Virus record (IMG/VR): IMGVR_UViG_3300030104_003613
Strand: one strand, 5' to 3'
Source: a virus
Length of the DNA stretch: 64,000 nucleotides
In this document: positions 1 to 64,000 of the stretch, piece by piece
Numbering within the stretch: position 1 is the first letter of the stretch
How the letters are laid out: each line of letters starts with the position of its first letter
Notes under the pieces: model-generated
Told to the model about the DNA's origin: nothing
The model's database searches: none
The model's input: the letters and a program-made list of their open reading frames with translations, nothing else
Translations under genes and position numbers: made by a program

Positions 1-1
1 C

Positions 2-1000
2 ATTTTGAGCATCAATGAGAATATGTCCATCTACACGAATAGCAGAAAAACTTGCTCCACCTGTAGAAGCTCTTGAGAAGACTAATGTATTAAGAGTTCC
101 TGATCCAGTTTTAACAGTCACCCACTGATTTGCGGCAATAGTTTGTGCTCCTTCTCCATTAACATTTACAGTGTTTGCTGCGTTTATAAGATAAACTTGA
201 ATACTTGAATTAAACTTAATTCCACCTACAGGAGTAAATGTAATGGTGCTAGGATTACTTCCTGTGTTATTTTGAGCATATTGATTATCTGAACTCCCAA
301 CTTCCCCATCAAAACCATCTGCTGCTAATCCTGCTGATTGGAATCCTGATGCATCACCAACGAGAGCACTACTCCAAGTTACACCATACAGATCTGTTCT
401 GTGCTCATATTTCTTTGGTCTCCAAGTATTTGTGAGTGGATCAGTAAATCCAAAATTATCAGGCCCAAGTGCTGCTCCATCTATAAAATAATTATTAGTA
501 ATATTAACATCTCCAGAAGTTGCACCTTGATATCTCGCACCAATACTGTGCTCTACAGTATTATTAACTGGAGTATCGGAACCGTCAGGAGTAGTATAAG
601 AAGAAGATGTTAGTTGTTCTCCATTTACATAAACCTTTATGCGATCAGTTGTGGTTGATTCTGTTGCATCAAAAGCAAGAACAACATGATACCATCCAGG
701 ATCACGAAAGTAAGCACTTGATGTAAATAAACCATTTGTAGCTGTTGTGTAAGTATTCCATCTCAACTGGCCACTGTCAAACATAAATGAAGCATGTCCA
801 CTACTGTCTGGAACAGAAAATAAGTAAAAAGATGCTAACTCATTTAGTTTTACCCAACCACTCCAAGTCCAGGTTTTTCTGTTGCCAGCAGAACCTGGTG
901 TTCTTTTTAAATAACTACTATCAAACTTTAAACTACCATCAATAACCTGAGCACCAGATGCCCTATCAGATGTAACTATCTGAGGTAATGCTATTCCCAT
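2..1000 (-). CDS. LamG/concanavalin-like virion (tail fibre/adhesin) protein, 3' end runs off the window
   Basis: Hand translation from ATG at 1000: MGIALPQIVTSDRASGAQVIDGSLKF..RKTWTWSGWVK..WYHVVLAFD..RIKVYVNG, which are LamG-type motifs. Open to the window edge and absent from the ORF track. Confidence 0.75.
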   Translation of the reverse strand, partial: MGIALPQIVTSDRASGAQVIDGSLKFDSSYLKRTPGSAGNRKTWTWSGWVKLNELASFYLFSVPDSSGHASFMFDSGQLRWNTYTTATNGLFTSSAYFRDPGWYHVVLAFDATESTTTDRIKVYVNGEQLTSSSYTTPDGSDTPVNNTVEHSIGARYQGATSGDVNITNNYFIDGAALGPDNFGFTDPLTNTWRPKKYEHRTDLYGVTWSSALVGDASGFQSAGLAADGFDGEVGSSDNQYAQNNTGSNPSTITFTPVGGIKFNSSIQVYLINAANTVNVNGEGAQTIAANQWVTVKTGSGTLNTLVFSRASTGGASFSAIRVDGHILIDAQN

Positions 1001-1010
1001 TTATCTACCC

Positions 1011-2183
1011 TCAGCTAAAGTTCAGTGATGCGCCAGCAAGCAGTTGTGTTCCTGCTGTTCCTACCCTATTTACCGTGAATGAAATCAAACTAATTGCTCC
1101 ATCTGCAGTTGGTAATACTGGTGCAGAACCTGATGGGAATAAGAAGAATGTGCTAAATCCTACAGTTGTAATACCAGAGTTGATAATTCTTACTGTATGA
1201 CTATCTGCTTCTGTTCCACCAGAGCAAGTGATAGTTGTAATGCCAGATGCAGTCACCTTATGGTCTTGTGCTGCTGTAAGGTCTAGTGTTAAAACAGCAT
1301 TATTGGGAGTTGCTGCTTCTGTAGTGATTCCAGCAGCAACATCTTGCCAGGTTGGTGCAGATCCAGAACCATTTGATGTAATTACTTGACCTGATGTTCC
1401 GTAGTTAGCACCACCTAGACCAAAAGCACCATTAGTAGCAAAACGAAGTCTTTCAGCACTACCGTTCGATCCAAGTATCAATGAATTTACTGCTGCTATA
1501 CCAAGGTCAGTATCACTTCCTCCCCCAAATAATTGTTGGGCACGACCAACATATCCTACAGTAGTTGTACCATCAGTTGCGTACCAACGATCATACAAAT
1601 AGTGGTATATCTGGCCATCGTTAAGCACTCGGAATGACTCTGAACCATTAGTTTCTACTGAAAATGTATTATCAGAAGGGAATCTAATGCAGGTATCAGT
1701 ATCGCCTGTATGGACAATCTTATCAGCGATTGATAAGTCTGCCCCAAGTGTGCTAACTCCGGCAGTAACAACAAGACCTCCATCAGTGATTCTTACACCA
1801 GTTCGAGCGGTTATAAGACCTACTGAATCAATATTCTTTACATCCTCATATGTTAACGTACCAGCAATTGATACGTTAGTGGCACTTAATGTGTTTGTGT
1901 TTGAATTATATGATAACTCCGCATCCGTGGCGGCAGCAGTCATCGTGCCGCTTGTTAAACTTGTAATTACAACCCTTTGATCCCCAGAACCAGCAGAAAG
2001 GGTAGCACCTGCGGTGATTCCCGACAGTTCGCTACCATCTCCAAAGAATTGAGTTGCGCTAACAACACCAACAACATCCAGTCTCGCATCAGGAGTCAGA
2101 CTGTTAATACCAACATTATTGCTGGAATCAACAGAGAAAACCGCTGGATTGGCTAATTTAGATAGTTCTCTGGCTCTAGACAT
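1011..2183 (-). CDS. Tail fibre protein with C-terminal adaptor-like domain
   Basis: NVGINSLTP, FFGDGSELSG, GLITARTG and ERLRF repeats typical of cyanophage fibres; late-promoter-like ATAAATA upstream. Confidence 0.75.
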   Translation of the reverse strand: MSRARELSKLANPAVFSVDSSNNVGINSLTPDARLDVVGVVSATQFFGDGSELSGITAGATLSAGSGDQRVVITSLTSGTMTAAATDAELSYNSNTNTLSATNVSIAGTLTYEDVKNIDSVGLITARTGVRITDGGLVVTAGVSTLGADLSIADKIVHTGDTDTCIRFPSDNTFSVETNGSESFRVLNDGQIYHYLYDRWYATDGTTTVGYVGRAQQLFGGGSDTDLGIAAVNSLILGSNGSAERLRFATNGAFGLGGANYGTSGQVITSNGSGSAPTWQDVAAGITTEAATPNNAVLTLDLTAAQDHKVTASGITTITCSGGTEADSHTVRIINSGITTVGFSTFFLFPSGSAPVLPTADGAISLISFTVNRVGTAGTQLLAGASLNFS

Positions 2184-2203
2184 CTCTTGCCCTTTTTATA
2201 TAT

Positions 2204-2647
2204 TTATTCGGGTGTGGTGAGAACCCAAGCGGTAGAGGGGTCTGCCTGATAGTTGGATTCGTTCCAAACATAATAACTACCTGCTGCCTGCTGATCAGAA
2301 GTCAATGCAGGTGCTGCGCCGGGAGTTGATGGTGGTTCCCATTGTGCTGCTGTGGCACTGATAGTCCATGAAGCATGAGGTTTCTGATTGATAAAGATAT
2401 CAGTAGCACCAACACCCAGAGTAGCAACATTACTCATATAGGTATATCCAATACCCGCATAGTTGCCTCTAATAGTATTATTATAAGAAGTCTGCTTCCA
2501 GTTAGTTTCACCACCAAGGAGTTTCTGACAGAAAGCAACACCAATGCTTTCTACTTCTACTCCATTGGAGTCGGATGTGTCATCGTTGCTCACAACAATG
2601 ACTTGGGTTACCACATTGTTACCATCTAATTGTGCAAAATGAGCCAT
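2204..2647 (-). CDS. Conserved phage protein (MAHFAQLD family) that accompanies Gly-rich tail proteins
   Basis: MAHFA..VTQVIVV, WKQTSYN..RGNYAGIGYTY and W..P motifs. Confidence 0.7.
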   Translation of the reverse strand: MAHFAQLDGNNVVTQVIVVSNDDTSDSNGVEVESIGVAFCQKLLGGETNWKQTSYNNTIRGNYAGIGYTYMSNVATLGVGATDIFINQKPHASWTISATAAQWEPPSTPGAAPALTSDQQAAGSYYVWNESNYQADPSTAWVLTTPE

Positions 2648-2680
2648 CTTTATTCTTGACTAGTTGTTTGTATTTATTTA

Positions 2681-4702
2681 TCAGGTTGGATAGGCAATGA
2701 TAACAATACCGGAACCACCTCTTCCACCTCTCTTGAATGGTCCGCCGTTAGCACCGGTTCCACCGCAGGCACCACCACCGCCTCCGCCACCACGATTTAC
2801 AGCACCATCATGCCCTTGAGTATGTGGATTATTATCACCACCAGCACCACCTGTTCCATCAGGTGAACCATATGGAGTGCCTCCATCTATACCAAGACCA
2901 CCACCGCCACCACCAGCGTAGTAGACAGCATCACCAGAATCTCCTGTAATTCCGGCAGAAATTGTGTATCTAGCTCCAACACCACCTTTTACACTAGTGC
3001 CATATGCATCACCTGCTCCACCAGCACCACCAGCGCCGCCACCTCCGCCACCAGCGTAAGGTTGTGGTGGTCCTACATCTTGTCCTGCATGACCAAATCC
3101 ATGAGTGCTTGGTGAAGCAATATCAATACCTCCAGGATGAGTAGTACTAAAAGGTCCAGATCCTGCACCAGGGTTAGCTGCCCAAGTAGCACCACCACCA
3201 GAACCACCACCTGTTTGACCAGCACCACCACCATATGGTGGTGACGATCTTGATGCACCTCTACCACCACCACCAGCAGTGATTGGTGAACCAAATGATG
3301 ATGGATTTCCTTCAGCAGCAGCAGAGTTTGAGTCAGCATCATTCTGTGCTATTCCACCAGCACCAGCAACAACGGCGACTGCTGTGCTAGTGCCTGTAAC
3401 TGGGGTAGTACCATATTTAACACCTCCTCCACCACCACCTGAAGCGCCAGTAGACCAAGGTGAATTAGTAGGAGTAACCTTACCTGCTCCTCCACCACCA
3501 CCTACTACAAGATAGGTTACATTCCCATCAACCCAATTTGGTTCTGTAGTAAAAGTTCCACTCGCGTTAAAAGTATGAATTGTATATCCATTTGCCCTAG
3601 AAATTATTCCACCAGTTGCTTTTGCAGTTGTAACTGTTCCAATCTGATATCTAACAACAACAATTCCAGAACCACCAGAGGCGGTGGTGTTAACACTATT
3701 CCAAGTTCCTCCACCTCCACCACCAGATGTCATTACTCCATTTGTTCTTTCAGTTGTTTGGCCACCAGATCCACCACCACCAACTCCACCAGCATTTGTG
3801 CCAGCAGAGCCTCCTCTTCCACCGCCGCCACCACCAGAATACCATTGATATTCACCTGGTCCTGGGTTTTGAGCACCAATTCCTTGGTTTCCTAATGATG
3901 CAGGCCCAGCAATCAGAACCTGAGAACCTGCTCCACCAGCACCAGAAGGTGGTCCAGAACCAGCAGCAGTAGCACCACCACCACCACCAGCAGAATAAGG
4001 TAGGGAACTATATGCTCCACCCGGATATCCCTCAGTCCAAGCAAATGGTCCACCAGCACCACCAGGAGTAGATGGATTTCTACCAAAACCAGCTGTAGTT
4101 GGAGATGATGCTGAACCACCACCAGAACCACCATTACCGCCAGGAGTGCTGGGATGGTTACCTGCTTTACCACCACCAGTTGCTGTTATACCATTAGGTG
4201 CGGATGGAGGTCCAAAATATGATGGAACTCCATCATTGGTTGGAACTGATGTTCCTGCTCTTCCGCCAGCACCACCACCTCCAACTGTTACAACATAATC
4301 TGTGCTAGATGTTACAGTAAAAGAGGGGTTTCCTGTTGCTAATGGATGACCAGAAAGATTGGTTCTTAAACCTCCAGCACCACCACCACCTTCATATCCA
4401 CCGCCACCACCACCAGCAACAACAAGATATTCAATATCAGCAGGAAAATCACCAATGGAATTTACACTAAAAGTTCCTGATGCGGTGAAAATATGTGCTC
4501 TATAAACTTCGTCACCAGAAGTGTAATCATTGACCACACCGCCAGATGCGTTCAATCCACTAACTACGGCCGGAGAGGCATTAGTTCCCCCACCACCAGC
4601 ACTAAAGTTGTTTCTAAAATATTCTAAAAGATGACCATCAATTTTCGTATTAAGACCCTTTGGATTTGAGGGTGTTCCTGTATTAGTAGATCTTACTCCC
4701 AT
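2681..4702 (-). CDS. Glycine-rich tail/adhesin protein with two repeated Gly-rich domains
   Basis: Two copies of GG..Y..H.F..SGTF..YLVV.GGGGG ... GGSGIV(V/I)..Y. Confidence 0.75.
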   Translation of the reverse strand: MGVRSTNTGTPSNPKGLNTKIDGHLLEYFRNNFSAGGGGTNASPAVVSGLNASGGVVNDYTSGDEVYRAHIFTASGTFSVNSIGDFPADIEYLVVAGGGGGGYEGGGGAGGLRTNLSGHPLATGNPSFTVTSSTDYVVTVGGGGAGGRAGTSVPTNDGVPSYFGPPSAPNGITATGGGKAGNHPSTPGGNGGSGGGSASSPTTAGFGRNPSTPGGAGGPFAWTEGYPGGAYSSLPYSAGGGGGATAAGSGPPSGAGGAGSQVLIAGPASLGNQGIGAQNPGPGEYQWYSGGGGGGRGGSAGTNAGGVGGGGSGGQTTERTNGVMTSGGGGGGTWNSVNTTASGGSGIVVVRYQIGTVTTAKATGGIISRANGYTIHTFNASGTFTTEPNWVDGNVTYLVVGGGGGAGKVTPTNSPWSTGASGGGGGGVKYGTTPVTGTSTAVAVVAGAGGIAQNDADSNSAAAEGNPSSFGSPITAGGGGRGASRSSPPYGGGAGQTGGGSGGGATWAANPGAGSGPFSTTHPGGIDIASPSTHGFGHAGQDVGPPQPYAGGGGGGAGGAGGAGDAYGTSVKGGVGARYTISAGITGDSGDAVYYAGGGGGGLGIDGGTPYGSPDGTGGAGGDNNPHTQGHDGAVNRGGGGGGGACGGTGANGGPFKRGGRGGSGIVIIAYPT

Positions 4703-4713
4703 TTTTAGTTACC

Positions 4714-5121
4714 TCAAATGTCGGTATCACCGAGGATTTGGAAGTTTACAGCACTTCCAATACCTGATCCTCCAACTGAATTCGCTGGTTGTGTAACCTC
4801 TACAATAATTTTCTCTTGATTTGTCAAAACCAATGGGTAGTTCATCTCAAAGAAGAAAGTTTCGTTTGAGTTAAGATCAACTCTTGATAATCTATATGCC
4901 GTCTGTCCGTGTGCTACCTGGGTTACTCCATCTGGGTAAATGTAAAGAGATGAGGTACAAGTAGAAAGTCCAGTATTGTGCATCACCACACCTCTCAGGT
5001 ATGTGGTTGAGGCAATACCAACGCCACCAGCAGTTTGGGTAACTCCAACCGTCAAGATACCAACGGTATTAATACCAGTAACTGCTTGTATTCCCAGTAA
5101 TTTAGTTCTTTTGAGTCCCAT
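4714..5121 (-). CDS. Small virion-associated hypothetical protein
   Basis: 135-aa beta-rich ORF within the fibre cluster; CTAAATA upstream. Confidence 0.65.
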   Translation of the reverse strand: MGLKRTKLLGIQAVTGINTVGILTVGVTQTAGGVGIASTTYLRGVVMHNTGLSTCTSSLYIYPDGVTQVAHGQTAYRLSRVDLNSNETFFFEMNYPLVLTNQEKIIVEVTQPANSVGGSGIGSAVNFQILGDTDI

Positions 5122-5143
5122 TGGTATATACTTTTAGAGTTAT

Positions 5144-5944
5144 TTAGTTAAAGAGGGCAGCATCAAGTTCGTTAAAACCTGCTGGAATATTCAAATTGGT
5201 AAGATTAGCACCAGATCCTACGAATGAAGTTGCTGTTACAACACCAGTCGTATTGATATTTTGTGTTACAGCACCATCTGTATCACCAACAATAATATCA
5301 CCACTCTTAGTTGGGAGAATAGAAGTTACATTACCACTAAACTCTGAATGAGGTGGTGCTTGAACTCTTGAGTAGTGAGCATTACTAACTTCACAATAAA
5401 GATCAACTCTGGCAGGACTTCCATCACTACTTCTTATCTCAATCTCATTAGTCGTGGTGGTTAGACCACTTACAACTAGTGAATCAGCAACAACTCTTGA
5501 AGTATCTGCCAATCCAGTGATTGTGACAGCACCAGTTGAACCACTCAAACTGATATTGCTACCAGCAGATAAAGATGTAACAATGCCAGCACCACCAACT
5601 GTAACAGTGTCTCCCGTTACAGTGAGATTACCATTAACGGTAAAGTTACTAGGTGATGATGTTGCGGTGTCATTGACTACATTAAATGCCTTATAAGCAA
5701 CTGCTTCTACGACATCACCACCTACTGCAGCAGTGATGAGACTAAAAGTGCTCCCATCTGTGGCAGCATAGTCACTGATATTGACTAGTTTAGCACCGTT
5801 TACATAAACTTCAAATAGTGTTGGTGTATATGATGACGCAAATGTAAAATCAGTAGTAACACCTGTTACATTATATGACTGTCTGGCGATAGTAACAGAA
5901 CTATCACCCGGAGATCTTCCTATGTATCCTTGATTAAGATTCAT
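5144..5944 (-). CDS. Tail fibre-related protein
   Basis: YIGRSP start, VYVNG..DY.ATDG..GDVVE module, and TATSFVGSGANLT motif. Confidence 0.7.
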   Translation of the reverse strand: MNLNQGYIGRSPGDSSVTIARQSYNVTGVTTDFTFASSYTPTLFEVYVNGAKLVNISDYAATDGSTFSLITAAVGGDVVEAVAYKAFNVVNDTATSSPSNFTVNGNLTVTGDTVTVGGAGIVTSLSAGSNISLSGSTGAVTITGLADTSRVVADSLVVSGLTTTTNEIEIRSSDGSPARVDLYCEVSNAHYSRVQAPPHSEFSGNVTSILPTKSGDIIVGDTDGAVTQNINTTGVVTATSFVGSGANLTNLNIPAGFNELDAALFN

Positions 5945-6477
5945 CAGCTGACCCCCTGAAGAATACCCATAGTAACATCAACCGCACCAGATGTGTCGCA
6001 ATAAATACGAATCTCATCATCAGCAATCATAACCGTTTTGCCAGCATCACTAATAACGAAAGAACTTCCTGACGGAACAGGAATGTCATTAGCGATTCCA
6101 GTGTGAGTAGAACCTGATTTCAATTCAACAAATATATTTACGTTATTATTAGTCAGATTAGCGTATGTGCCACCAATTAAAATTGATTTAGTTGCTGCTG
6201 GTGATGTATAACAGGTCGTCGGACCCATAAACCTTACCGTCTGACTGGCGGCAGAAGCACTGTTTGTAGATGTCTTGTCTACTGTAACCTGACCAGAACC
6301 TAGAGCACTGACCTTCGCACCACCCCTGAAGTGTTGGTTGTCAACCATATGTCCCACTGCCACACCAGCAGTTGAGACGCCCGTGATGGTCGTCGCGTTT
6401 GCCCCAATTGCGGCACCTGTGCTAGTGGTCACAATACCAGCTGCTCTAGTTTGTGAATTTACGAATACTTCTGCCAT
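5944..6477 (-). CDS. Small virion-associated hypothetical protein
   Basis: 177-aa ORF coupled to the next gene; C-terminal beta-sandwich-like segment (IPVPSGSSFVISDAGKTV). Confidence 0.65.
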   Translation of the reverse strand: MAEVFVNSQTRAAGIVTTSTGAAIGANATTITGVSTAGVAVGHMVDNQHFRGGAKVSALGSGQVTVDKTSTNSASAASQTVRFMGPTTCYTSPAATKSILIGGTYANLTNNNVNIFVELKSGSTHTGIANDIPVPSGSSFVISDAGKTVMIADDEIRIYCDTSGAVDVTMGILQGVS

Positions 6478-6503
6478 TGTTCTTTAAGTGATAGTGGTAT
6501 TTA

Positions 6504-7580
6504 TTAACTGCCGAGGGCAATTACCAGACCAATTGAAACGCCTGGAGTAAATGTGACAGTTGCCACTCCTGCTGCGGTAGCAGGTGGAACAGCAACCGCA
6601 ATAGCAGTTCCGTTCGTTGAAGCAAAATCAAGTTGTGTAATTCCAGCACCAATAAAAGTGCCTTCTGACGCAACACCAACTGTTGCTGTCAGATTTGTAG
6701 CAATACCAGATAGATTTGAACCATCACCAAAGTAGGTGACAATTCCTGAAGCACTGCTGGCAGTGACAATTCCTGATGGGTCACCAATCTTGACTCCATT
6801 AAAGGTTGAAACACCTGTAATGTTGATGTTTCTACCTGAAACCTCATCATATGAGATATCGCCAGTGACATTTAAGTTGCCACCAACACTTAAATCATTA
6901 GTAACAGTGACAACACCAATCGTGGCACCATTCTGAACAATCAGGTCTCTGGTTGTGGTAATGCCAGCAAATGTAGCACCAGTACCAACAAGATTATCAA
7001 TCGTGGCGATACCAACGGTAGCACCAGTATTAATTAAGTTGGTAATCGTTGCGATACCAATATCAGCACCAGTTACATCAGCATTAATAATGGTAGCAAC
7101 ACCAATGTGTGCCCCCTGTGCGTCAATTGAAGCAATTGTTGCGACACCAGTAATTCTAATTCCAGCGCCGTCAATGGCACCAACATCAAGGTATCCAATT
7201 GTTGATACGCCACTGACCTTTAAGTTGCCATCATTGATGACAACATCACCATTCTTAACGAATACTACTGTTGGGTCAGCATCAGGTTTATCAATTTGTA
7301 CAGCATAACCAGGAACTGCGGTATGTAAACCAATCGCAGTTAAGTCAGGGACAGCACTGATAATAGTGCCACCCGTACCTACATTAAACTCTCCCAGCGA
7401 TGTGGTAATACCATACGCACGGGAGAGAATGTTATCAGCAACGATGCCACCGGCAACGTCTACTGTACTTGATGGGGTGGTAGTGCCAAGACCAACAGCG
7501 TCTAGGGAAGTAGAGGCGACAATTAGGTCTTCTGCTACTTCAATGCCATTTCTGACTACAAAATTCTTATTTACAGCCAT
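6504..7580 (-). CDS. Tail fibre protein
   Basis: KNFVVRNGIEV start, repeated (I)G(V/I)ATI units and YFGDGSNLSG; TATAAATA upstream. Confidence 0.75.
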   Translation of the reverse strand: MAVNKNFVVRNGIEVAEDLIVASTSLDAVGLGTTTPSSTVDVAGGIVADNILSRAYGITTSLGEFNVGTGGTIISAVPDLTAIGLHTAVPGYAVQIDKPDADPTVVFVKNGDVVINDGNLKVSGVSTIGYLDVGAIDGAGIRITGVATIASIDAQGAHIGVATIINADVTGADIGIATITNLINTGATVGIATIDNLVGTGATFAGITTTRDLIVQNGATIGVVTVTNDLSVGGNLNVTGDISYDEVSGRNINITGVSTFNGVKIGDPSGIVTASSASGIVTYFGDGSNLSGIATNLTATVGVASEGTFIGAGITQLDFASTNGTAIAVAVPPATAAGVATVTFTPGVSIGLVIALGS

Positions 7581-7615
7581 ATTAGATCGAGGTTCACTTT
7601 CCCCTCAGTTTCTTT

Positions 7616-7623
7616 TATTTATA
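7616..7623 (-). promoter_or_regulatory. T4-type late promoter TATAAATA
   Basis: Exact consensus about 35 nt upstream of the fibre gene start at 7580. Confidence 0.7.
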
Positions 7624-10600
7624 CTAACTAAAGTCCGGTACGCCAGGTGGGAGAATCCACCAGTTGGCAGTTGTGTAGTAGTAACTTGTTACTGTAAATG
7701 GTTGATTGGGAGTCGTATGTCCGTAATAAGCAAACGATTCAGTTTGATGCCAATAGAGTCCACTATAATCTAAACCAACTCCCGCAAATCCACTAGTCTC
7801 ATCCCAGGTAAGAATCAAATCACCAGGATAATTGCCATTGCCAGATGCGGTTACCCAGTCAGTCCATCCAGTCAAACTTGACCTTAATGTGAATCGATTA
7901 GCATTTATCATCTTCCTCAAATTATTATCTGTTGGAGTAATAATCTTTCTAGTGTCATCGTTTCTAGTTGCTGTAAGTCTATATCCATCAACAGTATTGG
8001 CGAGAGACAAGAACGACTGCCACCTAAGATCATCAATACATGTGTCAGTATTAAAGAGAACTCGACCATTTGTTTTCGTAAGAGTTTGAGGATTCTTCCC
8101 TGGTGTGGCACAAGAAAGAATCAAGATTCTTCCAAAGGGATCTACATATAATCCTGCCGTAGTAGATGCTTCTCCAAACGTTATGAATGAACTTCCAGTT
8201 CCATTACCACCTAACCTAGTAGAAATAATAGTTGATGATCCATCACTCCATCCTGATCCACCGCCACCACCGCCAGTGCGGTGACCATTGCCAGACACAC
8301 AACCCTGACCACCTTGAGCACCTGCTCCACCATTTCCTCCTTCAGAAATAGTAGCTTTACCAGCGGTATCGGTAACAGTGTAACCTGCTTTAAATCCCCT
8401 ATACAAACGAGAACTATCACCAATAGTTGTGCCGTTCGCATTCACAAATGGAATATCTCCATCGTTAAGATCAAGAAGTCTAATATCAGAACAAGGATCG
8501 AAACCTTGATCCAGGTAATATCTTCCTTTGGTACAAGATACAGTTGTGCCACCAAAAGGTGTGGAGTTAATAGTGTCTCCCGAATAGAGATTTGGTTTGA
8601 CACTGTAATCATTGACAATAGATCCAAAAGTTCCTGTAAGAAGAGGCACTGGAACCTGTCCGCCATCACCATTGCCGGGTCCAGATCCTGGTGCCCCATC
8701 AACATTTACACCACCACCATCTCCACCTTCTCCACCTTCACCAGCCTGACCACCTTGACCAATGACAGCAATTAATCTTGCTTTTTCATATAAGTAAATA
8801 GCAGAATTATTTGATACTCCCAGAATTGTATACTCAACATCTCTACGAGCAAGAATTTCAATTACACTTTTTCCCCCTTCTCCTCCAAAAATATCATCAC
8901 CAGAGAGGAGAAGGTTTTGTCGAACAAAGTCCCAAGGTTTACGGCCGCCACCCGCCGCAGCGTTCATGTCTAATTGAATAGTTACGTCCTTATCTTTAGA
9001 ATGGAATTGAATAATTCCATATTCTGATCCAAATGTTTCAGCATTTAGGGTGAATTGTCCCGTCAGTTCAAGATCTCTCGTTAACGTTTTACGATTATCA
9101 TTATTATCATATGCTTCAAATTGAATCACGATTCTTGGAGGAATTACATCATATGATACAACATTACTATCAAGAGGAGAATTTGTTACATTCGAGGCAG
9201 TTACGATGCATTTAAGAGCACCACCATAATCTTGATCATTTGAAAATATTTCTAGGTTTTGTGTACCAGCACCTGAAACCGTGGTGGTAACTGTTTTTGA
9301 TGCTGCTACTCTCGTAATAGTAAACTGACCAGGCATCTCTGTGCCTCCTGGGTATCTTAGTTCTCCAGTTGCTGAGATAATTTCATCATTTCTTAAAAAT
9401 GTTCTTCCATCAGTGATTAGCGTTGGGTGTATGTATCCTGATCCTCCACCACCGGCACCATCTGAAATAGTTCCTCCACCAGCACCACCACCTCCACCAT
9501 AATATCCACCACCACCTGCACCAGCATCAGTAGCATTTCCACCTTGTAACTCAGATCCAGACTCATTACTTCCGCTCCCAGCGCCTCCTGTGGTTTGTGT
9601 TCCACCCTCTCCTGCTCTTCCTGAAAAGTGCTGCGATCCAGGATTTCCTGTTGTTCCTCCCCCATCACCACCAAATCCAGGGTCGCCTGTTGAACCACCT
9701 CCCCCACCAGCTATCATGATGGAGTTTGCGTGTGAAATAGTTCCTAAAAATAAACCACTATATCCTCCCCCACCACCTCTTCCACTGCTACCTCTTGATC
9801 CACCACCAGTTCCACCTCCAGGAAAACCTGCAGTTACAATCTGACCGGCAGTACCGACAATCAGTTTGTATTCCTGATCTTTTACAAATGTAAATGTACC
9901 TTCTGATACTCCACCTTTGGAACCAGAGATTGACCTAGTATCTGATCCACCTCCACCTGCACCAAAGACAAGGAGGTTTGTTTCTAAATTGTCAGAAGAT
10001 TGGAGAGTGTAAGTTACACCAGGGACAAAACTATTATATGTGGTAAGTTCATTCCAATTTAATGTGATACTATCACCAGCATCACTGGTTACTCTCATTG
10101 TTGGGAATGTCGAACCGGAATCTTGAACTGTTCTGGAAGTTGTTCCGTTTGTGAGGTTTGTTCCCTCAAGATTCCATTGATAATTGACCGTGCCACCACC
10201 AGGGATAATCTCTGCTGCTACCTCAAATGTGGCAGTGTTACCACCACCAATTAGTACGCTAGTTGGTTGCTGTGTGATTGAGATAGACGGAGGTGACGTT
10301 AAAGTTACTTCCGCCGAGGTGCTTCTTCCTATACCTTCAGCAGGATAATCAATAATATTTTCATCAGGTCCTTTAATATAATTTGCGACTACATATACCT
10401 TTTTATTATTATCACTTCCATCAAGACCACTCAAAGTCAATGTTGAAATACCCAATACACCACTAGTTTCAATTTCGGCGTTGCTGTTTGAATCTACCGA
10501 AGCGTCTTTGATGTTTACTCCATCAAAATACCAATCAAAGGCAAATGAACCATCAACAACATTATATGGAAATGATGCTGTTCCAATCGCAGTAAAGGTA

Positions 10601-10707
10601 GCAATTCCCAATATGTTGGCATTAGCATCCCGTGGTATAGATGAAAACCCCACATTAGGTCCATTGAGATGGAGTTCTGTAGGGGTTATTTGAAAGAAAT
10701 TCATCAT
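7624..10707 (-). CDS. Large virion protein with Ig-like and Gly-rich domains
   Basis: ISITQQP..ATFEV..YQW Ig-like motif and two GAGGG-rich blocks. Confidence 0.7.
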   Translation of the reverse strand: MMNFFQITPTELHLNGPNVGFSSIPRDANANILGIATFTAIGTASFPYNVVDGSFAFDWYFDGVNIKDASVDSNSNAEIETSGVLGISTLTLSGLDGSDNNKKVYVVANYIKGPDENIIDYPAEGIGRSTSAEVTLTSPPSISITQQPTSVLIGGGNTATFEVAAEIIPGGGTVNYQWNLEGTNLTNGTTSRTVQDSGSTFPTMRVTSDAGDSITLNWNELTTYNSFVPGVTYTLQSSDNLETNLLVFGAGGGGSDTRSISGSKGGVSEGTFTFVKDQEYKLIVGTAGQIVTAGFPGGGTGGGSRGSSGRGGGGGYSGLFLGTISHANSIMIAGGGGGSTGDPGFGGDGGGTTGNPGSQHFSGRAGEGGTQTTGGAGSGSNESGSELQGGNATDAGAGGGGYYGGGGGAGGGTISDGAGGGGSGYIHPTLITDGRTFLRNDEIISATGELRYPGGTEMPGQFTITRVAASKTVTTTVSGAGTQNLEIFSNDQDYGGALKCIVTASNVTNSPLDSNVVSYDVIPPRIVIQFEAYDNNDNRKTLTRDLELTGQFTLNAETFGSEYGIIQFHSKDKDVTIQLDMNAAAGGGRKPWDFVRQNLLLSGDDIFGGEGGKSVIEILARRDVEYTILGVSNNSAIYLYEKARLIAVIGQGGQAGEGGEGGDGGGVNVDGAPGSGPGNGDGGQVPVPLLTGTFGSIVNDYSVKPNLYSGDTINSTPFGGTTVSCTKGRYYLDQGFDPCSDIRLLDLNDGDIPFVNANGTTIGDSSRLYRGFKAGYTVTDTAGKATISEGGNGGAGAQGGQGCVSGNGHRTGGGGGGSGWSDGSSTIISTRLGGNGTGSSFITFGEASTTAGLYVDPFGRILILSCATPGKNPQTLTKTNGRVLFNTDTCIDDLRWQSFLSLANTVDGYRLTATRNDDTRKIITPTDNNLRKMINANRFTLRSSLTGWTDWVTASGNGNYPGDLILTWDETSGFAGVGLDYSGLYWHQTESFAYYGHTTPNQPFTVTSYYYTTANWWILPPGVPDFS

Positions 10708-13700
10708 GAGAAGTTTTGTCCTCCGACTACTCCAAATAGTGATTGTCCGCCATCAAATGTCATGAATGAATAAATGTCAGTTGCTCCGGCAGACACAGTT
10801 ACGATTGGTAGCAGTCCGCTTGGGAACAGAACTGGTATGTCAGTTCCTCCCTGCGTTTTGAAGGTTGCGATTCCTACATTTCTAGCAGTTGAACCTTGTG
10901 TAATCTTAATGGTAAACGATTGTGCTGCGTTTGCTCTTACACCAACCAAAGTAAATTGAGTGATGTCTTCAATAGTAGTTAGGTTGAAAATCTGACCCCT
11001 TGAAAGGTCAACAGTAACAACGCCACTAGAACTTGAAAGTGAGGTGGAGATAGAGTAAACTGTTTGAATTCTTGCTCTACCATCGACATCAAGTTCAGTT
11101 GTAGGTGATGTAGAATTGATTCCAACACCATTAGATGTTGTGGTGATGATTGTTCCACTTGTTCCAACATTGATGTTAGTGGCGGTTAGCACACCAACGG
11201 TCACATTATGTGAGGAAGAATTTATATCAAAATCAGTTGCTGTAAATTTACCAGCAATGTTAACATCACCATCAAAACGAGCGGTGCTGATGAATTGAGC
11301 AGCATTCGCAACATAAAGGTCAGTAGTTCCTGTGCCTGCTGTACCGAGTTCTAAAGTATAAGTTCCACTTGGATTCTCGGTTCCAATACCAACATTAAGG
11401 TTATTAAGAGGATGAATTCCAGTACCAACACCACTAACACCCGTGAACAAACTATCATTTTGAAGATTAGTCAGACCAGAACCATCACCAGTAAAGGCAG
11501 TGGCAACAATAGAACCATCAAATCTTGACTCACCATTAACTCTGAATTTAAATCCGTTAGCAGTGGTTCCTACACCGACACCACCAGAATCAACACAGAA
11601 GAGTGAAGTTCCTGAACCAACTTTCAGAGTGCAGTCGCCAGGTGATGTGGTGGCAATTCCAACTTGATCAAACTTACCAACGTTTAATTTAGCATCAAGA
11701 CTAATAAATCCATATGGATGCCACTGATTGTCAGTGGTGTATATCCAACCAGATTTACCACCAGGAGAGGGAGCCGCCTTCCAAACTACATCACCAGCAG
11801 TTCCGGCAACTGTTGGAGTTGAAATACCAACTGTATACTTTCTTGATACGTTAGCAGAACCCTGTAAGAAGAAATTACCTGCTTCAAAGTCTCTTGAGAC
11901 AGTGACTTTACTATTGAACAAAACAGGTCCATCAAACTGTGAAAGCAGATTACCAGTTGTGCCACCCTCAACGTTCAGAGTATTACCAACGTTCATGTTG
12001 GTTGTTTCAAGGAAATCAACTGGTACATCTGTACCCAAAGCGGTAACATCCTCACCAGTGATAGAGGGAACTGGGGTATCAAATACCTCTTCTTTACCCG
12101 TGCTGGATGTAATTCTCTTGTTACCAATAAAGAAGTCACCCTGATCATTCATACCAGTAAAAACGTTAACACCGGCAGCGGTGTTCATTCTTTGAGAGTT
12201 AAGTTGTTCCGCCGAGTCAGGTTGACCAGATTGTTTAATAGGTAGAGCAGTTGAATAGTTGCCAGGACCGAATCCAAGATATTCAAATGTATGACCAGAT
12301 GCTCTTGTGTAAGATGGTCTTCTCAATTCTAGAGGAGCAACAACACCTCTAACGATAACAGAACCAGCGATGTGAGCTCTGGCTTGAGTATCAAATAATC
12401 CTCTGAATACCTTAACTGGGTTTCCAGTTACAGTGGTCTTGATTCTCATCATCTCATCATCAATTCTGATGTAGTCACCAATTTTCAGGTCAAAATCTGA
12501 TAGGTTGGTGATATTAATTTCATCAGTTGTCGCATTGGCGATGTCTGAAACCAGATTACAAGTCAGATTGTTGTAGACATTCAGAACTCTACCACCAAAG
12601 TTTTCATCATAGAGAGACAGAGCACCTGCTTGTGCTACAAGACCTGGTGGGAATGTTCTAATCGTACCTGATACAGAAGGTGTTGTAGATAACTTGCCAA
12701 AATTAGCAACAAATGTCGTCAGACCTACGACTTCTGTGACAGGTTTAGCACCATTATAAAAGTCCTCGGACGCTCCACCAATTACAATCTGGTTATTAGT
12801 TCTATAATTGTGGGCGGCAGATGTTGTGATAGTGCCAAGTCCAGTGATTCTATCATAAACAAGACTTGAAACCGTGATTGAAGGTCCAGTTAGACCAACG
12901 AAGGATATATTAGAAACCGTAGCACCAACACCAGAGGTAGAAGCACCATTGACTACGTTAAGAGATTCAACCTGAATCTCTTTGACTGTACTGATTCCAG
13001 TAACTCTATAAAGTTGATTATATCCTTTATATGAGAAAGATGTGATACCAGATATCCTGACGGTATCACCAACGTTATTGTAAATACTATCAACTCTCAA
13101 ACTACCAGCACTAAAACCAGTGGTGGTTGCCGTTCCTGATACAGTCAGAATATCACCAGATTGATAGTTGGTTCCAGCGTTCATGACTACCGCTGATGTC
13201 ATTTCGCCAGAAGCATTAACTGTAATTCTTGCTGTGGCATTTTGCCCAGTCGCTGAACCAGTTAGTGTGGCATTGTAAAGACTCTCACCACCTGTGCCGT
13301 TTCCATACCCAGAACCAGCGGCGTTAACAGAAACATTTGTAATTCTGTTAAATGAGTGGTCAACATCAGTGAAGATAGTGTGAGCAGTACCAGCAGAGTT
13401 TGATACAATATCGGTAATACCAGCACCGATTGATAGGTCATAAAGACCTCTATCCACTGTTGTTTTAGTAATGCTGTTTTGTACGTCATCAATAACAGTA
13501 GAACCCAGTTTCTCCGCAGGAGCGTAAGCGACAGCGGGTGGTGGATCAGAGTTGATGTTATCTCTATTATATTGCGGGAACAATCTCTGAATAGGTTGAG
13601 AGAATGCGAACTCGCTTCTATCAGTAAATGGTTCGATAGTTGGAGTTGAAGTGGCATCGACGATGGTCAAATAGTAAACACCATCTTGAACACCTGCCTT

Positions 13701-16571
13701 ATATTCTCTTACTGTCTCAATATCATAAACATAGTAGTTGTTAGGTGCTCTTAATCTCTTAAATGTAGGTAGATCAGTCGTTCTTAATGAGGTATTGTTA
13801 GTGAATGTTCCGGGGTCAGATACAGGTTCTTGAACTATGAAAACAGTAGAAGATGGAATATTGGCAACAGTGTATGTTTTGTTGTATCCAGAGTTTCCTA
13901 TACCAGTTGTGTTAATTGAACTAGTAATATTGTTTAATTGAACTAGTGAACCAAGGGTAAGACCATGGTCTCTTTCCGTAACAACAGTGATCAATCCAGC
14001 GTTGTAACTAGCAGATCTGATGAATCTGAAATTCCTCATTTCAGAGACATTGTTCATCGATACAGTCGTAGGACTATATTCAAGTTGAACTTCTGTGTTA
14101 GTGGACCCGGTTACATCATTAGATTCTTCAAGGACATAAGCGAGTCTTGGTGCTCTTGCTGATGTGATACCAGAAGCAGATGGGATAACATATCTAAACT
14201 TATAGTTTTTATCGGACAGACTTCTCGTATCTGACTGTCTTGTAATGTAAGTTCTTTGCGTGGCCTCACCCAGAAAAGTGGTTCCAAGACTTACAATGTT
14301 AGAATAGATGGTGTTCTCGGTTGAAGCACCACTTACATTGACATACCATTGTGTTTCAGTTGTATCATATTGAATAGGATGTCCGATACCATTTGTAATT
14401 TTATCACTTACACGACTTTCACACATGAGTGTGCCGCCGAGATTATTAATTGTAATCTCGTTACCGTCAAGTGCTTCATTCAATGAAGATGCGACCTTGA
14501 TTTGATCGGGATTCAGCGAACCACCAGTAACGGCAAAATATACCTTATTATTATCAATACCATCAGGCAATCTTGCGTTATCGGAGATAAATCTAATTGT
14601 TTCGCCTGTAGCAAACTGATGATTTTCAGTAAATGAGATAATGTTGGAGGTAATACTGTTACTTGTACCAACTCTGTTAACGGTTCTTCTCTTAATTGCT
14701 GTTGCTTCACCTCTGGTAGATTGAGCGGTATTCGGCATTACAATTCTTGCCGTCAACTCACGCTCAATGCCAGTTCCGTTTGTAGCAATACCAACTTTAA
14801 GTTGATCATTAACTTTGGCACCAATTCTATATCCTTGAAGAATACCAGGAGGAGGTGCTTGTAAATTATCTTGCTGATACAGATAGAGTCTGCTGGTGTT
14901 ACCAACAGAAACTGTTTTACTAACATCAATCTGCTGATACTCCAGATTAAATTCTTCTGTTGTAATCAGTCTAGGTGGGATAACGTGAGAAATGAATCCA
15001 ACGTCGTCCTGAAGGAATGCCTCATCTCTATATCCCTTCGATACAAGGGCATTTTGACCGAAGTTAGAATTAGAGTTGGTTACGGAGAAGTCACCCCCAC
15101 TTTCAGTGACAAACTGTTGGGCAAATCCAATCGCAAAGATTGAAACTAACTGACAAACAGAGTTGTTTGATGCCTTGATGTGGAAGTTATAGTATGCTGG
15201 TTTATAAGTGGCATCACCATCACTATGAATATTATCTACACTTGTGCTATCAAGGAATGATCCACTCGCAGCATCATACTTAACAAAAGCATTATCATCT
15301 TTTTGGAGGGACACAGCAGTGAACTGAGCCACGACCATTGATTTAAATCCATCTGCCTTATTACCGTCAGCATGCATCCCGCACATGCCGAAGACAGAAC
15401 GAAGCGAGATATTAAAAATATAGGGAGAAGCAGATGTTACAGTATCTGTATCCAGTTCAACAGTTGCAGAAGCAGGGGTAATTAGAGCACTCGTAGGCAG
15501 TTCTGCTGTATTATAGGTAAATTGTGTGATATTGCCGTTATTATCAACAGCGTTTACACCAGTGACAATGAAAGTACCATTATAGGCAGCATCTGTTGAT
15601 CCATTAATTTGAATCGCTGTATCAACGTTTAAACCTTCAAGTCCTTCGTTTAGAGTAACAACGGCAGCCTTTGTTGCTGTTGTTCCATCGCCAGACAGGA
15701 TACTTGTAATTCCAACTGAACCACCGGATGGTCCAACAATACGATATTCATCAATCTTGGGTTGAATATCAAGACCAGAAGATGGGAAGTCGGGTTGAAT
15801 TGTCCTACCAGAGGCAGGTCCATAAGCAAGACCTACTTTCTCATAATACATTTCAAGATCAGTTCTCGTAAATGTAGTGTTTACGATAAATGAGTCATTA
15901 ATATAGACATTATTTCTACCATCAGCATACTCAAAACAAGTCAGTTTGTGGTGAGAGAAGTTAGGAACAAACTCTGCGTCAGTGTAGTTCTTGTAAACAG
16001 TTCCAGTTGGATCACCATCAAAGATAGTGAATTGCCAGAAATATGTTGCGCCAGTAACACGGAAAATCGATGTTCTTGCGATATTATCATTAGTCGGATC
16101 AGGCACATATAAGGGTCTGATCTTGGTTTTACGAAGATCTTGTCCAACAATAGATGTACCACGGGGAATGATTACACCGCCGTGAACACTATTCAGTTTA
16201 TAAAGGTCATTTGTAGATGATTTTACATCAAAGTTAGATGCTGTATTAAATGGAGTGAAGTCAGATGATACAACTCCATTTCTTAATAGGTAATTTGTGC
16301 CATCTTCTGGAATCCACCCAGGTCTATTATCAACATAGTGCTCACCAGGGGACAACATAATCGTTGTCTTACCAAATCTATCGTTATCTAATCCTGCCTG
16401 ATATGAAAATCTTGCTGCTTCAATAAGTGCCCTTTGAATCGTAACAAAGGGTTTTGCCATCGAATTGCCCTGATTTGTTACGTCATCAGTGGCATCCAAA
16501 TCGTTTGGATTGACGTATATAATGTTTCCACGAACATTCTTCAAAAAGTTATCTAAACGGGATAACGGCAT
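10704..16571 (-). CDS. Very large virion structural / tail fibre protein (1955 aa)
   Basis: MPLSRLDNFLKN..PFVTIQRALIEAARFSY N-terminus typical of large cyanomyovirus structural proteins; fibre repeats toward the C-terminus. Confidence 0.8.
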   Translation of the reverse strand: MPLSRLDNFLKNVRGNIIYVNPNDLDATDDVTNQGNSMAKPFVTIQRALIEAARFSYQAGLDNDRFGKTTIMLSPGEHYVDNRPGWIPEDGTNYLLRNGVVSSDFTPFNTASNFDVKSSTNDLYKLNSVHGGVIIPRGTSIVGQDLRKTKIRPLYVPDPTNDNIARTSIFRVTGATYFWQFTIFDGDPTGTVYKNYTDAEFVPNFSHHKLTCFEYADGRNNVYINDSFIVNTTFTRTDLEMYYEKVGLAYGPASGRTIQPDFPSSGLDIQPKIDEYRIVGPSGGSVGITSILSGDGTTATKAAVVTLNEGLEGLNVDTAIQINGSTDAAYNGTFIVTGVNAVDNNGNITQFTYNTAELPTSALITPASATVELDTDTVTSASPYIFNISLRSVFGMCGMHADGNKADGFKSMVVAQFTAVSLQKDDNAFVKYDAASGSFLDSTSVDNIHSDGDATYKPAYYNFHIKASNNSVCQLVSIFAIGFAQQFVTESGGDFSVTNSNSNFGQNALVSKGYRDEAFLQDDVGFISHVIPPRLITTEEFNLEYQQIDVSKTVSVGNTSRLYLYQQDNLQAPPPGILQGYRIGAKVNDQLKVGIATNGTGIERELTARIVMPNTAQSTRGEATAIKRRTVNRVGTSNSITSNIISFTENHQFATGETIRFISDNARLPDGIDNNKVYFAVTGGSLNPDQIKVASSLNEALDGNEITINNLGGTLMCESRVSDKITNGIGHPIQYDTTETQWYVNVSGASTENTIYSNIVSLGTTFLGEATQRTYITRQSDTRSLSDKNYKFRYVIPSASGITSARAPRLAYVLEESNDVTGSTNTEVQLEYSPTTVSMNNVSEMRNFRFIRSASYNAGLITVVTERDHGLTLGSLVQLNNITSSINTTGIGNSGYNKTYTVANIPSSTVFIVQEPVSDPGTFTNNTSLRTTDLPTFKRLRAPNNYYVYDIETVREYKAGVQDGVYYLTIVDATSTPTIEPFTDRSEFAFSQPIQRLFPQYNRDNINSDPPPAVAYAPAEKLGSTVIDDVQNSITKTTVDRGLYDLSIGAGITDIVSNSAGTAHTIFTDVDHSFNRITNVSVNAAGSGYGNGTGGESLYNATLTGSATGQNATARITVNASGEMTSAVVMNAGTNYQSGDILTVSGTATTTGFSAGSLRVDSIYNNVGDTVRISGITSFSYKGYNQLYRVTGISTVKEIQVESLNVVNGASTSGVGATVSNISFVGLTGPSITVSSLVYDRITGLGTITTSAAHNYRTNNQIVIGGASEDFYNGAKPVTEVVGLTTFVANFGKLSTTPSVSGTIRTFPPGLVAQAGALSLYDENFGGRVLNVYNNLTCNLVSDIANATTDEINITNLSDFDLKIGDYIRIDDEMMRIKTTVTGNPVKVFRGLFDTQARAHIAGSVIVRGVVAPLELRRPSYTRASGHTFEYLGFGPGNYSTALPIKQSGQPDSAEQLNSQRMNTAAGVNVFTGMNDQGDFFIGNKRITSSTGKEEVFDTPVPSITGEDVTALGTDVPVDFLETTNMNVGNTLNVEGGTTGNLLSQFDGPVLFNSKVTVSRDFEAGNFFLQGSANVSRKYTVGISTPTVAGTAGDVVWKAAPSPGGKSGWIYTTDNQWHPYGFISLDAKLNVGKFDQVGIATTSPGDCTLKVGSGTSLFCVDSGGVGVGTTANGFKFRVNGESRFDGSIVATAFTGDGSGLTNLQNDSLFTGVSGVGTGIHPLNNLNVGIGTENPSGTYTLELGTAGTGTTDLYVANAAQFISTARFDGDVNIAGKFTATDFDINSSSHNVTVGVLTATNINVGTSGTIITTTSNGVGINSTSPTTELDVDGRARIQTVYSISTSLSSSSGVVTVDLSRGQIFNLTTIEDITQFTLVGVRANAAQSFTIKITQGSTARNVGIATFKTQGGTDIPVLFPSGLLPIVTVSAGATDIYSFMTFDGGQSLFGVVGGQNFS

Positions 16572-16616
16572 CTTCTTCGCACACGATATCTATTATGACT
16601 TATTTATCCAATAGGA

Positions 16617-16640
16617 AAACCCCCAACGAGTCGGGGGTTT
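16617..16640 (-). terminator. Rho-independent terminator
   Basis: Minus strand AAACCCCCGA-CTCG-TTGGGGGTTT, with a short T-tract, downstream of the early island. Confidence 0.55.
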
Positions 16641-16665
16641 AGCACTTCCTTCACACCTTTATATA

Positions 16666-16851
16666 TTAACTCCTTTTCTCTTTTTCGTCAAGTATATATT
16701 CTACCGTGCTTGCTACATCATTCATAGCAATCCTCAAATCGGGTCTTTGTCCTGAATGTTGTTCAGTATGTATCTCCCCATTTCTCCACTCTTCCACCAA
16801 TGTCCAACGCCATTGACTCATTCCTTCACAATACCACAGATTGATTTTCAT
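16666..16851 (-). CDS. Conserved cyanophage hypothetical protein
   Basis: MKINLWYC..QWRWTL..HSGQRPDLR.AM.DVA.TVEY. Confidence 0.7.
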   Translation of the reverse strand: MKINLWYCEGMSQWRWTLVEEWRNGEIHTEQHSGQRPDLRIAMNDVASTVEYILDEKEKRS

Positions 16852-16865
16852 CTTTTTAAATTATA

Positions 16866-16938
16866 TAGCGGTGATGGGAGTCGAACCCACACTGTAAAGA
16901 TTTTAAGTCTTCTGTCTCTGCCATTGGACTACACCGCC
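16866..16938 (-). tRNA. trnL: tRNA-Leu(UAA), 73 nt, short variable loop, CCA not encoded
   Basis: GGCGGTG TA GTCC AATGGCAG AGAC A GAAGA CT-TAA-AA TCTTT ACAGT GTGGG TTCGACT CCCAT CACCGCT A folds as a cloverleaf; discriminator A73. Confidence 0.9.
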
Positions 16939-16941
16939 AAA

Positions 16942-17094
16942 TCATTCTTCCCATGTAGGAGGATTTAGACGGCAATATTCGCTAAACGTTATCTTCATCT
17001 CCTTTTGCGTCAGACCACAGTTCTTCGCTGCCCTTGGTAAGTTCCACTTCGCAGCGAATAACATTTCCATAGATTGTCGGGTTTCTGGTCTCAT
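16942..17094 (-). CDS. Small cyanophage hypothetical protein (50 aa)
   Basis: Hand translation MRPETRQSMEMLFAAKWNLPRAAKNCGLTQKEMKITFSEYCRLNPPTWEE; ends just before the tRNA. Confidence 0.65.
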   Translation of the reverse strand: MRPETRQSMEMLFAAKWNLPRAAKNCGLTQKEMKITFSEYCRLNPPTWEE

Positions 17095-17201
17095 ATTTGT
17101 AACATTCAAGGATTTCTCTGTATAGATCGGGTGAGTAGCGATTCATAAAAAAGTAATAGGGGTCAAAAATTTGCTGGGATAATTTTCGACCAAAAATGAA
17201 A

Positions 17202-17453
17202 CTAAAAGTCGGATTTCCCCAGGGGTGCGACCAGTGGATCAGTATACACAACCATGTCATCATCAACCACAGCACGGACTAATTCAAGCACGTCCATGAA
17301 CTGGTCAACCTCCTCGCATCCAACCTCACGTTTCTGTCCAGTGTTGGAGTACATGTAGAAGGTACGAGCGCAAGTGTCCACAACGATCCGAGTCAGATAC
17401 TCGTCATCATCATTATCACAAAGATAATCATCGCGTTGGGGTTTGGAGGTCAT
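17202..17453 (-). CDS. Cyanophage hypothetical protein
   Basis: 83-aa acidic ORF with a GAGG RBS, directly behind a sigma70 promoter. Confidence 0.7.
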   Translation of the reverse strand: MTSKPQRDDYLCDNDDDEYLTRIVVDTCARTFYMYSNTGQKREVGCEEVDQFMDVLELVRAVVDDDMVVYTDPLVAPLGKSDF

Positions 17454-17474
17454 AGGTTTCTTGAAGACCTCTTT

Positions 17475-17519
17475 AGTATAGGGCAGAGTGGGGGCAGAGT
17501 CAAGGGCAGTGTGCCAGTT
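17475..17519 (-). promoter_or_regulatory. Sigma70-type early promoter
   Basis: TTGACT-17nt-TATACT, with an upstream AACTGGCAC element. Confidence 0.7.
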
Positions 17520-18590
17520 CTACGATTGGAAGGCGGGATTCTTAAGGATGTCAATGGCAGAATTGTTAGCATTGATGGTTGCCTGACTATTAACATTAGT
17601 TTTTGCGAGAACCCATTGATTGACAGCAAAACTATATCGCATTTCCTTTATAGTGGCACCAGCACCAACAAACGATTGAATACCTGTTGTTGGACTTGAA
17701 CCACGCAAAGCATCAATGACAGCACAAGAAGCTCCAATGGCAGCATTGTTTGTACTCACAGTGTACACATCACCTAATAATGTAAATGAATCATCAGTGT
17801 ACGGGAAACTATCATAAGTCCCTTGAATCGAATTGCGATAATAAGTTTGACCAGAACCTGTGCCAGAGGTAGTGCTATTCAGAATTTTAAATTGTGGATT
17901 GGCTATTGGACTTTGTTCTGCGGGATTGGGTGGGTGTAGTGATGGATAAAATAGAACAATAACATTGTCAGCATAAACCTCACCAGAGGCAGCATATTGA
18001 AAACTTCCAGCATCTCCAAATTTAACGCCACCACCGTAAATCACTCCGCTGATGCTTCCACTCACGTCTTGAATATCAATAGCAACGTCTACACCTATTC
18101 CCCCCGAAGCAGCAAATAGAACAGTGCCTGTTCCCTCACCGTCAGATGTGATAGCCATACCAACAGTCGCAGAGATTCCCTCTGTATTAGCAGCACCAAG
18201 AATTGTTACTTGTGTAATAACCTGCCTTGTCGATATGACACCATCATTATCAGCAGGAGCACCGTAAAGAGATTCTAATGCCGAGATAGCAGCACTACTA
18301 CTACCGTAATACTGTATATTGCTAGATGCTTCGGTGTAACCACCAAAAGTTAGAATATTATTCTTTGCTGCCAGGATAGGATCTAGAAATTCCTCTCTTG
18401 TTTTCCGATCAATTGTATCGACTGCTTGAGATAGGTTATCATATCTAAATGAATTAACACCCAGAGTGTCAAATTCACCTGCGACTTCAAACTTTTGATT
18501 TAGAGATAAATTTGTTGCTTGAATTAGACCAACCGATTTTGAATACTCACCGGCAGATCTATCTTCATAAGTGGTTACACCGAATGACAT
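17520..18590 (-). CDS. Virion/baseplate-associated hypothetical protein
   Basis: 356-aa ORF translationally coupled to the end of the gp5 module. Confidence 0.6.
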   Translation of the reverse strand: MSFGVTTYEDRSAGEYSKSVGLIQATNLSLNQKFEVAGEFDTLGVNSFRYDNLSQAVDTIDRKTREEFLDPILAAKNNILTFGGYTEASSNIQYYGSSSAAISALESLYGAPADNDGVISTRQVITQVTILGAANTEGISATVGMAITSDGEGTGTVLFAASGGIGVDVAIDIQDVSGSISGVIYGGGVKFGDAGSFQYAASGEVYADNVIVLFYPSLHPPNPAEQSPIANPQFKILNSTTSGTGSGQTYYRNSIQGTYDSFPYTDDSFTLLGDVYTVSTNNAAIGASCAVIDALRGSSPTTGIQSFVGAGATIKEMRYSFAVNQWVLAKTNVNSQATINANNSAIDILKNPAFQS

Positions 18591-19471
18591 TAGTTTTCTC
18601 TCCTATCATAATTGTATCCAGCGATTGAGAAGTGTGAGTTATCTCCTGGATAATCAGCAGGTGTTTCACCTTCATATTCAACTTGAAGTTTTTCTTCATA
18701 TTGTCTAGCAGCCCACACCTGATAGAAGCATTTAATCGGACCTCCAGCACTATTCTTGACAATTACATTTTTACCCCATTGAATATCTTCCACAAATAGT
18801 TCTTGATGAGATCCAATTGGGGTAAGATGAACACTGATACTTTCTATATCAACCAGACCATCCCAGTAATCAGGGAGTTTTAGAAGTTCACCCTCCATTT
18901 TACCTCTGATATAGATTGGACCATCCTCTGGACCTTCCACACAAATATGTCTTAATCTATGTCCCTCTTTGTTGGGGTGTGAGATATCAAATCCTTTACT
19001 AGAAGCAGGAAGTTTGCTGTTGATTGCCGCCGCCATATCACCCACACCTGTAAGTGACATTGATCCATTAAAAACAAATGGACCCTCATTACAAACTAAA
19101 GCTCCATTTGCTACTATGTTTCCAACTGCCAGAATATCTCCACTCACATTCGTTTGTTTGGCAAAGACATTAAGAACAGGAATGTTACCATACGATGCTT
19201 CAAGTGTCATCATCGCAGTGCTCACACTGTCGCAATGAAATCCAACGTAATTGAATTCATTATTATAAAGGTAAGCTCCTAGATTCGCGTTCTTGAATGA
19301 GAAATCACCAGGAACTAATGTATGCCAAGCTCCTTCTTTGGAAGCAGTATCATAGTTGTAGTTTAGAGATTCAAACTGTGGACCAGCAAAGGTTCCAAAG
19401 TTTTCAAATCTAAATGGAAGTGTTCCCTCTCCTGTTGGTTGAGGATATTTCCATAAACCTTCCCATGCCAT
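18590..19471 (-). CDS. Baseplate spike-associated protein with C-terminal chaperone-like domain
   Basis: Short beta-repeats followed by FDISHP..RLRHICVEGPE..YIRG. Confidence 0.6.
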   Translation of the reverse strand: MAWEGLWKYPQPTGEGTLPFRFENFGTFAGPQFESLNYNYDTASKEGAWHTLVPGDFSFKNANLGAYLYNNEFNYVGFHCDSVSTAMMTLEASYGNIPVLNVFAKQTNVSGDILAVGNIVANGALVCNEGPFVFNGSMSLTGVGDMAAAINSKLPASSKGFDISHPNKEGHRLRHICVEGPEDGPIYIRGKMEGELLKLPDYWDGLVDIESISVHLTPIGSHQELFVEDIQWGKNVIVKNSAGGPIKCFYQVWAARQYEEKLQVEYEGETPADYPGDNSHFSIAGYNYDRREN

Positions 19472-20151
19472 TATGAATTGATCTCCGTTACTAATTTGGG
19501 TACGTCTTTTCTTTCAGCAAAGATATGATAGAAGCAATCAATAGGGAGACCACCTCTCCCCTGAACAACGACTTGATTATTCGTGATCCTTTTGACGTGA
19601 AGACCTTGATCAGAACCATTTCCTGTCAGAGATACTGTAATAGAAGTAGGATCAACCAAGTCTCTCCATACTGGTGGCAATTCAATAGTATCTTTGTGCT
19701 TCAAGTGTCCTCTCACATAAACAGAATTCTCTGGTCCTTCAAGACAAGCATAGACTAATGTCTTACCTTTCTCTGATGGATGTGGGATAGCAAAGTTCTT
19801 AACTTTTGCCATCAAAATCTCTGTATAGATTATTTTACTCTTAATTACCCTAGTTGTAAAGAGTAAGTCAACTTTTAAGAATGATTTAATTCTAGCAAAT
19901 GATGTGGCAAAGAAAGCATAAAAAGGAGGAGTCTTCATCTCAATGTTGGCACTCTGACCTGCCATCATTGAACCTAGTTCAAATGGGTTACCCGATCCAG
20001 CAGCACCAGGAAACTGTGAGGGATCTCCTACCATCTCTGGTCCCTCAACGTAAGCAGTTCCTCTAACCTGTGTTGGTCCACGACCAAATACTTCTGGTTT
20101 ACCTGCTCCGCAAATGAATTGTTTACCGCAATAAAGATCTGGTGTCTTCAT
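19471..20151 (-). CDS. Paralogue of the adjacent spike-associated protein
   Basis: FAIPHP..LVYACLEGPE..YVRG..CFYHIFAERKD. Confidence 0.6.
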   Translation of the reverse strand: MKTPDLYCGKQFICGAGKPEVFGRGPTQVRGTAYVEGPEMVGDPSQFPGAAGSGNPFELGSMMAGQSANIEMKTPPFYAFFATSFARIKSFLKVDLLFTTRVIKSKIIYTEILMAKVKNFAIPHPSEKGKTLVYACLEGPENSVYVRGHLKHKDTIELPPVWRDLVDPTSITVSLTGNGSDQGLHVKRITNNQVVVQGRGGLPIDCFYHIFAERKDVPKLVTEINS

Positions 20152-20155
20152 AGTT

Positions 20156-20746
20156 TTATTCTAGTTTGTTCTTGGTTTCGTTTGCCGATCCACCTTTGGA
20201 TCCAAGACTGGTCTTGGATGTGGCAGCAGAATCAGCACAGTCAATCATCCCACCGTATATATTTAACACCTGCCTACCGATACAATCAACTGTCCCTTCG
20301 GAAAATACTTTACAACTAACCTTTGCTTTAATATCAACGATTTGACCGGCATCAAGAATAATTTTCTCATTAGCAGACAGGTCAATCACACCATTCTCAC
20401 CATCAAAACCAGAGGCATTGATGTCTACATTCTGTCCTTCAATTCTGACACGACCACTAGGTGCTCTCAATACGAGGTCACCACTCACTGCCTCAATATA
20501 GACACCAGGAATATCCTTTGGGCAATTATCCCCTGCTCTAATCTGAAATGATCCAGGTGCCCTACAAATGGTGCCATCTTTACGATGGTCATCACCAGTT
20601 CTGGTCATCTCAATGTAATGAGTGTAATTGTAGAAATTACGAAGAAGAACAGCAGCAATCTCATTGTCAGCAGTAAGATGACCAAACTTTATTTCGCCAT
20701 CTTTTGTTCCATATCTTAGCTGTTCATAATTAATCTTTTGAGACAT
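20156..20746 (-). CDS. gp5 C-terminal beta-helix-like protein
   Basis: Short repeated beta-strands (GDLVLRA..GRVRIEG.NVDINA); directly downstream of gp5. Confidence 0.55.
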   Translation of the reverse strand: MSQKINYEQLRYGTKDGEIKFGHLTADNEIAAVLLRNFYNYTHYIEMTRTGDDHRKDGTICRAPGSFQIRAGDNCPKDIPGVYIEAVSGDLVLRAPSGRVRIEGQNVDINASGFDGENGVIDLSANEKIILDAGQIVDIKAKVSCKVFSEGTVDCIGRQVLNIYGGMIDCADSAATSKTSLGSKGGSANETKNKLE

Positions 20747-20748
20747 TA

Positions 20749-23700
20749 TTATTGAATGTTAGGGTTGTCTAGGAAGTCTTGAAGTTGTTCATCGGTGATA
20801 AACTGTTGTGTCGAATCATCGCTAGGAGTCCTGTCAAATCCACCACCGGCACCACCTACACCATCAATAAATCTGTGTGGTTTAGGACTGTGTTTATCAC
20901 CAAGCATTCTCCGACCTTTATGTTCGTGGAATGGACCGTAGTATGGTTTACCATCAATTGATCCGGTGGCATCAAGACCCACACAATCAATGACAGTAAT
21001 AACCTTATCGTCATCGTCAGGTTCTTTCGCTCCATCTCTATCTATACAGAGTTTTCCAATTAATTGAGCGTTGTATCCTGTCTTGGACTCGATGTAGATA
21101 TTTGGCATCTGTTTGAATCCTTCACCAGTGTTCGTTATGTTGACCTTGATTACTCTTCCGAAGTTATCAAACTCTGCCTCGGCAGTCGCACCCATTGACG
21201 GATCAATGACCACCTTATCTCCTTTGAGATAACCAAATCCACGATTCTTGACGATGATTTCACAGAGATACATGATGACCGGATACTCACCATTGCTGCC
21301 CGTGGGTTCGCGTACCGATGTGGTTCCAATACCAACACTTGGTGTGGTGATACATCCAGGAACCTGAATCACATGAGGTTTCCCACCAATAATTGTCTCT
21401 CCTCCACCTTCACCATCTCTTGGTTCTGTCACTACAATAGTTCCAGCAGGAAGTGTGACGATATCACCAGGCAAGAAGCAATGATCATTTCCGGGTGGAA
21501 TGGGAATTTCCCATGCACCATCATCACGTTTGATAATAGTATCATCTGGTTTAGACCATGTTCTTCCATCTCCCCCTCTGCTTCCATCATATGCACCCTT
21601 GTATCCTGTTCCAGGATCATCAACGATGTAATCAATAATACCAATATCATCACCACCCGGAAGATCAAATGTATCTGGGATAAAGACACCAGCTCCTTCA
21701 CCGGGACCATCTGGTGATCGAGGTGTATCGATATTACTGGGAGTTGGATTGCCAGGACCAGAGGATTCATCCGGTTCATATCGGAAGATAGCGATACCAG
21801 CTATATTCTTTTTAAGTCTAAACTTACCTTTGTCAACGGTGAGAACAAGATCAGTGTAATCAAAGTCGGACTTACCACCAATTTTCTCAATCCGTTTTAC
21901 TTCTTTGCGGATGGTTCTTGGACCTGTCGGCATCTGGAATGACTCAAAGTCCTCTCCCTCCTCTATTGGATCACCTTCTTTGGTGGTTTGTGTCCAAGTA
22001 ACATCGTCACCATTATGGTTGACTCCTGATCCCGTAACACCAATAGATTCGATCGCCACGCCAGCAGTTGAGGGTTTGTCATCCCATTCTAGTGTAATTC
22101 CAACTGTGCCACTACCAATTACTTTTAAACCATCATCACTAAATCTACCATTACCCTGGGTGATAGTAAATGAAGCATTTTCATCATCTCCGTCACCGTC
22201 TAGTAATTTAATCTTCTTATTACCATCTGACAGTTTGTCTTTAAAATAATTAGCAGGGTCAGCATTATACTTGTTCCGTTCTCTGTCGTTTCCTAAATTC
22301 CAAATGATGTCTGCTTCGGTGGTGGAATCATTGACAACTCTTTCAAATACATCAACTACTTCTCTTTCTGTTCTACCATATACATCGTCAAGGGCAAGAG
22401 TCTTTTTATTGTTCTCAATTTTAAATGGTTCGGGGTTTGCTTCAGGGTTATCTGCCGTACCGAAAGGATATTGACTACCGTCAGGGTGATATGCTCTAAC
22501 GAAGTAGTCCCTATTTGGTGACATGTATCTAATTTCTTTTCCTACATCATTACCTGTAAATGAGAAGTTTAACTCACCAAGACCATATAACTTCTCAACA
22601 TCATCAAGTTGAAATGTAATTGTATTGTTTAGTGCTGCTTGTCTGGTAATAGTAAACTCAACAGGAACTAACTCCTCCCTGAAGAGTAAGGCACCTTTAC
22701 CTTGCGAGACACCCTCTGGTCCAATCTCAAGAAGTGGTGATGATTCAAAGAAACTAGGACCTAATCCATAAATTGGGGTTGAGAAGATTTGATTAGTTGG
22801 ATTGAATGGTTGTGGGGCATAGACATTATCAAATGGATTAGCGGGGAATGGATACTCATCGGCCGCCCTATTGGCGGGGAAAGGTCCAAAACCTAGTGGT
22901 CCGGCACCACCTCCACCACCAGCCCTAGCGGGAAACAACAATCCAGGTGCTGATGGGAAGTCTGGATTGCCACCACCTTTGTTAGAAGGACGATAATTAC
23001 CAGGACCATTAGGACCAGGTGTATTGAATACATTAGGAACTTTATATGGTTTCCCAAGAGTGCCCTCTACTCTGACACTCGCTTCTACGCGGTCACCCCC
23101 ACCAATACCAGTGACTCTAAAGTTTTGAAAACCTTTCTTGACTACTACCTCAACACTACCTTTAAACTTTTTGTTTTCAATATCACCCATGTTCTTACTG
23201 AACTTAATCCTATTGGCGTTCCTTACGTTCCAACGAATTGTAATCTTCTGTCCTGCTTTAACTCTTCTCTTTGATGATCGGATCGTTCCCTCAACAATAT
23301 TACCTGTAACCGTGTTTTCATCTGGACCATCATCATCTTGTGATCTACCAGACCTAGGAACAGGACCGAAAACAGGTCTGACACGGGCACCTTTACCATT
23401 ACCGCATTTATCAAAGACTCTTGCTTTTGCTCTGCCTGTATATCCTTGACCAAAACTTGTTACATCGACACCAATTACCTCCCCAAGTGCCCCAATAATA
23501 AGGTTTCCTGATGCCCCAACTCCATCATCACCAAAGATTTGTAGTTCGGGAGGACCACATAAAATAGGATCAGTATCGCAATCATCAAAATTAAATACTC
23601 CACTCAAATCAATGTCAGCAAGATTGCCAAACTGATCAAGTGCTTCTGTACCAAAAGTTGTTGGTGCCTCGGCAAGAGATTTTGCTCTCTCTGCGATTTT

Positions 23701-25017
23701 AGTAAAGTCTCCAATGTCTATCGGTGCGGCACCTGATCTAGGGTTCCACTCGTTAACACCAGAACATTCAGGTCTATCATCACATGTAAGGAATGAAAGA
23801 ATGTTGTCAACCATTTGGATAGCATCAGTAGCGATATCCAATCCCATGTCAGCAATTCCAACAGCACCTTCGATCAGATCTCCAATACCACCAAAGACAC
23901 CACTAACGGTTGATGAAAGAGTTCCAAGAACACCACCGACAAAGTTCTCAACGAAACAAATAGGAACGTTAATAACTTTATTGACAGTATCCTTGAGGAA
24001 TCCCATCACCATCTCTTTCAACTGAGAGAAGAGTTTTCTGAAGAAACACTTGATAGTATCAAGGATGGTGTTGCTTGTGTTGTTTACTAATTCTCTTTCA
24101 TTTGGTAAAGCAAGATCATAAACACTTTTGAATGCCGAGTTTATTGTTTGTTCAATATATTGCTCTATCTCCTCATAGACCCACTTAATAGCACTTGCTA
24201 TTAACTCTGCCGCCTTCTCAATCAGATTCTGAATCTGACCTTCTATCTCATCAAGTTTCTCTTTTGCGGCAGATTGAGCCTCATAGACTGATGCCCTTAC
24301 CTTTTCAATCTCATGAAGAGCATTCTGTAACTGCTTTTGAATCTTGGAAAGTGGAAGAGGTTCACAAACTTTCGACTGTGCCAGAGGTTGAAGTGCTCTC
24401 TCTGCTGTATCATCTACATCAGTGTTCCCTTTGTCTTGATCACCTAGCCCTAGTGTGGCACTGTTGATCTGTTCTTCATTGATAGGTTGTTCACCTTGAG
24501 AACCATTCTGTTGAATGAATTCACCTGCTCCACCCTCCTTCCTTGATCCGACAGGGAGTAAGTTGTTGTCGGGAACAGAAGCATCAAGACCAGAGAAGGG
24601 AACAAACTTCGCATCAGGGATGTTCTTCATCACCGCCTGATATTCATTAAATCCAGCACACCCCATGATGACAGGTTGCTGTCCATCCTCACCGTCTAGG
24701 AAGAACCCATAAACAAAATCACCTTGACGAATATTGACTGACTGTGATGAACCATTGTTACCGCTACCTGCCGTAACAGGATACATGACGGATGCCCATG
24801 GCAGATCCTCATCGGGTAATTCACTGGCTACAGCAGTATGATATCCCATGATACGGACTTTGAATCTTTGTCCGAATCCTTTTGACTCTGTATTATTGGC
24901 AACACGTTTCTCTGGGTTGTTATCTCTCCAAGATGTCGCAGCAGCAACTTGACCGATCCACCAATGGAATCCGTCTCTACCTACAAAATGTCTTTTAAAG
25001 AGTCCCTGTTCTATCAT
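20749..25017 (-). CDS. gp5: Baseplate hub subunit gp5-like (N-terminal OB-fold), 1422 aa
   Basis: F.WWIGQV..RFKVRIMGYH..DEDLPWA..V.GFFLDGEDGQQPVIMG, the T4 gp5 N-terminal signature. Confidence 0.85.
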   Translation of the reverse strand: MIEQGLFKRHFVGRDGFHWWIGQVAAATSWRDNNPEKRVANNTESKGFGQRFKVRIMGYHTAVASELPDEDLPWASVMYPVTAGSGNNGSSQSVNIRQGDFVYGFFLDGEDGQQPVIMGCAGFNEYQAVMKNIPDAKFVPFSGLDASVPDNNLLPVGSRKEGGAGEFIQQNGSQGEQPINEEQINSATLGLGDQDKGNTDVDDTAERALQPLAQSKVCEPLPLSKIQKQLQNALHEIEKVRASVYEAQSAAKEKLDEIEGQIQNLIEKAAELIASAIKWVYEEIEQYIEQTINSAFKSVYDLALPNERELVNNTSNTILDTIKCFFRKLFSQLKEMVMGFLKDTVNKVINVPICFVENFVGGVLGTLSSTVSGVFGGIGDLIEGAVGIADMGLDIATDAIQMVDNILSFLTCDDRPECSGVNEWNPRSGAAPIDIGDFTKIAERAKSLAEAPTTFGTEALDQFGNLADIDLSGVFNFDDCDTDPILCGPPELQIFGDDGVGASGNLIIGALGEVIGVDVTSFGQGYTGRAKARVFDKCGNGKGARVRPVFGPVPRSGRSQDDDGPDENTVTGNIVEGTIRSSKRRVKAGQKITIRWNVRNANRIKFSKNMGDIENKKFKGSVEVVVKKGFQNFRVTGIGGGDRVEASVRVEGTLGKPYKVPNVFNTPGPNGPGNYRPSNKGGGNPDFPSAPGLLFPARAGGGGGAGPLGFGPFPANRAADEYPFPANPFDNVYAPQPFNPTNQIFSTPIYGLGPSFFESSPLLEIGPEGVSQGKGALLFREELVPVEFTITRQAALNNTITFQLDDVEKLYGLGELNFSFTGNDVGKEIRYMSPNRDYFVRAYHPDGSQYPFGTADNPEANPEPFKIENNKKTLALDDVYGRTEREVVDVFERVVNDSTTEADIIWNLGNDRERNKYNADPANYFKDKLSDGNKKIKLLDGDGDDENASFTITQGNGRFSDDGLKVIGSGTVGITLEWDDKPSTAGVAIESIGVTGSGVNHNGDDVTWTQTTKEGDPIEEGEDFESFQMPTGPRTIRKEVKRIEKIGGKSDFDYTDLVLTVDKGKFRLKKNIAGIAIFRYEPDESSGPGNPTPSNIDTPRSPDGPGEGAGVFIPDTFDLPGGDDIGIIDYIVDDPGTGYKGAYDGSRGGDGRTWSKPDDTIIKRDDGAWEIPIPPGNDHCFLPGDIVTLPAGTIVVTEPRDGEGGGETIIGGKPHVIQVPGCITTPSVGIGTTSVREPTGSNGEYPVIMYLCEIIVKNRGFGYLKGDKVVIDPSMGATAEAEFDNFGRVIKVNITNTGEGFKQMPNIYIESKTGYNAQLIGKLCIDRDGAKEPDDDDKVITVIDCVGLDATGSIDGKPYYGPFHEHKGRRMLGDKHSPKPHRFIDGVGGAGGGFDRTPSDDSTQQFITDEQLQDFLDNPNIQ

Positions 25018-26363
25018 GCTTTCTTATACGAGTCTCTAACTAAACCAAGACTAGTGAATGTATCTGATGGAGTAAGTCTATGGCACACATAAGCGACAAG
25101 GTATTTACCTTCAGTCTCTTTATTTATTTCACCATCACCACGTCCTTCTAACTGTACAAATGTACACTCAACCATATCACCTGCTTTAACTGACAAGTCT
25201 CCCGCAATCATAATATTAGTTTGAATCGTAAAGACTTGATTGTATCTCATAATTGACTGAACCTGTGTCCTAGGAGAGTCATAGTTTGGTTCAGACTTTG
25301 CTGCTTTCCAATTTTCTAATTGTTCCTCCGGTGTATCTCCAGTTGGATTATAACCAATGTCAAGAACATTTGTCATCAGTCTAGATGGTCCTTGTACAAA
25401 CTGTGGTTTGACAAGAGTAGAGGCAGGCGTATCACCAGCAGTTGTAATTTTATCACCTTGATCTGCGATGTCAAAATTTATGACAACATAATTAAATGAA
25501 ACTGGGTCGTAGAATATTGTTCTATTATTGTAAACACCCAATGCCAGATTAGATTGAAGGTCTACGTTCCTATCAATATTGACTGACAGTATTGACTTAT
25601 ATCCCTCTGACTTCCTTGAGTCAGAGATGTTGGTTGTGTTGGTAAAGATATACTTTTTCTCTGGCGTTTGTGCTAATAGTTTATCAAGTGATCTAAAGTT
25701 AAAACCATTTTGATTCTGATAGAAAAGATATCCAGCACTGCCTCCAACCGAACCACTACCACCAGTTCCTGCTGACTGCGATGTGGACTTTGATGCTAAC
25801 CAGGTACAGACGTAGAATGGTTTTCTATCATTGCCGAAGAAATTATAATCAATAGCGGTATCATCAACAGTTACTTCTGAACTGCTTTTGAGGACATCAC
25901 TCAAAATAGATTTTACATTATCAGAAATCTTACCTTGATATCTTTTGACAACTCTTGTCAACTCATTACTGATGTACTCTACTGATGTAAGGTGTAAAAT
26001 AAAGTTCTCCTTGACAGTGCCTGGATCAGCAGATAAGACCCTGTTTACATAAAAAGTAAGTTCTAATGAAGATTGTGGATTTCCCGAATCAGTAAATTTA
26101 ATATCAAATCTTTCTCCACCTCTGATGGGAAGATCATCCAGAATTCCTTTACTAGCCTTGGCTTGCTTACCGTCTGAGGTATATCCAGTGTCTACAATTA
26201 CTGCTGTTGCTGTAATAGAATTAGATAAAACATTCTCATAATATCTAAAATCAACAAGACCACCACCCACATCGACAGCCTTGCCAGAATTAGATGTGAT
26301 GACACACTTTTGTATATTACCAGCGTTGGCTTCTGAAAGTTGTTTAGTTCCTTGTTCAGACAT
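25014..26363 (-). CDS. Baseplate hub protein (gp27-like)
   Basis: YYEN..LPIRGGE, YLFYQN..GFNFRSLD and GD..GD.V..GKYLV..VCH motifs; position next to gp5. Confidence 0.65.
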   Translation of the reverse strand: MSEQGTKQLSEANAGNIQKCVITSNSGKAVDVGGGLVDFRYYENVLSNSITATAVIVDTGYTSDGKQAKASKGILDDLPIRGGERFDIKFTDSGNPQSSLELTFYVNRVLSADPGTVKENFILHLTSVEYISNELTRVVKRYQGKISDNVKSILSDVLKSSSEVTVDDTAIDYNFFGNDRKPFYVCTWLASKSTSQSAGTGGSGSVGGSAGYLFYQNQNGFNFRSLDKLLAQTPEKKYIFTNTTNISDSRKSEGYKSILSVNIDRNVDLQSNLALGVYNNRTIFYDPVSFNYVVINFDIADQGDKITTAGDTPASTLVKPQFVQGPSRLMTNVLDIGYNPTGDTPEEQLENWKAAKSEPNYDSPRTQVQSIMRYNQVFTIQTNIMIAGDLSVKAGDMVECTFVQLEGRGDGEINKETEGKYLVAYVCHRLTPSDTFTSLGLVRDSYKKA

Positions 26364-29300
26364 TATCCTTGCTTATAAAGAAATCCAAGAAGTTGTTTCT
26401 TATAGTAACTATTTACCAACTCTGTCGTGGAACCTCCCATGATAACAGCACCCTGCCCCTGTCCTCCACCTGACATCATTGGTTGCTGTTGTTGTGGGGA
26501 AGGGAGGACAATAGTATTAGTATTTGAACTATATGATGGGTCCTGTGCTACCGCAGCAGCACTTTGTTGAGCAGTCGTAACAGAACCTGGTGTAGTGACA
26601 GTTGCTCCTGCTGCTGGTCCATTGGCACTCAAAATAAGATACTGAACATAAGGTGAGGGATTTCCAAGTCCTCCATATGTTGTTCCATTCTTTTTATTAT
26701 CAACCTCAAAGTGAAGGTGTGGTCCTGTTGAACTACCACGTCCAGGATCATTCGATGCGCCACCTGTCTTACCAAGTGCTGTTCCGGCAGGGAGTTTCTG
26801 ACCTTTCTGACAAAGGATAGTATTCAAGTGTGCCAATCTAAATTGAAGACCAAGTGATGGTGCCCACGCATCTACCACGTTACCATAACCACTTCCCGCT
26901 GAACCATGGAGACCAGCGTAAACAATCTCAACTGGTACACTCAAACCAACAAAGGTTCCTACTGGTGTGCCAATGTCAATGCCACCATGTAGTCTACCCC
27001 AACGTTGTCCATAACCAGATGTAACCTCAAACCCACTAATCATATTACCCTTTTGTGTTCCTGTCGTTTGTCCTGCTCTTTGTAGAGCACTTCCAGAAGT
27101 CTGCATTGGACTTGTCGTGGTTGAAGCAGGTGTTGTTGTAGATGAGGATGTAGGCATTACAGGTGTCGTTGCCGAAGCAGTCAACTTGGCAAGTTCTTTC
27201 TTATCGTTCTCCAAATTGTATCTAAAAACTTTACCCAGAGAGGTGCCTGGTGCCACCATTCCCCCTGATGCCAATAATTTTTCAGTGCTTTCAATCTTCT
27301 TTTGAAGTTCTTGTATTCTTTGTCTTTGTGCTAACTGTGCCTTTTGTTGTTCATTGTTTTGTGGTGAACTAGATGGTGTGGTCGCTGGTTGACTTGGTTG
27401 AGTGGGTGTTGATGTGGTATTAAAGTTAGGAACACCACCCATAGTATTACCCTGATAGTTCCAATCCCATCCAAAATAATTGTTGGGTGCGTTAGTTGAT
27501 CTTACAACTTGTCCTTTTCTATTTGTCTTTGAATAGTTTGTAAAGTCTGTTCTACCACCAACAAACCTCTTTGCTTCATCTTGATATTGTTTGTTCTTAA
27601 TATCAGCAGCAGCTTGATTGATAAACGCAACACTCTTACCAGTTGCAGCAGCAGCAGTAGCAGCATCAACGATATTGTGCCACTCTGGGTTTGCTTTCAT
27701 ATCTGTTCTCTTGCGAGGGTAGTCCCATGTTGGTTGGAATTGTTTGTCAGCAATGACCAACTCACGAATTGTTCCTCCACCATAAGCACCAGATGCTTTT
27801 CTATTGTAAATTACTTGTGCCACATCTGCTCTTGCTTGCCCATCACTATCCTCCATCGCAGCGACTGCTGCTAGTGTCCAGAAGTCTGAACCACCGCCAG
27901 ATACAGTGGTAGTTGTCGTAGTAGAAGTTGTCGTAGTAGAAGTTGTTGTTGTTCCCTCTGGCATAGACGACAGATCATAATCTCTCTCTTTTGGAACATC
28001 CGGTTCCTCTACTTTACCTTCCTCTTTCTTGTTTCCAAAGATAGCACTCTTCATTGCGCCAGGTATGGCAAACAATATCTGAGCAAGATCAGGATTAATA
28101 ATTTCTTGACCCCAGATAGGAATCTTTTGAAGCCAACCAAGGAAGTCAGCACGTTTTAACCAACCAGGTATTTCTGGAATCTTAATCTTGGGCATTGCCT
28201 CATAGAATCTTTCTCCTGCTCCCTTCAACCAATTCACTGCTTTCTTACCCACTTCAAGAGCAGACATGAAAGCATCAATTATTTCCTGACCTGCTGCCTT
28301 TGGATCCTTGTTAATGATGAGTTCATAAGCAGCACCACCAAGAACCTCACCAGCAAGTCCACCAAGAATAGGTCCAATGATTTGTCCTATACCAGGAATT
28401 GGTGTAAGTAGTCCCAAGAATTCACCAAGACCAGCACCAACTGCTTTGAATGCTGCCTTACCAAGTGATATATCAGGGTCAAGGGCATTCATTGTAAAGA
28501 CAATCAGTGGTCCAACAACAGGCAACCTTGCTCCTTTCAAAACACTAGTGCCTTTCTTTAAAGCAGGAGCTGCCTGTCTTAAAGACTGAACCTGTGCCGG
28601 ATTACTAATACCAAATATCTTTTTAAGAAATTTGTTTACCGCACCAGTTGCCTGCTGTGCCTTTACTGCTCCCTTAGATAGTCCTTTTTGAGCACCAGGA
28701 GACAATGGAATGTTAGCGGTGCCCGTTTGAAGACTAGCACCAAACTGTCTTGATCTAGCAGCAAAAGATCCAGGTCTTACAGTTGCTGTTGCTGTGGGAG
28801 CACCTCTCCTTGCTATTTGTGATTGGAATGTTCCACCCGCTAATGCCTGTCCGGGTGCTCTATAACGACCAGGGCTTCTGAATCCTGCTGTGGCACGTTG
28901 TCCTCTCAGTTGAGCGCCAGTAGTGGCACCACTACCAGTTAGCGTTGCCTTACCACTACCAGGTTTACCAGGTTTACCAGGTTTAGATCCCGGTGGTGGT
29001 TTCAATCCTAACAATCTTCTGAGTCTATTAATCACACTGCCTGCGAAGTTCTTAATCCCAGTTCCTAGTGCTTTAAATCCTGTTTTGATTCCTTTTGCTG
29101 CTAGTTTGAATGGAGCAAGAGCAATCTTAACACCGATCTTTCCTATGCCTTTTACCGCCGATCCAAATAATCTAAACCCACTCTTTAATCCTCTCAATCC
29201 ATACTTGATAACCAGGAAAGTAGCATAGAGATTGTCTTTCAGGAAACCAAAAACTTTTGCTATCTTTGGTCCCTGTTTGAGTAAGAATAAAAGAGCACCA

Positions 29301-29860
29301 CCCAATAGAATATTCTTTAAGAAATTCATAATATTGAATGGGTCACCTTTGGGTAGGATGGAACCCATTCCTGCTGGTGATGTTGTCTTGCCCTCTCTCT
29401 TCTCTTCTCTTTCTTTCTTTCTAGCGTTCTGTTTTGCCTTCTTTGCCTTTGCCGCTGCTTCTTTCTTGGCAGTAAGTTCACCCTCAAACGCTTTATTAAG
29501 AGCAGATGTTATGCCTTCAATATTATCAAGTTGTTGTTGAATCTTATCATAACTAACCTTACCTTTTGTGGATACAGTTTGAACATTAGTATCTACATCA
29601 ACACCTTGAGGTAGAAGTTTCTGTGGTGAAACTTTAGAAGTTTGATTCTCACTTACACTAAAAGTAGAGAGACCACTTTCAGTTTTGGCAAGTGCTCCTC
29701 CTTTCTTTTTCTTTCTATCTTTTAATTTATCTTTGACCTTACCCTTAACAAAATCCTTGGCAGCACTCTTTACCGCTTTCTTACTAAACTGTTTAGCAGC
29801 AATCTTTGGTGCTTGTGATATGAGTGCTTTTGCTATTGGAGCTAAGAGAGGTAATGCCAT
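26363..29860 (-). CDS. Large tail-associated protein with SleB/CwlJ-like cell-wall hydrolase and M23 peptidase domains
   Basis: LAAVAAME..VAQVIYNR..IRELV..QFQP (Hydrolase_2-like); HGGID..LAHL..STGPHLHFE (M23). Confidence 0.8.
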   Translation of the reverse strand: MALPLLAPIAKALISQAPKIAAKQFSKKAVKSAAKDFVKGKVKDKLKDRKKKKGGALAKTESGLSTFSVSENQTSKVSPQKLLPQGVDVDTNVQTVSTKGKVSYDKIQQQLDNIEGITSALNKAFEGELTAKKEAAAKAKKAKQNARKKEREEKREGKTTSPAGMGSILPKGDPFNIMNFLKNILLGGALLFLLKQGPKIAKVFGFLKDNLYATFLVIKYGLRGLKSGFRLFGSAVKGIGKIGVKIALAPFKLAAKGIKTGFKALGTGIKNFAGSVINRLRRLLGLKPPPGSKPGKPGKPGSGKATLTGSGATTGAQLRGQRATAGFRSPGRYRAPGQALAGGTFQSQIARRGAPTATATVRPGSFAARSRQFGASLQTGTANIPLSPGAQKGLSKGAVKAQQATGAVNKFLKKIFGISNPAQVQSLRQAAPALKKGTSVLKGARLPVVGPLIVFTMNALDPDISLGKAAFKAVGAGLGEFLGLLTPIPGIGQIIGPILGGLAGEVLGGAAYELIINKDPKAAGQEIIDAFMSALEVGKKAVNWLKGAGERFYEAMPKIKIPEIPGWLKRADFLGWLQKIPIWGQEIINPDLAQILFAIPGAMKSAIFGNKKEEGKVEEPDVPKERDYDLSSMPEGTTTTSTTTTSTTTTTTVSGGGSDFWTLAAVAAMEDSDGQARADVAQVIYNRKASGAYGGGTIRELVIADKQFQPTWDYPRKRTDMKANPEWHNIVDAATAAAATGKSVAFINQAAADIKNKQYQDEAKRFVGGRTDFTNYSKTNRKGQVVRSTNAPNNYFGWDWNYQGNTMGGVPNFNTTSTPTQPSQPATTPSSSPQNNEQQKAQLAQRQRIQELQKKIESTEKLLASGGMVAPGTSLGKVFRYNLENDKKELAKLTASATTPVMPTSSSTTTPASTTTSPMQTSGSALQRAGQTTGTQKGNMISGFEVTSGYGQRWGRLHGGIDIGTPVGTFVGLSVPVEIVYAGLHGSAGSGYGNVVDAWAPSLGLQFRLAHLNTILCQKGQKLPAGTALGKTGGASNDPGRGSSTGPHLHFEVDNKKNGTTYGGLGNPSPYVQYLILSANGPAAGATVTTPGSVTTAQQSAAAVAQDPSYSSNTNTIVLPSPQQQQPMMSGGGQGQGAVIMGGSTTELVNSYYKKQLLGFLYKQG

Positions 29861-29861
29861 C

Positions 29862-32507
29862 TTATCCTACAATATTATAGATTGATTTAATGACAATAAA
29901 TTCATTGTTGCCACCATCAATCGGAGAAATTGCTGGCAGTTTCTTTTGACTTGCCATAGAAGCACTTGTTACACCATCATTACCTGTTCGTTGTCCAGCG
30001 TTAGGTCCAAAAATAACATTTGTTTGCGAGGGCGTTGGCAGACCAGGAACAATCAACTGACCTGATGGTGAGATACGCATCGCTGGTTGTGGTTGTGCTC
30101 CAGGAATTGTAACTCCCGTTGGTGAGGACTGTTGCGTTGATGAGAACTCCTGTGGTGTTTGTAGGGGAGTAGTAGTAACACTTCCAGCAACAGGTGGTGT
30201 TCCGAATCCACCACCCTCAAAGATTGCCGATGATACACTAGTTGCCAACTCATTAAATTTAGAGGTTGATGTAAAGTCCTTACCGTACTTCTTCTCCCAG
30301 TCAACCATCACACCAAGTTCAACCAGGGCAGCGTCTGTCGCAGCCGCTCTATTGATGGTCGCATTGCTATCAGTGTCCGAACCAATACTACCCAAATCAG
30401 GATTCGCTTTCTGGAAATTAACCAGAGCTTGTTGAATAGGTGATGCTAAACGTGTGTCTCCGGCATCGCCCGCTCTCGTTCGGGTCATAAATCCAACACT
30501 TCCCTTGGCATCAAAGTGAAGTGGTACGATCTTAATTCCTTTGGAAGCAAAGTTGACCAATGCTTTATCGTAATCTTCATAACTTGAATACTCTTCTGGA
30601 GTCATAATCTTGACTCTCAATCCCATAGCAGTCAACTTCTGACCAATAAGTGCTGCCGCCTTGTCCTGATGCTCTCTTTCTCTACCGTCAGCACCAGTAG
30701 CATTTGAGTTCTTAAATGTGCTACCACCAGGAGTATCTGGTATGGTTCCTGGTTTCTTTGTATGATCCAACGGTAGAATCACATCATAGTCAGCACCACT
30801 GATTTGATTGATTGTTGCCTTTGGTGATGACGGGACTACAGGTGTTGTTGGTTGAAACGATGATGCTGTCGGTGCCTGGAACGATGTTGTTGCCGGTGTC
30901 TGAAGCAAAGGACTTGCTCCGAGGAACGGTTGAGCACCAGGAAGAGGTTGATTTAATTGTTCTTTCATCCTCTGTAAAGACCCCATTGGATCTGTTGGAT
31001 CAAAGACCATTCCACCATCAGAGAATCCCTGTGCATTTATTACTGTTTCACCACCAGTAAATGCTCCCATGATGGGTGGCATACCTAACACACCTGATCC
31101 CCCAATCCTAGGCATACCCATCTTGGGTTTGTTACTACTTCCAGCTGCCGCATTCGCAGCGAGTAAGTTCTCTGCCCCGAACATTTGAACGGCAGGTCTA
31201 CTCATCATAATTTCACCTGGTTCAGCAGCAATCAATTGCGTATCCCTCCCCATTCCAGTTATATTTACACCAGAGTTAGGTTCAATTGGACCACCCTCAG
31301 TATATGAAATGTCTCCTACATTGAGAACCGTACCACCCTGTGTCTGTCCTTGAACAGGTGTTTGTTGTTGTGATGATTGTTGTTGTTGAGATCCACCACC
31401 AGGTTGACCAAATGGATTTTGAATTGGTGGTATCTGTGGTGCTGTTAGTTGAGGTGCTTTGGATGGATCTATATTATTAAACGGATAACCAGGAATATTG
31501 GTCCCAAGTCCAAAAGGTATTGCCGCTATCGCATCATTTAGAGCATTCTCAATTGAATCTAATCCATCATAGACGGCTTGAATGACTGTGTTGATAGGAC
31601 CAAATATAGCATCAAAGACATTAGTTATAATAGTATTCAAAAAAGAAATGATCCCATTGATACCATCAATCAATGGTTGAATTGCTGCGGCAGGATCTTT
31701 GATGAAGTTTAAGATCCACAGCAATGCTCCACCAAGGAGAATGTTCTTGAAGAAATCGACAATGGTATCAAACAAACCTTTGACGGGTTTAGTTACTTTA
31801 TCAGCAACACCTTTTACAGCACTACCTGGTGCTTTCTGTTCTCTCTTATCTTCTCTTTCTTTCTTTCTTACATTTTGAGCAGTGTCCTCTGACTTTTCAC
31901 CTTGTTTCTTCTCAAACTTAAACTGTTTGGTAACAGTCTCTAAAATTGCTTGAAGATTATCCTCAATCTTATTCAAACTTGGAGCAAGAACATTCCTGAT
32001 GAACTGATCTGACTTATCATCTTTCTCTTCTTGTTCTTCCAGGTTTTCAACTATCTCAGGACCTTGAAGATCTCTCATAGGATCTTTAACGAGAGCACCA
32101 GCAGGTTCTACTTCCGCAGTCGTAGTCTCTGCTTTCTCTTGAGCAGTATCAAAGAATGATCCTACATTTATTTTCTTCTTCTTTACCTTAAATCTACCCG
32201 TCGCTGACTTGACTCTCCTGAATTCATTCGTCAGGAGTTCAATCTCTTCGGTTGACATCCCAGTGTCAACCATTCTACCTTCTACCATCTTCTCTTTGAG
32301 AAGAGTCTTATAGGTAGCGTAGTCAATATCGTTTACATTTTCAAGACCAAGCAGAGCAAGAATTCTTTCATCAATCTCGTCATCTACTAATTCTGTTTCT
32401 TGCTTTACCTCTTTAGGAATAACAGCAAGCGCAGAGGATTGTTGGGACTTTCCTTCGCCCCTGATACTGTTAAGTAGATCTTCTAAACCCTCTGGAATTT
32501 CATCCAT
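29862..32507 (-). CDS. Large tail-associated protein with N-acetylmuramoyl-L-alanine amidase-like domain
   Basis: Coiled-coil N-terminus and hydrophobic segment, then VILPLDH..ERE..PLHFDA..LVELG in Amidase_3 motif order. Confidence 0.65.
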   Translation of the reverse strand: MDEIPEGLEDLLNSIRGEGKSQQSSALAVIPKEVKQETELVDDEIDERILALLGLENVNDIDYATYKTLLKEKMVEGRMVDTGMSTEEIELLTNEFRRVKSATGRFKVKKKKINVGSFFDTAQEKAETTTAEVEPAGALVKDPMRDLQGPEIVENLEEQEEKDDKSDQFIRNVLAPSLNKIEDNLQAILETVTKQFKFEKKQGEKSEDTAQNVRKKEREDKREQKAPGSAVKGVADKVTKPVKGLFDTIVDFFKNILLGGALLWILNFIKDPAAAIQPLIDGINGIISFLNTIITNVFDAIFGPINTVIQAVYDGLDSIENALNDAIAAIPFGLGTNIPGYPFNNIDPSKAPQLTAPQIPPIQNPFGQPGGGSQQQQSSQQQTPVQGQTQGGTVLNVGDISYTEGGPIEPNSGVNITGMGRDTQLIAAEPGEIMMSRPAVQMFGAENLLAANAAAGSSNKPKMGMPRIGGSGVLGMPPIMGAFTGGETVINAQGFSDGGMVFDPTDPMGSLQRMKEQLNQPLPGAQPFLGASPLLQTPATTSFQAPTASSFQPTTPVVPSSPKATINQISGADYDVILPLDHTKKPGTIPDTPGGSTFKNSNATGADGREREHQDKAAALIGQKLTAMGLRVKIMTPEEYSSYEDYDKALVNFASKGIKIVPLHFDAKGSVGFMTRTRAGDAGDTRLASPIQQALVNFQKANPDLGSIGSDTDSNATINRAAATDAALVELGVMVDWEKKYGKDFTSTSKFNELATSVSSAIFEGGGFGTPPVAGSVTTTPLQTPQEFSSTQQSSPTGVTIPGAQPQPAMRISPSGQLIVPGLPTPSQTNVIFGPNAGQRTGNDGVTSASMASQKKLPAISPIDGGNNEFIVIKSIYNIVG

Positions 32508-32679
32508 TCGCTCTCGCCTTTGCTTTTTCGTTTTCTTCGTCTAGATGATTCTTTAGCAGTTGAACATAGATGTCTCTTTCCCAAGGCATCATGTTCTCAA
32601 TCTCAGTTAATGAATATTTATGGTACTGCATCAAGGAGAAATTTAGTTTATAATATCCCTCCAGATCCATATGAACCAT
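32500..32679 (-). CDS. gp51: Baseplate hub assembly catalyst gp51
   Basis: Hand translation MVHMDLEGYYKLNFSLMQYHKYSLTEIENMMPWERDIYVQLLKNHLDEENEKAKARANG; below the ORF-track cutoff. Confidence 0.85.
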   Translation of the reverse strand: MVHMDLEGYYKLNFSLMQYHKYSLTEIENMMPWERDIYVQLLKNHLDEENEKAKARANG

Positions 32680-32681
32680 CC

Positions 32682-33401
32682 CTATGCGAAAAAACTGGAC
32701 AATCCCTCCAAGACGACAGTGCTTGATTTCTTGGTCTTGGGATTCTTAACTTTGATTTGATGAGAAAGTTTAGGCATTGTGTTAAAGAACTTCTCAATCT
32801 CTTTGAACTGTGACGAATTCATCTGTTCAAGGAACTCTTCAACCTCTTGCTTGCTAAAGTCCTCTGCCGCCCAGACTTCCTCCTCACTAAAGATTTTATC
32901 GATACAACTTCCGATAATCTCAAACGATTGATCCATCGTACTTTCATTATTAAAATCAAAGTTATTCTTAATGAACTGATCAAGTGATGGATACTTCATC
33001 TCCATCGACAGGTTATCATCAATCTTAATTTGAGTTGAATGCTCCTCATCAAACTTTACTTCAATCTCATCCAGAGCAATCTTAACAGGAACCTCTGTCT
33101 CTCCATCATCAGGACAGATAATATTAACCTCAACTTCTTCTCCAACCGATTTGCCACGAATATTGAGAAATAAGAATTCAATATCAAAAGTAGGAAGGTT
33201 CTCTACTTTTACATTCTTCGTGAGAATACAACCTTTAATAACTTGAGTGATTGCTGTTGTAATCTGTGTTGAATCTTCCGTCTCTAGGGCAAGGACAAGT
33301 AGTTTCTCTTCCTTAACAAGGAAAGGTCTAAACTTAATCTTCTGTTTAGTGGAAGGCAGTTCCAACTCATAAGTTGGAGTAGCAATCTTTGGTAAGGGCA
33401 T
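32682..33401 (-). CDS. gp26: Baseplate hub subunit gp26
   Basis: MPLPKI.TPTYEL.LPS..FRPFLVKEEK..FDIEFLFL.IR.KSVGE..LEGLSSFF. Confidence 0.9.
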   Translation of the reverse strand: MPLPKIATPTYELELPSTKQKIKFRPFLVKEEKLLVLALETEDSTQITTAITQVIKGCILTKNVKVENLPTFDIEFLFLNIRGKSVGEEVEVNIICPDDGETEVPVKIALDEIEVKFDEEHSTQIKIDDNLSMEMKYPSLDQFIKNNFDFNNESTMDQSFEIIGSCIDKIFSEEEVWAAEDFSKQEVEEFLEQMNSSQFKEIEKFFNTMPKLSHQIKVKNPKTKKSSTVVLEGLSSFFA

Positions 33402-33434
33402 AACAACCTATAAAAACTTCAGTCACTGTATTTA

Positions 33435-34295
33435 TTAGGCGAATCCAGACAATGCTCCTGAATTATCATTAGCACCAGTTCCAAGATCTACGTTCCTATT
33501 AAGAAAGAAATCTCCAAAACGATCTGCTGTATCCCTTGCGAATGGATTACGATTGACCTCTTCTTCTAACTCGGCAGCGATCCTATTATTATCCTGCCTC
33601 AAATAGTCAGCAGGATTAGATGATTTAGCATTTGAATTGTAAGTGTACCTGTCAGTTCTAGACTGACTTCTTTGTCCAACGAGATTGCGTTTTACATATC
33701 TAGTGTAGAAGAAACTGACCGTCACTTTAAGTATGTCTGCTTGGCCATAAGTGACAGGAATGGCGTTGATACTTTGAGGGAAAGAATCAATGAAACAATA
33801 TTCTATTGCTTGATCTTGAATATCTTTTTCAAACTTTGTGACATACATCGGAGACATATATCCAGTAGAACCCTTGGGATAATTTGCTCTGTGAACTTGA
33901 TTGGAGTTGTAATATTGACTTTTATTATATAAAGATCCTTGTCCTACAATGTAGTTCTGCCATTCATCAAAGTATGAAATAATATTATACTTCTTATCAA
34001 CATAAAATTCTAATGACAAACTCTCATCATGCTGTCTTGAATAAGCATATCTTGTTCTGACGCCGTAAAAGTCTTGAACATTTTCATGAGTTGCTAACGC
34101 AGAACCTGGAAGGGACGCTGAAAAGCATAACAACTCAATCTGTTCATTATATCTAATGCCTGTTTGGGTAGCAACAAATGCCAACACAGACGGTGGTGCC
34201 TGTACCTTGACCTGATATACGTTTGTCCTTGCCAGATGACCGATCTTCGCTACTAGGTCAGAGGTCTTCTGAACATTGGGTCTTGTACCAGCCAT
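33435..34295 (-). CDS. Tail tube initiator / tube-like protein (gp54-like)
   Basis: LARTN.YQV, LC.SASLPG, FYVD..FDEWQ and FP.SI..I..TY..VTVSF.Y motifs. Confidence 0.65.
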   Translation of the reverse strand: MAGTRPNVQKTSDLVAKIGHLARTNVYQVKVQAPPSVLAFVATQTGIRYNEQIELLCFSASLPGSALATHENVQDFYGVRTRYAYSRQHDESLSLEFYVDKKYNIISYFDEWQNYIVGQGSLYNKSQYYNSNQVHRANYPKGSTGYMSPMYVTKFEKDIQDQAIEYCFIDSFPQSINAIPVTYGQADILKVTVSFFYTRYVKRNLVGQRSQSRTDRYTYNSNAKSSNPADYLRQDNNRIAAELEEEVNRNPFARDTADRFGDFFLNRNVDLGTGANDNSGALSGFA

Positions 34296-34296
34296 C

Positions 34297-34304
34297 TATA
34301 AATA
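34297..34304 (+). promoter_or_regulatory. T4-type late promoter TATAAATA
   Basis: Exact consensus 22 nt upstream of gp4. Confidence 0.75.
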
Positions 34305-34326
34305 GGCGTGATTAGTTATACTATAT

Positions 34327-34830
34327 ATGGGCGAAAGTATAAAGTCTATTTACAAACCGTCCAACCCTGAAAAATATCAAGGCAATGCCTCTAATATCAT
34401 CTGTAGAAGTTCTTGGGAAAGACGTTTCTGCGCCTGGTGTGATAATAATCCTAACATATTAAAGTGGGCATCAGAAGAGTTTAGCATACCATATGTTTCT
34501 CCCAAAGATAATAGAGTTCATCGTTACTATCCAGACTATTTGATTGAAGTGAGAGAGACTGGTGGTAAAATTAAAAAGTATATAGTGGAAGTGAAACCAA
34601 AAAAACAGACACAACCACCAAAGAAAGGTGATCGTGTTACCAAGTCATATGTTTATGAGTCTGTCACCTATGCTGTCAACCAAGCAAAGTGGGAGGCCGC
34701 TAAAGATTTTGCCCTTGATAATGGTGTGGAGTTTAAAATTATCACCGAAGACGAACTAGGTATCAAACCTTATGGAACAAGAGGATTATCTGGTAAGCGA
34801 TACAAATCGAGTAGAAAATCTAGTAGATGA
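34327..34830 (+). CDS. gp4: Head completion nuclease gp4
   Basis: NPEKY.G..I.CRSSWE..W.SEE..IPY..HRYYPD..EVKP..VNQAKW.AA..F.IITE. Confidence 0.9.
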   Translation: MGESIKSIYKPSNPEKYQGNASNIICRSSWERRFCAWCDNNPNILKWASEEFSIPYVSPKDNRVHRYYPDYLIEVRETGGKIKKYIVEVKPKKQTQPPKKGDRVTKSYVYESVTYAVNQAKWEAAKDFALDNGVEFKIITEDELGIKPYGTRGLSGKRYKSSRKSSR

Positions 34831-35149
34831 TATCATCGCAAAAGGACAACCTGATGATATGTTCCTGGAGTTGATGAGTATCTTAGAGACCACAGAACTC
34901 TTACCACAAGTTGGAAGATACTACACCTTCATTTACCAACCCAAGACACCTGAATTAAGATATGATCAGTTCCCTTTGATTGCTTGTATCGGTGTTTACC
35001 CATGGGGGTTCAAAGGAATCAACTATCATTGGGGTGATTATAGGAACTATACTTGGGATGAAGTTGGTAACAATGATTTACATCTTGTATATCCCATGGA
35101 ATTAGAAGACATGAGATCAATTCCATATCAACAATTCAATTATACCTGA
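34772..35149 (+). CDS. gp2-like DNA end protector fragment / conserved protein
   Basis: GRYYTFIY.PKT..YDQFPL..GF.GINYH. Confidence 0.6.
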   Translation: MEQEDYLVSDTNRVENLVDDIIAKGQPDDMFLELMSILETTELLPQVGRYYTFIYQPKTPELRYDQFPLIACIGVYPWGFKGINYHWGDYRNYTWDEVGNNDLHLVYPMELEDMRSIPYQQFNYT

Positions 35150-35170
35150 TAAATAAAAGTAAAAGTTTTC

Positions 35171-36625
35171 ATGGCACGTTCCAGCACAGAAAGATATCTG
35201 GATACTGACTTCCCTAATCTCTCTACAAAGGAGAATGATGGCAGAAAGGGAAATGGAAACGTGCGTGTAAAGTCAGATAAAGAAACTGGAAATTACGAAG
35301 TAAAACAGAAAACTGATGCTGGTGAGACTACCATCTACACATATGATGCGCCAACCAATAAGTTTAATATATCAGATTCATCTTTATATTCCAAGTTCTT
35401 CACGGGACAAGAAGGCAATGATCAAAAAGTAAGACTAGATACTCAAGTCAAAGGAGCAACAGTAGACGCAGCACTAAAAGATATACCAAATAGTGCCCTT
35501 GGTGGAACTGATGAGTTAGAGATTTCTTTTGATAAAATGTTAGATCAAGATGGTTATCTTGGTTTCAGCAATACCCTAGACCTTGGGTTTGGTTTCTCGC
35601 CAGAGGATTTTGAATCTACTTTTGGTTCTGAACCAGGAGATTGGACAAAAAACATAGATCCAAACTTCCTTTCATTTGATACTAGTATTAATCTTTTTGA
35701 TGATCTAGACATTAAATCTTCTTTCAGTGGATCAGATCCCAATAAAACAGCAAGAGCGATATCTTTCCAAACAGGAAAAACATTTGTTTACCCTGAAACA
35801 ATGCCCGACATTGGGTATGACTTTATTAAATTTACTTCCTATAAGTATGTGCCAGCAGGTCTACAAGTTATAGGAAAGTCAAGTGCTGCTGAAAGAATAT
35901 TTAAAGATAAGATTACAGAGATCATGTTGCCCATGCTGCCCAACATAAGTGAGTCGAATAGTGTTGATTGGGGTGGTGATAAAGCAAATGCTCTTCAATT
36001 GATGCTTGGAAATAGAGCGATGCAGGCGATTGAAAGTATTGGAAATTTGAGTGTGGAACAATTTATGCAGGCTATTGGAGGAACAATTGAAGACTTCAAG
36101 AATCTTGCTAAAGATCCAAGCGTAGGTCCAGCAATCGCTGCTTACTTCGCTGGTCAAGCAGTTGGTGCTAACGTCTTCACCAGAGCAACTGGCACTGTCT
36201 TGAATCCAAACCTTGAACTCCTGTTCAATGGTCCTACATTAAGAACATTCAACTTTAACTTCCGTCTCACACCAAGAACCAGAACTGAATCTGTTGTTGT
36301 TAAAAACATTATCAAATCTTTCAAGAGAAATATGGCAGCACAGAGATCAGAGAGTGATCTCTTCTTGCTAACTCCCAACGTCTATAAGATTGAATACATC
36401 TATGGTGGTCTGACTCCACCAAGTATACCAGGACCACACCCATATATGAATAAGATTAAACCATGTGCGTTAAGAAACTTCAATGTTAACTATGGTCCTG
36501 ATGGTGCTTACATGACGTACCCTGATGGTTCAATGACTTGTTATGAGATTCAATTACAGTTCGGTGAACTGGAACCAATCTATGCTGATGAAATCAAACA
36601 AGAAGACGACAACATGAGTTACTAA
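35171..36625 (+). CDS. gp48: Baseplate tail-tube cap gp48
   Basis: NPNLELLF.GP.LR.F.F.F...PR..E..I...FK..C.L....VNY.PDG..L.F.ELEP. Confidence 0.85.
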   Translation: MARSSTERYLDTDFPNLSTKENDGRKGNGNVRVKSDKETGNYEVKQKTDAGETTIYTYDAPTNKFNISDSSLYSKFFTGQEGNDQKVRLDTQVKGATVDAALKDIPNSALGGTDELEISFDKMLDQDGYLGFSNTLDLGFGFSPEDFESTFGSEPGDWTKNIDPNFLSFDTSINLFDDLDIKSSFSGSDPNKTARAISFQTGKTFVYPETMPDIGYDFIKFTSYKYVPAGLQVIGKSSAAERIFKDKITEIMLPMLPNISESNSVDWGGDKANALQLMLGNRAMQAIESIGNLSVEQFMQAIGGTIEDFKNLAKDPSVGPAIAAYFAGQAVGANVFTRATGTVLNPNLELLFNGPTLRTFNFNFRLTPRTRTESVVVKNIIKSFKRNMAAQRSESDLFLLTPNVYKIEYIYGGLTPPSIPGPHPYMNKIKPCALRNFNVNYGPDGAYMTYPDGSMTCYEIQLQFGELEPIYADEIKQEDDNMSY

Positions 36626-36626
36626 A

Positions 36627-37289
36627 ATGGCAACACCTTTCTTCCAATACGTTCCAGAATTTGAATATGTTAGCAGACTTCCAGGTGCTTCTCTGGGAGA
36701 TTACATCACTGTTAAAAATATATTCAGAAGGTCAAAAATTAATCCAGACATCTTTAATGATCTGACTAACTTTACCAAGTATAAAATCATTGGTGATGAG
36801 AGACCAGATCAGGTTGCTTTTAAGATTTATGGTAGTCAATATTATGATTGGGTTGTTATGTTATCAAATAATATTATGAATCCCATTGTAGAATGGCCGA
36901 TGTCCCAGCAGGCATTCTCCAACTACATGATACAGAAGTATGGTAGTGAGGGCAACTTCAATGCTGTACATCATTACGAGACTAAACAGTTAAAAGATAC
37001 TGCCGGTAGAACAATGCTGCCAGCAGGACTAACAGTTCCATCTGACTTTACTTTCCAATACTTTGACACAGGAACAGTTGTTGCCAAGAAAGATATTTTA
37101 ACATCGATTTCAAATTATGAATATGAAGAAGATATTCAAAGACAGAAGAGAAATATATTCTTACTACAACCTCGTTTCCTCAATATTGCTATTGAAAATA
37201 TTACAGACATCATGAAGTACAGGAAGGGAAGCACTCAATATGTCAATGATAGATTGGTAAAAGGAGATAACATTAGAATCTATCAATAA
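36627..37289 (+). CDS. gp53: Baseplate wedge subunit gp53
   Basis: Y.I.GDERPDQVA..YG...YDWVV.L.NNI..P..EWP..HHYET. Confidence 0.9.
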   Translation: MATPFFQYVPEFEYVSRLPGASLGDYITVKNIFRRSKINPDIFNDLTNFTKYKIIGDERPDQVAFKIYGSQYYDWVVMLSNNIMNPIVEWPMSQQAFSNYMIQKYGSEGNFNAVHHYETKQLKDTAGRTMLPAGLTVPSDFTFQYFDTGTVVAKKDILTSISNYEYEEDIQRQKRNIFLLQPRFLNIAIENITDIMKYRKGSTQYVNDRLVKGDNIRIYQ

Positions 37290-37313
37290 AAAAGAGGGTG
37301 TTTCCACCCTCTT
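37287..37313. terminator. Terminator between convergent gp53 and gp32
   Basis: AAGAGGGTG-TTTC-CACCCTCTT hairpin with an A-run on the left (T-tract on the minus strand). Confidence 0.7.
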
Positions 37314-37319
37314 GATAAT

Positions 37320-38270
37320 TCAACTGTCAGCGAGTTTCGCAAAGTAACTCATCGGATCGTCATCATCGTCTGTTTTACCAGGTGTGATATCAGGAGAGTT
37401 GAAATCAGCAGTTGTTTTTGAAGCCTGATAGGAGTCTTCAAGTTTACGCATGACTTCTTCTTCACTAACTTTCCGTTGCTCGGTGGCAGCGTAGTTATCA
37501 TACTCAGTCTCCTCTTGTTGAATGCGGTTGGACTTGTTGCCCAGTACATAATCAAGACGCTTCTTCAGATCATCATAGGACTTGAATTGATCTGCGGCGG
37601 TGAAGGCAGCAAGTGAATACTGCTTCTTCCAGATACCTTCAAGGGCATCATCGTCGTCCAGCAGAGGAGAAGGACGGTCGAACTCAGACTTATCATAGTT
37701 CCAGTAACCATCTTTCTTCTGGAGTTTCAGTTTGAAGTTAGCACCCTGCCAGAAATCGAAGGGATTGATAGGAGTTTCATCTTCAAACTCGGGTTGCATG
37801 ACATCCATGACCTTATCGAAGATCTTCTTACCGAACTTGTAGAGGAATACTCCACCCTCGTTTTGAGGATTGGCAGGATCTTTGACAACATAGATGTTGG
37901 CATAGAAAGACAGTTTGCGCTTTTGCTTACGCACAGTATCTTTATCGGCATCATTGCCGCTGTTCCAGAGTTCACGGTTCAGTTCACCGATTGGGTCCTT
38001 GCCACCGATAGTGGTCAGGGAGTTCTCGATATACCACCCACCAGGTCCCTGGAAGGCGTGAGAGAACAGTTTAACCCAAGGGAGGTCTTCACCATCAGGG
38101 GCAGGCAGGAAGCGGATCACAGCGTATCCATTGCCAGACTTATCCATCTCTGGTTTCCAGAGTCGGTCGTCAGAATTGCCGCCTGTGTTATTCATCTTCT
38201 CGACTTCTTTGACCAGTTTGCTGGTCAGAGAGCCCAAAGAGCTTTGTTTCTTGAGGTCTTTAAAAGACAT
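37320..38270 (-). CDS. gp32: Single-stranded DNA-binding protein gp32
   Basis: MSFKDLKK..DDRLWKP..GNGYAVIRFLPA..WYIENSLTT..GANFKLK..NYDKSEF and acidic tail; start placed at ATG 38270 behind GGAG. Confidence 0.95.
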   Translation of the reverse strand: MSFKDLKKQSSLGSLTSKLVKEVEKMNNTGGNSDDRLWKPEMDKSGNGYAVIRFLPAPDGEDLPWVKLFSHAFQGPGGWYIENSLTTIGGKDPIGELNRELWNSGNDADKDTVRKQKRKLSFYANIYVVKDPANPQNEGGVFLYKFGKKIFDKVMDVMQPEFEDETPINPFDFWQGANFKLKLQKKDGYWNYDKSEFDRPSPLLDDDDALEGIWKKQYSLAAFTAADQFKSYDDLKKRLDYVLGNKSNRIQQEETEYDNYAATEQRKVSEEEVMRKLEDSYQASKTTADFNSPDITPGKTDDDDDPMSYFAKLADS

Positions 38271-38348
38271 TTGGTATACTCCGTATTGGTTGTATTTGGC
38301 TTGTGTCCCGTTGCTTTCATGAGGATTGGGTAGCCTCTTAAACCAAGA

Positions 38349-38377
38349 ACTGTAGGTTCTTTTCAAAGGTTTGTCAA
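38349..38377 (-). promoter_or_regulatory. Sigma70-type promoter for gp32
   Basis: TTGACA-17nt-TACAGT. Confidence 0.6.
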
Positions 38378-38709
38378 GTAGACTCATTTATATGTTTTTT
38401 CATGTTTTCAATTATGTTTGACATATTAGAAAACACATAACCAAGATCCACATCAGGGGGGAATCCCAGTTGTCTGGCAGAGGCAATAATATTATCCCTC
38501 ATCGCTTTTGCTTCAGGATCATCTGACAGGCTCAACCTAGTATAAAGGACTTTTTGCTTAGATAGCAACTCTTCCATTAGTTCAACGTGTTCTAGTTTAT
38601 CAGCATTGTCCATAGAGGAGAATGAAAATACTGTCTCATAGATCTTGTCCTGAAGATCAGAGATGTCTTTCATTTCCTGTTGAACAAAGTCGGACTTAAA
38701 GAAACTCAT
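38374..38709 (-). CDS. DUF1825-like protein
   Basis: MSFFKS..VQQE..Q...Y.RL.LSDDPEA. Confidence 0.7.
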   Translation of the reverse strand: MSFFKSDFVQQEMKDISDLQDKIYETVFSFSSMDNADKLEHVELMEELLSKQKVLYTRLSLSDDPEAKAMRDNIIASARQLGFPPDVDLGYVFSNMSNIIENMKKHINEST

Positions 38710-39317
38710 ACCCCCTCGTAAATAATCTCCTTCAAGATTTTCTTATACTTAAACACATCTATATGTATAAAGGTATCGTACTTGCTAATTCGCATAGAAA
38801 GAAACCTCCATACAGGGTCGTCTAACCTTTTATCAAAGTCAGATTTGAAGCCGATAATCTTATTCAAGATTACCATTGTCTCAAGAGACAAACTCTTATT
38901 GAGATGTTCCTTGATCACGGAGGGGTGCCTGGTCCCCTCAATCTTAAACATAGCATCGAATCCCTGACCTGTAAAGACCTCCTCGACTTCTGTCTTAAAA
39001 GTATAGGTCAGTGACTGTAGACGACGCTTCCAGTCGATATAGTTTTGTTCTCCATTTCGGACGATCTCTCCAATCCAAAGAGACTGTGGATCGTCACAAG
39101 AAACAAAGTTACTGACAAAAAACTCTACCACTTCCGAATCATCTTTCTGCCTGCTCAGTTTTTCAAAAAAGAATCTGTCTTTACGTTTGTAAAAACTTTG
39201 AATTGAAGCACGGGACTTACCACAGTATCTGTGGTAATCATACTTGTCTTTAGTAAAATGGTTTTTAAGTCCAAGATAGGACTTGTAGGCATCAAAAGGC
39301 GTCACCTTTGGTATCAT
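38706..39317 (-). CDS. gp59: Helicase loader gp59
   Basis: Y..YL.LKNHFT...YDY..Y.GK......F.KRKDR.FF.KL. Confidence 0.85.
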   Translation of the reverse strand: MIPKVTPFDAYKSYLGLKNHFTKDKYDYHRYCGKSRASIQSFYKRKDRFFFEKLSRQKDDSEVVEFFVSNFVSCDDPQSLWIGEIVRNGEQNYIDWKRRLQSLTYTFKTEVEEVFTGQGFDAMFKIEGTRHPSVIKEHLNKSLSLETMVILNKIIGFKSDFDKRLDDPVWRFLSMRISKYDTFIHIDVFKYKKILKEIIYEGV

Positions 39318-39335
39318 TCTCTAGAGGTCGTCTGC

Positions 39336-39608
39336 TCACAAAGGTAGTTTAGCATGAGATGTTCGCTTAAGCAAGTTAAGTTCCATCGCTTCACATTTAA
39401 TTTTCTCCTTGAGTGGTTTAGAAATCAACTTTGGAATTGATTCTACATCAAGGTTATTCTTCTCACAGAAGTGAACGATAGCATCGATATACTTCATGCC
39501 TTTGTTGTCATGAGCGATTGCTTCAATCTCTTCAGCGAATCTACGAGAGCAATAAAACTTTGTCTCCAACAGATTAGTGATTGTTTCTTCTTCAGGACTC
39601 TTTGCCAT
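39336..39608 (-). CDS. gp33: Late-promoter transcription coactivator gp33
   Basis: F..EIE..YIDAIVHFCE.N..DVES..KLISKPLKEK...EA..LN; start set at MAKSPEE. Confidence 0.85.
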   Translation of the reverse strand: MAKSPEEETITNLLETKFYCSRRFAEEIEAIAHDNKGMKYIDAIVHFCEKNNLDVESIPKLISKPLKEKIKCEAMELNLLKRTSHAKLPL

Positions 39609-40281
39609 ATTCCTGTAATTTGAATTCAACAAACTCTCTAATATATTTGGAGAGAAGGTTGATGTACTTTCGTTTGTCATACTCTTCATAAACTTTTACC
39701 TCACCATCTTCACACGACATGATGATGACAAATTTCTTTACCATTATACCAGTCATCTCGTATAACATGCAAGCATATGCGGCACACTGTACAAAATGAC
39801 TATCAATCCAAGCGCGTGGTTTGGGTTTCTTTGCTGTCTTGAAATCAATGACAGCAAGTTCAGGTTCACCTGACTCACCAGTGTACTCGGCAATACAGTC
39901 AACACTACCAGCAACACCTAGTTCATAACTAAACAGAGATTGCTCTTGTGCGTGAATATTATCAATCTTATTCAAGGTAGGTTTTGCCTGCTTGAATAAC
40001 ATCTCTGATAAGGGTTGAACCTGTGGAATTTTAAGGTTCTTCAAATAATATTCAGTGCAGGTATGCATGTCAGTGCCCCTGCTAGTTGCTTGTTTGGTAA
40101 TTTTGTTCGCTTCATCGTTACCAACTCTTGCTCTCCATTCTCTGAAGACCTCACGTTGATAGTGACTGATGATAGATGTGATAGAAACTAACTTCTTACC
40201 ATTAGGAGTATCATAGTAACGAACACCACCAATTGTCTCTCGGGATAGAGACGGATAATCTACTTCAATTTGTGTAAACAT
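39592..40281 (-). CDS. PD-(D/E)XK exonuclease
   Basis: RYY.TP..SITS..RGT.MH..AG.VDCIAEY..VIDFKT..Q..AYA. Confidence 0.85.
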   Translation of the reverse strand: MFTQIEVDYPSLSRETIGGVRYYDTPNGKKLVSITSIISHYQREVFREWRARVGNDEANKITKQATSRGTDMHTCTEYYLKNLKIPQVQPLSEMLFKQAKPTLNKIDNIHAQEQSLFSYELGVAGSVDCIAEYTGESGEPELAVIDFKTAKKPKPRAWIDSHFVQCAAYACMLYEMTGIMVKKFVIIMSCEDGEVKVYEEYDKRKYINLLSKYIREFVEFKLQEYGKES

Positions 40282-41033
40282 TACATACCAAGTTCAAGTT
40301 TAGCAATTATGTACTCTTTTACGAGTCCACTTCTACAAATGTCTTCCGCTTCAAACTCTATTAGATCAAATGATGGCATGTTCTTAAGAATGCGAATGAA
40401 GTCTACGATTCCATTCTTCTCAGCGGTCTTTACAAGGTCAGTCTGTGTAGCATCACCACAGAAATGAATCTTGCTGCCCTCACCAACACGGGTAATCATT
40501 GAGTCCAGTTCGTGGAAGTTTAAATTCTGGAACTCATCAACGATAACGATAACATTATCAAGAGTAGTGCCTCTAATGAATGAGGTAGACCAAAAACTAA
40601 TTGTACCTTGTGCTTTGAGGTTAGCATAAAGCATTTCAAACGCATTGTCATCTGGCATCTCGAACATATACTTTACCATATTTTTATATGGAATCTGGTA
40701 AAGCGAGGACTTATCTTCATGATCACCAGGGAGAAAACCAATCTCTCTGGTGGGTACAAGCGATCTGACGATGTAGATCTTCTCGTAAGGTGTCTTGGGG
40801 TCCAAGACATCTAGGATGGCATTGTAGAGGGTAATAAAGGTCTTACCTGTGCCAGCACAACCATAAGCAACAAGGTTCTTATCCTTTTTATACTCTTCAA
40901 AGAACTTCTCTTGATTGTCAGTGAGAGGTTCAATCTTCCTGATGTAATCAAGATTGATTGGTTTCTTTCTCTTCATAGTGCGATTGCTAGTACCAAAGGG
41001 GACTGGGTTCTCTTTCTTCTTCTTAACTGGCAT
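40281..41033 (-). CDS. phoH: PhoH-family ATPase
   Basis: GCAGTGKT Walker A, IGFLPG, FIRGTT..DEFQN and GD..Q.DL motifs. Confidence 0.95.
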   Translation of the reverse strand: MPVKKKKENPVPFGTSNRTMKRKKPINLDYIRKIEPLTDNQEKFFEEYKKDKNLVAYGCAGTGKTFITLYNAILDVLDPKTPYEKIYIVRSLVPTREIGFLPGDHEDKSSLYQIPYKNMVKYMFEMPDDNAFEMLYANLKAQGTISFWSTSFIRGTTLDNVIVIVDEFQNLNFHELDSMITRVGEGSKIHFCGDATQTDLVKTAEKNGIVDFIRILKNMPSFDLIEFEAEDICRSGLVKEYIIAKLELGM

Positions 41034-41038
41034 ATGTG

Positions 41039-41290
41039 TCAATCGTAGTGCTTCAACGTTGAACCTGGTTGTTTCTGTGCCTTACCGATAACGTCCTTCC
41101 AACCTGGATGTTTGGTATAGATTTTAGAGAAAGGTTCACCCATTTCAATGCCCATTTTAGGAGCATTGTCAGGGGTATAGAATCTTTCCCAATCGGGGTT
41201 GTCATCTCTCCATTGATCCCAGTCATGAATACTCATCACAACTTCTTTGGTTTCACCAGTTTCCTTATGTTTGACAGGGTATGTTGCCAT
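41039..41290 (-). CDS. Conserved cyanophage hypothetical protein
   Basis: MATYPVKH.ETGE.KEV.MS...W.QW..DNPDW. Confidence 0.75.
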   Translation of the reverse strand: MATYPVKHKETGETKEVVMSIHDWDQWRDDNPDWERFYTPDNAPKMGIEMGEPFSKIYTKHPGWKDVIGKAQKQPGSTLKHYD

Positions 41291-41317
41291 ACTTCACCTC
41301 AAGTGTATGTATATTTA

Positions 41318-41956
41318 TTAAGACCAGTCAAGAGCACCGGCAATAGTAGGAAACTGCTCCGCAAAGATCTTCTTACAACCTTCAGCAATATCCATATGTT
41401 CTTTTTGTGTTCCATGTGCGGAACGCAATTCTATGTAATGGATCCACGAACGAACAGAGCCGCTCATGTATAATTTTGTCCCTACGGCGAGGGGAAGCAC
41501 CATTCTAGCACACTCCTTTGCCACACCAATTTCAAGCATCTGCTGATACAGTGCCATAGAAGAATCAAATAGAGTCTGCATTTGCATCTCTAGTTTCTGT
41601 CTAATAAAGGGATCAAGATCATCAGTGGAGTTCTGACGATTCTTGATGTCTTGACGACGTAGTTCAGGTAGAGAAATCTTATTGCTAAGAAGAGATGAAT
41701 CTGCGTAGCGTTGAGAAAACTCTTGGAATGTAAATGATCTGTGACGAAGCACTTGAGCTGCGATTGCTCTGGAAGTTTCTATCTCCAATGTCATAAATGA
41801 CTGTTCAAAGATACTCCAGTGCTGATGCTTAATACAATACTTAATTAGACCATCAAAGGAATCATTTCCCTGGTTAGAGGGATTACTGACGCGAGCACAG
41901 TAAGCGATATGCTTTTCGGCATCGGGTGATACCGTTACAAGTTCTACATTACTCAT
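41318..41956 (-). CDS. thyX: Flavin-dependent thymidylate synthase
   Basis: H.S.FE and RHRSFTFQEFSQRY ThyX motifs. Confidence 0.95.
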   Translation of the reverse strand: MSNVELVTVSPDAEKHIAYCARVSNPSNQGNDSFDGLIKYCIKHQHWSIFEQSFMTLEIETSRAIAAQVLRHRSFTFQEFSQRYADSSLLSNKISLPELRRQDIKNRQNSTDDLDPFIRQKLEMQMQTLFDSSMALYQQMLEIGVAKECARMVLPLAVGTKLYMSGSVRSWIHYIELRSAHGTQKEHMDIAEGCKKIFAEQFPTIAGALDWS

Positions 41957-42125
41957 CTTTTTTCATCTGTTTACGGACCTTTTTAAGTTCTTTAAGTTCT
42001 TCTTTGATGCCCTGATAGGCTGCCTCGGCACTTATCTTACCACCCATCTCCATACAAGTATAGACTTCTACCCTTGTACCAAAATGTTGAAGTGCTCTTT
42101 CAAACGTATCTAGTTCTTCGTACAT
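41949..42125 (-). CDS. Small cyanophage hypothetical protein (58 aa)
   Basis: Hand translation MYEELDTFERALQHFGTRVEVYTCMEMGGKISAEAAYQGIKEELKELKKVRKQMKKDE. Confidence 0.7.
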   Translation of the reverse strand: MYEELDTFERALQHFGTRVEVYTCMEMGGKISAEAAYQGIKEELKELKKVRKQMKKDE

Positions 42126-42127
42126 AG

Positions 42128-42301
42128 TTAATCAGGATAACCGTCATCATCATCCCACAATTCAACAAAGTCTGTGAGGGGTGCTTGATATTTAGTTTCG
42201 TTTTTAGTGTACGCTTCTACATCAGAAAATACTTCTGACTCCAAAGCATCAACTAGCAAGCGTAAGTTCCTAACTAGGAGTTTTAGTTTTTCTCTTTCCA
42301 T
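42128..42301 (-). CDS. Small cyanophage hypothetical protein (57 aa)
   Basis: Hand translation MEREKLKLLVRNLRLLVDALESEVFSD...DDDDGYPD; AGGAGG RBS. Confidence 0.7.
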   Translation of the reverse strand: MEREKLKLLVRNLRLLVDALESEVFSDVEAYTKNETKYQAPLTDFVELWDDDDGYPD

Positions 42302-42322
42302 AGATAACGTTTACCTCCTGTA

Positions 42323-42360
42323 ATTATAGGTAAAAAAAAGGGACTCGTCAAGAGTCCCTT
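42323..42360 (-). terminator. Terminator overlapping a sigma70 promoter
   Basis: GGGACTC-TTGAC-GAGTCCC followed by T8; TTGACG(42351-46)-17nt-TATAAT(42328-23). Confidence 0.7.
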
Positions 42361-42380
42361 GATATAGTTTGTAGTCTAGA

Positions 42381-42548
42381 TCACTTTTTGTAAGTCTTAC
42401 CACGATAGCAAAATGTGCCATGGGTTTCCTTACTCTCTACACAACGAGTATCATACTCAACACCACGATAAGCGGTATGAGAGATTTGAGCGTTGTGAAG
42501 TGCAGATGCCTTTTCGATCTGCTTCTTGATTAGATTGAGTGTGTTCAT
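42381..42548 (-). CDS. DUF4278-family small protein (55 aa)
   Basis: Hand translation MNTLNLIKKQIEKASALHNAQISHTAYRGVEYDTRCVESKETHGTFCYRGKTYKK, with two YRG..Y motifs; AGGAG RBS. Confidence 0.8.
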   Translation of the reverse strand: MNTLNLIKKQIEKASALHNAQISHTAYRGVEYDTRCVESKETHGTFCYRGKTYKK

Positions 42549-42581
42549 GAGTTTACTCCTGAAGTAGTTGGCGTTTTTAGT

Positions 42582-42770
42582 GCCGTTCCTTCAGTCGTTT
42601 GCGTCCCAATACCAATCACATTGTGGTGCTGATTCCTTTACGGTATCAATTAACTCTACCTTGACTTGATTATCAAGGTATTCGCTTGCCTCAATCTTCA
42701 ACATAATAGCATCAGATTGTTGACAGGTCAGTGAGGTATACAGAAGAAATTCTGCCATGGGATGAACGGC
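42582..42770 (-). ncRNA. Glutamine-II (Downstream-peptide-like) aptamer 2, interrupted by a 149-nt P2 loop
   Basis: GCCGTTCA-TCCCA-[149 nt]-TGGGA-CGCAAACGACTGAA-GGAACGGC; same layout and junction length as aptamer 1. Confidence 0.7.
42591..42758 (-). CDS. 55-aa ORF nested inside aptamer 2
   Basis: MAEFLLYTSLTCQQSDAIMLKIEASEYLDNQVKVELIDTVKESAPQCDWYWDAND, with GGAG 12 nt upstream; the ORF-track extension to 42896 crosses the promoter. Confidence 0.7.
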   Translation of the reverse strand: MAEFLLYTSLTCQQSDAIMLKIEASEYLDNQVKVELIDTVKESAPQCDWYWDAND

Positions 42771-42772
42771 TC

Positions 42773-42816
42773 CGTTCCGCGACTTACTTGCGTCCCACCC
42801 TAGAGCGGGATGAACG
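42773..42816 (-). ncRNA. Glutamine-II (Downstream-peptide-like) aptamer 1
   Basis: CGTTCA-TCCCGCT-CTAG-GGTGGGA-CGCAAGTAAGTCGC-GGAACG, upstream of a DUF4278 gene, the usual context for this motif. Confidence 0.75.
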
Positions 42817-42824
42817 TATGGTCT

Positions 42825-42853
42825 ATTATAGACCTCATATATTATATAGTCAA
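42825..42853 (-). promoter_or_regulatory. Sigma70-type promoter for the riboswitch leader
   Basis: TTGACT-17nt-TATAAT; predicted start site 1-3 nt before aptamer 1. Confidence 0.8.
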
Positions 42854-43035
42854 GCCCCTTCCGTATATGAAATAGTGATACGCTTGCTGACCTCACCCCT
42901 GCTGTTTACCACTGTGGTATACTGAACTTCCCCGTTTAGAAGTTTACATATATCATCTGCTAGTCTTCGCGAGATTACTTTGTTAGTCTCCTGCTGCCAT
43001 TTCTTTTCATTCTGTTCTCTGATATCTTCAGTCAT
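42850..43035 (-). CDS. Hypothetical protein
   Basis: 61-aa ORF in a tightly packed minus-strand run. Confidence 0.6.
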   Translation of the reverse strand: MTEDIREQNEKKWQQETNKVISRRLADDICKLLNGEVQYTTVVNSRGEVSKRITISYTEGA

Positions 43036-43283
43036 TTTCGTCTATCGAAATGAGTTTTGTTTTTGTATTCTTCCCTTTCTTCACTGGTGTATATACCAAT
43101 CTTTTCCCACATTTCCGCCACCATATCTTTTTGAGGAGGCGTTTCTATGTGCGGAGCTTTTCGTGATTCCTCCTGCCACTTGTCAATTTGCTCTTGAGTT
43201 GGAACAGTAATTCTAAGCATAGTGCCGTCTTCCTCCAACTCTTTATTCATATCAATATATGTTTGGGGGGTGATTTTAATCAT
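43032..43283 (-). CDS. Hypothetical protein
   Basis: 83 aa, ATGA overlaps with both neighbours. Confidence 0.65.
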   Translation of the reverse strand: MIKITPQTYIDMNKELEEDGTMLRITVPTQEQIDKWQEESRKAPHIETPPQKDMVAEMWEKIGIYTSEEREEYKNKTHFDRRK

Positions 43284-43450
43284 TTTTTAGATTCTCTTTC
43301 ATCAAGTGCTTCATTGATAATTTGTTTTAACTCAATACGTTCTTCTGGTGTAAAGATTGTACGGTGCTTTACTGGCATAGGAGCATAACTACTTGGTTTC
43401 TTTGATTTACCAGGAATACTCATGCCTTGTGTATCAATTTTGTCCTTCAT
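43280..43450 (-). CDS. Hypothetical protein
   Basis: Start trimmed to MKDKIDTQGMS, just after the stop of the upstream gene. Confidence 0.6.
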   Translation of the reverse strand: MKDKIDTQGMSIPGKSKKPSSYAPMPVKHRTIFTPEERIELKQIINEALDERESKK

Positions 43451-43451
43451 A

Positions 43452-43766
43452 TCAATCTCTCTGCCTCCAATCGTCAGGTTTGTCAACGTGAAACCAATTA
43501 ACCATATCATCCGTATCCTGGAACCCTGTCTTGTGATTGGATGGATCAGGATCCCCAAGTCCCATCCTATTCATAAAATCATCCATGGACCCCTCCTGGA
43601 TATCTTGACTCGCCTGACGACGTGCCTTCTTTAACATCTCATTTGCTGTGGTATTGGCTTTAGCTAACTTCTGTGCCCATACCATATCATCTAATTTAAC
43701 ATCTTCATTGTTAGCGATACACTTACAGATGAATTCTAACCTGAGTCGATAATGGGTGGAAAGCAT
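43452..43766 (-). CDS. Conserved cyanophage hypothetical protein
   Basis: MLSTHYRLRLEFIC..DM.WA.KL..GLGDPDP..DWRQRD; AGGAG RBS. Confidence 0.75.
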   Translation of the reverse strand: MLSTHYRLRLEFICKCIANNEDVKLDDMVWAQKLAKANTTANEMLKKARRQASQDIQEGSMDDFMNRMGLGDPDPSNHKTGFQDTDDMVNWFHVDKPDDWRQRD

Positions 43767-43787
43767 ATGTCTCCTTCGATATTTTAT

Positions 43788-43952
43788 TTATTTTTGTTGA
43801 GATAATAACCAACAGGGTTTACACATAGAACCAACCCAAATGTGTAGTTCTTCGTTCCAACAACCAAGTGTAGGACACTTATTGGCCGGGGTCATCTGAC
43901 CACATACGCAACACTCTGTCTCCCACATTTTCCATACTTCATCCTTGTCCAT
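43788..43952 (-). CDS. Cys-rich micro-protein (54 aa)
   Basis: Hand translation MDKDEVWKMWETELCVCGQMTPANKCPTLGCWNEELHIWVGSMCKPCWLLSQQK; fills the intergenic gap. Confidence 0.5.
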   Translation of the reverse strand: MDKDEVWKMWETECCVCGQMTPANKCPTLGCWNEELHIWVGSMCKPCWLLSQQK

Positions 43953-44148
43953 TGGATTTTGCTTCTTTTTTAGTTTTAAAGTAGAGTTTATAATACTTTG
44001 GTTTCATTTCCTCAATGACTTTCATATCATCATAGAAACCCATAAACTTGAGGTGTTGATAGGTTCCTTCCATCTCACTGATAAGCATCAGGATGTTGGT
44101 GGGAGTAACCTCCCTACCCCCAGGTTCGTAATCAGAGAGACTCTTCAC
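43939..44148 (-). CDS. Hypothetical protein
   Basis: 69-aa ORF in a packed run. Confidence 0.6.
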   Translation of the reverse strand: MKSLSDYEPGGREVTPTNILMLISEMEGTYQHLKFMGFYDDMKVIEEMKPKYYKLYFKTKKEAKSNGQG

Positions 44149-44317
44149 TTCCCTCTTTTATCATCTTAGAGACTACATTCTCTGTTCCGTCCATAGTCTT
44201 GACAGCAAACAAACTAGACTTCTGATACTTCTTGATCTTCTTATACTTTTTAAGAAGAGTTTGAATTTGATCAGGTTCCATGTCTAGACCCTCAAAGTTA
44301 ATATCAAATCCTTTCAT
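44132..44317 (-). CDS. Hypothetical protein
   Basis: Start trimmed to MKGFDINF. Confidence 0.6.
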   Translation of the reverse strand: MKGFDINFEGLDMEPDQIQTLLKKYKKIKKYQKSSLFAVKTMDGTENVVSKMIKEGSEESL

Positions 44318-44589
44318 TTCTTTTCCTTCTCCTTTTCCTTCTTTGCTCCTGGTGGATTCCAAAGTTTAGAACTGATGCGTCCTTCTGCCTGTGTGATGTT
44401 AATCAAATCTTTCTTGTACTTATCATAGTACATATCAAAGATGTCAACTTTCCTACCAGACAATACGATATCAAATTTACTCAAGTCTTCTACTTTGTAC
44501 TCAACCATGTAAGCACTAACAGGGAGTGACTTATCAAGCGATGCTGACGGGTCACAATCTTCCGAGATTACTTTTACAGTATTTGCCAT
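44314..44589 (-). CDS. Conserved cyanophage hypothetical protein
   Basis: DCDPS...DKSLP..Y.VEY..DIFD.YYD.Y; start at MANTV. Confidence 0.65.
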   Translation of the reverse strand: MANTVKVISEDCDPSASLDKSLPVSAYMVEYKVEDLSKFDIVLSGRKVDIFDMYYDKYKKDLINITQAEGRISSKLWNPPGAKKEKEKEKK

Positions 44590-45041
44590 TAAGAGCGTCC
44601 TCCCCATTCAATATCTTCATACGCAGATTCTACCACAGGTTTGGTGAGTTTGAACTTCTTACCCAGTTCCTTATCCTTCACAAGGCAAAGGATGTCTGCT
44701 TCATCAGGATGAAGACCCTCTAGCATTTGAATAAACATGCTTTCTCTACGAGTCTTTGAAAGAGAATCATTACCACCTTTCACAAAGTGATAGAGATTCC
44801 TCCACTCCTTACGCAGAGAGGTATGGTCGGTGCCAAGAGGTGCTTCACTCTTGTTATATGGAACCACACCATCTGGAAGCAAAGAGATAACAGTGTCATC
44901 AAAGTTCCAGATGAGAATTGCGGTGAGAGCATCATTACGATGCTCTTTTAATAGTTCAACCTTCTTATCTCTGCTTCTTGCCTTGCTGACTTCAGCAAGG
45001 ATTTCATGCATAAAAGGATTAGGTGGAAGTTTTGTAGACAT
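44589..45041 (-). CDS. Conserved T4-like hypothetical protein
   Basis: EIL..VSK..WNFD....LLP.G.VPY..RE.MFIQMLEGLHP.EA. Confidence 0.75.
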   Translation of the reverse strand: MSTKLPPNPFMHEILAEVSKARSRDKKVELLKEHRNDALTAILIWNFDDTVISLLPDGVVPYNKSEAPLGTDHTSLRKEWRNLYHFVKGGNDSLSKTRRESMFIQMLEGLHPDEADILCLVKDKELGKKFKLTKPVVESAYEDIEWGGRS

Positions 45042-45064
45042 GATTTCAATTCAGGTTTGGTTAT

Positions 45065-45286
45065 TTATTCTTCAGATTGGAAGTCGTCAAGTGTATTTTC
45101 AAATCTCACTGCCAGAATATCATCTGGGATAATCTGACCATTCTCATCAAACATTTCCGGGTGTGTTGGAATGTATGTTGAGTTTCTTTCAATTACATAT
45201 TCTTTTAGTAGGTATCCGACGACTCCACCTACTATCAAGAACATAAACGAAATAACTGTAGACAGTGTAAGGGTAACTGCTAACAT
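45065..45286 (-). CDS. Membrane-anchored hypothetical protein
   Basis: N-terminal TM helix, then HPEMFDENG. Confidence 0.7.
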   Translation of the reverse strand: MLAVTLTLSTVISFMFLIVGGVVGYLLKEYVIERNSTYIPTHPEMFDENGQIIPDDILAVRFENTLDDFQSEE

Positions 45287-45299
45287 GATTCTCCTCCCA

Positions 45300-45542
45300 T
45301 CAGTGAGACTCTTTCTTTTTAAAATCTAAACTGAAGTCTAGATTGATGTTGATCTCTCTACGGAAGAGGGAGAACATCTTACCAAACTTCATTTGAAAAG
45401 TTTTAGGTGGTTCTGTCCTCCTTTTATTTCTGAGTAACAACTCAACCCCTCTGTTAATTTGAGAGGGTGAATCATCAGTGATTTTATTTAGAGGACTTCC
45501 TCCTCCTTCCAGGTTTCTTTTCTTGTTCATAACGCCAAGCAT
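45300..45542 (-). CDS. Hypothetical protein (start uncertain)
   Basis: INRGVELLLR..FRREI basic ORF. Confidence 0.5.
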   Translation of the reverse strand: MLGVMNKKRNLEGGGSPLNKITDDSPSQINRGVELLLRNKRRTEPPKTFQMKFGKMFSLFRREININLDFSLDFKKKESH

Positions 45543-45843
45543 CTTGAAGGATGCTTTCTAGGTAGTTTTTGATCTTTCGTGCTTCTGGTTTTCCCAGATA
45601 ACCATAGGCTTCTCTTAACTGTTTGTGTTGATCATCGGAACCACCTTCAAGGTAATCCTCTAGATCATAGATTGTAAGTGTAATATTCTGAGCGGTAGGA
45701 CCTTCTAGAAACTCCTGAACATCCCGTCTCGTCATGTTTTCATTTTTAAGATAAGCATACATGTCGAGCATAAATTTATGATTATCTGCGAATGCATAAT
45801 CAATTGCGTGTTCCACGATATCTACGAAGTTTATGTTGTCCAT
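45484..45843 (-). CDS. Conserved cyanophage hypothetical protein
   Basis: VEHAIDYAF..YLEGG..QLREAYG..KPEARKI. Confidence 0.7.
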   Translation of the reverse strand: MDNINFVDIVEHAIDYAFADNHKFMLDMYAYLKNENMTRRDVQEFLEGPTAQNITLTIYDLEDYLEGGSDDQHKQLREAYGYLGKPEARKIKNYLESILQDAWRYEQEKKPGRRRKSSK

Positions 45844-46089
45844 TTACACTAGATTATTTTCTTTGAGATAGATGACAGTTTCCTTACATCCTCCTAAAGA
45901 TTTATCATTACAGAGAACTTGAGGGAAAGTTGTACCCTTTCCAAACTCATCATAGAATTCCCCTCTTGTAAAGTCTTTACCAAGTTTATACTCCACGAAT
46001 GACAGTTCTGCCAATTGTAGCGCACCGATTACCTTTGTACAATAGGGGCAACCAGTTTTAGAATAAACGGTGAAGATATTCTTTCTCAT
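45844..46089 (-). CDS. nrdC: Glutaredoxin
   Basis: CPYC active site; TFPQV..LGG. Confidence 0.9.
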   Translation of the reverse strand: MRKNIFTVYSKTGCPYCTKVIGALQLAELSFVEYKLGKDFTRGEFYDEFGKGTTFPQVLCNDKSLGGCKETVIYLKENNLV

Positions 46090-46244
46090 GATTGTGTGTT
46101 AGATTTGTGTTTATGTTTGTAGGCACAGGCACGTCTTGCCCAAGACCTTGAAAGACTATTTACATAACTACAAGCTTCATTAATTTTACCACAGTAAGGA
46201 CATGCTGACCCAGCTGGGTCAGGTGGATTTCTGATCTTCGACAT
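46086..46244 (-). CDS. Small Cys-containing protein (52 aa)
   Basis: Hand translation MSKIRNPPDPAGSACPYCGKINEACSYVNSLSRSWARRACAYKHKHKSNTQS; ATGA overlap with glutaredoxin. Confidence 0.5.
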   Translation of the reverse strand: MSKIRNPPDPAGSACPYCGKINEACSYVNSLSRSWARRACAYKHKHKSNTQS

Positions 46245-46485
46245 GGTGTGCCTTTAAATCTGGATTGGGTTGTGAGGGTTCAAAAGGTGTGCGATCAAGG
46301 TTCTTGATGACAATAAAAGCATCCTTATTGTACTTACGAACACCAAAAGGTGTTGCCCATTTCTCGTTATAGTTTTCACCCTGGTGAATGCCACTGACAG
46401 TGGTGCCACCAATCTCTACAACAATGTTGTCATTAGGATCCCATCCTAGGGTGTCCATGGTCTTTGCGATTTCAGAAGCAAGCAT
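46219..46485 (-). CDS. Conserved cyanophage hypothetical protein
   Basis: VEIGGT.VSGI..KW..P.G.RKYN.DAFIVIKN. Confidence 0.65.
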   Translation of the reverse strand: MLASEIAKTMDTLGWDPNDNIVVEIGGTTVSGIHQGENYNEKWATPFGVRKYNKDAFIVIKNLDRTPFEPSQPNPDLKAHHVEDQKST

Positions 46486-46509
46486 AAAAAAGGAGGGTTA
46501 GACCCTCCT
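46486..46509 (-). terminator. Rho-independent terminator
   Basis: AGGAGGG-TCTAA-CCCTCCT followed by a T-run. Confidence 0.65.
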
Positions 46510-46515
46510 AGTATA

Positions 46516-46734
46516 TCAATCTTTATCTTGCTTGTAAAGGTCTTCTAGACGTTCCCTTGATAGGTCAACGTACATAACCTCTTCACCTGCTGCGGGTGCC
46601 TCTGGATGACGTTTGGACTTGATCGGATCATTCATTGTAGTGATTGATCTGATGTTAGCCCACATCATGGCAAAGGCAGCACCACCAATTAAAGCAAAGC
46701 ATACACCATATACAAACAAAAGGTAATGATTCAC
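46516..46734 (-). CDS. DUF2973-like membrane protein
   Basis: TM helix then RHPE..GEE..YVD; coupled to psbD. Confidence 0.6.
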
Positions 46735-47792
46735 AGTGCGTTACCGCGTGGTAAAACTTCTTCTGGGAATACAAAGTCCTCATGAGGTTGGTCAGCAGGT
46801 GCCATCCAGGCACGAAGACCTTCATTCAGAAGGATGTTCTTGGTATAGAACGTTTCAAATTCAGGATCTTCTGCTGCTCTAATCTCCTGACTTACGAAAT
46901 CATAAGCGCGAAGATTAAGAGCGAGACCAATAATCCCAATGCTAGAGACCCAAAGACCCATGACAGGAACAAACAGCATAAAGAAATGAAGCCAACGTTT
47001 GTTTGAAAAAGCAACACCAAAAATCTGTGACCAGAAACGATTGGCGGTGACCATCGAATAAGTTTCTTCCTCTTGCGTAGAGTCAAAAGCTTGGAATGTA
47101 TTTGCTTGCTCACCATCTTCGTAAAGCGTGTTCTCAACAGTAACTCCATGAATAGCAGAAAGTAATGCTCCACCAAGGATACCGGCAACACCCATCATGT
47201 GGAAGGGGTTGAGTGTCCAGTTATGGAATCCTTGTAGGAAGAGGAGGAACCTGAAAATAGCGGCAACCCCAAACGATGGCGCGAAGAACCAGGACGACTG
47301 TCCCAAAGGATATAAGAGAAATACGCTGACAAAGACAGCAATAGGACCAGAAAAAGCAATAGCATTGTAGGGTCTAATTCCAATGAGACGTGCCAGTTCA
47401 AACTGACGGAGCATAAATCCAATCAGAGCAAATGCACCGTGGAGAGCAACAAAGGCCCAAAGCCCTCCAAGTTGACACCACCTGACGAAATCGCCTTGAG
47501 CTTCAGGACCCCAAAGTAGAAGAAGAGAATGACCCATAGCATCAGCAGGCGTCGAGACAGCTGCTGTGAGAAAGTTAGCACCCTCAAGATAGGAACTAGC
47601 GAGTCCGTGGGTGTACCAAGACGTAACAAAAGTCGTCCCAGTAAGCCAGCCACCAATGGCCAAATAAGCAGTGGGAAAAAGTAATAGTCCAGACCAGCCC
47701 ACAAAGACAAAGCGATCCCGTTTAAGCCAGTCATCAAGGACATCGAACCAACTCCCATTAGTGCGTGGTGGTGATAGTGAAGTCGTCGTCAC
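46731..47792 (-). CDS. psbD: Photosystem II D2 protein
   Basis: Full D2 sequence ([27 protein letters not shown]); GTG start with AGGAGG RBS. Confidence 0.98.
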
Positions 47793-47865
47793 GACATGTG
47801 CCTCCTTAATAGTTCTTAATATTTATTCTAATACGAAACCACGAAAATAAGAAGAGTATTTATAC

Positions 47866-48081
47866 TCAAAATCCTTTTGGTTTCGATTTGATATCTAGGA
47901 CTTCAACTGTGTCTAGAAACATATTAGCAGTCTGAAACCATGTCGCATGAAGTTTTTCATAGTCATCAAAGTCAACACTCCTACCGTCAGTCAAGTGAAG
48001 ACGATAGGAGTGTCTGTCGTAAGGTTTGTCACAGGTTACTTTGAAGAACCTCGGATCTGATTCATCAATCAGTTGTGTCAT
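47866..48081 (-). CDS. Hypothetical protein
   Basis: 71 aa, PYDRH.Y motif; ATGA overlap with talC. Confidence 0.65.
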   Translation of the reverse strand: MTQLIDESDPRFFKVTCDKPYDRHSYRLHLTDGRSVDFDDYEKLHATWFQTANMFLDTVEVLDIKSKPKGF

Positions 48082-48764
48082 CGATTTTCTTGAGATTTAT
48101 ACATTTTAATGGGTTCTTCATAATGTCTAATTCTTTTAGCATCATTATTAAAGATATCCATTCCTACATCTGTGAGAATATGGTCATACATCTGATCAAA
48201 TACTTTGGGTGGCATCGTGACCAGTTGAGCACCATTATACCATGACCTGATAGCACGTTGAACACTACGAATAGAAGCAGACAACACCTGTGTCCTGACT
48301 CCATGGATACGATACAGGTCAGAGATGGCTCGTACAACCTCCAGACCTGCTACTTGCTGGTCATCCAAGCGCCCTACAAAGGGTGAAACATATGTTGCTC
48401 CCGCCTTTGCTGCTAGGACCGCTTGTGGGGCAGAGAAGATGAGTGTGACATTAACTCTGATACCTTGCTCGGACAGTCGCTTACAGACGATCAGACCCTC
48501 GCGTGTACAAGGAACTTTAACAGTACATACATTGCCAAACTTCTCGTAAAGTCGAACACCTTCGTCATACATTTCCAAGTCAGATCCCATGACTTCCATG
48601 CTGATGTCAGGGACACCAATATCTTTGATCTCTTGGTAGACCACTTCAGGATCTCTACCACTTTTCATGATCAGTGAGGGATTAGTTGTGACACCATCAA
48701 CCAACCCAGTTGAAAAATACTTACTAATAACTTCGGTGTCAGCCGTATCCAGAAAGATTTGCAT
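48078..48764 (-). CDS. talC: Transaldolase (phage TalC type)
   Basis: IFLDTA..GVTTNPSLI..KVP..NVTLIFS..YVSPFVGRLDD..ASIR. Confidence 0.95.
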   Translation of the reverse strand: MQIFLDTADTEVISKYFSTGLVDGVTTNPSLIMKSGRDPEVVYQEIKDIGVPDISMEVMGSDLEMYDEGVRLYEKFGNVCTVKVPCTREGLIVCKRLSEQGIRVNVTLIFSAPQAVLAAKAGATYVSPFVGRLDDQQVAGLEVVRAISDLYRIHGVRTQVLSASIRSVQRAIRSWYNGAQLVTMPPKVFDQMYDHILTDVGMDIFNNDAKRIRHYEEPIKMYKSQENR

Positions 48765-48765
48765 T

Positions 48766-48818
48766 AAAAAAGAGGGGTTAGACCCCTCTAGTTTACAGGT
48801 TATTCAGTTGTGTGTCAA
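48766..48818 (-). terminator. psbA terminator overlapped by a talC promoter
   Basis: AGAGGGG-TCTAA-CCCCTCT followed by a T-run; TTGACA(48818-13)-17nt-TAAACT(48795-90). Confidence 0.7.
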
Positions 48819-49894
48819 CCGACAGCAGGAGCGGTCAGTGCGACAGGAGTTGACTCGGCAGCTGCCAGGTCAAGCGGGAAGTTGTGGGCGTTACGCTCAT
48901 GCATAACTTCCATACCCAGGTTTGCTCTGTTAAGAACGTCTGCCCAGGTGTTCAACACACGACCCTGACCATCAAGGATGGACTGGTTGAAGTTGAAGCC
49001 ATTCAGGTTGAAGGCCATGGTGCTAACACCAAGAGCAGTGAACCAGATGCCAACAACGGGCCATGCTGCCAGGAAGAAGTGAAGACTTCTGCTGTTGTTG
49101 AATGAAGCGTATTGGAAGATCAGACGACCAAAGTAACCGTGAGCGGCGACGATGTTGTAAGTCTCTTCCTCTTGTCCGAACTTGTAACCATAGTTCAGTG
49201 AATCGTTCTCGGTTGTTTCACGAACCAAGGAGGATGTCACCAGTGAACCGTGCATCGCGGAGAACAGTGAACCACCGAAGACACCTGCGACTCCCAGCAT
49301 GTGGAAGGGGTGCATCAGGATGTTGTGCTCTGCCTGGAAAACAAGCATGAAGTTGAACGTGCCGGAGATGCCAAGGGGCATACCGTCAGAGAACGAACCT
49401 TGACCGAAAGGATAGACCAGGAAAACTGCGGAAGCAGCAGCGACAGGTGCGCTGTAAGCAACACAGATCCAAGGGCGCATACCCAGTCTGTAAGACAGTT
49501 CCCACTCACGACCCATGTAGCAGAAGATGCCGATCAGGAAGTGGAAAACTACGAGTTGATAAGGTCCACCATTGTACAGCCACTCATCGAGTGAGGCGGC
49601 TTCCCAGATGGGATAGAAGTGAAGACCAATTGCGTTGGAAGAGGGGACAACAGCACCAGAAATGATGTTGTTACCATACATGAGTGAACCAGCGACTGGT
49701 TCGCGAATTCCGTCGATGTCCACAGGGGGAGCAGCGACAAACGCAGTAATGAAGCATACGGTTGCTGCCAACAGAGTTGGAATCATCAGCACACCGAACC
49801 AACCGACATAGAGGCGGTTATTGGTAGACGTTACCCACTGGCAAAACTGTTCCCAGGTGGATGTTGTTTGTTGTCTTGAAAGTGTTGTAGCCAT
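48815..49894 (-). CDS. psbA: Photosystem II D1 protein, uninterrupted
   Basis: Full D1 sequence; GREWELS (Glu130 form); HNFPLDLA plus C-terminal extension. Confidence 0.99.
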
Positions 49895-49904
49895 TGTTTT
49901 GAAA

Positions 49905-50046
49905 AGGGTTATGTACGAGTACGGGGTAGTACTAGGTAAAATATTCCAACTCTACCCTCCAGAGTTGGTATGAAGGACTATTGTTTAGACACGCTGTTTA
50001 GTCCTGGTGAGGCGTGTGGGATGGTGAGGAAATCCTCACCCCGTCC
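49905..50046 (-). ncRNA. Structured psbA leader (PhotoRC-II-like)
   Basis: Stems GGTGAGGA/TCCTCACC and ACACGC/GCGTGT; loop AGGACTA complementary to downstream TAGTCCT; stems CCAACTCT/AGAGTTGG and AGTAC/GTACT. Confidence 0.7.
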
Positions 50047-50049
50047 ATG

Positions 50050-50083
50050 TATTTATATTAAGGCATAACTCATCATCTGTCAA
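50050..50083 (-). promoter_or_regulatory. Composite early+late psbA promoter
   Basis: TTGACA-17nt-TAATAT overlapping TATAAATA. Confidence 0.7.
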
Positions 50084-50112
50084 CACCCCCTGTGCCAGAA
50101 GGGCAACTGGGC

Positions 50113-50141
50113 TTGACAGGTAGTTTAATTGTCTATAGACT
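50113..50141 (+). promoter_or_regulatory. Plus-strand sigma70-type promoter, divergent from psbA
   Basis: TTGACA-17nt-TAGACT, preceded by an imperfect CCAG..CTGG inverted repeat. Confidence 0.5.
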
Positions 50142-50168
50142 AAGTTTGTTGCTTTTGATGGATATCTT

Positions 50169-50324
50169 TTAGATACTATATTCCTTTACAATATCCATCA
50201 CTCTAGCAAGATAATCTTTTGCAAGACCTTTGTATTCTTGTGGGTAAGTTTCTTCTTCTAACCTATTGAAGAGCTTGGTAACTCTTGATTCCATGTCTAC
50301 CTTGGTCAATCTTCCGCGAGGCAT
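50169..50324 (-). CDS. Small cyanophage hypothetical protein (51 aa)
   Basis: Hand translation MPRGRLTKVDMESRVTKLFNRLEEETYPQEYKGLAKDYLARVMDIVKEYSI; AGGAG RBS. Confidence 0.65.
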   Translation of the reverse strand: MPRGRLTKVDMESRVTKLFNRLEEETYPQEYKGLAKDYLARVMDIVKEYSI

Positions 50325-50326
50325 AA

Positions 50327-50560
50327 TTAAAACTCCTTTGGTGACATCTTACTGTCAATGAATGCTCTTCTCTTTTCCCAGGTGTCTGCTTCACCGTAGA
50401 TGTGTCCTTTCTTGTGAACTGGATTGATACACAGAGGTGATTCTGCGATTCCACAGACAAGATTAGATAGTGCTTTCAGGTCACCCTTGGCACCAGTATG
50501 CCAATAGTGTTGACCGTCCAACCACACTGCTCCACACTTCTCGCACTCTCTCCTATTCAT
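50327..50560 (-). CDS. Zn-ribbon-like hypothetical protein
   Basis: CEKCGAVW..GQHYW..LVC..CINP. Confidence 0.7.
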   Translation of the reverse strand: MNRRECEKCGAVWLDGQHYWHTGAKGDLKALSNLVCGIAESPLCINPVHKKGHIYGEADTWEKRRAFIDSKMSPKEF

Positions 50561-50706
50561 AGGTAGAAATAGATGGAAATAGAGGTTTTTACTATTTACA
50601 CGTTTAAGTATTTCTTATGGATGTTTGCTATGATACCAAAACAATATTAAGATTTCATTACTAAAATGAGAACTCTCTAAATATAGCTAAAGCATTGGTT
50701 CCTTAA

Positions 50707-51210
50707 ATGAAAAAACTAGCATTGCTTTTAGGAATGTCTTTGTTGACGGCACCAGCATATGCCGATATTACTCATAGGTTAAGTTCTAGCGTTCAATTGA
50801 ATGTCAATTCTGCTGCCACACAGATGACCAGAATTGGAAATACTTTTAGCACTTCTGGTAGTGGAGTTAATAGTGATATTGGTGGTGGAAACAGCGTAGA
50901 TAATAAGTTAGGAGGATTTGGAACACTCTCTCACGGTGTTGCCTCTTCTCCTTCACTACCCACTATTACTCAAGCAACTGCTGGTGAAGCATTTTCCTAC
51001 TCGGTAACCTTTACCCAAGGTGATGCTTTGGTTACAAGTGCTCCCGCTGTTGGCGCAGTCAGTCCTCTCTCACAGCAGACTTCTAATGCTGCTGGTGTTG
51101 CTGGAAGTCTGGCAGGTGTCATTAATGCTGACGGTTCTATGACTTTGACAGCTGGTGGAGCTGGTACAAGTGCGACCGGCCAATTCGTTACGGAAATCTA
51201 CGTTAAATAG
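50707..51210 (+). CDS. Secreted beta-rich protein A
   Basis: Signal peptide MKKLALLLGMSLLTAPAYA; S/T/G-rich; CTAAATA late-like promoter upstream. Confidence 0.8.
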   Translation: MKKLALLLGMSLLTAPAYADITHRLSSSVQLNVNSAATQMTRIGNTFSTSGSGVNSDIGGGNSVDNKLGGFGTLSHGVASSPSLPTITQATAGEAFSYSVTFTQGDALVTSAPAVGAVSPLSQQTSNAAGVAGSLAGVINADGSMTLTAGGAGTSATGQFVTEIYVK

Positions 51211-51211
51211 A

Positions 51212-51655
51212 ATGTTTAAACCACAAGGAGCAATCGGTTTAGGGTTGGTTCTTGGTATTATCCACGGGTTCACTTTACCATCATGGTCTGTACCCGTGGT
51301 CCCGAACTTTACTCAAGGCTCAATGACGAGCCACACCGAAACCACGCAAAAGATTACTGAAACCATCAATTCGATGGACTATAACACAGGGTATCAATAC
51401 TCTGCTACAGGAACTGGTGTAACAGTTAATGGAAATCTGTCTCCTGGAACAGGGGAGACTAATATAACTATCGATGGAGTGACCTCATCATGGACAGGTG
51501 TAACAAGCAAACCTCAATTTACACAAACGGTTCCGGGAGATGCGTTCCAGTTCACGGAGACTTATCAGGGACCGGGTTTGTCGAATCACACGATTATTCA
51601 AAGAGAAACAGACGTAACAAGTATAACCGATACTACAAGTATTTTCTCTCAATAA
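51212..51655 (+). CDS. Secreted beta-rich protein B
   Basis: Start set at ATG 51212; hydrophobic leader then VPVVPNFTQGS; Thr-rich alternating strands. Confidence 0.75.
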   Translation: MFKPQGAIGLGLVLGIIHGFTLPSWSVPVVPNFTQGSMTSHTETTQKITETINSMDYNTGYQYSATGTGVTVNGNLSPGTGETNITIDGVTSSWTGVTSKPQFTQTVPGDAFQFTETYQGPGLSNHTIIQRETDVTSITDTTSIFSQ

Positions 51656-52398
51656 CATTATTATTCGCAAACCCTTCTTATGCTGAAACTGTTGGTGGTG
51701 TGTCTGCTACTGCTTCTCCTGTGGCTAATAGTTCAGGTTCCGTTACAAACCAAGCTATTCAGGTTCTTCAAGGACCATATATTACAAACACATACGGAAG
51801 TGGTATACAATGTCAGGGTCCCACTCGCAACTTCACCCCGTATGTAACAGGAACTGCGTCAGCGGCAAGACCATATGAAGCATATTATGATGATCCTGTA
51901 TATGATATTAGTGATTTGAATGAGGATGGATTGATTGACAACCCAGGAGACATCCTTTTTCAAAAGAAAACTAGGACGGGACAGAAGGATAACTTCAGTC
52001 TTGGTCTTGGTTTCTCTATGACATGGAGTACGCCAACAGATAAGAAGTTACAAAATCTTTGTAAAGAAGCAGCAGCTGCTAGCATCGAAATGATGAATCA
52101 ATCAACTGCCAATAAGAGATTGGATTTTGAAATTGCAAGACTTAAAAATTGTGGTGAATTGATAAAGCAGGGAATTAGTTTTCACCCCAAGAGTCCTTAC
52201 TATAAAATATGTGCTGATGTTGTGGTGCAGAATGTGACTCATGTTAAACAACACAATCACTACATTCCTCGACCTACTTCTTCTTCTTCTGACTCTTCGC
52301 CACAACAGAGCGAAGCTTTGCAATCGCTTCATTCCTCAGACGCTGCTCTGCTCGGCGCTCCATTACAGACTCAACCTTTTGTTTCTTACCCCGAATAG
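51490..52398 (+). CDS. Secreted/outer-membrane protein C
   Basis: Internal signal-like segment YFLSITLLFANPSYA; amphipathic strand NFSLGLGFSMTWSTP followed by helices; start uncertain. Confidence 0.7.
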   Translation: MDRCNKQTSIYTNGSGRCVPVHGDLSGTGFVESHDYSKRNRRNKYNRYYKYFLSITLLFANPSYAETVGGVSATASPVANSSGSVTNQAIQVLQGPYITNTYGSGIQCQGPTRNFTPYVTGTASAARPYEAYYDDPVYDISDLNEDGLIDNPGDILFQKKTRTGQKDNFSLGLGFSMTWSTPTDKKLQNLCKEAAAASIEMMNQSTANKRLDFEIARLKNCGELIKQGISFHPKSPYYKICADVVVQNVTHVKQHNHYIPRPTSSSSDSSPQQSEALQSLHSSDAALLGAPLQTQPFVSYPE

Positions 52399-53104
52399 AA
52401 GCAACTTTCTTTAAGACCTTCTTGACTGTTGGTTTGATAACCTTTAATAAAATATCAGCAAATGGTTTTGCCAGAAGTGCTGACGTGGTAGCAACCACAG
52501 CAATACCCCCGGTAGTGATTACAACACTAGTCGGGGGTAATCCATTTATTGCCTGGTCAATGATAGGAACATCGCGTACCTCACGAATACATTGAGTTCC
52601 TTCTAATCTATATCCAGTAACCTCTTTCCTGCCACTGTCAAAAATAAAACCAATAGGTTCCTTGGATAACTGCTCCTGAGTAGGACACTCTATATTGGCA
52701 GTGTTAGTAGGAGGTGCCTCTGCCCCCTTTGGTGTGGACAACCCCTCTGATTCTGATTTAGGTTCCTTCTCACCAGTTCTCGTATCCACTGGTGGTGGAC
52801 GAGTGATGATCATTTGTTCAGGTTCATACTGAATAGGAGAGAAGTTTGGAACACCGGCATCACAAAATGTTAGTGTGCCTTTAGGATCATCACTAACTAG
52901 TTTATTATTCCTAGGGTTATTTGATTCGTGTGCTTCCACACACCCAGGAACATTAACAATAGGCAGTCCAATATCAACCACTACTGGTACATAAGTGGGG
53001 GCGGATAATACAGTTGGAGTTAAATTATTAATTGGAAAGATTTCAACTCTTCTAACCTGAATATTTCCAAGTTCAATATCGCCAACTTGAATATCCATTA
53101 GCAA
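52274..53104 (-). CDS. Membrane-anchored hypothetical protein
   Basis: Cys pairs, Pro-rich linker, hydrophobic helix and basic tail. Confidence 0.7.
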   Translation of the reverse strand: MLMDIQVGDIELGNIQVRRVEIFPINNLTPTVLSAPTYVPVVVDIGLPIVNVPGCVEAHESNNPRNNKLVSDDPKGTLTFCDAGVPNFSPIQYEPEQMIITRPPPVDTRTGEKEPKSESEGLSTPKGAEAPPTNTANIECPTQEQLSKEPIGFIFDSGRKEVTGYRLEGTQCIREVRDVPIIDQAINGLPPTSVVITTGGIAVVATTSALLAKPFADILLKVIKPTVKKVLKKVASIRGKKQKVESVMERRAEQRLRNEAIAKLRSVVAKSQKKKK

Positions 53105-53679
53105 TCATTAAATATACTACCTACTTCAGATCCAATAGTCTCTCCCGCTTGCTGACCTAACAATAATGCCCAACCAGATGCCAACCATCCAATATAAGGA
53201 ATGCTTGAAACAGCAGGAACAAGGACACCAGCACTAATCGCGGTCCCTGCCATCACACCTTGTGACCGTGCTCCAGCGTCCGCCACTAAACACGCGGCGT
53301 CTACACCTCCGCTCTTTCCCACTTCACCTATTTCACCTCCCCCCATGTTGCGGGTTCCCTCTCTGGTGTATTGATCTGTACGATATTCGGTACGTTGTTC
53401 TCTACCGCCACCAAAGAGTCCTCTTTTTTCTTTATCAAGATTAAGAGATCTTTCCGACTGTAATACTTTGGGGTCATCAGAACGATACTCAATAGTGTAC
53501 CCTTCTTTCCCTGCGTGAATTCTATAAGATGAGTAAGGAGTGTGGGGAATATTGAAAGCAGGTGGTTGTTGAACCTGATCTTCAGGTTCGTGCTTAATCA
53601 AATGACCTAGCACACCGATGTGAGCAACACCAACAATAGTTCCAAGTGTAATTGTAGCAAACTTAAGTGCTCTATTCAT
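53098..53679 (-). CDS. Membrane protein with glycine-zipper-like C-terminus
   Basis: N-terminal TM helix; G.MAGTAI.AG..IPYIGWLA.GW..G..IG..VG. Confidence 0.7.
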   Translation of the reverse strand: MNRALKFATITLGTIVGVAHIGVLGHLIKHEPEDQVQQPPAFNIPHTPYSSYRIHAGKEGYTIEYRSDDPKVLQSERSLNLDKEKRGLFGGGREQRTEYRTDQYTREGTRNMGGGEIGEVGKSGGVDAACLVADAGARSQGVMAGTAISAGVLVPAVSSIPYIGWLASGWALLLGQQAGETIGSEVGSIFNDC

Positions 53680-53680
53680 A

Positions 53681-53944
53681 TTAGAAACCTACTACTCCAC
53701 CCGTGGTCTTTGGTAGTGGTGTAACAACCCCACCAGTCGCAGCAGGTAGTTCAGGCACTTCAGGCATGTCTGGCATAAGACCAGAAATCATTCCTGGAAT
53801 TGCTTCTGTAATCTCTTCTATTGCCTTTTCTTTAGCACCCTCAATAAGATTGCCAGCATTAAGGTAAAGGTATACCCCGCCACTAACAACACTAAGAGAA
53901 ACAATACCAGAGAATATAGCAAGACCATTAATAATCTTCTGCAT
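53681..53944 (-). CDS. Single-TM hypothetical protein
   Basis: MQKIINGLAIFSGIVSLSVV.GG.Y.Y and Pro-rich tail. Confidence 0.7.
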   Translation of the reverse strand: MQKIINGLAIFSGIVSLSVVSGGVYLYLNAGNLIEGAKEKAIEEITEAIPGMISGLMPDMPEVPELPAATGGVVTPLPKTTGGVVGF

Positions 53945-54080
53945 GGCAGACTCCTTTTTGTGTTGTCCTCCTCTATCTATAACATTCTTCTATTCAACGT
54001 GTTCTTTGTTATCTAAATTACAACTCTCACCATCATATTCAGAGTCGGGAATGAAAGGATCACCCCCGCATACTGCGCTC

Positions 54081-54539
54081 CTACAAGAGAGTTCCGTGAA
54101 CTCTTCTAATTTCTCTGAGTGCTTCAAGATCCATGTCTTTTGTTCCTCCGTCATACGCATGAGCATAACCCTCCTCAATCATTTGTTCGTTGAGGGACAG
54201 GTTTGAGTCCCCAATGTAAAGCCAGCCAAGAAGACGCCCATATTTGCCAACCCCACCAACAAGTTCAGTCCTAACAGACAACTCATCATCACCAGCGATA
54301 GTACTTTCCAGTTTCTCTTTGAGCCAGTTGGTTGCGTCGATTCCAAGTGCTTTTTCCTCTAGGTTTTTCGTCCTTTTCTCTGGTGTATCAACGCCTGCAA
54401 CTCTAACTCTTTCTTTCTTGTATAAGTCAAACCCAAGATCAATGGTGACATCAATAGTATCACCGTCAAGAACACGATTTATCTCCGTCACCCGGAAGTT
54501 GTAGCAGCTCTTCCTGCTCGGTGGTGTCATCGCTCCCAT
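54081..54539 (-). CDS. Thermonuclease (SNase-like) family nuclease
   Basis: RVLDGDTIDV..RVR.AGVDTPE..GKYGRLLG..N..MI.EGYA..Y.GG. Confidence 0.85.
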   Translation of the reverse strand: MGAMTPPSRKSCYNFRVTEINRVLDGDTIDVTIDLGFDLYKKERVRVAGVDTPEKRTKNLEEKALGIDATNWLKEKLESTIAGDDELSVRTELVGGVGKYGRLLGWLYIGDSNLSLNEQMIEEGYAHAYDGGTKDMDLEALREIRRVHGTLL

Positions 54540-54672
54540 GAGATTCTTTCTCGTCTATTCCTAGTATGTATACGATAGCATAAACTGCTATAGCTACCAC
54601 AAGGAATGTCATAATAATCACTGACCATACTGGATCAGATGGATTATCGAGTGGTTTGAGAATAAGGTTCAC
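54466..54672 (-). CDS. Small membrane protein
   Basis: GTG start; one TM helix. Confidence 0.55.
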   Translation of the reverse strand: MNLILKPLDNPSDPVWSVIIMTFLVVAIAVYAIVYILGIDEKESHGSDDTTEQEELLQLPGDGDKSCS

Positions 54673-54860
54673 TATACACGCCCTCCCCAGACATCCCACC
54701 TATCTTTAAAATAAAAGTTGACTTCAACCAATGTTCCAGTGGGTGTTTGTTCACCAGACTCTGACCACTTGTGACAAAATTTATGTATAGTTTCCGAAGC
54801 ATTGACTGCCCTCACGCCATACATTCTAGAAAAGGCACACATGGCAAAACTATAACGCAT
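54672..54860 (-). CDS. Hypothetical protein
   Basis: MRYSFAMCAFSRMYG..FC..W; start trimmed. Confidence 0.55.
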   Translation of the reverse strand: MRYSFAMCAFSRMYGVRAVNASETIHKFCHKWSESGEQTPTGTLVEVNFYFKDRWDVWGGRV

Positions 54861-54861
54861 T

Positions 54862-55092
54862 TTAACTTCTTCTGATGTCATCTTTCTGCTCTGGTAAATC
54901 ACATTTTCTTAAACTATCTGCCTTAATCATCACATCACAGGTGGTCTCCTCCAACTTCACAGGGTGTGCTGTTCCATGACCATCATAGGCATCAGAATCA
55001 TAGTAAACATTATCACCCTTAATAAATCCAAAACAGAATGTTCCCAATACAAATGGGACTGCAATCCAGATAAGTGCGTCTGCTAATATCAT
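54862..55092 (-). CDS. Small membrane protein
   Basis: TM helix then YYDSD.YDG.GTAH. Confidence 0.6.
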   Translation of the reverse strand: MILADALIWIAVPFVLGTFCFGFIKGDNVYYDSDAYDGHGTAHPVKLEETTCDVMIKADSLRKCDLPEQKDDIRRS

Positions 55093-55565
55093 TTGAAAAA
55101 TACCTTGATACCTGCTGATGTTCTACCAGTATTAAAGTTATGAATACTTGAAAGGTGTTCAGCAAATAACTTTATACTATCACCATACTCAACACCTATT
55201 GAGGCAAGTGGTCCATAAAAATCATCATTACTATCAAAGGATGATTCATTAACACTGATGCCAGAGTAAACTGTAAGATCTTTTGTAAGGGGTGCCAAAA
55301 CTTTTACTCCAGCATGATTTACACCAGGAAAATCATCACATTGTGTGGGTGATGATAGGTGCTCAACAAACAACCTCAAGTGTTTATGAACATCATATTC
55401 AATACCAAACCCACCCATTGGTTCTCCAAAGTCAAACTGTTCATTCCTATCACCTATCTGATGATTGAGCATAACATATGATTTAATCTCATCAGGTGTG
55501 ACCATACCAACTCCACCTGTAGCAACTATACCCATAAGGGTTTGTGCTCCAATACACATGCTCAT
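55089..55565 (-). CDS. Putative small beta-barrel protein with internal duplication
   Basis: Two repeats of G(I/V)EY..(R/K)LF.EHLSS..AG(V/I)KV; terminal FFK. Confidence 0.6.
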   Translation of the reverse strand: MSMCIGAQTLMGIVATGGVGMVTPDEIKSYVMLNHQIGDRNEQFDFGEPMGGFGIEYDVHKHLRLFVEHLSSPTQCDDFPGVNHAGVKVLAPLTKDLTVYSGISVNESSFDSNDDFYGPLASIGVEYGDSIKLFAEHLSSIHNFNTGRTSAGIKVFFK

Positions 55566-56032
55566 TTAACGTTACCCGGTGATAAGGATTGAAATATTTT
55601 AGAGCAAACATCAATAGCACCTGGCGCTCCATATACACCAGAGAAGATATAAGATATGCCCAACTTGGAGTAATACTTCTCAAGTTCCTGACACTTTGCT
55701 ATGTCGCTGGTGCTGTGATCAATAATAATATCACCCTCTTCAAGAAAAGGTAGCAACTCATCAAGTGTGTCTTCTGCCTTCTGCTCTGGGAGCGTAATCT
55801 GAAAGATACCAGGAATCCTACCAGCACTAGTAAACTTCTTTCTATCAGATTTAACTGCTTGAACAAGATACTCTAGTGAGGTTACACATCCACTGATGTA
55901 TCCTGCTTCATATTGTCCGCAGGCATTCTCGTAGTTAGTAGTACTGTAACCCCAGACTTCAATACCTTTCTCCAGCATACGGCGGGCCATACCTTCACCG
56001 GTACGACCTAAACCAATCATTCCTACTTTCAT
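55562..56032 (-). CDS. Truncated 6-phosphogluconate dehydrogenase (NAD(P)-binding domain only)
   Basis: MKVGMIGLGRTG..MARR..L.EGDIIID...S..GV.GA; stops at 156 aa. Confidence 0.75.
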   Translation of the reverse strand: MKVGMIGLGRTGEGMARRMLEKGIEVWGYSTTNYENACGQYEAGYISGCVTSLEYLVQAVKSDRKKFTSAGRIPGIFQITLPEQKAEDTLDELLPFLEEGDIIIDHSTSDIAKCQELEKYYSKLGISYIFSGVYGAPGAIDVCSKIFQSLSPGNVK

Positions 56033-56033
56033 T

Positions 56034-56357
56034 TTAATTAACGTGAATTTTACCTACCATTCCTGCCGCATGATGATGACCACAATAGAAATCATATTCT
56101 CCAGTATCAGCAAAGATAATATCCTGTGTCTGACCAGGACTGAAGAACAATGATTCTCTTGAAAGATCGGGGCGACCATCAACAATAATATTATGAGGTG
56201 GTAGCATACCATTTACAAAATGGATACTCTCTCCTGCTTTAATTGTAATATCAGATGGTTCAAATAAAAGTTGACCATTTGAATTCATTGCTACATCAAC
56301 AGCCCATGCTGGTGCGGCAAGAAATAAGGTAGAGAGTAAGGCAAAAAGAAATCTCAT
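56034..56357 (-). CDS. petE: Plastocyanin
   Basis: Signal peptide, FEPS..I.AGE, PHN and YC..H..AGM copper ligands. Confidence 0.92.
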   Translation of the reverse strand: MRFLFALLSTLFLAAPAWAVDVAMNSNGQLLFEPSDITIKAGESIHFVNGMLPPHNIIVDGRPDLSRESLFFSPGQTQDIIFADTGEYDFYCGHHHAAGMVGKIHVN

Positions 56358-56393
56358 ACAGACTACGCGATTACACTATCTATTCAGATCTTA

Positions 56394-56822
56394 TCACATC
56401 TTATAGGAATCGTCAGCCTTTTGTGTTGGAACAATAGTAAACGTTCCAGGTTCTACTCTAATAGTTTGTCCAGGTGCAGTTTGTGCTGCCTTCTCAATTA
56501 ATTTCTCCATCTGTTCTTTAGTGATGCCACTTCCACCACCGTTGTTTCCGTTCTTCTTACCTGCTTGAACCCCGAAAGTAGCTAAAACTCCGGTGAAGAC
56601 GCTGGCTATAAAGGTGGGATCGAGTTTCTGCTCTGGGATTCCAAGTGCGGGTGGTAGTTTAATGTACGCCAACGTAAGGATTCCACCAGACCATACAAGA
56701 ATACCAAGCCTAACAAAGGTAGATAGAATCGCAAGTTGTTCTTCCTTGTCATCTGCCGCCTCTTTAAGTTTACTCAAAGGACCCTTCTTTTTAGGTTTCT
56801 CTTCCTTAATTTCTTCTGGCAT
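56394..56822 (-). CDS. Two-TM membrane protein
   Basis: VRLGILVWSGGILTL and DPTFIASVFTGVLATFGV helices. Confidence 0.7.
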   Translation of the reverse strand: MPEEIKEEKPKKKGPLSKLKEAADDKEEQLAILSTFVRLGILVWSGGILTLAYIKLPPALGIPEQKLDPTFIASVFTGVLATFGVQAGKKNGNNGGGSGITKEQMEKLIEKAAQTAPGQTIRVEPGTFTIVPTQKADDSYKM

Positions 56823-56850
56823 ATTTAAGAAACCATTTATTAATATTTAG

Positions 56851-56876
56851 AAAAAAAGGGACCTAATTAGGTCCCT
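56851..56876 (-). terminator. Rho-independent terminator
   Basis: AGGGACCTA-AT-TAGGTCCCT followed by a T-run. Confidence 0.65.
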
Positions 56877-57013
56877 GCTCCTTGAAATACTGGTGTCATT
56901 ACACCACCATCTGATCCGTCATCATCCTCATCCTTTTTAGCTAGAGCTAACATAAGGAAGTATGGAGTGATGATGAACACTAGTGTCTGTAATAGTGTCC
57001 AATCATATGTCAT
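56867..57013 (-). CDS. Small membrane protein (48 aa)
   Basis: MTYDWTLLQTLVFIITPYFLMLAL..DEDDDG.DGG.MTP; start trimmed. Confidence 0.6.
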   Translation of the reverse strand: MTYDWTLLQTLVFIITPYFLMLALAKKDEDDDGSDGGVMTPVFQGAGT

Positions 57014-57102
57014 GATTCCTGTCCCTTTCCATTTGTGGCACATGTGGCAGCTCCCAAGGGGATTAGGAGTAATACTGCTGCCACATAGAATCCCCAAGAC
57101 AT
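57010..57102 (-). CDS. Single-helix micro-protein (30 aa)
   Basis: Hand translation MSWGFYVAAVLLLIPLGAATCATNGKGQES; coupled to both neighbours. Confidence 0.5.
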   Translation of the reverse strand: MSWGFYVAAVLLLIPLGAATCATNGKGQES

Positions 57103-57224
57103 TACACTACTCCGGGAATGATTTGTCCGCTAACTGCATAAACCAAACAAATCGCTACAAATCCCATCATAGCGGCACGACCTTGTGCCCTTACAAAGAT
57201 ATCAGCATTAGATGCGTTTTCCAT
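57102..57224 (-). CDS. hli: High-light-inducible protein, degenerate (40 aa)
   Basis: MENASNADIFVRAQGRAAMMGF..SGQIIPGVV. Confidence 0.75.
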   Translation of the reverse strand: MENASNADIFVRAQGRAAMMGFVAICLVYAVSGQIIPGVV

Positions 57225-57331
57225 CAGAAGATACCAGGAATGATTTGACCTGTGGTAGCATAGGCACCCATTGCTGCGACTACACCCAGCATTGCTGCCC
57301 AACCATTAATACGTTCTGCCTTTTCGTTCAT
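57224..57331 (-). CDS. hli: High-light-inducible protein (35 aa)
   Basis: Hand translation MNEKAERINGWAAMLGVVAAMGAYATTGQIIPGIF; not in the ORF track. Confidence 0.9.
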   Translation of the reverse strand: MNEKAERINGWAAMLGVVAAMGAYATTGQIIPGIF

Positions 57332-57488
57332 TGTTTTTCTCCTGTGTTTTGTTTTTGATAATGACTCTGCCTTTGTCTCTTAAATATTCTATTTGAAATT
57401 CCAACTCGTCGTCATGCCCCCAGCAGAGTTCTTCGTATAGGGCATTCAACTTCTCCATATCTTCGTGGAGTTGATTTGGATTAGACAT
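57306..57488 (-). CDS. Hypothetical protein
   Basis: NPNQL.EDMEKLNALYEELCW.HDDEL.F. Confidence 0.65.
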   Translation of the reverse strand: MSNPNQLHEDMEKLNALYEELCWGHDDELEFQIEYLRDKGRVIIKNKTQEKNNERKGRTY

Positions 57489-57516
57489 ATAAGACGTTTA
57501 AACTATACTTAATTTA

Positions 57517-57783
57517 TCAGGAAAGTCCCCGAATTTCAAGTTGAACGCCTGTTTGATCGCGTTTAATGTTTTCATACGTTGACGAATCACCGTAGATTTT
57601 GTGGTCCTTGTAACCAATCTGTGCTCCCTTGGTGCGTTGTAACGCTGCCATGAAGACAATGAGAAGAAACACACTTGGTGCTCCAATGATAAGTGCCCCA
57701 CCAAAGATATACCCCGCAAGGAATTCAGCAATGGTATGGTTGGCAGCCCAAGAGAATTCGGTCTGCGTCAAAAGTTCAAGCAT
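57517..57783 (-). CDS. Membrane hypothetical protein
   Basis: WAANHTI.EFLAGY..TM..GY.DHK.YGD. Confidence 0.65.
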   Translation of the reverse strand: MLELLTQTEFSWAANHTIAEFLAGYIFGGALIIGAPSVFLLIVFMAALQRTKGAQIGYKDHKIYGDSSTYENIKRDQTGVQLEIRGLS

Positions 57784-58003
57784 TGTCGTGATTGATAAAG
57801 TGTTTGTTTAGAACTTCAATTCGTTCTTCTTCATGTGCGATGATATCAAGTTGCTCTTGGATGGCACCAAGTACATCAGGATGTTCACCAATACCCACAG
57901 GGTTGTGGAGATAGACTTCTACATTTGCTTTTGCTTTGGCAATGATACCCTCGGCATCAGCACGAAGTCCTTCAAGGATTTTAACGCGAAGATTACAAGA
58001 CAT
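57776..58003 (-). CDS. Conserved phage hypothetical protein
   Basis: G.I.KA.ANVEVYL.NPVGIGEHPD. Confidence 0.75.
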   Translation of the reverse strand: MSCNLRVKILEGLRADAEGIIAKAKANVEVYLHNPVGIGEHPDVLGAIQEQLDIIAHEEERIEVLNKHFINHDNA

Positions 58004-58028
58004 TAGTTCCCCTCTTTTTCAGTATGTA

Positions 58029-58256
58029 TCAAACAATACCAAAGAAGAAGTTCCCAGTGACTGCGTAAGAAACGAACCCAGCAATGATGCCAAGCATAGC
58101 AGCACGACCATTCAGTTTCTCTGCTCTTTCAGCATAGGTTTCATAACCATAGCGTTCAGCAGCGGTTTGGTCAATGTACATACGGGGTTCAGTAGCCCAC
58201 ATGTTGGTGCGTCCACCTTCTTCAATTGTCACGGTGTTCGAGCGTGTTACAGTCAT
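58029..58256 (-). CDS. hli: High-light-inducible protein with N-terminal extension
   Basis: AEKLNGRAAMLG; N-terminal EEGGRTNMWATEP resembles the HliA/B and Psb34 N-terminus. Confidence 0.9.
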   Translation of the reverse strand: MTVTRSNTVTIEEGGRTNMWATEPRMYIDQTAAERYGYETYAERAEKLNGRAAMLGIIAGFVSYAVTGNFFFGIV

Positions 58257-58282
58257 TTACCTAATGTAATGAATCTTTACAT

Positions 58283-58311
58283 ACTATATATGTTTTCTTT
58301 ACATTTGTCAA
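58283..58311 (-). promoter_or_regulatory. Sigma70-type promoter for the hli cluster
   Basis: TTGACA-17nt-TATAGT. Confidence 0.7.
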
Positions 58312-59285
58312 GCTCCTGTGGACGGTTCGGTTATTGCCTCCACCGCATTAAGGGACATTTGACGAAGATCTTCAGGCAGGGGAACGAATCCAAGACTATC
58401 TGATATTGCTTGTGACTCCTCACTCAACACATACCGAAGCATGTCCTTGACACCAGTTCTAGATTCGGGATACGCAAGAATCCATGTCAGAGAGACGATA
58501 GGATAACTGTTGGCACCCCCAGGATTAGCATTAGTCCCACGAAGTTGATCGTCCAGTTTGATTCTCGATAGACCTTCTGAAGAAGTTGTAGCATCTGCGG
58601 TGACAAAATTACCTGCCTTGTTCTGTAGTTTTACTTGAGTGAGTTTGGGATTCCTGGAGTAGTCATAATTCATATATCCAATAGCACCATCCTGTTGTAT
58701 CACCTGTGCGGCGACACCTGCGTTACCCTTGGCACCCACACCAACAGGCCACTTAACTGTTTTAGCCGTACCCAGTTTTTCCTTCCACTCGGAGGAGAAT
58801 GCGGACAGGGAGTTGGTGAATCCCTTGGTGGTTCCTGAACCATCAGCACGATAGACCACCAGGATCTTTTTATCTTCACAACCAAACTCTGACCAATTAT
58901 TAATCTTACCCAGGAAGACATCAACCAGTTGGGTCTGTGTCATCTTGGCATCACATCCTTTATTGTTATACGCGGGAACGATTGCCCCACCGGTCACCGG
59001 GATTTGTACTACAGGAACTTGTGGTCTCATTACCGCAGCATCAGTAGCACCGAAATCAATAGTCTTTGCGTTATATTGTCTTACACCAGCACCACTACCA
59101 ACAGCCTGATAGTTAATTCTATTTCCTGTCGCCTGTGAATATCTACTAAACCATGCCTGATACAGGGCAGCAGGGAATGTGGCACCCGCCCCATTAAGCT
59201 TTACGACATCTGTACTGCCACCTCCACAAGATACCAGGAGAGGTGTAGATATGAGGGCTACAGTAATTGTCTTTAGGTTCATCAT
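58308..59285 (-). CDS. pstS: Phosphate-binding lipoprotein PstS
   Basis: Lipobox LLVSC; GAGATFP, YQAVGSGAG, DFGATD, RADGSGTT and YPI motifs. Confidence 0.95.
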   Translation of the reverse strand: MMNLKTITVALISTPLLVSCGGGSTDVVKLNGAGATFPAALYQAWFSRYSQATGNRINYQAVGSGAGVRQYNAKTIDFGATDAAVMRPQVPVVQIPVTGGAIVPAYNNKGCDAKMTQTQLVDVFLGKINNWSEFGCEDKKILVVYRADGSGTTKGFTNSLSAFSSEWKEKLGTAKTVKWPVGVGAKGNAGVAAQVIQQDGAIGYMNYDYSRNPKLTQVKLQNKAGNFVTADATTSSEGLSRIKLDDQLRGTNANPGGANSYPIVSLTWILAYPESRTGVKDMLRYVLSEESQAISDSLGFVPLPEDLRQMSLNAVEAITEPSTGA

Positions 59286-59299
59286 TGTCTATTAGGTAT

Positions 59300-59331
59300 A
59301 AAAAAAGACCCCTGTATTATAACAGGGGTCT
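59300..59331 (-). terminator. Terminator after the OMP gene, with TATAAT at its loop
   Basis: AGACCCCTGT-TATAAT-ACAGGGGTCT followed by a T-run. Confidence 0.7.
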
Positions 59332-59357
59332 GTGTGTTTGTCTTTAAGACAAGGTTA

Positions 59358-59729
59358 TCAGAAGTTGAACTTCACGCCCAGCTTGGCACCGTAACCACGG
59401 TCGATGTCGGCATCACCGGAACCAAGGAAGGAGACCTCACCATAAGCACCCAGGTTATCGGTCAGACCGAGACCCAGACCTGCCTTACCGGAGGGTACAG
59501 TATCGCTTTCGCCGCCATCAGGAGAGACCACGCTAGCACCACCTTGGACGTAGTAGGAAGCACTGTCACCCAGAGCACCTTCGTAGCCCACGTGCATGTC
59601 AGTGACAGCACCGCCGTACTCACTGCCGGTCCAACCAGCATTGGTTTCCACGTTTACATAGGGACCAGCGACAGCAGCGCCAGCAGAGACGGTCAGAGCA
59701 GCAGCTGCTGCGAATACAGATTTGAACAT
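59358..59729 (-). CDS. Small outer-membrane beta-barrel protein
   Basis: Signal peptide, alternating beta-strands and C-terminal KFNF; codon usage rich in C-ending codons, like psbA. Confidence 0.8.
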   Translation of the reverse strand: MFKSVFAAAAALTVSAGAAVAGPYVNVETNAGWTGSEYGGAVTDMHVGYEGALGDSASYYVQGGASVVSPDGGESDTVPSGKAGLGLGLTDNLGAYGEVSFLGSGDADIDRGYGAKLGVKFNF

Positions 59730-59844
59730 TAGTTTTTACCTCGTTTGTTTACTTGCGGAATGGTTACCCGCAGATGAAAGGAGAATCGACACCCTCCGTT
59801 TGTAACCTTTTATTACTGAAATTACTGTCAGACAAAAGGTTAAG

Positions 59845-59878
59845 TATTTATACTAGCAGGGTTGTTCGGTTTTGTCAA
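59845..59878 (-). promoter_or_regulatory. Composite early+late promoter
   Basis: TTGACA-17nt-TAGTAT overlapping TATAAATA. Confidence 0.7.
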
Positions 59879-60669
59879 CCCTGGTGTTGAGTTGCTGATG
59901 ATTCGGAAACTCGACCCAAGTATGGGTCATAATCCATCAGTTCATCAATCGACATTGAAGCACCTCTCTGTGACCAGAAGTTAAATTGTGCCTCATAGTT
60001 TCCTTTATGGAATACATCGATGTGTTCTGGATGGATTGAAGATCCTAACTCAATCTTATACAGAAGTAAAGGAAGAGCATAGGTGTTGCCTGAATTATAA
60101 AGGAGGTCATCAGCAACAGGACGGGGACGGACACCATTGTCTAGTTTATACTTGTCTCCACGAACATGAAGTTTAAGCATCTTCTCGGCATGGTGTCTGG
60201 TGATAAGATAACAAGCGGTAGAGAATTCGTTTACGAATCGTTTGTGAATCTTGATTTGTATATCACCCGTACAAATAATAGCAATTTGACAGACATCCCA
60301 ATCGTAAGGAAGTTTACAGTAAAAGTCCCTCCATGTAAAGTTCCAGAAACGAACGAGATCAAGATTACAATCGTCCTCCATCATAATAGCATACGGTTCT
60401 CCGCTTTCGTAGAACTGTTTGATTGCCTTAAGATGTGAGGTTGTACAACCGATCTCGCTTGAAGTCATCATATCAGGGTATCTGCCCTTAATGATGCTCC
60501 CTAGGTCATCTTCTCGACCGTCATACGCGGACACACGGGTGTAGTTCTCAATCTCCCAATACTTGAACTGTTCTTCCATATAGTTCCATCGCTCTGGTTG
60601 ATCATCCAGATTGATACAATAGATAGGACCAATTCCTTTAAGTTTATGAACTGCTTTGTTTCTATCCAT
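59875..60669 (-). CDS. Glycosyltransferase family 25
   Basis: YCINLD..ER..R.SA.DG..EIGC..SH....MEDD..ST.CYLI. Confidence 0.85.
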   Translation of the reverse strand: MDRNKAVHKLKGIGPIYCINLDDQPERWNYMEEQFKYWEIENYTRVSAYDGREDDLGSIIKGRYPDMMTSSEIGCTTSHLKAIKQFYESGEPYAIMMEDDCNLDLVRFWNFTWRDFYCKLPYDWDVCQIAIICTGDIQIKIHKRFVNEFSTACYLITRHHAEKMLKLHVRGDKYKLDNGVRPRPVADDLLYNSGNTYALPLLLYKIELGSSIHPEHIDVFHKGNYEAQFNFWSQRGASMSIDELMDYDPYLGRVSESSATQHQG

Positions 60670-61462
60670 TGATAATCTCCCAGTGCTCGGGGTATAAGTC
60701 TTTTGTGTCCAAGTGTTGATTGTTAGGTCCGAACCATCGGGAAGGTGCGACGACTCGACCTTTATTTGCTAACCATGCTCCCCACCAACTGTAGGTGCTG
60801 TTAGCGATAATGAAGTCAGAACAGAGTGTCATCAAACATAGATCAATGTAACTACTGTTGCCAGTAGCAATCAAAAATCTATCCTCATCAAACAACTCTT
60901 GCTTCTTACACCATTGAGGATCATCGGAGAAGATCGCAACCTCCCTATTATTAGGAAACATATCAAGTGCTCTTCGATAATAATCAATATCTAGATTGTG
61001 ATGATTGCCTGAATTCTTCAGGAAGTCACCTCGCCTAATGTGTAGACCGATTGGGGCATTTACACCGCTAATCATCTCTCTACATGGTTCTAGAATATCA
61101 TCCTTAAATGTAAAGTCTTCACGAATTTCATCAGCAATATTATTGAAATACTTCTCGGTCTGAAAGTATCCAACAAGACTTACATCATCAGGACAGTTAT
61201 CATAAAACTCTTGCGAAAAAGTAAATCCAGGTTCTTGAACATACTGTTCTTCTACACCATCTCTGAACTCACAGTTCTTTAAGGTGAATGGTTTATCAAT
61301 TTCAATCCTTAATTTATTACCAAGGATGTCTACAAACATTTTATCATGATCTGGAATACAGAATTCATATCCTTTATTAGCAGCGATGCCTCTCAAGGAG
61401 GCATACTGAAACATTTGATTACCAAGTTGTCCTAGTTTACCTAGATGATTAAATCCCAGCAT
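60662..61462 (-). CDS. Glycosyltransferase family 11 (alpha-1,2-fucosyltransferase-like)
   Basis: GQLGNQMFQYA, GYFQ.EKYF, HIRRGD, FSDD and ANSTYSWWGA motifs. Confidence 0.9.
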   Translation of the reverse strand: MLGFNHLGKLGQLGNQMFQYASLRGIAANKGYEFCIPDHDKMFVDILGNKLRIEIDKPFTLKNCEFRDGVEEQYVQEPGFTFSQEFYDNCPDDVSLVGYFQTEKYFNNIADEIREDFTFKDDILEPCREMISGVNAPIGLHIRRGDFLKNSGNHHNLDIDYYRRALDMFPNNREVAIFSDDPQWCKKQELFDEDRFLIATGNSSYIDLCLMTLCSDFIIANSTYSWWGAWLANKGRVVAPSRWFGPNNQHLDTKDLYPEHWEIING

Positions 61463-61718
61463 GTTTTTCTAACTTTTGAATAGTTTTCTGTGCCCAGATC
61501 ATTTCGGTTTGAAGACGATTGATCTTATCATCATGCGACTTCAACCAATCATAATGTAATGAGTCATTGTTAAATTCATGATCATCATGAACGGTTGAGG
61601 CATCAGCCCCGTATCGTTCCGCTGCCCAGGCAGGGGGTGTAGAGGTCTTCCAAGGATAAAGTTTATACTCTAAATCAGCAACCCAACACCACAATGTGAC
61701 ACGAAGTTCTTTAAGCAT
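61449..61718 (-). CDS. Hypothetical protein
   Basis: 89 aa, overlapping both neighbours. Confidence 0.6.
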   Translation of the reverse strand: MLKELRVTLWCWVADLEYKLYPWKTSTPPAWAAERYGADASTVHDDHEFNNDSLHYDWLKSHDDKINRLQTEMIWAQKTIQKLEKHAGI

Positions 61719-62604
61719 TCGCTTTCACCCATTCTTCCAAATCAACCTGTGGTTCCCAACCAAAAGTTTCTTTGATTCTACCAATGTGAGCAAGACTAAC
61801 TCTTACTTCACCTTTACGAGGATCAATATACTCTTGCTTGTCGGATATCCATCCAGCAATTTCATTCACTGAATAGTTCTTACCCGAACCTACATTATAA
61901 ACCTTTCCATAGGATTTGTCATCCACTGCCATGGTGGCAGCAGCGATGTTAGCACGAACCACATCAGAGACGTGAATAAAGTCTCTACGCTGCTCACCAT
62001 CACCAACGATAGTGAGTGCCTCTCCTGCTGCCTTCTGACGATAGAAGATGCCAATCACAGGGGCATACTGTCCTTTTCTAGGTGCTCTATCACCATACAC
62101 ATTAAAGTATCTAAATGTGATAGTCTTTAATCCGAAGAGTTCAGTATACATCTGACACAGTTTCTCACCAGCAACCTTAGTTACTGAATATGGATTCAGA
62201 CAGTCATCTGGTTGTGTTTCAATATTGGGGAATGGATTGTTCCCATACCCCGATGAGGTGGACGAGTAGATTACTTTCTTGACTCCACCCTCTCTGGCAC
62301 ACTGAAGCACCGTACAGGTGCCTTGTACGTTCTTCTGGACGGCAGCGATGGGATTCTCAATGGCAGGTCCAATCCTTGATTCAGCAGCAAGGTGAAAGAC
62401 TACATCTGTGTTTGAATAAAAGACACGGGTTCTTTGGTAGTTGCTGATGTCTTGCTTGGCATACACTGCTTTCTCATTCTGATGAAACCGTTCAGAGTCC
62501 GCAGTTCTATCATCGAGAACACACACCTCATGTCCTTGTTTAATTAATTCATCTACAAGGTGAGAACCAATAAAACCTGATCCTCCTGTCACCAGTGCTC
62601 TCAT
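61711..62604 (-). CDS. NAD-dependent nucleotide-sugar epimerase/dehydratase
   Basis: TGGSGFIG, HLAA, YSVTK, RYFNVYG and RDFIHV motifs. Confidence 0.92.
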   Translation of the reverse strand: MRALVTGGSGFIGSHLVDELIKQGHEVCVLDDRTADSERFHQNEKAVYAKQDISNYQRTRVFYSNTDVVFHLAAESRIGPAIENPIAAVQKNVQGTCTVLQCAREGGVKKVIYSSTSSGYGNNPFPNIETQPDDCLNPYSVTKVAGEKLCQMYTELFGLKTITFRYFNVYGDRAPRKGQYAPVIGIFYRQKAAGEALTIVGDGEQRRDFIHVSDVVRANIAAATMAVDDKSYGKVYNVGSGKNYSVNEIAGWISDKQEYIDPRKGEVRVSLAHIGRIKETFGWEPQVDLEEWVKANA

Positions 62605-63335
62605 AATCTGTTGCTCCTAATAACTGAATTTGCGATACTTGCTTTAAGTTTAGTTGTTGAGTACCCATGATCTCTTGGAATCCAAACGATAGGTATTCCT
62701 AATCCTTTACCTGTATAAGATCCATCGCTGTAATCATCTCCAAGGAAACGAATATCATAATCCTCAAGATAACTCAAGTAAGTATCTTCTGCTTGATATA
62801 CAACAATGTCATCCACATGTTTAATGGATCGTAGAATCTCTTTCCTGTCCTCCAATGATTGGACTGGTTTCAATTTATATGGTCTTGCCATTGATGGATT
62901 CTCATGGAGAGCAATTGTAAGATGATTACAATACTCTTTAGCATACTTAAACATCCTGACATATCCAGGATGGATAAGATCAAATGCCCCCGCAACAATA
63001 CCTTTTTTCAATGGTTGTGTTTTGATCCAGTCCTCTGCATTGACTCCTTTGTCGTCAATGAAGATATCTGCGTTGGGTTTGTGGAACATTGGTTCCAACT
63101 CATTATATTTAACACCCCATTCAGATAACAATTTCTTGGTGGTATCAGTCCAATCAACACCAGATCCCCTGCCTCTGGCAGTCATAATGATAATATAATT
63201 CCCTTCATCGTAAAGACGATTCACTGTCTCTACCATAAGGGGAATAGGAGTTGATTCCGCATACCTACGACCATGACCATCTGGATTACTAGGTGTATTA
63301 CAGATGGTCTCGTCTAGGTCGAAGCAATATCTCAT
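62601..63335 (-). CDS. HAD phosphatase fused to a cytidylyltransferase-family domain
   Basis: FDLDETI..TAR..KP..D.FIDDK, then GAFDLIHPGY..RDHGYSTT; start at MRYCF. Confidence 0.8.
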   Translation of the reverse strand: MRYCFDLDETICNTPSNPDGHGRRYAESTPIPLMVETVNRLYDEGNYIIIMTARGRGSGVDWTDTTKKLLSEWGVKYNELEPMFHKPNADIFIDDKGVNAEDWIKTQPLKKGIVAGAFDLIHPGYVRMFKYAKEYCNHLTIALHENPSMARPYKLKPVQSLEDRKEILRSIKHVDDIVVYQAEDTYLSYLEDYDIRFLGDDYSDGSYTGKGLGIPIVWIPRDHGYSTTKLKASIANSVIRSNRL

Positions 63336-63835
63336 ATGACTCCATGAAGGAAAATCTGATGAACACACTCTACCACACCATATGACTCACTGGCAACATG
63401 AAAGTTCCACTTTGCGTATTGGGCATCACGCCTCATTCTATTATGTTCGCTGAATCCTGTCAGGATACCATAGTCAACTCCATATTTCTCACAATACTCC
63501 ATACAATTAACCATATTAGGAGACTCTCCACTTGAACTCATTAAGATAACAAGTGTTTGTGGTTCTAGATGATACTCTAAAAACTTGACATATGCTTTCT
63601 CATATCCAAAATCATTAGCAAGCATTGTCAACATAGAAGGGTCTGAAAATATAGAGACCTTCTTGTGGTGAAACTTCATGTAATCCTGTGAGATATGGGA
63701 AGCAACAGAGTTGCTGCCACCATTACCTAGGATAATAATTCTTTCATGTGTATTAAAATGGTTTTGAAACTTGGCGAACTCATCTCCTATGTGAGCAGTC
63801 TCCAGAGTTTCGATGTATCTATTAAATGGATTCAC
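63332..63835 (-). CDS. SIS-domain phosphosugar isomerase (GmhA-like)
   Basis: GNGGS..A.H, T..ANDFGY, SSSGES.N and YG.VE..H motifs; probable GTG start. Confidence 0.8.
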   Translation of the reverse strand: MNPFNRYIETLETAHIGDEFAKFQNHFNTHERIIILGNGGSNSVASHISQDYMKFHHKKVSIFSDPSMLTMLANDFGYEKAYVKFLEYHLEPQTLVILMSSSGESPNMVNCMEYCEKYGVDYGILTGFSEHNRMRRDAQYAKWNFHVASESYGVVECVHQIFLHGVI

Positions 63836-64000
63836 CCTTAACTCCTTCTGGTGATACTGTAATCTTAACAGAATCATATGAGACAGTCAAACTATCACGT
63901 TTAGAAAACGTTAAGAAGAATCCACCATTGCCTGCTCCACATAGTTTGTGTGAGATAACACTTGGATTCTTTTGTAGATCTTTATCTATCTGACGGATCT
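63822..64000 (-). CDS. GHMP-family sugar kinase (HddA-like), C-terminal fragment
   Basis: Hand translation ..SVISHKLCGAGNGGFFLTFS..GVKGESI; the 5' part lies outside the window. Confidence 0.7.
   Translation of the reverse strand, partial: IRQIDKDLQKNPSVISHKLCGAGNGGFFLTFSKRDSLTVSYDSVKITVSPEGVKGESI

Follow-up and report, generated by a model that had tools for sequence, protein, structure and literature searches.

A protein-coding gene nested within a helix of a glutamine-aptamer leader in T4-like cyanophages

Glutamine-I and glutamine-II riboswitches, their link to DUF4278/IF17 genes, their presence in cyanophages and the tandem arrangement of their aptamers are all known (PMC2864571, PMC6212724, PMC9964418, PMC5066625). 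The leader of Synechocystis gifB (IF17) is an example of the glutamine-I class; gifB-type leaders behave as ON-switches (PMC6212724), and a model of competing structures has been published for them (PMC6212724, PMC6698751). The glutamine-I structure of Ren et al. (2015), of which PMC6698751 gives a description, contains a loop-E motif with AGUA and GAA halves. Glutamine aptamers placed a few nucleotides apart have also been reported (PMC2864571; PMC5066625 citing Ames and Breaker 2011), and, according to PMC5066625, no expression platform had been identified for these tandem elements.

The locus analysed here lies in a window of 64,000 nucleotides (IMG/VR record IMGVR_UViG_3300030104_003613) from a T4-like cyanophage, in which an Rfam scan at gathering threshold also finds a PhotoRC-II RNA. 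An initial annotation, made from the sequence, had described a promoter, a first aptamer copy, the two halves of a second copy and an ORF between these halves; all of these coordinates proved correct on the minus strand. From promoter to terminator, the unit comprises the following features.

42825-42853, minus strand: sigma-70-type promoter TTGACT-17-TATAAT (11 of 12 matches; its spacing to CGTTCA is the same in homologous loci)
42816-42773, minus strand: copy 1
42812-42816, minus strand: strand a, CGUUC, the 5′ strand of the proposed outer-core P1, able to pair with d (tandem fold) or with k (interlocked fold)
42793-42810, minus strand: P2a hairpin of the first core, UCCCGCU-CUAG-GGUGGGA, with rich covariation in homologues
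42785-42792, minus strand: junction CGCAAGUA, nearly invariant and fitting the glnA consensus CGGAAGUA
42780-42784, minus strand: putative P3 5′ strand AGUCG, complementary to CGACU at 42593-42597
42772-42777, minus strand: strand d, GAACGG, followed by the linker AG
42764-42769, minus strand: strand f, CCGUUC, directly after the linker AG
42764-42777, minus strand: d:f hairpin GAACGG-AG-CCGUUC, either P1 of an inner core or a helix competing with both tandem P1s
42770-42773, minus strand: GGAG, Shine-Dalgarno sequence of the nested ORF, in the d:f hairpin loop
42770-42758, minus strand: 5′ half of copy 2, GCCGTTCATCCCA
42758-42762, minus strand: P2b 5′ strand UCCCA, ending in the A of the AUG that starts the nested ORF
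42591-42758, minus strand: nested ORF (ORF-B, phrog_504), 55 codons plus stop, whose tail W-D-A-N-D-stop is the aptamer 3′ half
42608-42582, minus strand: 3′ half of copy 2, TGGGACGCAAACGACTGAAGGAACGGC
42604-42608, minus strand: P2b 3′ strand UGGGA, made up of the W codon and part of the D codon, the partner of 42758-42762 over a distance of 149 nt
42598-42603, minus strand: putative inner-core junction CGCAAA, within codons D-A-N of ORF-B
42593-42597, minus strand: putative P3 3′ strand CGACU, whose U opens the stop codon UGA (42591-42593)
42589-42592, minus strand: GAAG, proposed 3′ half of the loop-E motif, overlapping the stop codon and fitting the glnA consensus GAAGGAACG
42583-42588, minus strand: strand k, GAACGG, the 3′ P1 strand, essentially invariant (the trailing G varies in one locus)
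42559-42594, minus strand: covarying anti-SD hairpin CUGAAG (42594-42589)/CUUCAG (42564-42559), which encloses k
42564-42556, minus strand: CUUCAGGAG, ahead of the DUF4278-like ORF
42560-42556, minus strand: AGGAG, Shine-Dalgarno sequence of the DUF4278 gene, overlapped by the anti-SD hairpin
42381-42548, minus strand: DUF4278-like (IF17-like) peptide gene (phrog_545), 55 codons with two YRG motifs
42338-42360, minus strand: intrinsic terminator closing the two-gene unit

The predicted transcript start at ~42818 falls just ahead of the first aptamer base, the promoter lying 7–8 nt upstream. A linker of 2–3 nt joins the 3′ strand of copy 1 to the 5′ strand of copy 2, and the AUG of the DUF4278-like gene follows the nested-ORF stop by 42 nt. 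The ORF downstream of the aptamers, noted earlier as DUF4278, is DUF4278-like: it scores below the gathering cutoff of the Pfam model DUF4278 (PF14105; 22.5 bits, E 1.5e-4; cutoff 25.3) but matches phrog_545 (E 2e-36). The leader with its nested ORF is common to hundreds of related phages. The region studied matches 431 Synechococcus and Prochlorococcus phage records at 72–81% identity, S-RIM44 being the closest; cultured carriers are S-RIM44, S-SM2, S-CAM4 and Syn1. Among homologues, all four Watson-Crick types occur at the first pair of P2a, GAAG reads AAAG where the nested ORF stops with UAA, and strand a is invariant except for a C-to-U change in four unique sequences. In metatranscriptomes, two contigs (420 and 408 nt, from two studies) of a ~90%-identical relative span the equivalent of 42394-42798 and run from the first core through the nested ORF into the DUF4278 ORF; as these are assembled contigs, transcript ends, strand and level cannot be read from them, and DNA carry-over is possible. 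A 20-nt DNA pattern from the leader occurs in only seven genome records among representative prokaryote genomes, none of them clearly a cyanobacterial chromosome, so that the split-leader variant looks phage-specific.

The closest known counterparts of the split element are glutamine riboswitches. With glnA (RF01739) it shares P1 (CGUUCA...GGAACG, with CGUUC/GAACG pairing), a covarying P2, the junction ACG(G/C)AAGUA (the ACGCA/AAGUA junction of glnA), the position of P3, GAAG before the 3′ P1 strand, the DUF4278/IF17-like gene that follows, and a competing helix predicted to hide the ribosome site. It departs from glnA in that P3 would hold a second core instead of a small hairpin, one helix has a 149-nt coding loop, and an ORF tail doubles as aptamer core; moreover, the native sequence scores below every Rfam threshold, whereas unsplit relatives pass the family gathering score. 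Like the tandem glutamine aptamers (Weinberg 2010, PMC2864571), it has two aptamer-like sequences 2–3 nt apart before one gene, but here covariation favours the d:f pairing between the units, and an anti-SD expression platform is evident. Glutamine-II RNAs (Downstream-peptide, RF01704), which precede DUF4278 genes in marine picocyanobacteria (PMC6698751), have the same core and a hairpin enclosing GGAACGG that could pair with CGUUC as a pseudoknot. The covarying anti-SD hairpin of our leader likewise encloses GAACGG and is incompatible with P3/GAAG; its 3′ strand, unlike that of the glutamine-II hairpin, is the Shine-Dalgarno sequence itself. Two independent tandem copies of a Downstream-peptide/glutamine-II aptamer, as initially proposed, are not the best description of the element; against RF01704, the window scores 24.8 bits, short of the gathering score of 33. 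In the full-text literature covered, which does not include Ames and Breaker 2011, neither an ORF inside a glutamine aptamer nor interlocked cores were found described.

We are highly confident of the anatomy of the leader, in which helix P2b encloses a protein-coding gene of 55 codons. In IMG/VR, a pattern scan gave at least 120 contigs that carry both cores in the same order and have a short P2b hairpin instead of the ORF; many of these contigs continue into the DUF4278-like gene family. The P2b loop of these unsplit relatives measures 3–25 nt, and their stems vary with pairing kept (UCCC/GGGA, UCCGUC/GACGGA, UCCAGG/CUGGA, UCCUC/GAGGA). Against an nhmmer profile built from 60 such relatives, the native window aligned in two pieces, profile positions 2–57 (43.5 bits) and 60–86 (21.2 bits), lying 148 nt apart; in-silico removal of 42609-42757 merged them into a single full-length match of 71.9 bits (E 7e-22), with a maximum of 2.8 bits over 200 shuffles. 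Elsewhere, the contig L028 has lost core 1 entirely and retains the split core 2.

Covariation among 149 distinct split loci further supports P2b. The first pair closing the helix is U-A at 135 loci and C-G at 14, with no discordant case and at least four changes of state on a tree of the ORF interior; across ~180 unique homologues, too, it is U-A or C-G and never discordant. Changes at the other three pairs are C-to-U only. Overall, P2b cells were paired in 100% of cases, as against 37–66% with a slid partner, and all five pairs are present in the unconstrained minimum-free-energy (MFE) structure of the 288-nt leader. With the A-to-G change in the closing pair, the protein tail reads WGAND instead of WDAND (D to G), meaning that RNA pairing was preserved at the expense of the protein sequence. 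A different stem, UGGGA/UCCCA, formed by the P2 3′ strand of copy 1 and the P2 5′ strand of copy 2, was also considered and was set aside, since loci with a different P2a do not preserve it.

Judged by its sequence signatures, the nested ORF is a real protein-coding gene. It matches phrog_504 (E 1e-24), and 180 unique coding sequences range from 52 to 56 codons, with all indels in frame and column entropies of 1.01, 0.48 and 1.38 at codon positions one to three; this periodicity, together with the in-frame indels, led us to reject a non-coding reading. Invariant positions comprise two cysteines and several further residues, the AlphaFold model is a confident two-helix hairpin (pLDDT 82.5), and the split layout is kept at 55–78% protein identity. 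The linker ahead of the ORF reads GGAG in 177 of 185 split loci, as against 3 of 89 unsplit ones, indicating selection for a ribosome site at ORF-bearing loci only. At the end of the gene, five codons are frozen as TGG GAC GCA AAC GAC, although the gene body prefers GAT (86%) and AAT (74%); nearly every change among them is non-synonymous (D to G, N to H), the exceptions being five GAC-to-GAT variants. Such frozen third positions are the mark of an RNA constraint overlaid on the coding sequence. In the protein atlas, only unnamed clusters were found for the nested protein.

The initial annotation had thus rightly described a gene in an aptamer-helix loop whose start and end are built from aptamer sequence, an arrangement now supported by covariation, unsplit relatives, in-silico deletion and coding signatures. 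Covariation of TCCCA/TGGGA and maintenance of the reading frame, proposed there as checks, are both seen in the homologues (135 U-A and 14 C-G closing pairs; 52–56 codons, in frame).

Standard Rfam scans miss the split element, as had been anticipated. At gathering threshold, no glutamine-aptamer match was obtained in the window; permissive scans reported copy 1 only (24–25 bits) and never the split half, and the same was true for 15 homologous loci. Taken alone, copy 1 scored 24.0 bits against glnA (gathering score 35) and 24.8 bits against RF01704 in the window, or 23.8–29.3 bits in the 15 homologous loci (gathering score 33). The RF01704 gathering score was reached by one of eight unsplit relatives (35.4 bits). 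The glnA model, in turn, aligned to unsplit relatives as a composite scoring 40.5, 38.6, 38.6 and 35.6 bits, with single cores at 22–32 bits; the composite takes strand a, P2a and CGCAAGUA from the first core and (G/A)AAG-GAACG from the second, with AGU...ACU as P3. Even a covariance model built from the 60 unsplit relatives, with the interlocked fold as its consensus structure, aligned to no more than 42721-42818 (26.5 bits), the 149-nt insertion not being bridged.

Related phages have other ORFs in aptamer loops. In at least 87 unique loci of other phages, an unrelated 66-codon ORF (phrog_6471) occupies the P2a loop, its start and stop codons lying in opposite strands of the stem, where they pair with each other and covary, for each of the three stop codons: UCUCAUG/CAUGAGA (UGA), UCUUAUG/CAUAAGA (UAA) and UCCUA/UAGGA (UAG). 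The closing stem of these modules has a mean length of 5.97, compared to 4.43 ± 0.14 after shuffling. Contig L012 has a third module, the loop of which holds an endonuclease VII/HNH-type gene ending in ...EWDASRA-stop across UGGGACGCAAGUA. In nearly all of the ~270 unique ORF-bearing modules, the AUG sits at the base of the helix. Pfam yielded no match for the phrog_504 protein, the phrog_6471 protein or the L012 endonuclease. Shared ancestry of the phrog_504 and phrog_6471 families is not supported: a profile comparison gave a probability of only 16.5%, over the Cys-to-Cys stretch. A joint reading of these modules, in which aptamer loops act as reusable docking sites for gene cassettes and the glutamine fold toggles two outputs, is one we entertain but lean against.

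The arrangement of the two cores is probably interlocked, with an outer glutamine-I-type core whose P3 contains a circularly permuted inner core. In such a fold, the outer core would consist of P1 (42816-42812 with 42588-42584), P2a, the proposed loop-E halves AGUA (within CGCAAGUA) and GAA, and P3 formed by AGUCG/CGACU; inside P3, the inner core would use the d:f hairpin as its P1, followed by P2b and the CGCAAA junction. Observations in favour of this interpretation are a double swap in d and f, the passing of the Rfam threshold by the glnA composite only, and the division of the loop-E halves between the two "copies". The swap is the sole informative P1 change, GGAACGG becoming GCAACGG in d always together with CGUUCA becoming CGUUGA in f and never singly. 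Across the 149 aligned split loci, the covarying d:f pair is G-C in 141, C-G in 7 and half-changed in none; the swap is found in 11 unique loci and implies at least six changes on the tree. The pairings specific to the outer core are indicated by one covariance-model alignment in relatives (a:k and AGUCG/CGACU), by complementarity, which is full for AGUCG/CGACU, and by variants that are wobble-compatible only (GGUCG, CGAUU). Compensatory change in P1 or P3 was never seen among homologues, and strand a, being nearly invariant, cannot discriminate between d and k as partners.

The alternative is a pair of independent tandem aptamers, as the initial annotation had it: a would pair with d, f would pair with k over a long range and, together with P2b, enclose the ORF, and d:f would be a disabling alternative of the ligand-free state. 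Each copy does possess complete P1 strands, a P2 and an ACGCA junction, closely spaced glutamine aptamers have precedent (PMC2864571; PMC5066625 citing Ames and Breaker 2011), and L028 retains the split copy 2 by itself. Nearest-neighbour energies for the 288-nt leader place the tandem fold 3 kcal/mol ahead of the interlocked one (–76.2 and –73.2 kcal/mol), with the ligand-free MFE at –82.0 kcal/mol; this unconstrained structure contains P2a, d:f, P2b and the anti-SD helix. Furthermore, as GGAG has been selected inside a hairpin loop of 3–4 nt, a state with d:f open must exist, and exposure of GGAG in that state fits a:d pairing at least as a transient. Nevertheless, the swap, always double, would put a C·C mismatch into a:d and a G·G mismatch into f:k, breaking both tandem P1s in 7 of 149 loci while the d:f hairpin stays intact. 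A tandem fold would also leave AGUA in one copy and GAA in the other, and its single copies reach just 22–32 bits in a comparison where the threshold is passed by the composite only. We hence regard independent tandem aptamers as unlikely.

The covarying CUGAAG/CUUCAG hairpin is, on sequence grounds, a structure that hides the Shine-Dalgarno sequence of the DUF4278 gene. The variable pair of this anti-SD helix is G-C in 121, A-U in 95, G·U in 54 and A·C in none of 270 unique sequences, with ~30 changes on the tree, and the helix is present in the unconstrained MFE. Its 5′ strand is the same RNA as the 3′ strand of P3 plus GAAG, which makes the aptamer fold (P3/loop-E) and the anti-SD helix mutually exclusive. 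This exclusion fits the published ON-switch behaviour of gifB leaders and the competing-structure model. Unsplit relatives have the same helix along with UGAAG/UAAAG and no ORF ending there.

From this layout, a possible course of regulation can be drawn. Glutamine would stabilise the interlocked fold, drawing CUGAAG out of the anti-SD hairpin and thereby turning the IF17-like gene on. The same glutamine-bound fold would bury the start of the nested ORF, with GGAG in the d:f loop and the AUG at the base of P2b. If glutamine is lacking, or if ribosomes occupy the nested ORF, the cores could not fold, given that translating ribosomes would end on the P3/GAAG strand and unfold both. A given RNA molecule would thus allow either sensing or translation of the nested gene but not both at once, and opposite responses of the two proteins would be probable. 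A coupling of glutamine sensing and translation, as originally suggested, is plausible in that it fits the anatomy. The whole account, combining a double glutamine aptamer, the interlocked fold, P2b around the gene and the direction of regulation, is the best explanation we can offer, although we hold it tentatively, a little short of an even balance. Reciprocal control of both genes appears to be the most likely logic, at well under even odds. We lean against the full form in which the glutamine-bound fold exposes the IF17-like site and buries the nested one, the unbound or ribosome-occupied form does the reverse, and the loops serve as cassette docking sites. Since the ligand-free MFE, too, contains d:f and P2b, glutamine may leave access to the nested start unchanged; and ribosomes terminating on the anti-SD strand could switch DUF4278 on by coupling, giving a response in the same direction.

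This last consideration leads to a different role for the nested ORF, namely that of a leader ORF in the main, whose termination at the UGA (42593-42591) opens the anti-SD hairpin, with glutamine setting initiation and both proteins rising and falling together. The covarying anti-SD helix does have the stop codon in its 5′ strand, the identity of this codon as UGA or UAA covaries with the partner base, the AUG of DUF4278 follows after 42 nt, and GGAG has been selected upstream of the ORF. However, unsplit relatives share the helix and UGAAG/UAAAG where no ORF ends, which argues that the helix predates the ORF or is independent of it, and that coupling is not its primary role; we consider this explanation a serious rival, though unlikely. 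Even less probable is that the hairpin loop is a permissive landing site for cassettes and the ORF a passenger whose position carries no selected regulatory meaning. Three different ORFs do occur in aptamer loops (phrog_504, phrog_6471 and the L012 endonuclease with its WDA tail), and P2 loop lengths vary widely in relatives (as at L017). A mere passenger would nonetheless be hard to reconcile with closing pairs that stay paired and covary after insertion, an AUG at the helix base in nearly all ~270 unique modules, a Shine-Dalgarno sequence built into the neighbouring hairpin loop, and a layout preserved at 55–78% protein identity.

Two other kinds of RNA invite comparison. Group I and II introns harbor ORFs in peripheral loops, and the ends of these ORFs may run into core sequence. 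The leader resembles them in placing a protein gene in the loop of a conserved structured RNA, with a homing-type endonuclease in the equivalent loop of L012; unlike them, it is a putative ligand sensor in an mRNA leader, with no self-splicing and nothing excised. In leader-peptide attenuators and trp/ermC-type leaders, translation of a short upstream ORF remodels the RNA that controls the next gene. Here, in contrast, the ORF encodes a conserved protein family of 52–56 aa rather than a sensor peptide, and the RNA to be remodelled is a putative metabolite aptamer.

Aptamers are usually treated as compact non-coding modules, and annotation pipelines assume as much. In these phages, a putative metabolite sensor functions, or is at any rate conserved, with one of its helices enclosing an entire gene, and the start, stop and last codons of that gene double as sensor sequence; the case also exposes a blind spot of covariance-model scans. 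As a natural system, the leader lends itself to studying the competition between translation and ligand-dependent RNA folding, and its probably interlocked cores with a visible expression platform offer an explanation for the long-puzzling tandem glutamine aptamers. For two small, abundant cyanophage families (phrog_504 and phrog_6471), expression is probably tied to host glutamine, which bears on how cyanophages read and manipulate the nitrogen status of their hosts in the ocean. If true, the toggle would let one riboswitch adjust the proportions of two phage proteins to the nitrogen status of the host.

The first aptamer core of the leader can likewise accommodate a gene: another ORF, of 66 codons and assigned to phrog_6471, is nested in the P2 of this core, giving two nested genes per leader in some phages. 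Among the related phage and contig loci compared with the window (L-numbers), its carriers comprise L023, L056, L077, L091 and L098, as well as ~87 unique loci among L120–L279. The phrog_6471 protein is marked by an invariant PYGWH..C..C motif; when its profile was compared with that of the nested protein of the window, the match was weak (16.5% probability) and restricted to the Cys-to-Cys stretch.

In some loci, e.g. L041, L064 and L023, the anti-SD hairpin has an additional conserved insert of ~45 nt (GGGAAAAACGGAUCC-hairpin-GAGAAGGUUCAAU...) in its loop, downstream of the 3′ P1 strand and ahead of the DUF4278 Shine-Dalgarno sequence. Two natural deletion variants of the leader were also observed. 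In L028 (949–1130), the entire first core has been lost by recombination between two CGTTCATCCC repeats, leaving a single split core; in L051 (1330–1470), the deletion runs from the 3′ P1 strand of the first core to the middle of the nested ORF. In a further related contig, an unsplit double glutamine aptamer is preceded, at a distance of ~85 nt, by a manA RNA (L295:1351–1540; Rfam, 173 bits).

At the gathering threshold, Rfam matched only a PhotoRC-II RNA and a tRNA across the whole window, listed here with the terminator region of the leader's unit:

49933–50029, minus strand, PhotoRC-II RNA (Rfam, 56 bits)
16866–16938, minus strand, tRNA (Rfam, 59.6 bits)
42323–42360, minus strand, terminator stem overlapping the next promoter (–35 box TTGACG inside the stem; promoter 11/12)

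The last of these, the terminator–promoter overlap, resembles the promoter-stem-loop cassettes of T4-type phages.

A 20-nt leader pattern was additionally present in genome records L400–L406, whose labels include a Verrucomicrobiales MAG, a Euryarchaeota MAG, Alloalcanivorax marinus, Nonlabens xiamenensis and a 194-kb 'Synechococcus' MAG contig. These matches probably represent cyanophage DNA that was binned or co-assembled with other organisms.

Locus L012 possesses a third aptamer module (1208–1783), whose P2 loop contains a 182-aa endonuclease VII/HNH-type gene matching phrog_1035 (E = 3e-18). The end of this gene (...EWDASRA-stop) spans UGGGACGCAAGUA. Judging by this module, homing-type genes may target the conserved aptamer DNA or become established in it.
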